Positions 1 to 64,000 of a stretch of 64,000 nt of DNA are shown here, piece after piece. Position numbers and translations under genes: made by a program. The stretch's first letter is position 1, and each line of letters begins with the position of its first letter. The notes under the pieces were generated by a model. It ran no database searches. It saw nothing but the letters and a program-made list of their open reading frames with translations, and was not told where the DNA came from. This DNA comes from Chiloscyllium plagiosum (lineage: Eukaryota). The stretch covers positions 372,536 to 436,535 of the forward strand of contig NC_057753.1 in assembly GCF_004010195.1 (NCBI RefSeq), read 5' to 3'.

Positions 1-408
1 AGAACTTGTGTCCAGCAGCTGGTTAAATTCGGACGGGATTCTACAGAGGGCATGGTGCAGGATGGTAATGAACTGGAGGATTGTTGAAGGTGTCTGGGTA
101 ATGACACACTCTTAAATTGGGGCTCACAGCTGCTCATAAACAGGGGAGCGATTGCTCCAACCGCCTGGAAACTGGAGGAGAAAGTTGCAGCAGATGCTGG
201 AATTCATACTGGAAAGAAGACTTCATGCTGGAGATCTCAGTGGGCCAGGCACCGTCCGTGGACAGAAAGCAAGCTAACGTTTCAAGCCGAGATGAATCTT
301 CTGAGGACCTGCTGTGGTCACTAGTATTTTTTAGTTTCCGGTATAGAAGCTGGAGTTGTTTGTTGTGAATTTCAGTCCTGTCGTGACTTTTGTAACTTCC
401 TTTTGCAG

Positions 409-697
409 GGCAAATTTGCAGACGGGAAACGCAAATCGTCTCGATAACAGACACTCGACTCATCAGGACCTGAATATCACTGCACTTTTAAAGGGAGATG
501 GAAAAATATTTTCAACATCGGTGTGACTGGAAACAATCACTTGTGAACACACCCTAGTGAGATATACAAGTGAACTGACTGTGGGAAGAGCCTTAACCAG
601 TTAAAAGGCATCACGTCATTTACAGTGGGGAGAAACTGTTTGTGAACGATCATACAACCAATGGTCAGACTTGGAGAAATAAGAGGAGAGCAGAACA
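409..697 (+). pseudogene. Decayed zinc-finger units in the 5' part of the ZNF exon
   Basis: Frameshifted or stopped remnants such as TDCGKSLNQL...HHVIYSGEKLF between the acceptor and the ATG. Confidence 0.6.
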
Positions 698-1375
698 ATG
701 AAGAAACCATGGAAATGTGGGGACTGTGGGAAAAGATTCAAGCAGCCATCTCTGCTGGAAATCCATCGGCGCAGTCACACCGGGGAGAGGCCGTTCACCT
801 GCTTTGAGTGTGGGAAGGGATTTGCTGCTGCCTGCAATCTTCAGACACACCAGCGGCTTCACACCGGGGAGAGGCCGTTTGTCTGCTCAGACTGCGGGAA
901 GGCATTCAGTGATTCGTCCAGTCTGCGCAAGCACCAGCGTGTCCACACCGGGGAGAGACCATTCACCTGCACCGAGTGTGGGAAGGGGTTCATTGATTCC
1001 TCTAACCTCTTGACGCACCAGCGGCGAAGCCACGCCGCGGAGAGGCCGTTCGTCTGCTCTGACTGCGGGAAGGGCTTCGGTGATTCGTCGTCCCTGCTGA
1101 CACACCAGCGGGTTCACACCGGGGAGAGGCCGTTCGCCTGCTCCGAGTGCGGGAAGGGCTTCGGTGACGCATCCACCCTGAGGAAGCACCGCCGTGTTCA
1201 CACCGGGGAGAGGCCGTTCACCTGCCCCGAGTGCGGGAAGGGGTTCACTCAGTCCACGCACCTCTTGACACACCAGCGGGGCCACACTGGTGAGAAACCG
1301 TTCGCCTGCTCGGTGTGCGAGAAGAGATTCACCCGGTCATCCACCCTGCAGATGCACCAGCGAGTTCACAAGTGA
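698..1375 (+). CDS. C2H2 zinc-finger protein, 8 tandem fingers, no effector domain in this exon (225 aa)
   Basis: Eight CxxC-x12-H-x3/4-H units with TGERPF linkers. In-frame TAA at 680-682 precedes ATG 698. Polypyrimidine tract and AG acceptor at 407-408. Confidence 0.93.
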
Positions 1376-1599
1376 CAGTGCCAGGACTGGAGTTTGCTGT
1401 TCAAAAACCTTCATTTATGATGGTTGGCGTCTGCTGTGTGGACGTTAATGAGTCCATTGACTGAGGTAGTGCTTTTAATTTTCTTGGGATGTGGGCATTG
1501 CTGGCTGGCCAGCATTTATTGCTCATCCCTAAACATATCCCTTAAAGTTTGGGATGTGTGAGATGGATCAGTTGTGTTTAAATGATCAGCTCACTCAAC

Positions 1600-2180
1600 C
1601 TCGCCTTCGTTGCTCAGACCTTTGAGTATAGAGGTTGGGATGTCAAGTTGAGATTGTACAGTGTGGACTGTGTCCAGTTCTGGGTGCCCTGTTATAGGAA
1701 GGATGCTGTTCAGCTGGAGAGGGGGTTCTGAAGAGTTTTACCAGTATATTGCCAGGAATGGAGGGCTTGAGTTATAAGGAGAGGATGGACAGGCTGGGAC
1801 GTCTTTCACTTGACTATAGGAGGTTGAAAGGTAACCTTGTGGAGGTTTATAAAATCATGAGGGACAGAGATAAGGTGAATGGAGGGTGTTTTTGCCCTAG
1901 AGTGGGGGATTTCAAGACTAGGGGTCTTTTTTATTGGAGGTGAGAGGAGCAAATTTTAAAAAAAGACATGAATTAGATTAGATTACAGTATGGAAACAGG
2001 CCCTTCGGCCCAACAAGTCCACATCCGGGTCTCTGGTGCTGCAAGGCAGCAGTGCTAACCACTGTGCCACCGTGCCGCCCAAAAGAAGGGAAACTTCTTT
2101 TACAGAGAGTGTGGTTCATGTATGGAATGACCTTCCAGAGGAAGTGGTGGATGTGGGTCGTTACAATGTTTAAAAGACAT
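1600..2180 (+). mobile_element. CR1-clade LINE, 3' ORF2 fragment, interrupted by a SINE
   Basis: Encodes MLPGMEGLSYKERMDRL...RRLKGNLVEVYKIM, typical of the CR1 RT C-terminus. Confidence 0.85.
1972..2080 (-). mobile_element. HE1/V-SINE, internally deleted
   Basis: tRNA-like head joined directly to the CR1-like tail with (TCTAA)n. Confidence 0.8.
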
Positions 2181-2377
2181 TTAGCTTGCGAACCCACTTA
2201 GGTCCTGACCCCCACACTGGGAAGCGTTAGTATACACAGCAGAACCAAAGAGGAGCTGAGGCCGCAGTATAATCAACTGTGATGTTATCGATTGGTGGAG
2301 CAGGCTCAAGAGGCCGAATCACCTACTCCAGCTTTTAAGTTGTACATTTTAAATGTAATCAGTGCAGAAGATCTTTA

Positions 2378-3240
2378 TTACAGTCATGGAGTTGTACAGC
2401 ATGGTCCAACTCATCTATTCTGACCAGACACCCGAAATTAATCTCGTGACCCATTTCGCACCATTTGGGCTCACATCCCTCTGTACCCTTTCTATTCATG
2501 TACCCATCGGATACTTTTTAAATGCTGCAATTGTACCAGCCTTCACCACTTCCTCTGGCGGCTTGTTCCATTCACACACCACCCTCTGCACGAAAATGTT
2601 GTCCCTTTAGGTCCTTTTTCAATCTTTGGCCCCCCCTCACCCTAAACCTATGCCCTTTAGTTTTGGACTTCCCTACTCTGGGAAAAGACTCCAGCTATTC
2701 ACCTTATCCATACTCATGATTTTATAACCTCTATAAAGGTCACCCCCTCAAGCCTCCGACTTTCCAGGGAAAACAGCACCAGCCTATTCAGCCTCTCCCT
2801 TTAGCTCAAACATCCTTGTAAATCTTTTCTGCACCATTTCAAGTTTAACAACATCTGTCCTCTTGCAGGGAAACCAGAATTTGAACGCAGCATTCCAAAA
2901 GTGGCCAAACCAATTTTGGATGTAGGTTTGCTGGCTGAGCTGGAAGGTTCACTTCCAGATGTTTTGTCACCCTACTAGGTGACATCTTCAGTGGGCCTCC
3001 AGGCGAAGCTCTGCTGAAAATTCCTGCTTTCTATTTATATGTTTGGGTTTGATGATGACATCACCAGGAAATGACATCACCAACCCAAAGAAACCCAAAC
3101 ATATAGATGTTACCTAGTAGGGTGACAAAACCTCAACCTGAGCTACAAATCTTCTCAAGATTCGCTATGGCCTAACCCATGTCCTGTACAGCTGCAACAT
3201 GACATCCTAACTCCTATACTCATTGCTCTGACCAATATAG
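2378..3240 (-). mobile_element. CR1 LINE 3' fragment, interrupted by a Penelope-derived insertion
   Basis: Reverse complement of CR1 3' UTR and RT end; sequence resumes at about 3167. Confidence 0.8.
2914..3166. mobile_element. Penelope-like pLTR-derived inverted-repeat element (family D) with hammerhead-like core
   Basis: Minus strand 2961-2991 reads CTGAAGA-TGTCACC-TAGTAG-GGTGAC-AAAAC. A partial inverted copy lies at 3105-3131. The same tail follows the GIY-YIG remnant at 42660-42775. Confidence 0.7.
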
Positions 3241-3404
3241 GCTTGTTTCTCAGATAAGAACTTCTGTAATGACCGAGTGCCCTTGATAGTGCACCTTTCA
3301 GACTATTACAGAAGTTTGTGGGATCATTGGTTTTAGTAATGGTAGCATAGAGCACAAAGGGAGTTCTGGCGAACATTTGTCAATCTCCGTTTCTCTTAGC
3401 TGTA

Positions 3405-3910
3405 GTACTGTGTTCTGTTTTGGGGTCAACACTTTAGGAAGGATGTGAAAGCATTGGAGAGGCATGGAAAAGATTCAGAAGAAAGGGATGGGGAATTCCA
3501 GAAACATGGATAAATTGAGGAAGTTGATGCTGTTGGTCCTGAAGAGAAAGAGATTAAAGGAGGTTTTAAATAAGGGGTGTTCAAGGGTCTCTGAATAGGT
3601 GGGTAGTCAGAAACTGCTCCTCTTGTCAGACGGATGAAGAATCACGGGATGCAGACTTTAAAACGATAGATAGAAAAGTGACAAGAGAAAGGGAATAGTT
3701 TTACAACACACGAGTTGAGGATCTGGAACACACCACCTGAGAGTCCGGTGGAGATAGATTTGATAGAGGCGTTCAAGAGAGAACTGGATCGTTATCTGAA
3801 AAGCAGAAATATATTGGGCTGTGGAGAAATGGCAAACAGGTTGAACAAGTTGATTTCCCTCTTTGGAGGGCCAGCGTGGACACAATGGACCAAATGTGTA
3901 ACCATTCCAT
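3405..3910 (+). mobile_element. Old CR1 LINE 3' fragment
   Basis: Degenerate RT C-terminus (WNTPPESPVE...FKRELDRYL) and 3' tail. Confidence 0.65.
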
Positions 3911-4256
3911 GACATTATCATAATGGGCACTACAACCTTTGTCTTTAATCCGAGGACTTGTGACTGAAAGCAATTTGCAAGAAAAAAATCAACTTTACCT
4001 TTACTACATTTTATGTTCTTAATTTGGAACCACCAGAATGTCCTATAACTTTCCACTGATTAAATCTTCAGTTTGAAGCGTGCTAATTCATCACAATTCC
4101 TCATTGCCATAGTGTAATAGAGTCATACTGAGTTTGGAAGTTTTTACTCTGATTCTGTCTTCACAGAAGCTGCCAGACCTGCTGAGGTTCTCCAGTACTT
4201 GCTGTTTTTAACTCCCTGTATTATGGGATTAGTACAGTCAGGGGGATAGATCCCTG

Positions 4257-4825
4257 TGACCAAGGTGGCAGCAGAGTCGGAGACTTCAGCTGCAGCTAAC
4301 CTGCTCTGTCTGTTTCTTTCTCTTGGTATTTCTTTTCTTCACTTCCAGCCTCAAGCACGGTATCCGGCGAGGCGTCCTCTCGGCCCGGCTGGCGTGGTGG
4401 TATCTGGAGGCAGCAGGAGGGGACTGGGAAGCAGTGGTAACTACAATAGCATTGTGGTGCAACAGAGGAGGAGTGAGCAGTGAGGGAGGGCCCCCCCACC
4501 TCAGCATCTGCAGGATCGATGTCAAGAATAGACAGTGGAGGTATCCCAGAGAGCGAGCTAAGCAGAGGACTCAAACACTGTTGAACCTTTCACTTCCTTT
4601 ATTTTTCTAGTATATATTAGGAAGGGCGTTAATTTTATTTTTCTATTTAATCTACGAAAGTAATGCTCAACTTTTTAAAACTTTGTTTCTTTTACGAGCT
4701 TGTACTTGCGTTTTTGTACCTAGTACCTTTGTTTACCTAAAATGGCGCAGTGCGTGGCAAGATCATCTGCTTTTTACTGTACTCCTGCAGTTGAGTACAT
4801 GTGACAATAAAACCTACAAATCTAT
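4257..4825 (+). mobile_element. Non-autonomous retroposon-like element with stem-loop/AATAAA tail
   Basis: AAGGTGGC head, pyrimidine tract, GC-rich body. Tail has a TGTACTC/GAGTACA stem (4778-4799) and AATAAA at 4806-4811. Similar head architecture at 18755. Confidence 0.5.
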
Positions 4826-5489
4826 AGCCTTGACCAGGCGTTCCGATCGTTGTGTTGGCTGTTTGATGGTGACTTATAGATCAGACCAGACCTCCTCAAA
4901 ATGTTCAGAAGATAGTTTGGACCGTAGCTTTTTCTTGCTTCAAAACGTAAGAATGTAGTGCGGTATTCCAGATGTAATTTGATCGGGCAAGCTACCAGAT
5001 TTGAAGCAAAACACACTTTATTCATGCACTCTAGTTAAAATACAAGAACAAATTACATTTGCAATGCTGATAAACTAGATACAATTTCCACACCGGCTGA
5101 GGTAACCCTGAAAGTTCTGCCTTCTCAGCTGAGGTGTGGTGACACCTCTAAAGACAGAGCAGCCCTACAGTCCTTAAGCCAGCAATATACATCAAGACAC
5201 CCTGCCAGCCACCATGCACTCCATTATTATACAGCAGATCTACTGTATCCACCAGTATCACTTCACCATGGAGAGAGTGCAACAAAGGTTCATCAGACCA
5301 TTTCTAGGATTTCGTAGAATCCTCTGGATGGGTATATGAATAGGAAGGGTTTGGAGGATATGGCTGGGTACTGGCAGGTGGGACTAGATTGGGTTGGGAT
5401 ATCTGGTCGGCATGGACAGGTTGGACCGAAGGGTCTGTTTCCATGCTGTACATCTCTATGACTTAGTGTGGAGGTAAGCGATTTCACCC

Positions 5490-5740
5490 ATAGAGTCTAC
5501 ACAACCCCTGCTCTCGAGCATCCCACCCAGACCCATTCCCATTCCCCTACCCTATCCTGGTAACCCTGCATTCCGATGGCTAATCCACCTAACTTGCACA
5601 TTCCTGGGCAATTCAGTATGGCCAATCCACCTAATCTGCACATCTCTGGACTGTGGAAGGAAACTGGAGCACCCGGAGGAAACTCCTGCAGATGGGGAGA
5701 ATGCGTAAACTCCACGCAGCCAGTCGCCTGGAATCGAACT
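5490..5740 (-). mobile_element. HE1/V-SINE with duplicated internal unit
   Basis: V-domain and tail on the minus strand; two copies of the ~52-bp internal unit. Confidence 0.8.
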
Positions 5741-6093
5741 CACCGTTCATGGACGGTGCTAACCAGTGTCTAAGTGTTGTGTAGCAAAACAGTGATGTGT
5801 AGTCACTCCTAAGTCTCAACTAAACTCATGAGAGACTATTGTGAAATTCAGATGTAGTTTATTATTATGTACTTGGTAATAAACCTATTCTGCTCTATCA
5901 GACCAAGCCTCATGAATGAGTACCTATTTCCCTGTGTGGTAGCAGTAACCACTATTGATAAAGATGATTGGTGGGAGTGCACCTGCCTGAAATATCACAT
6001 AGTTCTGTGGACACAGCCACAGCACAGACCAGGCATTTGCCATGGAGCATGTTGGACACCAGTGGTTGTCAGCGCACTGTAACTTTTAATGGC

Positions 6094-6302
6094 CATAATT
6101 AGGAGATGCCGGTGTTGGACTGGGGTGGACAAAGTTAAAAATCACACAACACCAGGTTATAGTCCAACAGGTTTAATTGGAAGTACACTAGCTTTCGGAG
6201 CGACGCTCCTTCACAAGCACCTGATGAGGGAGCAGTGCTCTGAAACCAATGCTTCCAATTCAACCTGTTGGACTATAACCTGGTGTTGTGTGATTTTTAA
6301 AA
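6094..6302. mobile_element. Palindromic Penelope-derived element (family B) with hammerhead-like cores
   Basis: Inverted arms; CTGATGA-GGGAGC-AGT-GCTCT-GAAA at about 6221-6245; TSD TTTTAATGGC at 6084-6093 and 6303-6312. Confidence 0.8.
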
Positions 6303-6619
6303 TTTTAATGGCAGAGACTTCAAAACAAGTGGGAAAGGTAGCTGCAGAGGAAAATAGCGTGTGTGTTGAGGTGCAGAATAACTGCCTTGCGAGCGGATGT
6401 GCTGTTTCCCACTGGACCAGAGGTAGCAAGGGAATGGGGAGTGGGAGAGCAGAGGGGCTGAACGGCCAGGGTCACCCTCAGCAAATGGTCGTTGGCAGGG
6501 GTAGGTTCCGTCCCCCCCAGTGTAATGCTTGTTGTTCTGCAATGGGTGGAGAAAGGCTGTCCCCATCTCAACCCGCGTGTTGGGACAAAGATACTCCCTC
6601 CAGGGCTCTGGGACCAGCC

Positions 6620-7240
6620 GACCCTGGGGCCCCGCCCACCCACCGTCCTCGAAGCCCCCGCCCACCCACCCATTGTCCTCGAAGCCCCACCCATTGCCGC
6701 GGAGATGCGGCTGCGACGCATGCGCGCCCGCGGCCCGCAAGATGGCGGCCGGTTCCCATGGTACCGCGACCTGACCGTCCGTTGCAAAGAGCAAGTCAAC
6801 GACCGCCCTTTCCATGGAAGGGGTTGCTCCCTTTCTGCCTTTCCCCCAAGAGATGTCCGCTAACCCGCTGAGCGGTTTTCAGCGTCGTCCTACCCCCCCC
6901 TCCTCCTCCTCCAGCGGCTCTGTCCTGCCCCGACCGGCCGATCGACTGAACCGGAAGGGGCGGGGCCTGAAGGGTCAGCGCCGACCCGCCGATGAGTGAC
7001 GGCGCCAGGAGCCGATAGAGAGCAGGACCCGCCTTGGAGGACCCAGCGGTCCTCCAACCAATCAGGGATTCCTCTCTGGCGGGAGGGGTGGGACTAGCAC
7101 TGATGGTTGGAACCTTGCAGGGTTGTTGTTGTTGTCCTTGTGTCTTCATTGTCCCAGGAACTTCCATGAGCAGACCTTGCAGCTGGGCTTGGGCTGTGTT
7201 TTAATCTCACTGGCCAAGGGACATGAAGCAAGTAAGACGT
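6620..7240 (+). promoter_or_regulatory. CpG-island promoter and probable non-coding first exon of the 12-finger ZNF gene
   Basis: High CpG density. NRF1-like ACGCATGCGCG 6716-6726, YY1 CAAGATGGCGGC 6738-6749, ETS CCGGAAG 6951-6957, GC box 6957-6966, CCAAT 7058-7062. Donor CAA|GTAAGA at 7232; candidate acceptor AG at 7720-7721. Confidence 0.75.
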
Positions 7241-8001
7241 AGATTACTTTTTGTTTTAGAATTTTGCGGCTTAACAAAATTGAGACTTGCACCGTGGATT
7301 TCGATCTTTGCGGTCAAGTCACAGCTAATTGATGGGGCTGAGCAGCGAGGAGTGGCCGTAACCCTGCTTTCCCCACTGCTGCTGGGTCCAGATGTTTCAC
7401 CAAAGCTGGTGGGGTGATGGGACGCTGCAAGCTGAGCACAGAGGGGGCTGTGGAGCATGGAAGGAAGTCTCCAATTGGGATGCGCAGCAGGTTGTCCAAG
7501 GAGGTGGGGGGAAGGTAGGAGAAGGGAGGGGGCAGAAGATGTGCCCAGGGAGAAGTGAGGTTTCAGAGTAGGGTCGGGTCCTGAGGAAGGAGGCCAAGGG
7601 CAGGACCGCATCCAAATTCACGCGGCTGGTTGGAGTTCTGAGGGAGTGTTGCGTAGGAGTTAGAATATTGAGTTTGAATCCCGTGCCTCCAATCCTGATG
7701 TTTGCAAACTCCTTTCACAAGGTACCGCCGGAGGCAGGGAGAGAACCTGGTGCATCGCTCGATTCAGCCGGGACCTGAATGTCATCAGCCTTTGATTGTG
7801 GAATGTTCGTCTCTGCAAAACGGTGTTAAACGTCAACGTGACCGGGAAAGCAGAAAGGTGTACACACGAGTGAGAGTGTTCCAGTTCACTGGCTGGAAAA
7901 CTTTAGCATTCTATGAAAACGCATCACAACGGGAACAAACGGGCCACGTGTTCTGAGTGTGGATGAGACTTTAATTGGATTAAGCAGACATAAGGCCGCC
8001 C

Positions 8002-9015
8002 ATGGAGAAGCCATGGAAATGTGTGGACTGTGGGAAGGGGTTTAATTATCCATCCCAACTGGAATCTCATCGACGCAGTCACACCGGGGAGAGACCATTC
8101 ACCTGCTGCGAGTGTGGGAAAGGGTTCAATGATTCGTCCAGCCTGCAGACGCACCAGCGAGTCCACACCGGCGAGAGACCATTCATCTGCTCGGAGTGCG
8201 GGAAAGGATTCACAGATTCATCTAACCTACAGAGGCACTGGCGTACTCACACCGGGGAGAGGCCATTCACCTGCTGTGAGTGCGGGAAGGGCTTCGGTGA
8301 TTCGTCCAGCCTGCTGACCCACCAGCGAGTCCACACCGGCGAGAGGCCGTTCATCTGCTCCGAGTGCGGGAAGGGCTTCGCGCAGTCAGCGAACCTGCTG
8401 GCCCACCAGCGGGTCCACACCGGGGAGAAGCCGTTCACCTGCCCCGTGTGCGGGAAGGCCTTCAGTCAGTCATCCAACCTGCTCACCCACCAGCGGCTTC
8501 ACACCGGGGAGAGGCCCTTCATCTGCTCCATGTGCGGGGAGGGATTCGACGACTCGGCTGCCCTCCAGAGCCACTGGCAGGTTCATTACGGGGAGAGGCC
8601 GTTCACCTGCGCGGAGTGCGGCAGGGGCTTCACTCACTCCTCCCACCTCCTGAAGCACCAGCGCAGTCACACCGGGGAGAGGCCGTTCACCTGCTCCGAG
8701 TGCGGCAAGGCCTTCAGCCAGTTCTCCAACCTGCTGACGCACGGCCGCACCCACACCGGGGAGAGGCCGTTCACCTGCTCTGACTGCCGGAAGGGCTTCA
8801 CTCAGTTATCCAGCCTGCTGACCCACAGGCGCACCCACACCGGGGAGAGGCCGTTCGCCTGCACCGTGTGCGGGAACGGATTCAGCGATTCGTCCACCCT
8901 GCGCAAACACCGCCTCGTGCACACCGGGGAGAAGCCCTTCACCTGCACCCTGTGTGGGAAGGGGTTCACCTCTTCCTCCAACCTCCTCAGGCACCAGAGC
9001 GGTCACCCCGACTAG
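8002..9015 (+). CDS. C2H2 zinc-finger protein, 12 tandem fingers, no effector domain in this exon (337 aa)
   Basis: Twelve intact C2H2 units with TGE(R/K)PF linkers. In-frame TAA at 7981-7983, then GCCGCCCATGG start. Decayed fingers lie upstream at about 7800-8000. Confidence 0.94.
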
Positions 9016-9403
9016 AGACCCCTGCAAGCAGACTGACTTGGGGTGGCGCCCCCAATGGGACTGACGGGCCAGCGGCAAATTTGCGAGGGGGAGAGGGCAT
9101 TACGGCTGCTTCCGCAGCACCAAGAGATTTGGGCAGCGAGTTCACAAGAGCTTCAAGGATTAGATTCTGATGTTGCTGACATTCAGGACTGAACCATGTT
9201 CATTCTGATTGCTGGGGATTTTGTTTCCACTGACGAGAATAAGTGAGCTGGAGATTAAAAATTCAGGATGTGTTAAATATACTTTATCATTTCTGTGCCA
9301 ACTCCTTGTGTCTGAAGTTAAGCCAAGAGCTCAGTATGACTCATGAGCACGACAGTGCATCTTTTAAGGCCGTTGTAAAATCTGCTGGGGTCATTGACTT
9401 GTT

Positions 9404-9634
9404 ACCAAAAGAGAAAATGCTGGAAAATCACAGCAGGTCTGGCTGCATCTGTAAGGAGAGAAAAGAGCTGATGTTTCGAGTCGAACTGACCCTTTGTCAA
9501 AGCTGATAAAGGGTCAGTTAGACTCAAAACGTCAGCCCTTTTCTCTCCTTACAGATACAGCCAGACCTGCTGTGATTTTCCAGCATTTTCTCTTTTGGTT
9601 TCAGATTTCAGCATCCGCAGTAATTTGCTTTTAT
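9404..9634. mobile_element. Palindromic Penelope-derived element (family C)
   Basis: About 95-bp inverted arms centred near 9500 with degenerate cores (GGGTCAGTTCGACTC-GAAAC). TSD TCATTGACTTG at 9391-9401 and 9635-9645. Confidence 0.75.
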
Positions 9635-10584
9635 TCATTGACTTGATTACTGGAGGCATAGAGCACAAAAGTAGAGGCAGTTATGGTGAATCTTTGCTTC
9701 AGTATCATTGTGTCCAAATGGCAGATGGAGTTTAATTTGGATAAATGCGAGGTGTTGCATTTTGCTAGGGAGACTTACACAATTAAAAGTAGGGCTTTGG
9801 GTACAAAGAACAAAGAATATTCCAGCACAGGAACAGGCCCTTCGGCCCTCCAAGCCTGCGCCGATCCAGATCCTCTATCTAAATCTGTCACCTATTTTCT
9901 AAGGGTCTGCTCCCTGCCCATTACTGTATCTGTCTAGATACATCTTAAATGACACTATCGTGCTCGCCTCTACCACCTCCACTGGCAATGTGATCCAGGT
10001 ACCCATCACCCTCTGTGTAAAGAACTTTCCACGCTTATCTCCCTTAACCTTTTCCCCTCTCACCTTGAACTTGTGACCCCTAGTAATCGAGCCCCTCACT
10101 CTGGGGGAAAAAGCTTCTTGCTATCCACCCTGTCTGTACCTATCAAGGTTTTGTAGGCCTCCATCAGGTTCCCCCATCAACCTCCAATGAAAATAATTCT
10201 GATCTATTCAACCTCTCTTCATAGCTAGCACCCTCCATACCAGGTGAACGTCCTCTGCACCCTCTCCAAAGCATCCATATCCTTTTGGTAATGTGGCAAC
10301 CATATTTGTACGCAATGTTCCAAATGTAGTGTTGTAGAACAGAGAGAGACCTCGGGGTTCAGGTACATAATTCTTTGGAATTTCCGTCATAGGTGAGCAG
10401 GGTGGTTAAGAAGGCATTTAATGTGCTTGCCTTCATTGCTCAAACTTTTGAGTACAGGAGTTGGGACGTCATGTTGAGGTCATACAGGACGTTGCTGAGG
10501 ACAGTCTAGTTTGGGTCACCCAGGAGATTATTAAACTGGAGAGGGTTCAAAAAAAAGAGACTCACCAGGATGTTGCTGGGAATT

Positions 10585-11200
10585 TTTTAAAGAATTCATT
10601 CACAGGATGAGGGCCTGGCTAGCCAGGCCCAGCATTTATTGCCCCATGGGTGGCACGGTGGCTCAGTGGTTAGCACTGCTGCCTCACAGCGCCAGGGACC
10701 CGGGTTCGATTCCAGCCTTGAGCGACTGTCTGTGTGGGTTTCCTCCAGGTGCTCCGGTTTCCTCCCACAGTCCAAAGTTGTGCAGGTTTGGGTGAATTGG
10801 CCATGCTAAATTGCCCGTAGTGTTAGGTGCATTAGTCAGAGGGAAATGGGTCTGGGTGGGTTACTCTTTGGAGGGTCGGTGTGGACTAGTTGGGCTGAAG
10901 GGCCTGTTTCCACACTGTGGGGAATCTAATCTAATCTTCCCACAATCCCGAATTACCCAGAGGGCCGTTAAGAGTCAACCACATTGCTGTGGGTCTGGAA
11001 TCACACGCAGGCCCAGACTCGATGAGGGTGGCAGACCTCCTCAGATGGGCTTTTCCAACGATCGACAATGGATTCACGGTCATCATGAGACTTTTCGTTC
11101 CAGATTTTTATTAAATTCAAATTCCACCATGTGCCATGGAGAGATTCAAACCCGGCTCCCCAGAACATTGCCTGGTCTCTGGATTAATCATCCAGCCAGG
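10585..11200 (-). mobile_element. Second tRNA-like SINE family (unnamed here), split by an HE1 SINE
   Basis: Reverse complement of the element at 28670-29008. Confidence 0.65.
10647..10936 (+). mobile_element. HE1/V-SINE
   Basis: A box TGGCTCAGTGG, B box GGTTCGATTCC, V-domain, CR1-like tail with (TCTAA)n. Confidence 0.9.
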
Positions 11201-12185
11201 CCATTGACTCTCCTTGTGGAGGGTTTGAGTTATGGTGAAGGGGACTGTCTTCCCTGGAGTGTAGGAGGTTCAGGGGTTATAGAAGTCTCTGAAATCACGA
11301 GGGGTATGGATGAGGTGAATGTCAGCTGTCTTTTCCCTAGAGTAGGGTATTTCAAGACTAAGAGGGGCATATTTTTAGGCTGAGAGGAGCAAGGTTTAAA
11401 AAAGGACATGGGGCCAATGTTTTTACACAGAGAGTGGTTCTTGTGTGGAATGAACTTCCAGAGGAAGTCGTTTCTGTGAGCACCGTTACAATGTTTAAAA
11501 GACATGGAGCGTCGGAGGCTGAGGGGTGACCTTATAGAGGTTTACAAAATCATGAGGGGCATGGATAGGGTAAACAGGCAAAGTCTTTTCCCTGGGGTAG
11601 GGGAGTCCAGAACTAGAGGGCATAGGTTTAGGGTGAGAGGGGAAAGATATACAAGAGACCTAAGGGGCAACTTTTTCACACAGAGGGTGGTACGTGTATG
11701 GAATGAGCTGCCAGAGGATGTAGTGGAGACTGGTACAGTTGCAACATTTAAGAGGCATTTGGATGGGGATATGAATAGGAAGGGTTTGGAGGGATATGGG
11801 CCGGGTGCTGGCAGGTGGGACTAGATTGGGTTGGGATATCTGGTCGGCATGGACGGGTTGGACCGAAGGGTTCTGTTTCCATGCTCTTTGACTCTCTGTG
11901 CCTCAAATCTGAGGAGCGCCTTTAGGAAAGATGTGAGGGCATTGGAAGGGGTGCGGCAAAGATTCGAGAGAATGATCTTCGGCATGAGGAAGCTAAGTGG
12001 ATAAACCTGAATGACTGGAGAGAGACGATTGAGAGATCTGATAGAGTTGTTCAAAACCACAATAAGAGGGGACAGAACATCTCAGGAGAATGATGGGTGA
12101 AAGGATCAGGAACTCAAAGACACCAACTTAAGGCGATTAACAAAAGAAGCAAATAGTCACTTGGTAGTGCAGAACTTGAGAGTGT

Positions 12186-12500
12186 TGCTGAAAAGGACAC
12201 CATTTCTGTCAAAGATTTTTCGCTCCAGATGTAAGGACGTTCACACCAATGCAAAGGAGAACAATATTTGACACTGTACGAGTAGATATTGTTGATTGGT
12301 TGGCGAGTGAGCTCTGGTACAGTGGTTGCTATGGGGAATACACCAGTTAGATGATGACTGACAGTTCGCTATCAAGGCAATGCTTCTGCCAAACAAAGTC
12401 CACTTGACACCCACTTTTTACACTAATACTCGCTAAACTGTTGCTTCCTTCACACTTGACATCCTTGTGAATGTGCTGACGAGTGCAAGGTGAAACGTTT
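12186..12500. mobile_element. Degenerate Penelope-like pLTR element (family E)
   Basis: CTGACGA-GTGCAAGGT-GAAACGTTT core at about 12476-12499 with a decayed inverted arm at about 12190-12250. Confidence 0.4.
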
Positions 12501-12968
12501 GTTCTGGCCTGGGCCAGACTCCCAAAAAATGTGTTCAGGTAGCCCAGACCCTAACTTTCTCTTATTGTAAAGGCAGATGTGAAGTGGACATTCCAGGTGT
12601 GATACCGCTGGTCAAACCACTCGGCTTTAAGCAAAAAGGAATTTATTTAAACACTACAATTGAAACACAAACAAAAGAAAATGAAATTTAGAATAAATGT
12701 AAGTATTAGAAAACCCGATACAGCAACTTAACTAAGGAGCTGTTCCAATCCAGTAACATCCCATAAGTACACCCCTGGGTAAAAAGGGAAATTCAAACAC
12801 AGGTTCGGACAGGCAGAAGGGAACAACATCCAAAGAGATTTCAGAGAGAAAGTCAGTTGCTGAAGCTTGCAACCTTTCTGGACTCCAGCATCTTGTGACT
12901 GCCACAGCTTTACCAAATGAGAAAAAACCTGAACTGGCCACTCCCATGACATTATTTAAAAAACCCAA
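12501..12968 (-). mobile_element. LTR-like repeat fragment (related pieces at about 4860-5045 and 21765-21820)
   Basis: Shared motif CTGGTCAAACCACT...TTTAAGCAAAA...TTTATT in three places. Confidence 0.4.
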
Positions 12969-12970
12969 GA

Positions 12971-13275
12971 ACGGCACAGTGGCTCAGTAGTTAGCTCTGC
13001 TGCCTCACAGAGCCGGGTTTGATGCCAGCCTCGGGGCGACTGTTTGTGTGGCGTTTGCAAATTCTCCCCGTGCCCGTGTGGGTTTGCTGTGGTTTCCTCC
13101 CACGGTCCAAAGATGTGCAGGTTAGGGTGAATTGGCAATGCTAAATTGCTCAAAGTGTTAGGTGCATTAGTCAGAGGGGAAATGGGTCTGGGTGGGTTAC
13201 TCTTTGGAGGGTCGGTGTGGACTGGTTGGGCCAAAGGGCCTATTTCCATACTGTAGGGAATCTAATCTTAATCTA
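12971..13275 (+). mobile_element. HE1/V-SINE
   Basis: Head, V-domain and (TCTAA)n tail. Confidence 0.88.
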
Positions 13276-13537
13276 AAGTGACAGCATGGTCATGAGTTTC
13301 AACAAAACAGGTTTTTTTTTCAGCAGTGCACAGAGACAAAAGCAACACTAGGAAAGACCTTTTTTGTTAATGCAATGAGAGGTTCGGACATGGAATGTAC
13401 TACCTGAGAGATTGGAGGAAGAGTCGCCCCTCAACCTTCAGAAGGGAATGAGATAATTATTTGTGAAGCAAATGTTTGCAGGGTGACGTGCAAAAGGTGC
13501 AAGAGTGAAATGTAGCTCAGGAAAGATGTGCTGGAAC

Positions 13538-13830
13538 CATAGAACGTGGAACAATACAGCACAGTACAGGCCCTTTGGCCCTCGATGTTGTGCCGACCTG
13601 TGGAACCAATGTGAAGCCCATCTAACCAACACTATTCCATTTACATCCATATGTTTATCCAATGACCATTTAAATGCTCTTAAGGTTGGCGAGTCTACTG
13701 CTGTTGCAGGCAGTGTGTTCCACACCCCTACTACTCTCTGAGTAAAGAAACTACCTCTGACATCTGTCCTATATCTATCACCCTTCGATTTAAAGCTGTG
13801 TCCCCTCACGCTGGCCATCACCATCCAAGA
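13538..13830 (-). mobile_element. CR1 LINE 3' end (distinct subfamily; plus copy at 36015-36548)
   Basis: RGHSFK...FFTQRVVGVWNTLP motif and 3' tail. Confidence 0.8.
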
Positions 13831-13904
13831 ACTATGTATTAGAATTGCAGATAATACATTAACTTACTGTTGTCATGCGTAACTATGTAGGTGTAGTGGT
13901 AGGA

Positions 13905-14258
13905 TTAAAAATCACACAACACCAGGTTATAGTCCAACAGGCTTATTTAGAAGCACACTAGCTTTCGGAGCACCGCTCCTTTATCAGATGGTTGTGGAGT
14001 ATAATATTGTAGGACACAGAATTTATAGCAAAAGCGGTATAACTGAATTAATATAATAATCATAATCTATCTTGTCCATCACTGATTCAACATCTTGCAT
14101 TCAACCTCAAATCTCAATATATACTTTCAGTTACACCACGTTGTAAACTTTTGCTAAAACTTCTGTGTCCTACAATCTTATATTCCACACCACCTGATGA
14201 AGGAGCAGCACTTCGAAAGCTAGTGCCCACCCCAGCCCAACACCGGATCCTCAAAATC
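13905..14258. mobile_element. Palindromic Penelope-derived element (family B, long spacer)
   Basis: Inverted arms; CCTGATGAAGGAGCAGCACTTCGAAAGCTAG at about 14193-14223; TSD AGGATTAAA at 13901-13909 and 14259-14267. Confidence 0.75.
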
Positions 14259-14721
14259 AGGATTAAACCTGATATCTTCAAACCGGGTCATTACGAGTTA
14301 GCTGAACATGAGAATGGGTGATTGAAGACAAGTGGGTAATTACTGGGTAAGTGCAAGATGGTTGTCATGGGCAACCATATGACGCCTGGAGGATGGTGTT
14401 TCATACAATGGAATGTCTGGAAAAGTGCTGAAAGCACAGGATAATATTAATAGCAGGACACTGGTTAGACTCCACCTCAGAGTGCGGTCACAGTCGGTTA
14501 AGTTCTTCAGACCAGCCATTGTGAAGCAGTGTCTCAGATGGGCAGAAGGCTCATTGTTAGATATGTTGGACATGTCTAAAGTAGTTTCGCTAATTGGCTT
14601 GCATATGTTTCGAGTATATCTAAAGTAGATTATGTAGTTTCAACTAACAGATGTGCTCATTAGTTTGCATGTGTTTCCAACACATATACTGTTAAATATA
14701 TATTTACTGCTTAACATCAAT

Positions 14722-15055
14722 CATAGAATTCCCTACAATGTAGAAACAGGCCATTCAGCCCAACAACTCCACACCAACCCTCCAGTCAGTAACCCACCCA
14801 GACCCATTCCCCTACACTATTATCCTATATTTCACCCTGACTAATGCACCTAATCTTCACACCCCAAACACTATGAGCAATTTAGCATGGCCAACTCACC
14901 TGACCTGCACATCTTTGGACTGTGGGAGGAAACTGGAGCACCCGAAAGAGACCCACGCAGACATGGGGAGAATGTGCAAACTCCACACAGACAGTCCACA
15001 CAGATGACTGGAATTGAACCCGGGTCCCTGGCGCTGTGAGGCAGTAGTGCCGCCC
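14722..15055 (-). mobile_element. HE1/V-SINE
   Basis: Tail, V-domain and tRNA head on the minus strand. Confidence 0.88.
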
Positions 15056-15119
15056 CAGTAAATATATACGTTTACTGATTAATATCCACTTTGTTTCTAA
15101 ATAACCACCAATAAATCTC

Positions 15120-16770
15120 ACATTTATCTAATCAAACTGCATCTGCCTCTCCTCAGCCCATCTGATCAAGATCCTGTTGTAATCTGAGGTATCTTCGCTG
15201 TCCACTACACCATTAATTCTGGTGTCATCTGCAAATTTGCTAACCATACCTCCCATACTCCCATCCAAAAAGTATCCAAACACTTACGGAATTATGGTCA
15301 CTATTCCCAAAATGCTGCCCCACTGAAGCTTTCATCAGCTGGCCGGGCTTATTTTCCAGTATGTGCCACCTCCCTCATCTGTACACTGGTTCAAAAAGCT
15401 CTCCAGGACACTCCTGTCACATTTCTCTCCATCCAAAATCCCGGCACTAAGGGATTCCCGGTCACTATGGGGGAGGTTAAAATCACTCACCACAACAGCC
15501 CCATTTTTCCAGAGGCTGAAGACATCTCCCTTCCTCTATCTCCCACTGGCAGGTGGGAGGTCTGCAGTCCAATCCCAGCGTTGGACCCTTCCTATTCCTG
15601 AGCTCTACCCATAATGCAAAATCCCTCCAGAAGTGCGCTCCCTCAACACAGCTGTGACATGCTCCCTCACTAGTAAGGCAACTCCCTCACCTCTTCTGCT
15701 GCTTCCTCTGTCTTGTCTCACATGTCAATACCCTGGAACATTAAACTGCCAATCCTCACACTCTTTCAACCATGTTACAACTAGGGGTGTCAGTGTGGGT
15801 TTCCTCCGGGTGCTCCGGTTTTCTTCCACAGTCCAAAGATGTGCAGGTCTGGTGAATTGGCCATGCTAAATTGCCCATAGTATGAGGTGAATTAGTCAGA
15901 GGGAAATGGGTCTGGGTGGGTTACTCTTCAGGGGGTTGGTGTGGACTGGTTGGGTTGAAGGGCCTGTTTCCACACTGCAGGGAATCTAATCTAATCTAAA
16001 CCCTCCTGTTTAATTTAATCCAGCAACACAGAAAAGATTTATCCCATGCAGTAATCTGTGAAAATTTGAGAGGCCAAGAACTATTTCAAGTAAAAATTAA
16101 CAACTTTATTTCTTAAAGTGTAACAGAGAATAGTTAACGAACAACTATTTACAACTCCTTCCTCTAACCTATCTTTTACTTTCCCTGCTATAATACTAGT
16201 CCAATAAAACGCCTGATTAAGATTTACGAAAAATACAAATTTCAAAACCAACCAGCTGTCGAATCTTCCTCTGTAGATTTTCTTCTGCTTAGGATTTCTC
16301 TTTCACCGGTCATTCATAGATAAAGATACCTGTAAGAGAGCGAATTTTCCAGGCAGACTGCAGATATTGAAGGCTTGGCAGTTCTTTCTCTACTGTTCAC
16401 GTTTTCCCATTTCTTACATCCCAAAGCATCAGATTGTGTCAATGGTTTTAAGGTTGTCAATATACTCAATTTAAACTAGATTGGAGTTGGGTGTTTTTTG
16501 GACATAATTTAAACTGATTGGCTGCATGTGAATTTGTTTTTGTATCCAGGCAACCATCTACTCCAGCTGCTGGACCACATGTTACATTGTAAATTCTCCA
16601 TCTCTCTGTGTGCCTCTCCAAGTCCTTCACTCTCTTAAAGGTACAGCACACTTCTACACCTTCATAACAACCATGTCTTTGTGATCACAACAGTATCATG
16701 AATTAATCCAGACTCTAAGTTCATCTATTTTACCTGTTATCAAAATGCATTAATGTCTTGTGTAGTTTTA
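15120..16770 (-). mobile_element. Fragmented CR1 LINE (RT and endonuclease pieces), host of a solo LTR
   Basis: Reverse-strand FADDT and APE-endonuclease-like remnants flank the LTR. Confidence 0.65.
15773..16669 (-). mobile_element. Solo LTR with nested HE1 SINE (about 15790-15997)
   Basis: TGTTA...TAACA termini; 4-bp TSD ACCA at 15769-15772 and 16670-16673; reverse complement of the 20419-21118 copy. Confidence 0.8.
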
Positions 16771-16937
16771 GCAAATCCTCACTATTTTGTATACTCCGTT
16801 CCCTTTGAAATAAGACACAGTGATCCATTTCTTGTTGCCTGCCAAATTTGAAAGCTGGCTTTAGTAATTCATGCAGAAGGACCCCAGAATCCATCCGTGT
16901 TGTACCTTTCTCCAAAGCTCCAAGAGAATCTCTGTGC

Positions 16938-18750
16938 GGGTGGCAGGGTGGCTCAGTGGTTAGCACTGCTGCCTCACAGCGCCAGGGACCTGGGTTCAAT
17001 TCTAGACTTAGGTGACTGTCCATGTGGTGTTTGCACATTCTCCCCGTGTCTACGTGGATCTCATCCGGGTGCTTTCGTTTTCTGCCACAATCCAAAGATG
17101 TGCAGGTTAGGGTGGATAGCCCATGCTAAATTACCCATAGTGTCCAGGGATATGCAGGTTAGGGTGGATTGGCCATGCTAAATTTCCCAGAGTGTCCATG
17201 GATGTGCAGATTAGGTGAATTAGCTATGCTATATTACCCATAGTACCCAGGGATGTGCAGATTAGGTGAATTAGCTATGCTATATTACCCACCAGAGTGT
17301 CCATGGATGTGCAGATTAGGTGAATTGGCTATGCTAAATTACCCATAGTACCCAGGGATGTGCAGATTAGGTGAATTAGCTATGCTATATTACCCATAGT
17401 GCCCAGGGATATGCAGATTAGGTGAATTAGCCATGCTAAATTAGCCATAGTACCCAGGGATATGCAGATTAGGTGAATTGGCCATGCTAAATTACCCATA
17501 GTGCCCAGGGATATGCAGGTTAGGGTGGATTGGCTATGCTAAATTTCCCATAGTGCCCAGGGATGTGCAGGTTAGCGTGAATTGGCCATGCTAAATTACC
17601 CATAGTGTCCAGGGATGTGCAGGTTAGGGTGAATTGGCCATGCTAAATTATCCATAGTACCCAGGATGTGCAGGTTAGGGTGAATTGGCCGTGCTAAATT
17701 ACCCATAGTGCCCAGGGAGGTGCAGATTAGGGTGAATTGGCCATGCTAAATTACCCATAGTGCCCAAGGTTGTGCAGGCTAGGGTGAATTGGCTATGCTA
17801 AATTACCCATAGTGCCCAGGGATGTGCAGGTTAGGGTGAATTGGCCATGTTAAATTACCCATAGTGCCCAGGGATGTGCAGGTTAGGGTGGATTGGCCAT
17901 GCTAAATTACCCATAGTCAAGAATGTGGTGTTGGAAAAGTGCAGCAGGTCAGGCAGGCTCCGAGGAATGGGAGAATTGATGTTTTGGGCATTAGCCGTTC
18001 GTCAGGCTCATAGTGTTCAGGGATGTACAAGTTAGGGTGCTAAATTGCCCAGTGTTAGAGGATATGCAGGTTAGGGTGGATTGGCCAGGCTAAATTACCC
18101 ATAGTGCCCAGAGATGTGCAGGTGAGGGTGGATTGGCTGTGCTAAATTACCCATAGTGCCCAGGGATGTGCAGGTTAGGGTGAATTGGCCATGCTAAATT
18201 ACCCATAGTCAAGAATGTGGTGTTGGAAAAGAGCAGCAGGTCAGGCAGCATCTGAGGAACGGGAGAATTGATGTTTTGGGCATTAGCCGTTCATCAGGCT
18301 CATAGTGTTCAGGGATGTGCAAGTTAGGGTGCTAAATTGCCCAGTGTTAGAGGATTTGCAGGTTAGGGTGGATTGGTCATGCTAAATTACCCATAGTGCC
18401 CAGGGATGTGCAGGTTAGGGTGGATTGGCCATGCTAAATTTCCCAGAGTGTCCATGGATGTGCAGATTAGGTGAATTGGCCATGCTAAGTTACCCATAGT
18501 GACCAGGGATGTACAGGTTAGGGTGGATTGGCCATGTTAAATTACCCATAATGCCCAGGGATGTGCAGATTAGGTGAATTGGCCATGCTCAATTAGCCAC
18601 AGTGCCCAGGGATGTGTAGGTGTGGTGCATTAGTCAGGGGTAAATGTAAAGTAATAGGTTAGGGGAATGGGTCTGGGTGGGTTAGTCTTCAGAGAGTCGG
18701 TCTGGCTCTGTTGGACTGAAGGGCCTGTTTCCACACTGTTGGGATTCCAT
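16938..18750 (+). mobile_element. HE1/V-SINE expanded by an internal tandem array
   Basis: Normal head and tail separated by about 1.5 kb of 52-bp repeats. Confidence 0.88.
17096..18625 (+). repeat. 52-bp SINE-derived tandem array, roughly 25 units, with a 292-bp higher-order duplication
   Basis: Unit GGGATGTGCAGGTTAGGGTGAATTGGCCATGCTAAATTACCCATAGTGCCCA; Penelope fragment repeated at 17916 and 18208. Confidence 0.92.
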
Positions 18751-19252
18751 GATTAAGATGGCGTTGGAGTACTAGAGCTCTTGCCTGGGGCTCATCTGCT
18801 TTCTTTTCACTTCTGCTCTTTTTCTTTGGTGGTTTTGTTATTTTGTTTTCCCATCCTTTGGTGAGTGAGTCAGCAGTATTTGGCACAGCAGATGAGAACA
18901 GACTGTGTGCAGAGTGGTCTGCAGGCGTAGCTCCTCCCAGTGATCGGAGGGGTCAGCAGCAGACCCTTCGCGTGCTGGTGCTCCTGGCCTGGCCATGGAG
19001 CCGGGGACTCCTGGTTGCTGGCAAGGCCATGGCTGCAGCGTGTTGTGCCCGCAATCAGGGACTCCTGGTTGTAGTGTGCCCTGTAAGTGGCCACTCCTGG
19101 CCTTGGCAAGGCCACGGCTGCAGCGTGCTGCACCTGGAGTGGAGACTCCTGGTTATCGGCGAAACAGTAACGGCAGAAAGCCTGGGACTCCTGGTTGTAG
19201 GGCGAGAGTGGGTTCAGCCTGGGAACTCAGTGGCAACATTGGCACAGCATGG

Positions 19253-20168
19253 TGTTACAAGACTGAAGTCGTGTATTGTACCTTTAAGAGAGAGCGAATG
19301 CTGTTCTGAACTGAGAACTTACACACACCTATATACAGGTATCCCTCACATTTCGAAAGTTCCCCTTACACCACTTTGCTTTTACGAAAGACCTACATCA
19401 GTACCTTTTCTGCTAACCAAAAGAAATCCAAAGAGGATTTTTGCTTTTATGAGAAAAGGCAACATTTTTCCGGTATACATTAATGCTTCTTCGCTTTACA
19501 CCATTTCATAGGAACGCTCTACTTTCAGATAGTGGGAGATACCTCTATGTGTCTAGATGGAAGTCCCAGAGTGTACTGGAAAATTGAAAATATGTAACAT
19601 TTGGATGTGAAATGGATACCTGAGTTTTGGTCGAATTGAAACCAATCAGTTGAAATTATCCCAGGATACTAAAACCCAATCGAGTTTGAAATTATTGTTT
19701 TGCCAACATCAAACCAATGAGACAATCTGATGTTGGGGATATTAAAGTGCGGACTGGAGAGAGAGCAAATGCCATTGAGACAGACTTTCGGAATTAGGAA
19801 ACATTCTCTATCAAAGGTACCTTCTCATAAGAAACATACAGTAAAAAGGGAGACAACCCAGGGAATTTAGCAGCTGGTAGAGGGAAGTCACAGAAGATGA
19901 CAGGTTTTGAAATTAACTTGATGTAATTTTAATAAGTATCTTATCGGAACAGCATATTGTTAGAGAGTTGGAGGCGGTTAATAGGCTGTTAAGAGAAGCG
20001 GGGGTGTTCAGAATTCTGAATAGTTGTTCAATAGATCAATATTATTTTCTTTACATAGTAGAATTTGGGAGTTCTCTGACACTCATATTTTAACAGATTT
20101 TAGGGTGAGATGAGCGTTTCTGGGTGTTAGGTTTAATTAACAGAGGATTTCACCGCCCTGCCATAATA
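19253..20168 (+). mobile_element. Solo LTR, related to 20419-21118
   Basis: TGTTAC start, CATAATA end; GTACCTTTAAGAGA and AACCAATCAG motifs shared with the other copies. Confidence 0.7.
19336..19545. mobile_element. Tc1/mariner (Tigger/pogo-like) MITE
   Basis: About 25-bp TIRs CAGGTATCCCTCACATTTCGAAAGT / ACTTTCAGATAGTGGGAGATACCTC flanked by TA on both sides. Confidence 0.78.
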
Positions 20169-20282
20169 GTAGCAGCTGCTATGTTGGTGGGTTCAGTGGA
20201 GGAGGGATGGCGGTGCAGGTGGTGAGCCGACTCAGGACTCATGGTGGGTGCCCACGGAATGAAGATACACTCTATTTCAGTT

Positions 20283-21760
20283 ATTGAGTCAAAGAGATGT
20301 ACAGCACGGAAACAGATCCTTCGGTCCAACTCATCCATGCCGACCAGATATCCCAACCCAATCTAGTCCCGTTTGCCAGCACCCGGCCCATATCACTCTG
20401 AACCCTTCCTATTCATATTGTTATGAAGATGTGGATGTACCTTTTAAGAGAATTAAAAGCAGCAGAATTACCAGACACAACACAAAGTGTTCTTTATCAG
20501 GCAACAATGTATATAACACTCGATTAGCTCGTTGCCTGGAGAAAAAAAACAAATTCAAATTCAGCCAATCAGTTTAATATACCCTCCAAAAAATACCAAT
20601 TTCCAATCCGGTTTGAATTGAGTATACTGACAATCTTAAAAGTCAATGGCGCAATCCGATGCTCTGGGGATATAAGACCAGGGGAAAATTGAACAGTTGG
20701 GAGGAGAACTGCCAAGTCCTAGCATGTAACAGACTACTTGAAAAAATATCTCTCTTAAAAGATTAGTAGCCTGTAATGCAGAAATTCCTAACAAGGAGAA
20801 AAGAAGATGCAGGAAGATCCGAAGACAAGAAACTACAGCTGCCTGGTTTTGAGATAAGAAGTGTTGTTTTGTAAATCTTAATTGAGAGTTTTATCGAACT
20901 AGTATGATAGAAGGGAAGGTAAAAGATAGATTAGAGAAAGAATTTGTAAATAGTGATTAGTTAATTATTCTCTGTTATACTTTAAGAAAAAAAGTTGTTA
21001 ATTTTTACTTTACACAGTTCTTGACCACTCATTTTTTTACGGATTACTGCACGGGATAAATCTTTTCTGTGTTGCTGGTTTTAAATTAAACAGGAGAGTT
21101 TACTGCCATGTTGTAACAATACACCCATCCAGATGCCTTTTAAATGTTGCAATTATACCAGCCTCCACCACTTCCTCTAGCAGCTCATTCCAAACACGTA
21201 CCACCCTCTGCATGAAAAAGTTTCCCCTTGGGTCTCTTATATCTTTTCCCTCTCTCCCTAAACCCTATGCCCTCTAGTTGTGGACTCCCCCACACCAGGG
21301 AAAAGACTTTGTCTATTTACCTTATCCATGCCCCTCATGATTTTATGAACCTCTATAAGGTCACCCCTCAGCCTATGACAGTCCAGGGAAAACAGCCCCA
21401 GCCTATTCAGCCTCTCCCTGTAGCTCAAATCCTCCAACCCTGGCAACATCCTTGTAAATCTTTTCTGAACCCTTTCAAGTTTCACAACATCTTTCCAACC
21501 CTTAAGTGTATAAGTCCTGCTAAGATTTGCTTTCCCAAAATGCAGCACCTTGCATTTATCTAAATTAAACTCCATCTGCCACTTCTCAGCCCATTGGCCC
21601 ATCTGGTCCAGATCCTGTTGTAATCTGAGGTACCTACACCTCCAATTTTGGCGTCATCTGCAAAGTTACTAACTGTACCTCTTATGCTCACAACCAAACC
21701 ATTTATATAAATGATGAAAAGCAGCGGACCAAGCACCAATCCTTTGGTACTCCACTGGTC
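20283..21760 (-). mobile_element. CR1 LINE 3' portion
   Basis: GLVLGPLLF...FADD and WQMEFNLDKC motifs; 3' UTR split by an LTR. Confidence 0.88.
20419..21118 (+). mobile_element. Solo LTR, 700 bp
   Basis: TGTTA...TAACA termini; TSD ATAT/ATAC (3 of 4 match); cleanly interrupts a CR1 3' UTR. Confidence 0.82.
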
Positions 21761-22124
21761 AGAGGAGAGATGCAGCTGGTCAAACCACTTAGTTTTAAAC
21801 AAAACAATTTATTTACAAGTTGACACCAGGGACCTGGTCTTGGTTCCGCCCTTGGGGCAACTGCGTGGAGTTTGCCGGGAGGCAGCAGTGCTAACCACTG
21901 AGCCACCATGCCACCCACAACCATGCCAATCTGGTCCGAGGTAATCTCCTGCTGGCTCGGCCATCTGGAGGACTGCCCCAGCACTGTAGGAAAACCATCC
22001 AGGTCTTGCTGCACTTGAACATAGATGGCTTCAAGATCTGTGGAGTCGCGAATGGAGCTGGACAACACACAGTTGTTGATGACCATCCCCCCACTTTTGA
22101 CCATATGGTGGAAGGATATCGAAA

Positions 22125-24070
22125 AGGGAAGAGGGTAGTTAAGGTGAATGTTGGTCTTTTGGGAGACAACACCAGAGAGTTGATAGTGGGGTATACTGCA
22201 ATGGCAAAGATGTTAAATCAATACTTTGCCTCAGTTTTTACAGTGGTACCATTCCTGTTGGAACGGGCAAGTCAGAGGCTATACAAAGGGTAGAACCTAA
22301 ATAATCAACGTCCACAGGGAAAAGCAAACTATTAGGATTTAGGGCAGACAAGTCCCCTGGGTCTGATTGCCTACATCCCAGGACACTAAAGGAAGTGGCA
22401 GCGGATATCCATTGGTTACAATATTCCAAAATTCCCTGGATACAGAGAAGGTTCCAGTGGATTGGAAAATGGCTAACGTAACGTTCTTATCCAAAAAGGG
22501 AGGGTGGCAAAATGTGGGAAATTACAGACCAGTTAGTTTAACATCTACTGTTGAGAAAATGTTAGAATCACTTATCAAGGAAGCAGCATTTGGAAAGTCA
22601 AAACTCTATCCATCAGAGTCACTATGGTTTGATGAAGGGCAAATCATTGTTTGACTAACTTGTTAGCGTCCTTCAAAGGCGCAATGAGCAAAGTAGATAA
22701 TGGGTATCTTATAGATGTAATATATGAGGACTTCCAGAAGACATTTGATGAGGTGCCACACAAAAGATTCATTCACAAGATTGGATCATATGGGATTAGG
22801 GGTAATTTATGATCTTGGATAGATGACTGGCTGATGGACAGAAGAGAGAGTCAGGATTTTTTTTTCCTGGATGGCAAGATGTAACTAGTGGCTTGCCACA
22901 AGGTTCAGTCCTTGGGCCCCACTATTTACAATCTACATTAACGAATTGGATACAGGGATAGAAGGCTCTATAGCCAAATTTGCAGATGACAGAAAAATAG
23001 GTGGGACAGTAAACTGCAATGAGGAAATAAGAACCTTACAAATCTAGATAGGTTAGGAGAGTGGGCCCAAATGTGGCAGATGGAGTTTAAGGTGGATAAG
23101 TGTGAGGTCATGCATTTAGGTTGAAAAAACAGGAAGGTGACCTATTATCTAAATGGGGAGAGACTTTGGGGTGCTCTGGTGCAGAGGGATCTGGGTATCC
23201 TCATTCATGAGTCATAGAAAACTAGCATGCAGGTACAACAGGTAATAAAGAAAATGAATGCAATGCCAGCTTTTATAGCTAAAGGAATAGAATATGAAGG
23301 TAAGGAAGTGTTGCTGCAACTATACATGGCATTGCTGAGGCCGCACTTCGAGGATTGGGCGCAGACTTTGGTCCCCTTATTTCAGGAAAGATGTAGTGAC
23401 ATTGGAGGCAGTTCAGCGGATGTTCACGAGTGGGTTAGGTGAATTGGTCATGCCATATTGCCCATAGTGTTCAGGGATGTGCAGGTTAGGTGCATTAGTC
23501 AGGGGTAAATGTGGAATAATAGGGGAAGAGGAATGGGTTGGGGTGGGTTACTCTTCAGAGGGTCGGTGTGGACTTGTTGGGTCAAAGGGCCTGTTTCCAC
23601 ACTGAAGAGATTCTACAATTCTATGTGGGCTTTGTCATATGAGGAGAGATTGAATGGTTTTGGCATATACACCCTGGAATTTAGAGGAATGAGGGGAAAT
23701 CAAATTGGGGTATTTGATGATAAAAGGTGTGGATCAAATAGACGTGGATTGGATACTTCCTCTTGTGGGGCATTATGGGACGACAGGTCATAATTTTAAG
23801 AAAAGGGCTAGCAAATTTAAAACAGAAGTGAGGAGAAACTGCTTCTCCCGAAGGGTTATGAATCTGTAGGATTCGCTACTCCAGAGTGCGGTGGATGCTG
23901 GGACAGAGAGTAAATTTAAGGAGGAGTTAGACAGATTTTGAATTGGTGATGGGGTGAAGGGTTATGGGGAGAAGGCAGGAAAATTGGGGTGAGGAGCAGA
24001 TCAGCCACGATTGAATGGTGGAGCAGACTCGCTGGGCCGAATAGCCTAATTCTGCTCCTATATCTGACGA
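22125..24070 (+). mobile_element. CR1 LINE ORF2 (RT) remnant with 3' UTR; partial HE1 SINE inside (23430-23622)
   Basis: VPVDWKMANVT...NYRPVSLTS, KFADD and WQMEF motifs with many stops and frameshifts. Confidence 0.88.
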
Positions 24071-24469
24071 GCTTCTGAAAGGTCATTTTGATAAAGCAAC
24101 TGAAGATGGTTGGAGCTAGGACCCTACCCTGAGGAACCCCTGCAGAGATGTCTTGGAGCTGAGATGACTGACCTCCAACCACCACAACCATCTCTCAATG
24201 GAGAGTAGGCCCATTCTCATTAAGTTCTGTTTTGACTCTTTGATGCCACACTGGGTCAAGTGTGGCCTTGATGTCTCAGCGACTCTTACACATGCAATTC
24301 AGGTTCAAGTTAAGACTATGGATCAGATTTTTAATTGAAAGGCGAGTCTCCATTAAAATACAAAGTCGCAAGTACTCATGTACGGAGTCTTAATATATCA
24401 CATCCATTACCACCATAAGTGCAAAACACAAATGAAAATCGATGAGCTTTCTCTCTGCAGTCGATACTA

Positions 24470-24790
24470 GTGGCTCAGTGGTTAGCACTGCTGTCTCACA
24501 GTACCAGGAACCCAGGATCGATTCCAGCTGTCTGGTGTGGAGTTTGCACATTCTCTCTGTGTGGGTTTCCTCTGGGTGCTCTGGCTTTGTCCCACAGTCC
24601 AAAGATGTGCAAGTTAGGGTGAATTGGCCATGCTAAATTGCCCATAGTGTTCAGTGGGTTAGGTACATTAGTCAGGGGTAAAATGAGAGTAATAAGTTAG
24701 GAGAATGGGTCTGGGTGAGTCACTCTTCCGAAGGTCGGTGTGGACTTGTTGGGCCGAATGGCCTGTTTCCACACTGTAGGGATTCTATGA
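24470..24790 (+). mobile_element. HE1/V-SINE
   Basis: Head, V-domain, tail. Confidence 0.87.
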
Positions 24791-24829
24791 TTTCTCTGAA
24801 GTCCTGTTGGTTGTGCTCTAAGACGCGTT

Positions 24830-25410
24830 CCTTCATCACAAATGGCGATTGAAGAATTTCTTTGCAGAACGCAAACTTTACTGATCTGCAGTGGCTGCAA
24901 CACGATACTAGTCCCAAATGGCTGTGATTTTCTTACAACGCGGGACGGCAAGGAAAGGGAACTGTTGCGTTGCATCAGAAGGGACTGGCGATCCCTGGCT
25001 TGACAGGTCGCATTTCCATCCACTTGCGTTTTCACGGACCGGCCTCTTCCTCGGCGCACGCCACTGTAGACTTCGCTTCCCTGAGTGAACGGATGTTCCT
25101 CGACACGCGACGACAAGAACGAACGAAGCGGACCGACCCACTTGCTGAGACAATTCAACGGGGCCGGGCTTTCCTTGGAGCGGCCATCTGGTGCAGAGTG
25201 CAATCCCCCAGCATGTTTTCTGACTCAACCAGAGAAGGGAGCTCCGTGACAGAGATGCGGCTCAGGGATGCGGAGTTCTCTCATGGTGCAGAGCAGCGAG
25301 AGAAAAGCAAAGCGTTCGCCCTATCCCCACAGCAGTCAGCTACCATGTTCGCCAGTGTACACGTTCACCTCCTCAGACTGCTGCCGAGAGGCTACGTTTC
25401 TGAGGTGAGT
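24830..25410 (+). promoter_or_regulatory. CpG-rich promoter and first exon ending in a consensus splice donor
   Basis: Non-repetitive CpG-rich block; CGGCCATCTGGTG at 25181; ZNF143-like CAATCCCCCAGCATG at 25201; GAG|GTGAGT donor at 25405; G-rich intron start. Confidence 0.6.
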
Positions 25411-25762
25411 GCGGCACCCGGGGAAAGAGGGACTTTGGGGGGGGGGGGGGGGGAGGGGGCAGGTGGGGAGAGGCCACGGTGCCCGCTGGGTGCTTGGACT
25501 GCAGAAGGGATCAGATGCCAAGTTGGTAAGGTGCCAGGGTGGGGATGAGGGAGGGGTTGAGCTGGAGAAATAAAGTGGGTGTGGGGGGTGAAGGTCAGGT
25601 CCAAAGGGGACCATGGGCTGGGTCGGGCCCGGCGAGGGGAATGGGCCCAAGGTTAGATGGTGGAGAGTGGGGAACAGAGGGGAACACTCCATCCAGCCGA
25701 GGGGTGCACGGGGAGGGGGGGAGAGACTCAGGTCCAGGATATGGACCGCTGGGTCTGAGGCA

Positions 25763-26601
25763 GTGTGGAAGCTGGCTATTCCGCCCATTTGAGTCCACAC
25801 CAATCCTCTGGTGAGCATCCAGCCCAAACCCAACTCCCTAACCATACCCCTGTAACTTTGCATTCCCCATGGCTAACCCACCCAGCCTGCACATCCCATG
25901 ATACTATGGGTAATTTAGCATGGCCAATCCACCCTAAACTGCACATCCCTGGGCACTATGGGTAATTTAGCATGGCCAATCCACCCAAACCTGCGCATCT
26001 TTGGACTGCAGGAGGAAACTCACCCCTTAAGAACTCAACATGTCTGCCCCTCGCGAGGATCTGATATCCACACAGTGGCTCAGTGGATAACACCACAGCC
26101 TCACAGCTCCAGGGACCCGGGTTCGATTCCAGCCTCGGGGGACTGTCTGTGAGGAGTTTGCACATTTTCCCTGTGTCTGCGTGGGTTTCCTTTGGTGCTC
26201 CGGTTTCCTCCCACAATCCAAAAATGTCCAGGTTAGGGTGGATTGGCCCTGTTAAATTACCCATAGTGCCCAGGGATGTGTAGGTTAGGTGGTCAGGGGT
26301 AAATCTAGAGTAATAGGGATGAGGGAATGGGTCTGGGTGGGTTACTCTTCAGAGGGTCGGTGTGGACTTGTTGGGTCGAGGGCCTGTTTCCATACTATAG
26401 GGATTCCGTGAAACTGGAGCAACTGAGGAATCCCATGCAGACACAGTGGGGGAGAATGTGCAAACTCCACACAGACAATCGCAACGAGGCTGGAATCGAA
26501 CCCGGGTCCCTGACACTGTGATGCAGCGGTGCTAACTAGTACACCACTGTGTGGATATCGGATCCTAGTGAGGGGCAGGAGTGTTGAGTTCTTGAGGGGT
26601 A
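25763..26601. repeat. Minus-strand HE1 SINE containing an inverted copy of itself plus flank
   Basis: Arms about 26022-26210 and 26410-26601 are reverse complements, including about 55 bp of non-SINE sequence. Confidence 0.75.
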
Positions 26602-26896
26602 CATTTATGGGGATGGGGGAGGCGTGGGCTAGTCAGGATGAGTTGGGACTGTGTGGGATGAGTTGGGACTGTGTGGGCTAAGTGTGGTCTTGGTTTAACA
26701 GTTACTCAGGACCCAGCCTCATTATTTTAACAACCTCACTTTTCCTGAGTAATTACTGACTTAAATTTTATCTGGGAACTTTCAGAGAGATCTGCGCAGA
26801 GAGGCAAATTCAAGGGTCTCATGATGGGTTTTTGCGCTGGACACGTCCTTGCTATGTTAGTTCAGTGTCTGTCTGGCAAAAAAGCCAAACCCCAAA

Positions 26897-27250
26897 ATAG
26901 AGTCAGAGAGATGTACTGCACGGAAACAGTCCCTTCGGTCCAACCCGTCCATGCCGACCAGATATCCCAACCCAAACTAGTCCCACCTGCCAGCAGCCAG
27001 CCCCATATCCCTCCAAACCCTTCCTATTCATATACCCATCCAGATGCCTCTTAAATGTTGTAATTGTACCAGCCTGTACCCCGTCTGTGTGAAAAAGTTG
27101 TCCCTTAGGTCTCTTTTGTATCTTTCCCCTCTCACCCTAAACCTATGCCCTCTAGTTCTGCACTCCCCTACTCCAGGGAAAAGACTTTGTCTATTTATCC
27201 TATCCATGTCCCTCATAATTTTGTAAACCTCTGTAAGGTCACCCCTCAGC
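26897..27250 (-). mobile_element. CR1 LINE 3' end
   Basis: RT C-terminus and 3' UTR on the minus strand. Confidence 0.85.
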
Positions 27251-27451
27251 CAAACCTAAAAATTTTAAAACTCTTGACAAAAAAAGTAGCACCCTGTAAT
27301 CGCAAAACCCTCCTCTGTTAACTGAAGAGAAATAACTTTTCTATTGTACCCAAAACACATCTGGCGCAGTACCCAACACACCTCAGTGTGGATAGTATTC
27401 ACACCAGAGATCCTTGGATCACACACACCTCAGTAGTTTCAGATCACTTAA

Positions 27452-27671
27452 GTTAAAAATCACACAACACCAGGTTGTAGTCCAACAGGTTTAATTGGAA
27501 ACACTAGCTTTCGGAGTGTCGCTCCTTCATCGGGTAGTCCACAACCACCCGACGAAGAAGCTGCACTCTGAAAGCTATTGCTTACAATTAAACCTGTTGG
27601 ACTATAACCTGGTGTTGTGTGATTTTTAACTTTGTACACCCCAGTCCAACACCGGCATCTCCTAATCATGT
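27452..27671. mobile_element. Palindromic Penelope-derived element (family B)
   Basis: Inverted arms around about 27540; TSD AGATCACTTAA at 27441-27451 and 27672-27682. Confidence 0.82.
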
Positions 27672-27683
27672 AGATCACTTAAA

Positions 27684-27821
27684 TCTGCAACTGGAGGGGC
27701 AGCAAGGGAGGAGGAGAGGGAGTCTGCGACTGGAGGAACAGCGAGGGAGGAGGAGACGGAGTCTGCGACTGGAGGGGCAGCGAGGGAGGAGGAGACGGAG
27801 TCTGCGACTGGAGGAACTGAG
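27684..27821 (+). repeat. 39-bp purine-rich minisatellite, about 3.5 units
   Basis: TCTGCGACTGGAGGGGCAGCGAGGGAGGAGGAGACGGAG repeated. Confidence 0.9.
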
Positions 27822-28090
27822 AGTCCCTACTTGCTTGCTGTTCCAATCAAACTCTGCTGGCTTGGGAACAAGGGAACAGAGGGAGGCCATTTCAATGGAC
27901 TCATGGCCAATGTCTGACCCACAGCCCTCAACACCTTGGCTTAACAGAAAAATAAATCTGCTTCGGATTTCAAACTAACAACCGATCCAGCACTCACTGC
28001 CATTTGTGGTGTAGGATTTCAAACCACTACCACTCGTGTGTGATTGGAAGCACTGCCTAGCATCGCTCCTGCATGGTCTGGCCCTAATTT

Positions 28091-28397
28091 TACATTACAT
28101 TACAGTGTGGAAACAGGCCCTTCGGCCCAACAAGTCCACACCAACCCGCCGAAGCGCAACCCACCCATGCCCCTACATTTACCCCTTACCTAACACTATG
28201 GGCAATTTAGCATGGCCAATTCACCTGACCTGCACATCTTTGGATTGTGGGAGGAAACCGGAGCACCCGGAGGAAACCCACACAGACACGGGGAGAACGT
28301 GCAAACTCCACACAGTCAGTCGCCTGAGGTGGGAATTGAACCCGGGTCTCTGGCGCTGTGATGCAGCAGTGCTAACCACTGTGCCACCGTGCCGCCC
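28091..28397 (-). mobile_element. HE1/V-SINE, full length, (TGTAA)n tail
   Basis: Near-identical to the 62345-62668 copy. Confidence 0.92.
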
Positions 28398-28669
28398 TAC
28401 TTTGTAGACTACTTCCTCAGATCTGAAATCTCCAACCAGAGGTCATTGTCTATCTTTATCCACCCTGCCCTTTCCTGTTAATATCTCGAAGCTTTTGATC
28501 CGAATGGCCCTTAAGCTTTGAAATTCTGGAGAAAACGAGCCTAACTTGTCTAATATCCCTCCATCTAAAGTCCAGGCGTTGTTCTTGTAAACTTACAGTG
28601 TACTCCTTTCAAGGCCAAGATAACCTTCCTCAGGTGTGGTGCCCAGATCTGGGGCAGGGCTAGGTAGGG

Positions 28670-29008
28670 ATAGCTTTGTGGTACTTCCATGGGACTATTA
28701 ATCCAGTCACCCCAGAGGGTTCTGTGATCGTGGGGTCGAATCCAGCCACAGTAGATGGTGGAATCTAAGTTCAATGAAACTCTGGAATTTCAGAGTCGAA
28801 TGATAAAACATTGTCGGAAAAACCCATCTGGTTCACTCATATCCCTTTGCAGAAAGAAACCACTGTCCTTACCTATTCTAGCCTATATGTGACTCCAGAC
28901 CTACAGCAATGTGGTTGACTCTGACCTGACCCCAGGCAATTAGGGATGGGGCAATAAATGTTGGACCTGGCCAGTGATGCCCTCGTCCCCTGAATGAATT
29001 TTAAAAAA
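28670..29008 (+). mobile_element. Second tRNA-like SINE family (other copies at 32985-33225 minus and 41810-42030 plus)
   Basis: B-box-like GGGTCGAATCC, conserved CCATCTGGTTCACT...GTGACTCCAGACC core, A-rich end. Confidence 0.7.
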
Positions 29009-29054
29009 ACCACAATCTGCTCACAGTACTCCAAGTGGACTCGAACTAGAGATT

Positions 29055-29640
29055 CATAGGACCCCTAGAGTGTGAAAGCAGGCCATTCGGCCCAACCAGT
29101 CCACACCTACCCTCTGAACAACATCATGCCCCTAGGCCCAGCCTCCTATCCTATCCTAGCCCTGTAACCCTGAATTCCCCATGGCCAATCCACCCTAACC
29201 TGCACATCCCAGGGCACTATGGGTAATTTAGCACGGCCAATCCACCCTAACCTGCACACCCCAGGACATTATGGGTAATTTAGCATGGCCAATCCACCCT
29301 AACCTGCACATCCCAGGGCACTATGGGTAATTTAGCATGGCCAATCCACCCTAACCTGCATATCCCAGGGCACTATGGGTAATTTAGCACGGCCAATCCA
29401 CCCTAACCTGCACACCCCTGGAGACTATGGGTAATTTAGCACGGCCAATCCACCCTAACCTGCACATCCCAGGGCACTATGGGTAATTTAGCATGGCCAA
29501 TCGACCGCAACCTGTACATCTTTGGAACTGCGGGAGGAAACCGGAGAACACCCACTGAGTGGGGTGGAGGAGGGGAACGCACAGTCAGTCAGTCATGGGT
29601 CCCCGGCGCCATGAGCCGAACTCCTGCTCCCCACCACCCG
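29055..29640 (-). mobile_element. HE1/V-SINE with about 6-7 tandem 52-bp units
   Basis: Repeats of CCAATCCACCCTAACCTGCACATCCCAGGGCACTATGGGTAATTTAGCA at 29177-29520. Confidence 0.85.
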
Positions 29641-29650
29641 AACCCTGCGG

Positions 29651-29801
<151 letters not shown>

Positions 29802-30301
29802 NNNNNNNNNNNNNNNNNNNNNNNNNNNNNNNNNNNNNNNNNNNNNNNNNNNNNNNNNNNNNNNNNNNNNNNNNNNNNNNNNNNNNNNNNNNNNNNNNNN
29901 NNNNNNNNNNNNNNNNNNNNNNNNNNNNNNNNNNNNNNNNNNNNNNNNNNNNNNNNNNNNNNNNNNNNNNNNNNNNNNNNNNNNNNNNNNNNNNNNNNNN
30001 NNNNNNNNNNNNNNNNNNNNNNNNNNNNNNNNNNNNNNNNNNNNNNNNNNNNNNNNNNNNNNNNNNNNNNNNNNNNNNNNNNNNNNNNNNNNNNNNNNNN
30101 NNNNNNNNNNNNNNNNNNNNNNNNNNNNNNNNNNNNNNNNNNNNNNNNNNNNNNNNNNNNNNNNNNNNNNNNNNNNNNNNNNNNNNNNNNNNNNNNNNNN
30201 NNNNNNNNNNNNNNNNNNNNNNNNNNNNNNNNNNNNNNNNNNNNNNNNNNNNNNNNNNNNNNNNNNNNNNNNNNNNNNNNNNNNNNNNNNNNNNNNNNNN
30301 N
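29802..30301. other. Assembly gap (500 N)
   Basis: Run of N. Confidence 1.
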
Positions 30302-30509
30302 TTGGATCTTTTGCGTCCTTTTGTAAAATATTTTAACTTTTCTCATGGCTGGGGAAATAGTGGCACTCGATTTTCAACACATTCCTCCAATAAGCTTCTG
30401 AACTTTTGAGGTATTGTTGTCACATGAACCTAAGTAGAGTGAAAAGTTTTGTTCAGTGAGCAGTACAGGCAGATCACAACAACCAAGGACATACAGACCC
30501 TAGGGTACT

Positions 30510-30845
30510 TAGTCAGAGTCAAAACGCGTGGTGCTGGCAAAGCACAGCCGATCAGGCAGCATCTGAGGAGCAGGAGAGTCAATGTTTTGAGCATAAGTTC
30601 TTCATCAGGAAAGTAGGGGAGGCCCAAGAGGGCTGAGAGATAGGAGTGGGCTGGAGGAAGGTAGCAAGGAATACAATTGGTAGATGGAGGTGGGGGGAGT
30701 GATGGTGAGAGGTTGGAGAGGTGGGTGGAGTTGATAGGTGGGAAGGAAGACGGACAGGTAGGATAGTTCAAGAGGGCAGTGCTGATTTCGAGGGTTGGAT
30801 CTGGGATAAGGTGGAGGGAGGGGAGATGAGGAAACTGGTGAAATT
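30510..30845 (-). mobile_element. Penelope-like element 3' region (family A pLTR plus pyrimidine-rich 3' UTR)
   Basis: Minus strand reads CCTGATGAAGAACTTATGCTCAAAAC followed by the family A tail. Confidence 0.7.
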
Positions 30846-31371
30846 AGACAGAGCAAAGCATACAATGTTACACAGGAGGTGATTTTTTACAGAGTTAGAA
30901 ATAAGGTTTAAACGCATGGAACAGTTATCTGAAACGTGAGAATAGGAACTGCTGTAGAGAGCTCGCAAAGGGTTACCCAGTGTCTATGCCATCTTGAATC
31001 CAAGTCGTGGCAACACTCCTTTGAAGTGCCTCAAGAGGTTTCATTATTTTGACAAAAGTATCATCACTGAGGACCAAGTGTGTCAGGAGCTAAGATGCAC
31101 ACACTGCTTGCTTAATGTAAAGGTTCTTGCGGCATCCATTCTTCCCAAGCTGGGTTCCCCTTGGGTCACCCTGGCGATCAGCAATTACAAGATCACAAAA
31201 GAAGATAGCACTGCGTCAGGGGCCAGACTGCGTTTCCATGTTCCACAACCTCGCCAAGTTGAGACCACCTCCGTAGAAAGGACAAGTCGAAAGGTGAAGA
31301 TCACAGGAGGGTAGCGAGTGGGCTTTGGAACTTCAACATGCCACCCGGCTCTTCAAGTTTGAAAGAAAAGG

Positions 31372-31525
31372 GAAGGCCTGCATTTATAAAGCGCTTTCCA
31401 GGGCCAAAGCCAACCCAATAGCACCTCAGGTGCAATAAAGTTGTTTTGCACAACATTCACTGTTAGCGTGTATGAAATGTGGCAGTGGGTCTGCACACAG
31501 CAAGCTTTCAGAAATACAACAACCT
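31372..31525 (-). mobile_element. DeuSINE-like fragment
   Basis: TGCATTTATAAAGCGCTTT...TGCACACAGCAAGCT resembles the Deu-domain SINE 3' region as I recall it. Confidence 0.45.
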
Positions 31526-31539
31526 GTTTATGAGCGGAC

Positions 31540-32190
31540 AGGTTGGAGGCAGCAGGCCGTTCAGCCCCACCAGAGATTGCCCCGTCATCTGATGAGATCG
31601 TGGCTGAATTGATAATGGCCTCAACTCCACCCTCTTTCCTGCCCAACTCCTACCTGCTGCTTTTCACTCCTTGTCAGTCAGGGAGTTGTCTCAACCATGA
31701 AAGAAAAGGTATTCAATGATCTCACTTTCAGGGCTGCCCAGGGAAGAGAGTTCCTCAGATTAACAACCCTCTGGCAGGTTAAATTTCTCCTCAGCTCTGC
31801 CTTAAAGGGGACATTCCTTATTTTCAAAGCGTGATGTTTTAGTTCTCACCTCAAATGCAAGGGAAAACATCTTTCAGCATCTATTCGGTCAAGTCCCTGC
31901 AGGATCTGTGATGTTTCATTAAGATCAGCATGCCTTCTAAACACCAAGGGATTCAGGCCCTTGACTTACCAGGAACATGTGCCCTTACACTTTCTCCATT
32001 TTGCTTCTAATGCACTAATACATACTTCAGTCACCTGGTTTGGAAATGCTGTGACACCTCTGGGCCAGGTGGAATTTGAACCTGGAACGTCCGGCCTGGA
32101 ATTAGGGACCCAACCGCTGCACCACAACACCCGTCTAATGTGTCTACAGTTTATCCTTTCTTGAATAAGGGATCAGTATTGAGGTATGAG
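31540..32190 (-). mobile_element. Old CR1 LINE 3' fragment
   Basis: Degenerate 3' UTR and RT end. Confidence 0.6.
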
Positions 32191-32435
32191 GAACAGTCAT
32201 GATTCCAGTCCTGATCCCCTCCCCCATCTCTTTCTTCAGACACCTGTATCATTGCTGCCTCCTGCTTTCGCTGTGAACTGGAAAAAGGAATTTATTTCAC
32301 TGCTAATTTTCACCTCCACCCACTCCACCTCCAATCGTCCCTGTCCCTTGGCTCCATTTCTGGAGAGTCACATGGACGTGAAAACCCAGAGGCTCTCACA
32401 GCCAGCTTGAATCCACTTCCATGCCCCTTGCTTCC

Positions 32436-32979
32436 CATTATGACATGGCGGTGAACCCCTCTGTTAATTAAACCAAACACCAGAAACGCTCACCTCACTG
32501 CTTATTCTGTTACAATATGAGTGACTGAGAACTCGCAAATTCCACTATTTAGTGAAAATAACATCAATTTATTTTCTCACTTTTTATAACTTTAAACAAC
32601 TATTCCCAATTCTAAGCCCCTCTTTCCCTTAACTGCTTATTATCTGCCTCCATCTCTATAACAATATGCTGTTCCAATAAGACACTTATTGAAATTACAT
32701 CAACTTAATTTCAAAACCACACAGCCACTGTCGTCTTCTGTTTTCCCTCTTCCAGCTGAGGATCTCCCTGAGTCATCAGCTTTCTTTTTACTGCGAGTAT
32801 CTTTCATATGAAAAGGTCCCTTTGATAGAGAGGGTTTCCTCATTTCTTGGGGAGCAAGATGTTAGCTCTTCCTGCATTGCTGTCTTGATAGCATTTGTTC
32901 TCTTATCAATTATGAAAATGTCCGCATTTTTATCCCCACAACTTCAGATTGTCTCATTGGTTTGATATTGGCAAAACAA
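32436..32979 (-). mobile_element. Truncated solo LTR
   Basis: Reverse complement of the 3' two-thirds of 19253-20168. Confidence 0.7.
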
Positions 32980-33227
32980 GAGAGCAGTTCATAGTTAACA
33001 TTGTGGCCTGGAGTCACATGCAGGCCAGCCACTTATGGCAGAGATCTTTCCCCGAAGGTAATTAGTGAGCACGGGTGGATTTTGACAAGAATCAAGGTAG
33101 CTTCAAGGTTATTATCACTGTGATTGTGTTTTTGGGCCTTGAATTATCAATTCTTCATCCCTGCACAGTGGCATTCAAAGACATTAGCCTTAACCTTTGG
33201 GTTATTAGTCACAATGACATTGTCACG

Positions 33228-33735
33228 ACACGGTGACATGGTGGCTCAGTGGTTAGGGTCAAAAGGTGTGGTGCTGGAAAAGCACAGACAGTCAGGCAGC
33301 ATCCAAGGTACAGGAGAGTCTCGGCCTGACTGGCTGTGTTTTTCCAGCACCACACTTTTTGACTCTGATTTCCAACATCTGCAGTCCTGACTTTCTCCCG
33401 GCTCAGTGGTTAGCACTGCTGCCTCATAGCGCCAGGGACTTGGGTTTGATTACAGCTATCAAATGACTATCTGTACGGAGTTTGCACATTCTCCCCGCGT
33501 CTGTGTGGGTGTTATGCGGTTTCCTCACACAGTTCAAAGATGTGCAGGTTAGGTGGATTGGCTGTGGTAAATCGTCCATTGTGTCCAGTGATATGCAGGC
33601 CAGGCATATGCAGGCCAGGCTGATTAGCCATGGGAAACACAGGATTAGAGGGATAGGGTAGGAATGAGATGATTTTCGGAGGGTCGATGCAGACTTGATG
33701 GGCCAAATGACCTGCTTCCACACTGTAGGGATTCT
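33228..33735 (+). mobile_element. HE1/V-SINE with a family A palindrome (33257-33399) inserted in its A box
   Basis: TSD GGCTCAGTGGTTAG at 33243-33256 and 33400-33413. Confidence 0.82.
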
Positions 33736-34509
33736 ATCACCCCCCCAGCAGGCAATGCTACCTTCCAAAATGGCACTTCCAATATGTCTTCATCTTTCTT
33801 CACTGGGGATTCAGACCCATCACAGAAACCTCCACTGGGCTCACCACATCTTGTGTATTCCTGCAACCACCTCTTCCTCTCTCGTCCAGAATCATGGGTT
33901 CCATTTATCCTTACTTTCCACCCCACCCACCTCCATATGCAGCAGATTGTCCTCCATCTAATACATCACCTCCAGTTTGATGTGAAACAAATTAGAAAAT
34001 AGGAAGAGGAGTAGGCCGTTCGGCCCTAAATTGCCAGCTCTGCCATTCAGTATGATCATGGCTGAAAATCCAATTCAGTTCCCTGTTCCTGCTTTCTCCC
34101 CCTACCCTTTGATCCCTTTAGCCCTAAGGGGCAGCACAGTGGCTCAGTGGTGAGCACTGCTGCCTCACAGCACCAGGGTCCCAGGTTCAATTCCAGGACC
34201 AGTTCCACCACAGAACACACCAGATGGCCTCCTTCTTTAGAGACCGCAATTTCCCTTCCCACGTGGTTAAAGATGCCCTCCAACGCATCTCGTGCACATC
34301 CCGCACCTCCGCCCTCAGACCACACCCCTCCAACCGTAACAAGGACAGAACGCCCCTGGTGCTCACCTTCCACCCTACCAACCTTCGCATAAACCAAATC
34401 ATCCGCCGACATTTCCGCCACCTCCAAACAGACCCCACCACCAGGGATATATTTCCCTCCCCACACCTTTCTGCCTTCCGCAAAGACCGTTCCCTCCGTG
34501 ACCACCTGG

Positions 34510-34894
34510 NNNNNNNNNNNNNNNNNNNNNNNNNNNNNNNNNNNNNNNNNNNNNNNNNNNNNNNNNNNNNNNNNNNNNNNNNNNNNNNNNNNNNNNNNNN
34601 NNNNNNNNNNNNNNNNNNNNNNNNNNNNNNNNNNNNNNNNNNNNNNNNNNNNNNNNNNNNNNNNNNNNNNNNNNNNNNNNNNNNNNNNNNNNNNNNNNNN
34701 NNNNNNNNNNNNNNNNNNNNNNNNNNNNNNNNNNNNNNNNNNNNNNNNNNNNNNNNNNNNNNNNNNNNNNNNNNNNNNNNNNNNNNNNNNNNNNNNNNNN
34801 NNNNNNNNNNNNNNNNNNNNNNNNNNNNNNNNNNNNNNNNNNNNNNNNNNNNNNNNNNNNNNNNNNNNNNNNNNNNNNNNNNNNNNNNNNNNNN
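34510..34894. other. Assembly gap (385 N)
   Basis: Run of N. Confidence 1.
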
Positions 34895-34995
34895 ATCCCC
34901 TCCCCCACTTACCCATTGTACTCTATGCTACTTTTCTCCCCACCCCACCCTCCTCTAGCTTATCTCTCCACGCTCCAGGCTCTCTGCCTTTATTC

Positions 34996-35032
34996 CTGAT
35001 GAAGGGCTTTTGCCCGAAACGTCAATTTCGAA
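34996..35032 (+). ncRNA. Minimal type-I hammerhead ribozyme motif
   Basis: CUGAUGA, stem II GGGC/GCCC with UUUU loop, GAAA, short stem III; possible short helix I UUC/GAA. Confidence 0.6.
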
Positions 35033-35552
35033 GCTCCTTGGATGCTGCCTGAACTGCAGTGCTCTTCCAGCACCACTGTAATCCAGAATCTGGTTTCCAG
35101 CATCTGCACTCATTGTTTTTACCCTGGGTGAAGACACTTCTCCCCATCTCAGTCCTCATCCTCAGACAGTGGCCCCTGGTTCCGGACTCCACAGTCATCA
35201 GGAACATCCTGCTTTGACCCTGTCTAATCCTGTCAGAATTATATCGATTTCGATGAAATCATTCCCATTCTTGTGAATTCTCGTGAACATAGTCCAAACC
35301 ATATCAGTCTGGTAAATGTTTGTTGTGCTCCCTCCATCACCAGAACCTTCTTCCTCAGATAAGGAGACCACAACTGCGGCCCGTCCTCACCCAGTGATGT
35401 GGTCTCACCAAAGCCCTGTACAATAGCAATAGGACAACCCTGTTCCTCTCGCTGAAAAGGCCAACATAACATTTGCCTCCTCCACTGCCCGCTCCGTCTG
35501 CATGTTTACGTTCACAACAAGGGCACACCCAGGTCTTGTTGCACCTCCCCCT

Positions 35553-35788
35553 TCCAGCCTCGGGCAACTGTCTGTGTGGAGTTTGCACATTCTCCCAGTG
35601 TCTGCCTGGGTTTCCTCCCACAGTCCAAGATGTGAAGGTCAGGTGAATTGGCTACACTAAATTGCCCGTAGTGTTAGGTACATTAGTCAGAGAGAAATAG
35701 GTCTGGGTGGGTTACTCTTCGGAGGGTCGATGTGGACTTGTTGGGCCGAAGGGCCTGTTTCCACACTGTAGGGAGTCTAATCTAATCT
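35553..35788 (+). mobile_element. HE1/V-SINE body and tail (a SINE head lies at 34128-34196)
   Basis: V-domain and (TCTAA)n tail. Confidence 0.8.
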
Positions 35789-35949
35789 TTCCCAATCTAC
35801 TGCCATTCGGAGAGGAAGCTGCCTTCCTGATTTCCCAACCAAACCTCGCATTCCCGCTCATTATAATTCACCTGCCACGCATTTGCCCACTCACACTGGA
35901 GCATCGCTGCACCCCCGCCTCACAGTTCACCCAGCCTTTCCTGGTCTGA

Positions 35950-36990
35950 AGATAGTCTCCCTGCTATAGGAAACATGTTGTGAAACTTGAAAGGGTTACA
36001 TTGTTTTTACTTACATTCATGATAATCAGAGGGTTAGATAGGGTGGACAGTGAGAGCCTTTTTCCTCAGATGGTGATGGCTGGCATGAGGGGATATAGCT
36101 TTAAATTGAGGGGTGATAGATATAGGACAGATGTCAGAGGTAGCTTCTTTAATCAGAGAGTAGTAGGGGTGTGGAACACACTACCTGCTGCAGGAGTAGA
36201 CTCTATTGCTGGAACAGCACAGCAGGTCAGGCAGCATCCAGGGAAAGGAGATTCGACGTTTCGGGCACAGGCCCTTCTTCATGAATTCTCCTGTTCCCTG
36301 GATGCTGCCTGACCTGCTGTGCTGTTCCAGCAATAAAGTTTCCACTTTGATCTCCAGCATCTGCAGACCTCACTTTCTCCTCGCAGGAGTAGACTCGCCA
36401 ACTTTTAAGGGCATTGAAATGGTCATTGGAAAGGCATATGGATGAAAATGGAATAGTGTAGGTTAGATAAGCTTCACATTGGTTCCTCAGGTCAGCACAA
36501 CATCGAGGGCCAAAGGGCCTGTACTGCGCTGGAATGTTCTATGTTCTAAAAGATTTACAAGGATGTTTCCGGGGTTGGAGGGCTTGAAGGTATAGGTGAG
36601 GCTGAACAGGCTGGGGCTGTCGTAGGCTGAGGGGTGACTTCCTAGAAGTTTATAAAATCATGAGGTGCATGGATAGCCGAGGATTTTTTCCCAGGGTGGG
36701 GAAGTTCAAAACTAGAGGGCATAGGTTTAAGGTGAGAGGGGAAAGATTTGAAAGGGATCTAAGGGGCAACTCTTTCACACAGAGGGTGGTGTGTGTGTGT
36801 GGAATGAGCTGCTAGAGGAAGTGGTAGAGGCTGGTATAATTGCAACATTTAAAAGGCATCCACTTGCGTATCTGTATAAGAGGGATAGGGCCACATGCTG
36901 GCAAATGGGACTGGATTAATTTAGGATATCGGGTCGGCATAGACGATTTGGACCAAAGGATTTCTTTCCATGCTGTCCAACTCCATGACT
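35950..36990 (+). mobile_element. CR1 3' end containing a second CR1 (36015-36548), which contains a family A palindrome (36204-36382)
   Basis: Palindrome TSD GCAGGAGTAGACTC at 36190-36203 and 36383-36396. Confidence 0.82.
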
Positions 36991-37771
36991 GTTGCCCTCT
37001 ACAGTGTGGCAAAGTGAAGGGGTTAACTACTTCACTACTGTCAGAGTAAAAGGGGTTGGGGGTGCGGTTTGAAGATACGCAGTAGAACAAAACAACCCTT
37101 ATTTGTTATCTGATTTATAATTAACCGGCTGGGTCTTTCACGGCAAATATCAAACGTTGAAAAATTTACAAAACAACCCCCCCACACACACACAGCGTGG
37201 CGGTTTTAGACAGCAACTGGGCGGTTCCACAACGCAGCCTTCCTCATTCTGTGTCAAAGAGTCACAGAGGTGAAATCTCAAATTACAGCTCAATCGGGCG
37301 GTTCCCCGATCAGAGACACAATCAAACTGGGTTTAAATTCGGAATCCGGGGACAGGAAAGAGAGTGGGGAAATCTTCAAAGGAGCAGTAACTTTCACAAA
37401 CACATACGGTGCAGCTGTTAACATCCGCCCTGTGCACCGCCCACACTGAACCCTGTTCCCAAAAGCTTTCCCTTTTGCAAAACAACCGAATGCTGCAGGA
37501 TCTCAGCCTCCGTGCAGAGCGGGGGAATCGTGGTGTTTTTGGAGTGGTGGGGCTGGGGGAAAGAAAGGGAGTGAGACGGTGCCCAGGGAGAGAGAAATTA
37601 TCTGAAGCAGACAAAAGGAGAGACAAAAGCAGACAAAAGGCTGAGAGAGAGAGAGAGGTAAATGCTGAATTGGTGCTAGTGAAGTTTTGATCATGATCCC
37701 TGAGTGTGTGGGGGTGGGGCAGCGAACATGGAGGAAGGTGTTCAAGCTTTGAAGCTCCATGAAAATGACTG

Positions 37772-38216
37772 TAGGTGCCGGTGTTGGACTGGGGTGGACA
37801 AATTTAAAAATCACACCAGGTTATATTCCAACGGGTTTATTTATCTGATCTTTCATCAGGTGGTTGTGGAGTATAAGATCATAAGCCACAGAATTTATAG
37901 CGAAAGTTTACAGTGTGATGTGACTGAAATTATAGATTGGAAAAGACCTGGATTGTTTCTTAAGTTTCTCATCTTTTAGAATGAACACGTTGGTTTCAGT
38001 TCTTTCATAGGTAAATCGGAGAACTTATTTCAAAGTTACATTCTCAAGTGAATTTTAACAATAGGTGTCATGTTGCCTCAGATAATGCACTGAAGGTGTG
38101 ACATGGCACATGTGAGTCTGTCTGTGCCCCAATGGTCAGACTGATTCTAATCCAAAAAACAGATTGACAGAATCTGACATGGATTCAAGCAGTTTTGAAG
38201 AAAATAAAATGTGATT
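37772..38216 (-). mobile_element. Penelope-like family B, longer non-palindromic 3' fragment
   Basis: Same terminal sequence as the family B palindromes, extended by AT-rich upstream sequence also seen at 13990-14050. Confidence 0.7.
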
Positions 38217-38220
38217 ACTG

Positions 38221-39373
38221 ACTCCAGGCCCACTCCTGTCCTTTGGGGAGGGACATACACTGACCACCTGTGCACACGTGACTCCAGACCCACTCCTGTC
38301 ATTAGGGGAGGGACGTACACTGACCACCTGTGCACACGTGACTCCAGACCCACTCCTGACCTTTGGGGAGGGACATACACTGACCACCTGTACACACGTG
38401 ACTCCAGGCCCACTACTGTACTTTGGGGAGGGACATACACTGACCACCTGTGCACATGTGACCCAAGGCCCACTCCTGTCCTTTGGGGAGGGACATACAC
38501 TGACCACCTGTCTACACGTGACTCCAGGCCCACTCCTCTCCTTTGGGGAGAGACATACACTGACCACCTGCCTACACGTGACTCCATGCCCACTCCTGTC
38601 CTTTGGGGAGAGACATAGACTGACCATCTGTACACACGTGACTCTAGGCCCACTCCTGTCATTAGGGGAGGGACGTACACTGACCACCTGTCTACATGTG
38701 ACTCCTAGCCCACTCCTGTCCTTTGGGGAGGGACGTACACTGACCACCTGTCTACACGTGACTCCTAGCCCACTCCTGTCCTTTGGGGAGGGACGTACAC
38801 TGACCACCTGTCTACACGTGACTCCAGGCCCACTCCTGTCCTTTGGGGAGAGACATACACTGACCGCCTATCTACACATGACTCTAGGCCCACTCCTGTC
38901 ATTAGGGGAGGGACGTACACTGACCACCTGTCTACACGTGACTCCAGGCCCATTCCTGTCCTTTGGGGAGAGACATACACTGACCGGCTGTCTACACGTG
39001 ACTCCAGGCCCACTCCTGCCCTTTGGGGAGGGACGTACACTGACCGCCTGTCTACACGTGACTCCAGGCCCACTCCTGCCCTTTGGGGAGGGACGTACAC
39101 TGACCACCTGTCTACACGTGACTCCAGACCCACTCCTGCCCTTTGGGGAGGGACGTACACTGACCGCCTGTCTACACATGATTCCAGGTCCACTCCTCTC
39201 CTTTGGGGAGGGACATACACTGACAGCCTGTCTACACGTGACTCCAGACCCACTCCTGCCCTTTGGGGAGGGACGTACACTGACCGCCTGTCTACACGTG
39301 ACTCCAGGCCCACTCCTCTCCTTTGGGGAGGGACGTACACTGACAGCCTGTCTACACGTGACTCCAGGCCCAC
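38221..39373 (+). repeat. 60-bp minisatellite, 19.2 units, no indels
   Basis: Unit ACTCCAGGCCCACTCCTGTCCTTTGGGGAGGGACRTACACTGACCACCTGTCTACACGTG stays in register for 19 lines of 60. Confidence 0.97.
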
Positions 39374-39389
39374 GACAATGTCCTTAAGT

Positions 39390-39580
39390 CTCAACTGCTC
39401 TGCAAAAGAACCCAGCAACCCACCCCGATTAGAGGCAGCTCAAAACATGCGTGGAATGGCCTCTGAGAAGTCTTTCCATTGCCCATCCAGGTTTCATTGG
39501 GACTGTGTAACCAGAGAGAGGCAGTTCCCTTGCTCTGGCCGAGGGAACGGTTTTGCCCTTTCGTCAGACCCCCGGGGGCT
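39390..39580 (+). pseudogene. Decayed C2H2 zinc-finger remnant
   Basis: Translates to ...EKSFHCPSRF...TRERQFPCSGRGNGFALSSD, compared with [19 protein letters not shown]. Confidence 0.55.
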
Positions 39581-39582
39581 TT

Positions 39583-40845
39583 ACAGAATCCCCACAGAAT
39601 GGAAGCAGGCCGCTCGGCTCATCGAGTGCACAGCGACCCTTCAAAGAGCATCCCACCCAGACCCATTTCCCTACCCTATCACTGTAATTGTGTGACCAGC
39701 TTTTCATTCGAATTTCACCATGGTAGGATTCATACAACCCCAAGTGCGGAAAGAGGCCATTCGGCCCATCAAGTTCCCACCCTCACTCTCCAGTACTTTC
39801 CAGACCTAGCACCCAACCCAATCCCTGTATACACCATGGCCAATCCACCCTAGCCTGCACATCTCTGTGCACTACGGGTAATTTAGCATGGCCAATCCAC
39901 CCTAACCTGCACATCCCTGTGCACTATGGGTAATTTAGCATGGCTAATCCACCCTAACCTGCGCATCAACGTGCACTATGGGTAATTTAGCATGGCCAAT
40001 CCACCCTAACCTGCACATCCCTGGGCACTGTGGGTAATTTAGCACAGCCAATCCACCCTAACCTGCACATCTCTGGGCACTATGGGTAATTTAGCATGGC
40101 CAATCCACCCCAACCTGCACATCTCTGGGCACTATGGGTAATTTAGCATGGCCAATCCACCCTAGCCTGCACATCTCTGGGCACTATGGGTAATTTAGCA
40201 CGGCTAATCCACCCTAGCCTGCACCGATCTTTGAGCTGTTCTGTCGGCTCTTTGATCTTAATTACCCTAGACTCATTGCTCAGATATTAATTGACGCTTG
40301 GTTTTGTCCTTTGTGGTTCTTACTTATTATAGAATCCCCACAGTGTGGAAACAGCCCATTCGGCCTATCAAGTCCACGCCGACCCTCCAAAGAGCATCCC
40401 ACCCCCATCCCCCTTCTCTGTTCCTAAACCCCTGCATTTGCCCTGGCCAATCCACGAAGCCTGTACATTGTTGGACACGACAACACGGCCAATTCCCCCC
40501 CCAACCCGCACGTCTTTGGACTGTGGGAGGAAACCGGACCACCCGGGGGAAACCCACGCAGACACGGGGAGAATGTTCAAACTCCACACAGACAGTCGCC
40601 CTGAGGGTGGAATCGAACCGGGGTCCTGGCGCCATGAGACAGCAGCGCTGAACTGCCACTGCTGTATTGCGAGAAGCCATTCAGTTGCTCTCTGTCTGCC
40701 CACGCAGACACGGGGAGAATGTTCAAACTCCACACAAACAGTTGCCCCGAGGGTGGAATCGAACTGGGGTCCCTGGCGCCATGAGACAGCAGCACTGAGC
40801 TGCCACTGCTGTATTGCGAGAAGCCATTCAGTTGCTCTCTGTCTG
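39583..40845 (-). mobile_element. Cluster of HE1/V-SINE pieces; 52-bp array at 39835-40225; 146-bp direct duplication 40553-40698/40699-40845
   Basis: SINE tails, tandem units and duplicated head plus flank are directly visible. Confidence 0.82.
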
Positions 40846-41446
40846 TAGGCGCGGGTTCGTACCAACCCATTGAGCACCCAAAGGCAAAAGCAGTGGCACA
40901 GTGACAGTTTCATTGGGCAGGTCGCCACAATCCTGCTCACGTTGGGGAATGAGGCTTCCAAAGTGACTTTGCCCTGTGGTCACGGCCAGATGGCTAAGGG
41001 TGTGGAAGTCCATGATGGGAAATATAAGTATGTAACTGCAAGGTAAGAGGGAGTGCATTGCATGAAATCTCGGCTGGGATGATGGGTTAGTGTAAGGCCT
41101 AATTTGTGCGCTCGAGTCCGCCTTGCATAACTGCGGCCCATCATGGCGAGAAAAGGGGAAGGAAGATGACCACAGCACAACGTGATGAACTACAGCAATC
41201 CAGAAAACAATTGTGGTAGAGTCAGATTGGTTAAGGGGATTTCATGTAGGTTTAGTGTGATTGGTTATGCTAATGTAACGGGGATAGGGTATGGCTTTTA
41301 GCAAAACATAAACAATAGAGTACTCTCACCGCTCAGAGACCATCAGGGATGACCTCTCTGGTGGTCACAGCTTTTGTTTGCAAATAAAGGCTTCTCATCT
41401 TTGAGGAATTCTCTGTGTCTCCTAATCAGTGCGGTTAACCACGACA
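40846..41446 (+). mobile_element. Putative LTR (5' boundary uncertain)
   Basis: Two ATTGG boxes (about 41226 and 41260), AATAAA 41383-41388, GT-rich U5-like end in ACGACA; no convincing TSD. Confidence 0.4.
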
Positions 41447-41479
41447 GGGTTGCCTTGCACAGGTTCAAACCCTGCCAAC

Positions 41480-41790
41480 GCAAAGGGTGGCGCAGTGACT
41501 CATAGAACCAGGGACCCTGGAATCAGGTTCCATCCCACCCTCGGGCAACCATCTGCGTGGAGTTCGCCCATTCTCCCCATGTCTACATAGGTTTCCTGCC
41601 ACAGTGCGCAGGTTAGAGTGGTTTGGCCGTGCTGAAATTGTCCATAGTATCCAGGGATGTGTAGGCTGGTGGATAATCCATGGTGTATACAAGGACTGGG
41701 TTGGGTGTTAGCTCTGGATAGTTCTTCAGAGTATCAGTGTGGACTTGATGGGCCAAATGACCACTTTTCCCACTGTGGGGATTCCACAAA
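41480..41790 (+). mobile_element. Older HE1/V-SINE
   Basis: Diverged head, V-domain and tail. Confidence 0.7.
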
Positions 41791-42149
41791 TCCTACCGTG
41801 GCCAATGTTTTGAATTCAAGAATGAAAAGCTCGTCAAACAATTGTTGTAAAAAAAACACTACCTAATGTCCTTTAGGGAAGGAAATCTGCTGTCCTTACC
41901 TGGTCTGGCCAACACGTGACTCCAGACCAACAGCAATGTAGCTGACTCTTAACTGTCCTCTGGACAATTCGGAATGCGCAATAAATGCTGGGCTGAGCCA
42001 ATCATACTCACACCCAATAATCCAAAAAATACTAACAGCACATACTGGGCCAAAGGCAGTAGACGAGGCTCGATCACAGAGCAGCCATGATCTCGCCGAA
42101 TGGTGGAACAGGCTCAAGGGGCTGAATGGCATACCCGTGTTCCTATGGG

Positions 42150-42775
42150 CGAGGCTGCTTTAAAAAAGCAGAGCAAGTCAGCGGAAACGCCAGCGGGTTC
42201 GCACTGTGGAGGGCTCAGAGACTCAGTGTGCAGGAATTGAACTACTCTATACTCAGACAGCAATTCACCAGAACACAAGACCCTCCACCCACCATGGGCA
42301 AGACTAACCTCATCTGCAAGGTTTCATGCAAAGATTGCATGCAACACCAAACAGGCAGCTAACCAGCGAGCAGCAAACACCAACTAGCCACGACCAGTTG
42401 TCCCTAGTAGCCATCCACACAGATGACAGGGACCACAAATTTGACTGGGACAACACGATCACAGGACAAGCTAAACAGAGGACAGCCAGAGAATTTTTAG
42501 CAGCATGGCCCTCATCCACAGACTCTGTCAACAAGCACCTTGACCTAGAGCCAATATACCGGTCACTACAACGAACAACCAAACCAACACCTGGAAGCAA
42601 GCAGGAACGGAACCAAATAAATTCCAGAAGACACAGTACAGCAGCGCTTCGCAGGAGGTTCCAAAGCACTGAAGATTCCACCAAAGCAGGAGACAGAAAC
42701 ATCAGCAAATCAACTTCCCAGCTCGGCGAACATAGCCACAACTGTGGCAACCAGCACCCGAGCTCCAAATCTTTC
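42150..42775 (+). mobile_element. Penelope-like GIY-YIG endonuclease remnant and 3' pLTR (family D)
   Basis: KTNLICKVSCKDC...QTG, then HDQLSLVAIH...HKFDWDN...AREFLAAW...VNKH; degenerate CTGAAGA...GAAAC at about 42669-42700. Confidence 0.75.
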
Positions 42776-42777
42776 TG

Positions 42778-43304
42778 TGTGGGAGAATTTGACTAGAGTT
42801 GACACAAACGCGTGTGGAAGCCATTTTTGTCAGAAAGCAATGTTTGCAGTAAGATGTAGTCTGCTAGCATCGTGCTGTTCGAGCTCCGGCTGAGGAAGCC
42901 TGTTTTGCTAGCCTGACCTTGCAGCTGCAGGCATGCCTCTGCTCCTCTGGCCCCTTAGACATTTCTGCTTCATAGAATGATATCTTGTTTCTCTGTGTCC
43001 CTTATCAGTTGTTTTTGCCTCACTAAACCTGATAACGTTCAGTTTTGTAGACATTAAGAAATGTAGGTCTGGACAATGTGTGTGGGCCTTACGACTTGCC
43101 CCTAGGTTGCGGAATGAATGGGCAGTGGGCTTGTGTTATACTATGTAACTTGTAACATTCTGTATTCCATTGGACTTCTTTGAAAGAACGGATATTCCCC
43201 ATGGTCATGAATAAAAGCTAGTGAATCGCTCAAGGTCTCCTTTCCTGACTACTTGTTTTGGCATAAGATTTACTCTCACCCACAATTGGCGTAGTCAGCA
43301 GGAT
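42778..43304 (+). mobile_element. 5' LTR (42778-43284) plus tRNA-Ser primer-binding site (43287-43304) of an ERV or LTR retrotransposon
   Basis: TGTGGGAGA...TCTCACCCACA inverted termini; AATAAA 43210-43215; TGGCGTAGTCAGCAGGAT is complementary to the 3' 18 nt of vertebrate tRNA-Ser. Confidence 0.85.
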
Positions 43305-43407
43305 CTCTACTTTTTGAACCTCCCCAACATTACACAAGCCTTACATTACTCAGTCATCCTACCCTCTAATAGACCAGTGTGTTGACACAGTGGGGGAGTG
43401 GCCACTT

Positions 43408-45110
43408 CGGAAAAGTAGGACCAGTCTTAAACCAGGAATCAAGCGGGCTAAAAGGGGTCATGAAATAGCTTTAGCGAGCAGAATTAAGGAAAATCCCAAA
43501 GCATTTTATTCTTATATAAGAAGCAAGCAGGTAACTAGAGAAAGGATTGGTCCACTAAAGGATAAGGAAGGAAGGCTGTGTGCTGAACCTGAGAGAATGG
43601 GTGAGATTCTGAATGATTACTTTGCATCAGTGTTCATTGAGGAGAGGAACATGATGAATGTTGAGATTAGAGATAGAAGTTTAATTAGTCTGGATCACGT
43701 TGGCATAAGTAGGGAATATGTGTTGGGTACGCTAGAGGTTATTAAGGTGGACAAATCCCCAGGACCAGATGAGATCTATCCCAGGTTGCTGAGGAAGGCA
43801 AGAGAGGAAAAAGCTGGGGCCCTGACAGATATCTTGGTGGTATCCTTAAATACAGATGAGGTGCCGGAGGACTGGAAGATTGCTCATGTTGTCCCCCTGT
43901 ACAAGAAGGGGTAGTAGGGATATTCCAGGTAACTACAGACCAGTGAGCCTGACATCAGTGGTGGGGAAGTTGCTGGAAAGGGTACTGAGAGATAGGATCT
44001 ATTTATATTTAGAAAAGAATGAGCTTATCAGTGATAGGCAACATGGTTTTGTAAGATCATGCCTTACCAGCTTCATAGAGTTCTTCGAGGAAGTGACCAA
44101 GTTGTTAGATGAAGGAAGGGCTGTTGATGCCATATACATGAACTTTAGTAAGGCGTTTGATAAGGCTCCTCATGGTAGACTAATGGAGAAAGTGATGTCA
44201 CATGGTGTGCAGGGGTGTTCTAGCTAGGTGGATAAAAAACTGGTTGAGCAACAGGAGACAGAGAGTAGTAGTTGAAGGGAGTTCCTCGAAATGGAGAAAG
44301 GTGACCAGTGGTGTTCCACAGGGGTCAGTGCTGGGGCCACTGTTGTTTGTAATATATATAAATGATCTGGAAGAGGGCACTGTTGGTATGATCAGCAAGT
44401 TTGCAGAGGAGTACAGGTCCATTGTACTCTGAAGGTTGCTGCGCAGGTGGATAGAGTGGTCAAGAAGGCATATGGTATGCTTGCCTTCATTGGACGGCGT
44501 ACTGAGTATAAGAGCTGGCAGATCATGTTAAAATTGTACAAGACATTGGTTCGGCCGCATTTAGAATACTGTGTACAGTTCTGGTCGCCACATTACCAAA
44601 AGGATGTGGACGCTTTGGAGAGGGTGCAGAGAAGGTTTACGAGGATGTTGCCTGGTATGGAAGGTAATAGCTATGAAGAGAGGTTGAGTAGGTTAGGTTT
44701 ATTTTCACTAGAAAAAAGGAGATTGAGGGGGGCCGTGATTGAGGTTTACAAAATCATGAAGGGTATAGACAGGGTGGATAGAGACAAGCTTTTTCCCAGG
44801 GTGAAGGATTCAATAAGGAGAGTTCGTGCTTTCAAGGTGAGAGGTGGAAAGTTTAAGGGGGTCACACGCGGCAAGTACTTCACACAGAGGGTGGTGGGCG
44901 TTTGGAACGCGTTGCCAGCAGAGGTGGTAGAGGCAGGCACGGTAGGTTCATTTAAGATGTGTCTGGACAGATGGCATGAGTAGGTGGGGAGCAGAGGGAT
45001 ACAGAAGCTTAGGAATTGATCAACAAGTTTAGACAGTACATTTGGATCGGCTCAGGATTAAAGGGCTGAAGGGCCTATTTCTGGGCTGTAAATTCTCTTT
45101 GTTCTTTGTC
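43408..45110 (+). mobile_element. CR1 LINE ORF2 (RT) and 3' UTR, frameshifted, with internal deletion
   Basis: KSPGPD, NYRPVSLTS, FSKAFDK and [13 protein letters not shown] motifs. Confidence 0.92.
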
Positions 45111-45189
45111 TGTTTGTTCCCATTCGACTCTTGTGGATTGGCTGCAGCTTCTAGCTTGTTGACAGACCAGCCAGTTTACAAGTGAGGAT

Positions 45190-46255
45190 AGGGGCTGGAC
45201 TATTGGGATCTCTTCTAGGGTAGAAGTGACCTGTACAACAAGGATGGAGGTTGCACCTGAATTGGAAGAGGACCAATATCCTGCTGGGGAAATTTGCTAG
45301 TGCAACCTAGGAGGCTTTAAACTAATAAAATCGGGGGGCAACGGAGTGATCCCAAAGAGACAGTGAGAAAAGAGATGGCTCTGAGGCCGGTACTGTCGAT
45401 AAGGGAAGCATGTTAACTAGTCAAGGCAGGCAGGACTAAGGCAGAGATCACAGTAAGACTGATAAATTAAGCTGCATTTATTTCAATGTAAGAGGCCTGA
45501 CAGGTAAGGCAGATGAATCATAGAATTTCTATAGTGTGGAAACAGGCTCTTCAACCCAGCAAGTCCACACTGACCCTCTGAAGAGTAACCCACCCAGGTC
45601 CATTCTCCTACCCTATTACTCGACATTGACCCCTGACTAATGCACATCCCTGAATGTTATGAGCAATTTAGTACGGCCAATTCACCTGGCCTGCACAGCT
45701 TTGGACTGTGGGAGGAAACCGGAGCACCCAGAGGAAACTCTTGCTGACACAGGGGGACTGTGCAAACTCCACGCAGACAGTTGCCTGAGACTGGAATCAA
45801 CCCAGGTACCTGGCACTGTGAGGCAGCAGTGCTAATCACTGAGCCACCATGCCACCCTAGAAACTTAAGGCATGGTTGGGAACATGGGACTGGGATATCT
45901 TAGGAGTTACAGAAATGTGGCTGAGAAAAGGACAGGGCTGCGGTATAGATACTATAGAAAGGACAGAAAGGGGGGCAAGACGGGAGGGGAGAGGGCGTTT
46001 TTGATAAGTGATAACATTATGGCTGTATTTAGGGAGGATATTCCTGGGAGAGCATCCAGTGAAGTTATCAGGGAGGAGCTAAGAAACAAGAAAGGGACGA
46101 TCACCTTATTGGTATTGTAGTATAGGCCCCCCAATATTCAACACGATTTGAGAAGCAAATTTATAAGGAGATTGCACAGATCTGTAAGAATGATAGGGTT
46201 GCAATGGAAGAGAATTTTAATTTTCCAAGCATAGACTAGGATTGCAACAGTGTTA
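45190..46255 (+). mobile_element. CR1 LINE ORF1 C-terminus (SGNH esterase-like) and ORF2 endonuclease remnant; HE1 SINE inside (45518-45857, minus)
   Basis: WDLF.GRSDLY...LHLN...TNIL-like segment and RKDRKGGK.GG...ELRNKKG...YRPPN. Confidence 0.75.
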
Positions 46256-46922
46256 AGAACAAAGAAAATTCCAGCACAGGAACAGGCCCATTGGCCCTCC
46301 AAGGCTGCGCCAATCCAGATCCTCTATCTAAACCTGCCGCCTATTTTCTAAGGATCTGTATCCCTCTGCTCCCTGCCCTTTCATGTATCTGTCGAGATAC
46401 ATCTTAAATGACGCTATGGTTCCCCCGCACTGTCTTATACTCTGTGTTAGTTGCATCACGTGTCTGTGACCCTAAGTTTTACTTTACTCAATGAAAATTC
46501 TGAACCTTGCTCATTGTCCCTCTGCATGCTGTCACCAATGGTGCTGTGTTCATTTAAGCTTTACATTGATTCTTGAAGATATTTTTCTTCTATGGGGAAA
46601 GTTCCTTGGGAAATCAATATTCAATTCGTGTAAAAGGATAGTTTGGAATTAATGGTCGTTGCTGCAGCTTCTGGTAAAATTCTGCCTGGAGCCAAATTTA
46701 TTTAAAATTTAAATCCACAGTTGGGGCAAGAATGAGCTTTGTCAGTTTGATATTGGACCTTGTTGATTTTGGAAGCGGCAAAGGAACATGCCATTGACCT
46801 GGGGCTTGCTGTGTAGACAATTTCGAGCAAATCTGTGAGTGAAACTCACCTCCATAGCTCATTAGTATTTAGTCTGGTCCTTGTGTCTTCCCTCTGGTTG
46901 TTTCTTGTTAGCATTAGTTTAC

Positions 46923-49790
46923 AAGAACAAAGAACAAAGAACATTACAACACAGGAACAGGCCCTTCGGCCCTCCAAGCCTGCACCGATCCAGACCCTCA
47001 AACTAAACCTGTCACCTATTTCCTAAAGATCTGTATCCCTTTGCCCCTGCCCATTCATGTATCTGTCCAGATACATCTTAAATGATGCTATCGTTCCCAC
47101 CTCTAACAGCTACTCTGGCAGTGCATTCCAGGCACCTGCCACCCTCTGCGTAAAGAACTTTCCACGTGTATCTCCCCTAAACTTTTCCCCTCTGACCTTG
47201 AATTCGTGACCCTGAGTAATTGAGTCCTGGGAAAAAGCTTCTTGCTATCCACCGTGTCTATACCTCTCATGATTTTTTAGACCTCAATCAGGTCCTCCCT
47301 CAACCTCCGTCTTTCCAATGAAAATATTCCTAATCTATTCAACCTTTCTTCATAGCTAGTGCTCTCCATACCAGGCAACATCCTGGTGAACCTCCTCTGC
47401 ACTCTCCAACGCATTCACATCCTTTTGGTAATGTGGCGACCAGAACCGTACACAGTATTCCAAATGTGGCCGAACCAAAATCTTATACAACTGTAACATG
47501 ACCTGCCAACTCTTGTACTCAATACCTGGTCAATTAAGGAATGCCTTCTTGGTCACTCTATCTATCTACGTTGCCACCTTCAGGGAACAATGAACTTGAA
47601 CACTCAGACCTCTCTCTACATCAATTTCCCCAGGACTCTTTAATTTACTGTATATTTCACTCTTGAATTGGAGCTTCCAAATTGCATCATCTTGCATTTG
47701 CCCAGATTGAACTCCATCTGCCATTTCTTTATCCAACTCTCCAATCTCTCTATATTCTTCTGCATTCTCTGACAGTCCCCTTCACTATCTGCAACACCAT
47801 CAATCTTAGTGTATTCTGCAAACTTGCTAATCAGACCACCTAGACCTTCCTCCAGATCATTTATGTATATCATTAACAACAGTGGTCCCAGCACGGATCC
47901 CTGTGGAACATCTCCAATGGGAATAGATCCTACTCCCTCAGTATCTTCTCCAGCAGCTTCCCTACCACTGACATCAAGCTCACATGTCTGTAATTACCTG
48001 TATGCTCCCTGCTACCCTTCTTAAACAAGGGGACAACATTAACAATTCTCCACTCCTCTGGGACCTCACCCGTGTTCAAGGATGTTGCAAAGATAACTAT
48101 TAAGGCCCCAGCTATTTCCTCTCTCGCTTCCCTCAGTAACCTGGGATAGATCCCATCCGGACACCTTAATGTCTTTCAGAATACAAACTTCCTCCCTCCT
48201 TATGCCAGCTTGACATAGAGTAATCAAAGATCTATCCCTAACCTCAATATCCTCCATGTCCCTCTCCTTGACGAATACTGATGCAAAGTAATCACTATTC
48301 TCCTTTGTCCTTGAGTGGGCCAACCCTTTCTCTAGTTACCATCTTGTTCCTTATAGATGAATAAAAGGCTTTGGGATTTCCTTAACTGTGCTTGCTAAAG
48401 ATATTTCATGACCTCTTTTAGCGCTCTTAATTCCTCATTTCAGATTGGTCCTACATTCCTGATATTCTTCCAAATCTTCATCTGTCTTCAGTCATCTAGA
48501 CCTTGTATGCTTCCTTTCCCCTCTTCGCTAGTCTCACAATTTCACCTGTCATCCATGGTTCCATAATCTTGCCATTTCTATTTCTCATTTCCACATGTCT
48601 GTCCTGTACTCTAATCAACCTCTCTTTAAACGCCTCCAATATATCAAATATGGATTTACCTACAAACAGCTGCCCCCAATCTGCACTCCCCAGCTCCTGC
48701 TGAGTTGTGGTAGAGTTGGCCTTCCCCCAATTTAGCACTCTTCCTTTAGGACCACTCTTGTCTTTGTCCACGAGTATTCTAAAACTTACGGAATTGTGAT
48801 CACTATTCCCAAAGTAATTCCCTCCTGGAACTTCAAACACCTGGCCGGGCTCATTCCGCAACCCCAGCTCCAGTATGGCCTCTTCCCAATCTGGACTATT
48901 TACATCCTAGAAAACTCTCCTGGATGCTCCTTACAAATTCTGCTCCATCTAGACCTCTAACACTAAGTGAATGCCAGTTAATGTTAGGAAAACTAAAATC
49001 TCCCATCACCACCACCCTGTTGCTCCTACGTCTTTCCATAATCTGTTTACATATTTGTCCTTCTTTCTCACGCTCGCTGGTGGGAGACCTGCAGTACAGC
49101 CCCAACATTGTTACCACACCCTTCCTATTTCTGAGCTCTGTCCATATTGCCTCACCGCTCGAGTCCTTCATAGTGCCCTCCTTCAGCACAGCTGTGACAG
49201 CTTCTCTGACCATTAATGCAACTCCTCCACCTCTTTTACCTCCCTCTCTATCCCACCTGAAGCATCGATATCCTGGGATATTTAGTTGCCAATCTTGCTC
49301 TTCCCTCAACCAAGTCTCAGTATTAGCAATAACATCATACTCCCAGGTACTACTCCAAGCCCTAAGTTCATCTGCCTTACCTACTACACTTATTGTATTA
49401 AAACAAATGCACCTCAGACCACCTGTCCCTTTGCGTTCATCATCTGTTCCCTGTGACTCTTCCCCTTTGTCACGCTGACTTTATTATCTAGCTCCTTACA
49501 GGTTTTAGTTACTACCTCCTTCCTGACCACGAACCTCCTCATTTGCTTCCCATCCCCCGCCACATTAGTTTAAATCCTCCCCAGCAGCGTTAGCAAAAGC
49601 ACCCCCAAGGATATTGGTTCCAGTCTGGCCCGGTGTAGCTCGTCTGATCTGTAATAGTCCCACCACCCCCAGAACTGGTCCCAATGTCCCAGAAATCTGA
49701 ACCCCTCTGTCCTGCACCATCTCTCAAGCCTGCTTATTCTTTTATTCCTGCTCTGACTAGGCACTGGTAGCAATCCTAAGATTAAGGATT
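46923..49790 (-). mobile_element. Long CR1 LINE (ORF1 end, endonuclease, deleted RT, 3' UTR)
   Basis: GFRFLGHWDQFWG (ORF1), NIPGYRCFRWDR...VVMGDF...SDHN (APE endonuclease), LGPLL...KFA (RT). Confidence 0.9.
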
Positions 49791-50499
49791 CGGATGGAAA
49801 GGGTGTGTACAAGCAAATTTTCAGATTCAACGTTGGATATGCCTCCAGGAGAAGGTCCAAAATTTGACCTCTTGGGAGGTAAGACACGGTAACTGATTGA
49901 CGTGTTAGTGGGGGTGCACTTTGGGACCAGTGATCACAATTCTATTAGATTTAACATAGTGACGGAAAATCATAGAATCCCTACAGCATGGAAGGTGGCC
50001 ACTTCGCCTATCAAGTCCATACCGACCCTCCAAAGAGCATCCACCCAGACTCAACCCCATAACCTTGTATTTCCCATGGCTAATCCACCTAGCCTATACA
50101 CTCCTGGGCACTATGGGTAATTTAGCACGGCCAATCCACCCTAACCTGCACACCCCTGGGCAATGTGAGTAACTTAGCAAGACCAATCCACCCTAACGGC
50201 ACATCTTTGGACTGGGGTCGGGGAGGAAACCAGATTACTGGAAGAAAGCCCACACAGACACAGGGAGAATGTGCAAACTCCACACAGACAGTCACCCAAA
50301 GGTGAAATCGAACCCAGGGTCCCTAGCGCTGGGAGGCAGCAGTGCTAATCACTGAGCCACCATGCTGCCCTGCTAGAAAGGATAGACCAGATCTGAAAAG
50401 TAAAGTTATAAATCAGAGTGAGGCCAATTTTGATAGTGTTAGGCAGGAACCTTCAGAAGTTGAATGGGGATGCTGTTTGCAGGATAACATTTACACTGT

Positions 50500-52003
50500 T
50501 CAAAGAACAAAGAAAATTTACAGCCCAGGAACAGGCCCTTCGGCCTTCCAAGCCTGAGCCGATCCAAATGTACTGTCTAAACCTGTTGGTCAATTCCTAA
50601 GCATCTGTATCCCTTTGCTCCCCACCTACTCATGAATCTAACCAGACGCATCTTAAATGAATCTACCATGCCTGCCTCTACCACCTTTGCTGGCAATGCG
50701 TTCCAAACGCCCACCACCCTCTGTGTGAAGTACTTAGCGCGTGTGACCCCCTTAAACTTTCCACCTCTCACCTTGAAAGCACGACCTCTCCTTATTGAAT
50801 CCTTCACCCTGGGAAAAAACTTGTGTCTATCCACCCTGTCTATACCCTTCAGGATTTTGTAAACCTCAATCAGGTTCCCCCTCAATCTCTTTTTTTCTCG
50901 TGAAAATAAACCTAACCTACTCAACCTCTCTTCGTAGCTCACACCTTCCATACCAGGCAACATCCTCGTAAACCTTCTCCCACCCTCTCTAAAGCGTCCA
51001 CATCCTTTTGATAATGTGGCAACCGGAACTGTACACAGGATTCTAAATGCAGCCAAACCAATGTCTTGTACAATATTAACATGACCTGCCAGCTCTTATA
51101 ATCAATACCCCGTCCGATGAAGGCAAGCATACTATATGCCGCCTTGACCACTCTGTGCAGTCAACTTCAGGGTACAGTGGCCCTGCACTCCCAGATCTCT
51201 CTGCTCATCAGCTTTTCCCAAGGCTCTTCCATTCATTGTATAATTCGGTCTAGAATTAGACTTGCCTAAATGCATCACCCAAGGAGCAGGAGAATCGAAG
51301 TTTTGGGCATGAGCCCTTCTTCAGGAGCTCATGCCCGAAACGTCGATTTTCCTGCTCCTTAGATGCTGCCTGACCTGCTGCACTTTTCCAGCAACACATT
51401 TTCAGCTCTGATCTCTGCAGTCCTCACTTTCTCCTAAACGCATCACCTCACATTTGTTTGGATTGAACTCCATCTGCCACTTCTCCGCCCAACTCTCCAG
51501 TCTATCTATATTGTCCTGTACTCTCTGACAGTCCCTTATGCTTTCTGCTACTCCACCAATCTTTGTGTCATCTGCAAACTTGCTGATCATACCAACAGTG
51601 CCCTTTTCCAGATCATTTATATATATTACAATCAACAGTGGCCCCAGCACTGACCCCTGTGGAACACCACTGGTCACCTTTCTCCATTTCGAAAAGCTCC
51701 CTTCAACTACTACTCTCTGTCTCCTGTTGCTCAACCAGTTCTTTATTCAACTACTACTCTCTGTCTCCTGTTGCTCAACCAGTTCTTTATCCACCTAGCT
51801 AGAACACCCCTGCACACCATGTGACATCACTTTCTCCATTAGTCTACCATGGGGAACCTTATCAAACGTCTTACTAAAGTTCATGTATATGGCATCAACA
51901 GCCCTTCCTTCATCTATCAACTTGGTCGCTTCCTCGAAGAGCTCTATCAAGTTGGCAAGGCATGATCTCCCCCACACAAACCATGTTGCCTGTCACCGAT
52001 AAG
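50500..52003 (-). mobile_element. CR1 LINE RT and 3' UTR; family A palindrome inside (51280-51432)
   Basis: Close inverted match to 44030-45110; palindrome TSD CCTAAAYGCATCACC at 51265-51279 and 51433-51447. Confidence 0.9.
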
Positions 52004-52329
52004 GGCTAGTTGGAAAGTGGGAGGCCTTCAAAAATGAAATAACAAGAGTTCAGAGACAGTATGTTCCTGTTCGTGCAAAGGGCAAGGCTGGTAGGTGTAG
52101 GGAATGCTGAATGACTAGAGAAATTGAGACTCTGGTCAGAAAATAGGAAGCGTGTCAGGCTTGGAATCAAGTTAATTCCTAGAGGAGAATAAGTGCAGTA
52201 GGAATATATTTAAGAGGGAAAACAAGAGGGTCAAAAGGGTACATAAGATAGCTTTGGCAAATAGAGTTAAGGAAAATCTAAACAGATTTTACAAATACAT
52301 TAAGAGCAGAAGGTGTAACTGTGGAGATA

Positions 52330-53710
52330 ATAGAGTCATAGAGATGTACAGCATGGAAACAGACCCTTCGGTCCAACCCATCCATGCGACCAGATATCCC
52401 AACCCAATCTAGTCCCACCTGCCAGCACCCGGCCCATATCCCTCCAAACCCTTCCTATTCATATACCCATCCAAATGCCTCTTAAATGTTGCAATTGTAC
52501 CAGCCTCCACCACATCCTGTGGCAGCTCATTCCATACACGCACCACACTTTGTGTGAAAAGGATGCCCCGTAGGTCTCTTTTATATCTTTCCCCCCTCAC
52601 CCTAAACGTATGCCCTCGAACTCTAGACTCCCCGACCCCCGGGAAAAGACTTTGTCTATTTATCCTGTCCATGCCCCTCATGATTTTATAAACCTCTATA
52701 AGGTCACCCCTCAGCCTCTGACCCTGGCAACATCCTTGTAAATCCTTTCTGAACCCTTTCAAGTTTCACAACATCTTTCCAATAGGAAGGAGACCAGAAT
52801 TGCACGCAATTTTCCAACAGTGGCCTTACCAATGTCCTGTACAGCTGCAACATGACCTCCCAACTCCTGTACTCAATACTCTGACCAATAAAGGAAAGCA
52901 TACCAAATGCCGCTTTCACTATCCTATCTACCTGCGACTCCACTTTCAAGGAGCTATGAACCTGCACTCCAAGGTCTCTTTGTTCAGTAACACTCCCTCG
53001 GACCTTACCATTAAGTGTATAAGTCCTACTAACATTTGCTTTCCCAAAATGCAGCACCTCACATTTATCTGAATTAAACTCCACCTGCCACTTCTCAGCC
53101 CATTGGCCCATCTGATCAAGATCCCATTGTAATCTGAGGTAACCTTCATCGCTGTCCACTCCACCTCCAATTTTGGTGTCATCTGCAAACTTACCAACTA
53201 TACTTATGCTCGCATCCAAATCATTTATGTAAATGACAAAAAGTAGAGGGCCCAGCACCGATCCTTGTGGCACTCCACTGGTCACAGGCCTCCAGTCTGA
53301 AAAACAACCCTCCACCACCACCCTCTGTCTTCTACCTTTAAGCCAGTTCTGTATCCAAATGGCTAGTTCTCTCTGTATTCCATGAGATCTAACCTTGCTA
53401 ATCAATCTCCCATGGGGAACCTTGTAGAATGCCTTACTGAAGTCCATATAGATCACATCCACTGCTCTGCCCTCATCAATCCTCTTTGTTACTTCCTCAA
53501 AAAACTCAATCAAGTTTGTGAGACATGATTTCCCACGCACAAAGCCATGCTATCCCTAATCAGCCCTTGCCTTTCCAAATATATGTACATCCTGTCCGTC
53601 AGGATTCCCTCCAATAACTTGCCCACCACTGACGTCAGGCTCACTGGTCTATAGTCGATGATACAAATATCTCAGCAAGGGGCCCAGCAATCACTTCCCT
53701 AGTTTCCCAT
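52330..53710 (-). mobile_element. Young CR1 LINE with 278-aa open RT segment
   Basis: ORF 52704-53540 has [22 protein letters not shown] and FADD motifs. Confidence 0.93.
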
Positions 53711-56092
53711 AGATAGCGGCCCTTAAAGATCAATGAGGGTGCCTCTGTGTGGAACCACAAGAGATGGATGAGATACCAAATGGACATTTCATTTCCCTGT
53801 ATTTACAGTGAAGAAAAGATGTGCAGCGAAGGAATTCAGGGGAGTAAATAGTGATGTCTTGAGAAGTATCTATCTTGCAGAAGAGGAGGCGCTGGAAGTC
53901 TTAAAATGCACAAATGCAGCGAAGTCCCAGATACCTGATCAGGTGTTTTCCAGAACTTTGTGGGAAGCTGGGGAGGAGATTGCTCGGGCCCCTTGCTGAG
54001 ATATTTGTATCATCAACAGCCACGGGTGAGGTATCAGAAGTCTGGAGGATCGTTAATGTGGTGCCACTATTTAAGAAAGGTGGTAAGGAAAAGCCAGAGA
54101 ACTGCAGACTGGTGAGCCTGACGTCAGGTGGCGGATAAGTTACTGGAGGGCAGTCTGCGGGACAGGATTTACATGTATTTCAAAAGGCAAGACCTGATTA
54201 AGAATAGTCAACATGGCTTTGTGCATGGGAGATCGTGTCCCACCAAGGTGATTGAGTTTTTTGAAGAGGTGACAAAGAAGATTGATGAAGGCAGAGCAAT
54301 AGACATTGTCTGTACAGACTTCAGCAAGGCCTTTGACAAGATTCCACATAGTAGACTGGTTAGCAAGGTGCGATCACATGGGGTCCAAGGAGAGCTAGCC
54401 AACTGGATACAAATTTGGCTTGAAGACAGAGGGTGGTGGTGGAGGGTTCTTTTTCAGACTGGAGGCCTGTGACCAACGGTGTGCCGCAAGGATCAGTGCT
54501 GGGTCCACTGCTTTTCTTCATTTATATAAACGCTTTGGATATGAAGACAGGCGATATAGTTAGTAAGTTTGCAGATGACACCAAAATTGGAGGTGTAGTG
54601 GACAGCGAAGAAGGTTAGCTCAGATTACAACAGGATCTCAATCAGATGGGCCAATGGACTGAGGAGTGGGAGATGGAATTTAATTTAGATAAATGTGAGG
54701 TGCTGCATTTTGGAAAAGCAAATCAGGGAAGGATTTGTACAGTTAATGGTAAGGTCCTAGGGAATGTTGCTGAACAATGAGATCTTGGAGTGAAGGTTCA
54801 TCTCTTTGAAAGTGGAGTTGAAGGTAAACAGGGTGGTGAAGGTGTTTGGCACGCTTGCCATCATTGGTCACTGCATTAACCTGGGGCATCATGTTGCGGA
54901 TGTACAGGACAGTGGTGAGAAGACATTTAGAATGCTGTATACAGTTCTGGTCTCCCTGCTATAGGAAGGATGTTGTGAAACATGAAAGGGTTCAGAAAAG
55001 ATTTACAAGTATGTTGCCAGGGTTGGAGAATTTGAGCTACAGGGAGATACTGAACAGGCTGGGATTGTTTTCCATGGAGCGTCGGAGGCTGAGGGGTCAC
55101 CTTATAGAGGTTTGTAAAATCATGAGGGGCATGGATAGGATAAATAGGCAAAGTCTTTTCCCTGGGGTGGGGGAGTCCAGAACTAGAGGGCATAGGTTTA
55201 GGGTGAGAGGGGAAAGATATAAAAGAGACCTAAGGGGCAACTTTTTCACACAGAGGGTGGTGGGTTTATAGAATGAGCTGCCAGAGAAAGTGGTGGAGGC
55301 TGGTACAATTGCAACATTTAAAAGGCATTTTGATGGGTATATGAACAGGAAGGGTTTGGAGGGACGTGAGCCGGGTGCTGGTAGGTGGGAGTAGATTGGG
55401 TTGGGATTGGCATGGACAAGTTGGACCAAAGGATCTGTTTATGTGCTATACATCTCTATGACTCTATGACTCCAAATAGGACTAGATTAGATTAGGATAT
55501 CTAGTTGGCATAGATGGGTTGGACCAAAGGGTCTGTTTCCGTGATATCTGACTCTATGACTTTGATATGAAGCAAATTTATTAGCTTAATCTACTTAATA
55601 TATATTGGAGATATATGCAAACTAGTGAGTGGAGTGGTAGGATTAAGAACGATACCTTCAAACCAGACCATTACAGGCTAATCATTACGGACTAATGGGA
55701 CTTGACAGTGAGCAATTGGAGCAAGTGGAAAAGCATGTCGAAAGCAGGCCTAATGCAAAATCAGGCAGCTTTCATTGGGAGGTAACGTTGTGACACTAAA
55801 CTGTCTGTGAGAACTGTCGTGTCGGGCCCCTGCAAGGTGAAGTCCGAGGGCAGGTAACACATGCATTCAGTTGATAACAAGTCTCACTGTCTTCTTATAA
55901 TCGCAAATCCCAGCCCGAGGTGAAGTTCACTGAATGGAGCATAGTCCCTAACGTTAGGACTATTCTGCATCTCAGATTACATGCTGTGTCTCCACGTTGT
56001 AGTACTTTCAGTACTTTTCCAGACATTCTGTTCCGCAGAAAACAAGTTTAAAACATCTCCAGATGACTCCATGTTAACTCAACAGAAGAATG

Positions 56093-56286
56093 ATTCGGAG
56101 ATGCCAGTGTTGGACTGGGGTGTGCAGCGTTAAAAATCACACAACACCAGGTTATAGTCCAACAAGTTTAATTGGAAGCACACTACCTTTCGGAGCGACG
56201 CTCCTTCATCAGGTGATAGCGTCGCTCCGAAAGCTAGTGTGCTTCCAATTAAACCTGTTGGACTATAACCTGGTGTTGTGTGATTT
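56093..56286. mobile_element. Palindromic Penelope-derived element (family B)
   Basis: Minus-strand CCTGATGAAGGAGCGTCGCTCCGAAAG at about 56187-56213; TSD TCAACAGAAGAATG at 56079-56092 and 56287-56300. Confidence 0.82.
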
Positions 56287-56301
56287 TCAACAGAAGAATG
56301 G

Positions 56302-56801
56302 NNNNNNNNNNNNNNNNNNNNNNNNNNNNNNNNNNNNNNNNNNNNNNNNNNNNNNNNNNNNNNNNNNNNNNNNNNNNNNNNNNNNNNNNNNNNNNNNNNN
56401 NNNNNNNNNNNNNNNNNNNNNNNNNNNNNNNNNNNNNNNNNNNNNNNNNNNNNNNNNNNNNNNNNNNNNNNNNNNNNNNNNNNNNNNNNNNNNNNNNNNN
56501 NNNNNNNNNNNNNNNNNNNNNNNNNNNNNNNNNNNNNNNNNNNNNNNNNNNNNNNNNNNNNNNNNNNNNNNNNNNNNNNNNNNNNNNNNNNNNNNNNNNN
56601 NNNNNNNNNNNNNNNNNNNNNNNNNNNNNNNNNNNNNNNNNNNNNNNNNNNNNNNNNNNNNNNNNNNNNNNNNNNNNNNNNNNNNNNNNNNNNNNNNNNN
56701 NNNNNNNNNNNNNNNNNNNNNNNNNNNNNNNNNNNNNNNNNNNNNNNNNNNNNNNNNNNNNNNNNNNNNNNNNNNNNNNNNNNNNNNNNNNNNNNNNNNN
56801 N
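56302..56801. other. Assembly gap (500 N)
   Basis: Run of N. Confidence 1.
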
Positions 56802-57548
56802 TGACACCAATCTGCCATGCCTCTCAGACTGAATTGACTTCTGATCATTGTAGATTTGACACTCCCCATCAAGGCGATGGTTCACCCATTGAAACCAACA
56901 TGAACAACACTTTATGATTACTGAGTCTACTTAACAATAACACACTCGTGTATTACGTTTCACATGGTAATGCCCAGATCCATACACTGAACATCACCTT
57001 CACATAACATTATCCCGTAGGTTTCATGCCCTTAGCATGAGGTGAATGAATTTCTTTCTAACAGTGTGCAGATTTTACTGTATGTCTGTGAACATGTTTT
57101 CTCCAGGATATTTCCGTTTTTGCTTTGAATGTATCCAGTTAGCAACGTTGCACTATTGATACATCCCATTACTTGCAGATCTGATTAATATTCATCATGG
57201 AATGGATATTGGGTTATCAATAAACTCGTCCAGACTTGTATATCAGCAGATTTCATGTATTCCATCAATATTTGCATCTCTTCACCAGTCAGCTTGTCAT
57301 CCTGTTTCCGTATTCCTGCATGTCTCGAAGCAAACACTCAGAGACACAGTGTGGCTCTACCGTATTTACCATTATTCCCAGCCATGGCCAGAGCACGATC
57401 GCCCATGTACGCTCGAGTTCCTGATCTTCTTTCAAACAGCAGATTTTTGAGGAATTATTTCGTCACTTTCAGGGAGCTCCCTCCAAACAAGGCAACATTT
57501 ATATTGATTGGGTGACCGTTACAATCAGTGAGCATCAACAGTAAAGAT

Positions 57549-58800
57549 TGCGTGGGAAATCATGTCTCACAAACTCGATTGAGTTTTTTGAAGAAATAAC
57601 AAAGAGGATTGACGAGGGCAGAGCAGTAGATGTGATCTATATGGACTTCAGTAAGGCGTTCGACAAGGTTCCCCATGGGAGACTGATTAGCAAGTTTAGA
57701 TCTCACGGAATACAGGGAGAGCTAGCCATTTGGATACAGAAATGGCTCAAAGATAGAAGATAGAGGGTGGTGGTGGGAGGGTTGTTTTTCAGACCGGAGG
57801 CCTGTGACCAGTGGAGTGCCACAAGGGTCGGTGCTGGGTCCTCTACTTGTTTTCCTTTTGATAAATGATTTGGAATCAAGCACAAGAGGTATGGTTAATA
57901 AGTTTGCAGAAGACACCAGAATTGGAGGTGTGGTGGACAATGAAGAGGGTAACCTCAGATTACAAGAGGATCTTGATCAGATGGGCAAATGGGCTGAGGA
58001 GTGGCAGATGGAGTTTAATTTAGATAAATGTGAGATGCTGCATTTTTGGAAAGCAAATCTTAGCAGGTAAGGTCCTAGGGAGTGTTGCTAAACAAAGAGA
58101 CCTTGGAGTGCAGGTTCATAGCTCCTTGAAAGTGGAGTCGCAGGTAGATAGTATAGTGAAGAAGGCATTTGGTATGCTTCCTTTTCTTGGTCAGAGTATT
58201 GAGAACAGGAGTTGGGAGGTCATGTTGCGGCTGTACAGGACATTGGTTAGGTCACTGTTGCAATATTGCGTGCAATTCTGGACTCCTTCTTATCAGAAAA
58301 ATGTTGTGAAACTCGAAAGGGTTCAGGAAAGGTTTACAAGGATGTTGCCAGGGTTGGAGGATTTGAGCTTTTAGGAGAGACTGAACAGACTGGGGCTGTT
58401 TTCCCTGGAGCGTCGGAGGCTGAGGGGTGACCGACAAAATTATGAGGGGCATGGATAGGATAAATAGACAAAGTCTTTTCCCTGGGGTCGGGGAGTCCAG
58501 AACTAGAGGGCATAGGTTGAGAGTGAGAGGGGAAAGATATTAAAGAGACCTTAGGGGCAACGTTTTCGTACAGAGGGTGGCGCATGTATAGAATGAGCTG
58601 CCAGAGGAAGTGGTGGAGGCTGGTACAATGACAGCATTTAAAAACATTTGGATGGGTATGTGAATAGGAAGAGTTTGGAGGGATTATGGGCCGGGTGCTG
58701 GCAGGTGGGACTAGATTGGATTGGGATATCTGGTCGGCATGGACGGGATGGACCGAAGGGTCTGTTTCCGTGCTGTACATCTCTATGATTCGATGACTCT
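57549..58800 (+). mobile_element. CR1 LINE RT and 3' UTR
   Basis: Same subfamily as 52330-53710. Confidence 0.92.
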
Positions 58801-58966
58801 GTTTAGACAACTGGCATTACACAATGGATGTCCCTCACCTCGTTAAACCACTGCCTTTGCCTCCAGCACCTTAGTGTTTCCTGTGGGTTCTTATCTGGTT
58901 AAAGTCATGCTAGCTGATCCTGTGTTAGGCAAACCTAAACTTAACTCTCTCCCTTCCTGCTCATAC

Positions 58967-59065
58967 CTTATACACATTCTCAAGCTGGAAGTCAAAGATC
59001 ACTTTGTCGTGCTTCACCTGTCCAGGATTGTAAGTCTTTGGAATAATCACACCATCACATTGTAC
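58967..59065 (-). other. Candidate 99-nt phase-0 exon of an unidentified gene
   Basis: TGTGTTATCAG| acceptor and AAG|GTATGA donor; only one frame open (VQCDGVIIPKTYNPGQVKHDKVIFDFQLENVYK). Confidence 0.3.
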
Positions 59066-59099
59066 CTGATAACACAGGCCATTTGAGCTGTTGCTTTGA

Positions 59100-60725
59100 G
59101 GTGGAGGGGTTGATTTATCAAGAATGGCTGAACAGCTTCGGCCTTTATTCATTACCGTTTTGAGGAATGAGGGGCGATCTTGTTGAAACACACAATATTC
59201 TGACGGCCTTGTCAGTTGACATGTGGGATGAGTCGCAAACTCGGGGATATAGTTCCAGAATAAGGCTGCATTAATTTAAACCTGAGATGTGATGGAGTTC
59301 TTTTCTCCCAGAGGGTGAAGGTCTGAACTGCTCTACCCCAGAGTGTTATGGAGGCAGTTTCAAGAGGAGCGGTTTAGGTGTTTAGAGTCAGAGAGGTCCA
59401 CAGCATGAAAACAGGCTCTGTTGCCCAATTTATCTAATTCCATTTGCCTGCATTTGGTCCGTATCCCTCCATACCTACCACTCCCACGTACCTGTCTAAA
59501 TGTTTCTCAAATGACACAATTGTACTCACTTCCACCATTAACTCTGGCAGCCCGTTCCAGACACTGTGAAAAACATTGTTCTCTCTTTGTACCTCTTTTG
59601 TACCTCTCCTCTCTCACCTTCAACCTATGCCCTCTCATTTTAGACTCCCCTACCATGGGAAAAAGCTGTTGGCTATCTACCTCATCTGTGCCACTCATGG
59701 TTTTATAGACCTCTGTAAGGTTATTCTTCAGCCTCCAACGCTCCGGGGGAAAACATCCCAGACTATTCAACCTCTCCTTATAACTCAAACCTTCCAGTCC
59801 AAGTAGCATCCTGGTGCTACACTGTTTCTAGTTTAATAACATCCTCTCTATAGTATGATGATCAGAATAGCACACTGTGCTCCAAGTGAGGCCTCACCAA
59901 CACCTTATACAGTTTCAACAATTTGTCCCAATCCTATACTCAATATTCTGACTGATGAAAGCAAGCCTTCTTCTCCATCCGGTCTACCCAGACTCCACTT
60001 TCAAGAAGCTATGAACCTGTGCCCTGACATCTCTTTGTTCTATAACACTCTGCAGGGCCCTTCCATTGTGTACGTCCTGCCCTGGTTTGATGCAACACCT
60101 TGCATTTATCTAAATTAAACTCCATCTGCCATTCCTCTGCCCACTGGCTGAGTTGATCAAGTTCTCACTGCATTCCCAATTAACCTTCTTCACTGTCCAC
60201 TGTACCACCAAGCTTGGTGTTATCTGCAAACTTACTGACCATTTTTAAAGTATTGAGAATACTGCTCCTACATTTTATGAACTTATATCAGAATTGAGGA
60301 GAAACAACTTCTACCAGAGGGGAATTCACTCCCCCAACGTGCGGTGGATGCTGGGACAGTGAGGAAATTTGAGGAGGAGTTATACGGATTTTTGACTGGT
60401 AATGGTGGGAAGGGATATGAGAGAAGGCAGGAAAATGGGGGTGAGGTGCATATCAGGGAGAAAGTGAGGACTGCAGATTCTGGAGATCAGAGTCGAGGGT
60501 GAGGTGCTGGAAAAAGCACAGCAGGTCAGGCAGCATCCGAGGAGCAGGACAAATCAATGTTTCGAGCATAAGCCCTTCATCAGGAGGTGGGAGGTGGGGG
60601 TGGGGGAGCTGAGAGATAAATGGGAGCAGGGGTGGGAAGGTGAGGGATTATAACAGACATGATTGAATGGTGGAGCAGACTCGATGGGCTGAATGGCGTA
60701 ATTTTGCTCCTGTATCTTACGGATT
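59100..60725. mobile_element. CR1 fragments (plus 59100-59385, minus 59385-60240, plus 60280-60725) with a Penelope family A fragment (60453-60650)
   Basis: RT C-terminal motifs and tails; GTTTCGAGCATAAGCCCTTCATCAGG at about 60559-60584. Confidence 0.75.
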
Positions 60726-61308
60726 TATGAGAAGTTGAGGGCGATGAGGAGTTTGCATGAAAGGGGAGTTGAGGCCTGGGACAGATCAGCCGTGATCTTG
60801 CTGAATGGCAGGGTAGGTTTGACGCACTTCTGATCCTATTTTTCTAACATTGTTATGACATCTGTGAGCCTCATGAAGCTTGGGAGGCACGAGTTGATGC
60901 GAGACTCTTTCAAATTGGCAACTGAGATTACATCGGCATCGGTCAAACGTAAAATGCACCAGTTCCTGCCCTTTTACCAGGGAAGCATTCACTCCAACAT
61001 CAACATTATCCAAAGCCTCTCATGTCAAGGTCGTCCAGGCAATACTCGCATAGGGAGGGGTGGTGGTGCAGCGTATTTATTGGAATGATACCTGAACATC
61101 AGGGATGAAAGTACCAGGAGACGTTACAGAAATCAGTGGTGCATTTCCAGGAATTTAGAAAAGCGTGAATTCATCAAAATCTGTGAAATGAGGTTAGTGG
61201 GCAGTGGTGAGACCACATGTGCACAGCCGTGCACATTACTGGTCACCTTATTCCAGGATGGATGGAAATATGTTGGATTCGGGTCACAGAGGCTTTACCA
61301 GACCTAAG

Positions 61309-61549
61309 CTGAAAATGTGTTCCTGGAAAAGCGCAGCAGGTCAGGCAGCATCCAGGGAACAGGAGAATCGACGTTTCGGGCATAAGCCCTTCTTCAGGAA
61401 GATTCTGAAGATTCTTCAGGATTCCTGAAGAAGGGCTTATGCCCGAAACGTCGATTCTCCTGTTCCCTGGATGCTGCCTGACCTGCTGCGCTTTTCCAGC
61501 AACACATTTTCAGCTCTGATCTCCAGCATCTGCAGACCTCACTTTCTTC
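61309..61549. mobile_element. Young palindromic Penelope-derived element (family A) with hammerhead cores on both strands
   Basis: About 94-bp arms with one mismatch; cores at 61373-61397 (minus) and 61425-61449 (plus); TSD TTACCAGACCTAAG at 61295-61308 and 61550-61563. Confidence 0.88.
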
Positions 61550-61589
61550 TTACCAGACCTAAGACCTGGAATGGCCAGATTGTCTTATG

Positions 61590-61904
61590 AGTCGGGAATG
61601 TGGTGTTGGAAAAGCACAGCAGGTTAGGCAGCATCCGAAGAGCAGGAGAGTCGACGGTTCGGGCAAAAGCCCTTCTTCAGGAATGAGGCCTCCTCCTCTC
61701 TCTGCAAGAACAAGCTCTCCTCCTCTCTCTACAAGTATCTTGAAGACGTTCTCCTCCTCTCTCTACAAGGGCCTCATTCCTGATGTAGGGCTTTTGCCCG
61801 AAATGTCGATTTTCCTGCTCCTCGGATGCTGCCAGACCTGCTATGCTTTTCCAGCACCACACTCTCGACTCTGACTGTCCAGCATCTGCAGTCCTCACTT
61901 TCGC
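61590..61904. mobile_element. Older family A palindrome with repetitive spacer
   Basis: Inverted arms; spacer has three CTCCTCCTCTCTCTRCAAG units; degenerate TSD GCCAGATTGTCTTATGAG / GCCAGGTAGTCTTCTGAG. Confidence 0.78.
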
Positions 61905-62344
61905 CAGGTAGTCTTCTGAGGAAAGGTTTGACAGGCTAAGCTTGTGTCAGTTCGAGTTTCAAACAGTAAGAGCAGCTTTGAAACCTCTTGAAACATAGAG
62001 GATCCTGAGGAGTCTTTGACGGGGTAGACGTGGAGGGGATGTTTTCACTCCTGGGAGAAGCTAGAACTCGGGAGCACTGTTTAAAAATCAGGGGATTCCC
62101 AGTTAAAACAGAGATAAGTTGAAATTTCTTCTCACAAGGTTATTTGGAACTCTCTTCCAGTGGAAGCAGAGTCTTGAAAAGTTTAAGGCAGAGGCAGATA
62201 CATTCTTGATGAGAAAGGGTGTGGAAAGGGGAAGTGGGAAGATGGATTTGAGGTTACAATATGATCAGCTATGCCCGCATTGAAGGTCAGAGCAGGTGTG
62301 AGGGACCGAATGGCCAATCCCACTTCCTTATTCGGACATGAAGA

Positions 62345-62668
62345 GATTACATTACATTATTACATTACAGTACAGTGTGGAAACAGGCCCTTCGGCCCAA
62401 CAAGTCCACACCGACCCGCCGAAGTGCAACCCACCCATGCCCCTACATTTACCCATTACCTAACACCAAGGGCAATTTAGCATGGCCAATTCACCTGACC
62501 TGCACATCTTTGGACTGTGGGAGGAAACCGGAGCACCCGGAGGAAACCCACGCAGACACGGGGAGAATGTGCAAACTCCACACAGTCAGTCGCCTGAGGC
62601 AGGAATTGAACCTGGGTCTCAGGCGCTGTGAGGCAGCAGTGCTAACCACTGTGCCACTGTGCCGCCCA
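62345..62668 (-). mobile_element. HE1/V-SINE, full length, (TGTAA)n tail
   Basis: Intact A and B boxes, V-domain and tail. Confidence 0.92.
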
Positions 62669-63669
62669 CAAGAGGAGCCGTTCCAACAGGCAACATTGTG
62701 CCCACTGGCCGAAGGATCTCCGCGATGATGGGGCACAGCCTGAGGATTACAGCCAGACTTTTCTGGAGTGAAAAGAGGAGAGACTTCCATACCCAGAGAG
62801 TGGTTAGGCTTTGGAACTCTCTTCTACAAAGGCAAGTTCATTGGTGATCAATTCTGTGTTTTAACACTGACAGAAAGAGATTTTTGTTATCCTGAGGAAT
62901 ATGGGGTAAAGTTGGGGAGAGGCGATGGTATTTTATGGAGGGAGGTAATCCCAATGGATGGTGAACAGGTTTGAAGCAGAATTCTTGGCTCTGCTAACTC
63001 TGCGAAGGGGATAATTTGCCAGTCTGATGTGATTGTGAGCTGATTGTTCAGTGGAGAGGAGTCGTTGACACAAAGGCTGCTGATATTAAACATACACGCC
63101 CATAAGACGTCTTTGTTCCACACAAAATCTCATCATTCCCCAAAACCCAGCCTTCCGACAGTCCACTCCTGGAGGGCCGACTCCTCAGGCCGACAATCTT
63201 CAATGGCAGGGGTTGTCCCAGAGGGACTGTTGGGAGCTTTGGGCTGTGTGTTGTTAGGAACCATAGTACTGTTACACATACAACAATTCATATACACACA
63301 CACACGTAGGGAATTCAAAATTCAAAGACATTGCAGGTGCCTCTCTATCCAGAGACCAATTGTCCCAGCAGTTAACAGGCTCAAGCAAGCTTGCCCATCT
63401 CCTACTTTAAAGTGAACTTCAAAAGATTCATTGGCCTTTTTTTCAAGTGTCTGTCTTAAGACGGTAGACTCAGGAGCATCGCAAAGCATGCCAAACCTCC
63501 ACAGGATAATTACAAGGTTAATTTTAGACCGGACACTTAAACCTGCCATCTCACTTTCATCAGGAACAGATCCCAGTTTGAGACCAATCTCTGATTTAAC
63601 AGCACATTTCCAGCATTCACCGTTGTTCTTACAGTCTCGAAATCTGCTTGTAAAGGGGTTTGTGTTATC

Positions 63670-64000
63670 GAGTCAGTCGGCATGAAAACAGAGCCTTTGG
63701 TCCACCAAGTCCACGTCGACCATGTTCCCAAAGCAAACTAGTCCCATCTGCCTGAGCTAGGTCCCTATCCTTCCAAACCTTTGCTATTCACGAACTTATC
63801 CAAATGTCTTTTCAATGGACTAACTGAACCTGCATTCACCACTTGCTTTAGCAGTTCATTTCACACGTGAACCACTGTCTTGCCCTTTTCAAATCTTTTT
63901 CCTCTCACCTTAAAAATGTGCCCACTGGTTTTGAACTCCCCCACCCCTGGGAAAAGACCCTAGTTCATTCACCTTACCTATGGCCCTCATGGTTTTATAA
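63670..64000 (-). mobile_element. CR1 LINE 3' end (continues beyond window)
   Basis: 3' UTR and RT C-terminus on the minus strand. Confidence 0.8.

What the first reader, a model, noticed from the sequence alone, without database searches (positions are those of the whole stretch)
61295..61563. Palindromic mini-retroelements carrying hammerhead-ribozyme cores on both strands
Seen: a 240-bp insertion made of about 94-bp inverted arms, each containing CTGAAGA-AGGGC-TTAT-GCCC-GAAAC-GTCGA-TTC, flanked by a perfect 14-bp direct repeat. About ten insertions with this hairpin architecture occur in 64 kb (2914, 6094, 9404, 13905, 27452, 33257, 36204, 51280, 56093, 61309, 61590). Known: Penelope-like elements carry minimal hammerhead motifs in their pseudo-LTRs, often have an inverted pLTR, and minimal hammerheads are thought to cleave as dimers. 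Inference: this genome holds a very abundant class of non-coding ribozyme/hairpin retroposons. They are either extreme 5' truncations of PLEs or independently mobilised retrozyme-like units. Any transcript crossing one, from either strand, gains a long dsRNA hairpin and a ribozyme core.
Basis: partly seen in the sequence, partly recalled or inferred. Interest (0 to 1): 0.78.

Follow-up and report, generated by a model that had tools for sequence, protein, structure and literature searches.

The report
Penelope hairpin stubs record capped RNA
This 241-base hairpin is a one-off insertion made of two back-to-back stubs of an abundant Penelope-like jumping gene, a known layout and not a self-spreading ribozyme element, and its many sister copies stop at one spot with an extra G, which likely marks the capped start of the element's RNA and so hints at how these poorly understood elements copy themselves.

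Summary
The hairpin is real: 241 bp, 94-nt arms, 14-bp target duplication, and an empty site in a related organism. Both arms are the hammerhead-bearing end (pLTR) of a protein-coding, Neptune-type Penelope-like element (PLE). An inverted pLTR with a tail at one end is a published PLE layout. Independent mobilisation is refuted: 49 different junctions among 52 sampled hairpins, and this junction occurs once in the genome. Minimal hammerheads are real (56 per Mb, 0 in controls; covariation across families), but 3 of 52 hairpins keep both cores, the duplex is predicted to swallow the fold, and copy ends do not mark the cleavage site. The added value is mechanistic: 65 of 140 arms stop within 10 nt of one position, 30-33 nt behind a TATA-like box in three families, with an excess G (44 of 71 versus 23 of 94). 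Best reading: both target nicks prime reverse transcription at two sites near the 5' end of capped, uncleaved RNA; the copies run off the cap and are end-joined. I found no paper stating this, but this scan has reported it repeatedly on other DNA.

The parts
61295..61308 (+). left copy of the 14-bp target-site duplication; its last two bases (AG) also match the element at +94/+95 (microhomology at the short arm's outer end)
   Evidence: empty site in run X16
61309..61400 (-). short, tail-less arm: element positions +2 to +93 (+1 = A of ATTCCTGA), antisense on the + strand
   Evidence: short arms end at +92..+102 in most sampled hairpins
61370..61400 (-). minimal type I hammerhead on the - strand (C3 at 61397; predicted cut between 61370 and 61369)
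   Evidence: cut site inferred from the hammerhead consensus
61401..61420 (+). 20-nt junction filler, unique in the genome; by eye a near-copy of the RNA 5' end (GATTCTGAAGA) plus a copy of the left arm's end (TTCTTCAGG); its last base is the G in front of +1
   Evidence: sequence; one match genome-wide; fillers are templated from this region
61421..61515 (+). long arm, element positions +1 to +95; +1 is the inferred capped transcription start and the first base of hammerhead helix I
61421..61456 (+). minimal type I hammerhead: helix I 5' side ATTC, core CTGAAGA 61425-61431, bulged A, stem II GGGC-TTAT-GCCC, GAAA, CGTC, predicted cut between 61452 and 61453
61516..61549 (+). one-sided PLE 'tail' (+96 to +129); in long copies it runs on into the 5' part of the coding region
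61550..61563 (+). right copy of the target-site duplication
61590..61902 (.). neighbouring older family A hairpin (arms 87% complementary, both cores changed); its loop holds pieces of the element's +175..+208 region
34197..35125 (+). 3' part of an older-subfamily coding copy of the same PLE (ORF fragment, assembly gap, pLTR with hammerhead at 34996, tail)

Best explanation
The hairpin is a single insertion of two head-to-head stubs of the hammerhead-bearing end of a Penelope-like retroelement, and it likely arose when both nicked strands of the target primed reverse transcription near the start of the element's capped RNA. Steps. (1) Shown: a coding PLE with this end exists in the genome; the insertion duplicated 14 bp. 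(2) Inferred: a tandem source copy is transcribed by Pol II from +1, about 32 nt behind an AT-rich box, so the mRNA starts at hammerhead helix I. (3) Inferred, by analogy with the anole PLE in vitro: the GIY-YIG endonuclease cuts both strands about 14 nt apart; one 3' end primes at the tail end (+124..+131), the other at +92..+102, helped by a few paired bases. (4) Inferred: each cDNA is short because priming is internal and close to the RNA's 5' end; it passes the uncleaved ribozyme, runs off the cap and often adds the C that reads as an extra G. (5) Inferred: the two cDNA ends are trimmed and joined by microhomology or short templated fill-in, which makes every junction different. (6) Inferred: the product lacks the upstream AT-rich box and the ORF and is a dead end; in read-through RNA it forms a 94-bp duplex that sequesters the ribozyme.
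For: Parent: long copies continue upstream into a GIY-YIG with the PLE cysteine pair (Pfam GIY-YIG E 0.0066, below its cut-off) and downstream into an ORF with the DKG motif; an older-subfamily ORF holds YIDD and a CX4CXXC linker; pLTR-to-pLTR units of about 3.8-3.9 kb with gaps. Sample picked by the tail alone (first 90 of 32,410 exact matches; 88 loci after dropping two duplicates): 52 hairpins, 36 lone. Inner ends: 65 of 140 arms at -2..+7 (6.5 per nt) against 18 at +38..+90 (0.34 per nt); only 10 of 140 reach beyond -10 (read). The pile-up also holds for lone copies (23 of 36 at -4..+8) and for re-entry points in partial tandems (13 of 20 assessable, read by eye), so it is not a palindrome artefact. 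Genome-wide 69,159 matches to +2..+17 but 16,443 to -9..+17. Extra G: 59 of the first 100 junctions at +1; 44 of 71 after removing 25 fold-back joints, 3 older-parent read-throughs and 1 duplicate, against 26% expected (p 2e-10) and 23 of 94 at other positions (p 1e-6); family B 6 of 6 at its own stop against 5 of 26 (p 5e-4). An extra G marks the mRNA cap at full-length L1 insertions (PMC11702581, passage read). AT-rich box 36-37 (A), 38-40 (B), 35-37 (C) nt before the core, i.e. 30-33 nt before each family's stop. Two priming sites: 12 of 24 lone young copies end at +80..+99, 12 at +130..+142. In 27 of 52 hairpins the tail-less arm reaches further 5' than the tailed arm (17 by 10 nt or more), so neither arm is a plain copy of the other. 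Arms share subfamily variants (site 47: 38 same, 2 different, 49% different on permutation). Overlap of duplication and short-arm end averages 2.6 nt. Junctions: 22 microhomology, 5 blunt, 25 filler; fillers match the element's end (8.1 vs 4.7 nt shuffled, 15 fillers). No pile at the ribozyme cut: 1 of 121 arms starts at +33. The anole PLE cuts and extends both strands, starts at two internal sites that bound the tail, is a predicted dimer and uses uncleaved RNA (PMC11167929, first two parts read).
Against: No RNA 5' end was observed: 2,256 reads of run X21 on a long copy showed no place where many molecules begin (short-read single-cell poly(A) library, 2% read, weak test). Family A's AT-rich box is a weak TATA (TTTTATC). 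The D. virilis Penelope promoter is internal and TATA-less with the start some 120 nt before the hammerhead region (PMC2377424, passages; PMC4209133), so the layout is not universal. Family E did not test the prediction: most of 30 copies run far upstream and the few short ones end roughly 6-18 nt before the core (by eye). In family C only 4 of 9 junctions have G. The G control comes from another sample than the 100 rows, and both were tallied by hand. The anole paper reports priming without homology; here short matches are common. Three junctions recur in two loci each. Arms differ at diagnostic sites in 9 of 105 comparisons, above the 2% background (p 2e-4), so 'one RNA molecule' is not the rule for all. 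The tail-picked sample comes from the first 8 Mb of contig C1.
Confidence: 0.68

Rival explanations
1. Snap-back: one cDNA is primed at the tail, runs to the RNA's start, folds back and copies itself; the copy is joined to the other target end, and the centre of the palindrome is later revised.
For: Gives the same head-to-head layout and explains shared variants and templated fillers. Snap-back junctions are seen with R2 proteins (PMC11371274, figure-legend passage). Self-priming was proposed for PLE palindromes (PMC3846280, passage, on an antisense template).
Against: In 27 of 52 hairpins the tail-less arm holds 5' sequence missing from the tailed arm, which needs later deletion; the short arm's outer end coincides with the 3' end of half of the lone copies, so it is a priming site on RNA; target duplications stay intact in 47 of 52.
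Confidence: 0.14
2. The inner stop is not a transcription start but a reverse-transcriptase pause or RNA processing site at the front of the hammerhead fold; the copies are ordinary 5'-truncated 3' ends.
For: In families A and C the stop coincides with the first base of helix I. No RNA start was seen.
Against: Family B stops 8 nt before the core, 4-5 nt before helix I, with G in 6 of 6; the stop keeps a constant distance to the AT-rich box, not to the fold; a pause does not explain the extra G; an enzyme moving 5' has already passed the fold at that point.
Confidence: 0.1
3. The hairpins are non-autonomous units that are transcribed, processed by their ribozymes and mobilised whole.
For: Very high copy number (47 family A and 16 family B hairpins in 0.96 Mb); each has its own target duplication; three junctions recur in pairs. 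Tandem retrozymes derive from PLE pLTRs (bioRxiv 10.64898/2026.07.22.740005, abstract, parts 1-2 and passages).
Against: 49 distinct junctions of 52; this junction is single-copy; the shared 11-nt filler is at two nearby places only; the other two recurrences are plain microhomology joints; 30 of 52 hairpins have no intact core and 3 have two; no head-to-tail array; stem II is not predicted to form.
Confidence: 0.04
4. Inversion arose after insertion, by DNA-level fold-back repair, or is an assembly artefact.
For: The assembly has many gaps inside PLE copies; one sampled hairpin has two tails and no duplication (L181).
Against: One target duplication encloses both arms (47 of 52); the empty site is clean; orientation is 47 head-to-head to 1 tail-to-tail; opposite-strand joints appear in independent contigs.
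Confidence: 0.04

Closest known systems
Complex insertions of EN+ Penelope-like elements: pLTR, adjacent inverted 5'-truncated copy, 30-40-bp tail at one end (PMC3846280, PMC8557442; passages read)
   Same: Head-to-head inverted pLTR, tail on one arm only (34 nt here), target duplication, partial tandems, palindromic junction.
   Different: Here the unit is reduced to the two pLTR stubs with no ORF; order 10^5 copies by extrapolation; inner ends pile up at one position with an extra G, which I did not find in the passages read; those papers leave the mechanism open or propose antisense self-priming.
Minimal type I hammerheads (min-HHR) of metazoan PLEs (Cervera and De la Pena 2014, PMC4209133; first two of four parts read)
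   Same: Core CUGANGA/GAAA, extra base between 9 and 10.1, G10.1-C11.1, palindromic 15.2-16.2, no loop 3, U3-A8 core variant (family C), pairs on opposite strands 100-700 bp apart already noted there.
   Different: Stem II is 4 bp (A), 5 (B, C), 6-7 (E); helix I only 2-4 bp; cartilaginous fish are not named in the parts read; cleavage untested here.
Anole Poseidon (PAc) in vitro (Frangieh et al. 2024, PMC11167929; first two of four parts read)
   Same: Two reverse-transcription starts bounding the tail, both target strands extended, uncleaved RNA as template.
   Different: PAc is Penelope/Poseidon clade with the starts inside the ORF; this element has a Neptune-type linker and starts upstream of the main ATG; short target-RNA matches are common here; the paper does not treat inverted products or RNA 5' ends.
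L1 twin priming (PMC11702581, passages read)
   Same: Second priming by the other target end with microhomology, intact 12-18-bp duplication, end-joined centre, extra G at full-length 5' ends.
   Different: In L1 the two cDNAs copy adjacent parts of the RNA; here both copy the same first 95-130 nt, giving a palindrome.
Non-LTR retrozymes (bioRxiv 10.64898/2026.07.22.740005)
   Same: Non-coding, hammerhead-bearing, derived from PLE pLTRs.
   Different: Retrozymes are head-to-tail repeats with a ribozyme in each unit on one strand; these are head-to-head with unique junctions.

Membership tests
EN+ Penelope-like element (parent) | RT with DKG and YxDD motifs plus C-terminal GIY-YIG with two cysteines inside | tested here: met
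   DKG in a young copy, YIDD in older-subfamily copies, YCILC..LYIG at the 3' end of young copies; pieces from different gapped copies, no single intact ORF seen; Pfam gave only a sub-threshold GIY-YIG hit and nothing for 4 other pieces
EN+ Penelope-like element (parent) | pLTRs flanking the ORF, partial tandems | tested here: met
   (L408-L410, with gaps; L409 and L410 appear to be one locus)
EN+ Penelope-like element (insertion) | inverted 5'-truncated copy with tail at one end and target duplication | tested here: met
   52 of 88 loci; short arm lacks the tail in 51 of 52; duplication in 47 of 52
Neptune clade | CX2-5CxxC linker between RT and EN | tested here: met
   CHRRNCKTC in L413; motif defined in PMC8557442; shared with Nematis
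Neptune clade | RT phylogeny | not tested
   no reference sequences in hand; no tree built
Minimal type I hammerhead | conserved core, bulged base, stem II, palindromic 15.2-16.2, NUH | tested here: met
   56 per Mb vs 0 in controls
Minimal type I hammerhead | covariation | tested here: met
   across families stem II (GGGC/GCCC, GGAGC/GCTCC, GGGTC/GACTC), helix I (TC/GA, CAC/GTG, AGCT/AGCT, TCA/TGA vs CCA/TGG), 15.2-16.2 (CG vs GC) and C3-G8 vs U3-A8 change in pairs; read from listings, no covariance model built
Minimal type I hammerhead | self-cleavage as dimer or with the element's protein | not testable with these tools
   copy ends do not mark the cut (1 of 121)
Non-LTR retrozyme | head-to-tail units, each with a hammerhead on the same strand | tested here: not met
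   one sense core per strand
Non-LTR retrozyme / MITE-like unit | many copies of the same whole unit | tested here: not met

The most novel reading that the evidence does not exclude
The hairpins are a genome-wide fossil record of the PLE reaction: a dimeric enzyme primes both target nicks on the 5' leader of capped, uncleaved mRNA, and run-off at the cap followed by a jump to another template is what builds inverted pLTRs and partial tandems. The hammerhead, being the very first structure of the mRNA and uncut in the templates, then serves mainly to pair two element RNAs through its palindromic helix III and load them on the dimer, rather than to release units.
Probability: 0.2. Interest if true: 0.72.

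Novelty: new variant of a known kind. Interest (0 to 1): 0.42.

Why it matters
How PLEs make their tandem and inverted insertions is stated as undefined in PMC8557442. These stubs give testable coordinates: an RNA start, two priming windows and a 14-16-nt stagger, and they favour double priming on sense, capped RNA over antisense self-priming. They also mean that most 'truncated' copies may be complete copies of a short 5' leader. Separately, on the order of 10^5 near-perfect 50-100-bp hairpins in one vertebrate genome is a large potential dsRNA load; that part is untested. As a new element class or active ribozyme pair the finding does not hold.

Tried and rejected
Rfam scan of the window: no hammerhead family up to E 1. 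A C-to-G change specific to short arms, seen among loci picked by likeness to this hairpin, vanished in the unbiased set (47 same, 1 different): selection bias. An apparent peak of ends at the cleavage site (+33) came from a point change in my reference copy; after correction 3 of 140 and 1 of 121. The first 3'-end and duplication output had an off-by-one error, fixed. under-measures five arms that run further upstream; I corrected them. One search used 27 instead of 26 for the family B control; corrected. A 3' splice site as the cause of the stop was considered (as in D. virilis): family A has no AG at -1 and no end fell at the nearest AG (-21) among the 30 upstream-reaching copies; family C has an AG at its stop, but the stop keeps it. 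Sequencing runs: no RNA holder listed. Run X22 gave no reads; X21 showed arms in reads of both orientations, 94% running on into unrelated sequence, few reads on the ORF, no pile of starts or ends, and no A-to-G pattern beyond that of DNA-like contigs; X21 had no reads on this locus's flank, which is too thin to call it silent. Family E as a discriminating test was inconclusive. No covariance model, tree, structure or homologue search was run. Literature searches found no paper on cap run-off or an extra G in PLE stubs; the library lacks most subscription papers and Repbase, and I read no supplements, where shark hammerheads or PLE families may be listed.

Full report
Setting. The window is G000:C44:372536-436535 of a 3.56-Gb assembly, a C2H2 zinc-finger gene cluster rich in repeats. 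The repeats look like those of sharks; that label is recalled and was not tested.

The observation. It is an insertion: a contig of run X16, 96% like the left flank, continues from 61307 directly into the right flank. The other ten places are inverted insertions of four unrelated families, and only this one has two unchanged cores.

What the arms are. Long copies of the same end continue upstream into a GIY-YIG endonuclease region and downstream of the tail into an ORF with the PLE DKG motif. Older-subfamily copies show the YIDD motif and a CX4CXXC linker, which points to the Neptune/Nematis type (PMC8557442). A protein piece from the window drew 59,642 first-look candidates. Two or three gapped copies span pLTR to pLTR over about 3.8-3.9 kb. 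So each arm is the pLTR of a coding PLE. An inverted truncated copy with a one-sided 30-40-bp tail is described as typical of PLEs (PMC3846280, PMC8557442), and hammerhead pairs on opposite strands were noted in PMC4209133.

Abundance. In 100 evenly placed 10-kb stretches of large contigs (958,630 called bases) family A had 139 loci, 47 head-to-head and 1 tail-to-tail; family B 39 loci, 16 head-to-head. That extrapolates to order 10^5 hairpins if the rest of the assembly is alike. One 34-mer of the young subfamily's tail has 32,410 exact matches.

Independent mobilisation. I took the first 90 tail matches, dropped two duplicates and found 52 hairpins and 36 lone copies. Duplications of 11-18 nt (overlaps with the element included) flank 47 of 52 hairpins. 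The 52 have 49 different junctions. Two recurrences are plain microhomology joints; the third, an 11-nt filler, exists at exactly two places 114 kb apart. This locus's junction is single-copy. The units are therefore made anew at each site.

The hammerhead. A strict minimal descriptor hits 56 times in the 1 Mb and never in controls. Stems and even the C3-G8 pair change in concert between families, so the motif is selected in the parents. In the hairpins it is mostly lost or masked: both cores intact in 3 of 52, none in 30; stem II pairing probability 0.00 inside the hairpin against 0.90-1.00 in a lone arm. With head-to-head arms the antisense arm is always transcribed first, and the two cores lie on different strands, so they cannot form the cis dimer that minimal hammerheads need (PMC4209133). 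Copy ends do not mark the cut site (1 of 121).

The fixed inner end. With +1 at the A of ATTCCTGA (61421), 65 of 140 arms stop at -2..+7 and only 10 pass -10; those that pass end at scattered places out to about -480 and beyond. Lone copies (23 of 36) and re-entry points of partial tandems (13 of 20, by eye) share the stop. Genome-wide counts agree (69,159 versus 16,443; the shorter pattern also catches sister subfamilies). The base before +1 is G in 59 of 100 listed junctions and 44 of 71 after the exclusions named above, against 23 of 94 at other positions; within alone 9 of 16 versus 23 of 94 (p 0.016). Family B stops 8 nt before its core with G in 6 of 6; family C stops 4 nt before with G in 4 of 9. 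In all three the stop is 30-33 nt behind an AT-rich box, a canonical TATAAA in B and C; that this is normal TATA spacing and that TCATTCC fits the initiator consensus is recalled knowledge. An extra G is the recognised trace of the mRNA cap in full-length L1 insertions (PMC11702581). I read the stop as the capped transcription start. RNA reads did not show it.

Two primings. Outer ends are bimodal, near +94 and near +130, in hairpins and in lone copies alike, matching the two start sites that bound the tail in the anole PLE (PMC11167929). Either arm can reach further inward (27 versus 22, 3 equal). The arms share subfamily variants far above chance but differ in 9 of 105 comparisons, more than the 2% background: mostly one source, sometimes perhaps two RNAs. 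Centres are joined by microhomology or templated fill. Non-CpG difference between arms averages 2.0% (54 of 2,754), so this subfamily is young.

Verdict. The feature is real and ordinary in kind: the shortest form of a known PLE insertion layout, not a ribozyme retroposon class. Its worth lies in the junction statistics, which support double priming on capped, uncleaved RNA (confidence 0.68) over snap-back (0.14), pausing (0.10), whole-unit mobilisation (0.04) or artefact (0.04). I reached this reading (notes) before one search showed that earlier agents of this scan had reported the same on other windows and genomes; those notes are unchecked and are not counted as support. Papers: PMC4209133, PMC11167929 and the 2026 retrozyme preprint were read in their first two parts (the preprint also by passages); PMC3846280, PMC8557442, PMC8969392, PMC2377424, PMC11702581 and PMC11371274 by passages; no supplements.

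Noticed in passing
window 683-1375, 7984-9015, about 29650-30370: C2H2 zinc-finger exons; the window is part of a zinc-finger gene cluster.
   Followed up: no
window 9404-9634; L341-L370: Family C hammerhead uses the U3-A8 core variant (TTGACAA) consistently, with a palindromic AGCT helix I; at least 1,131 exact tail matches.
   Followed up: partly
L409 (about 278) and L410 (about 273), apparently one locus assembled more than once: A near full-length young copy whose 5' end lies at +31..+33, next to the predicted ribozyme cut; a single case.
   Followed up: partly
L181 and L185 (G000:C1:1800956 and 1914770): Two hairpins 114 kb apart share an identical 11-nt filler found nowhere else; one has two tails and no target duplication: local copy, conversion or mis-assembly.
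   Followed up: partly
L324, L335, L169, L067: Apparent chimeras in which an arm of one PLE family is joined to the start of another family's arm, suggesting template jumps between different element RNAs or nested insertion.
   Followed up: no
L191-L220: Short partial tandems whose 'internal deletion' ends at +1 in 13 of 20 assessable cases; may be jumps after run-off rather than deletions.
   Followed up: partly
window 38136-39700: Long tandem minisatellite open in several frames.
   Followed up: no
window 43318-44983, 48896-49480, 50577-51095, 52704-53549: Fragments of CR1/L2-type LINE coding sequence (label recalled); large inverted pair at 52956-54801.
   Followed up: no
L053 about 3955-4150; L412 about 3770-4010: Short tandem triplications inside the endonuclease region of PLE copies.
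   Followed up: no
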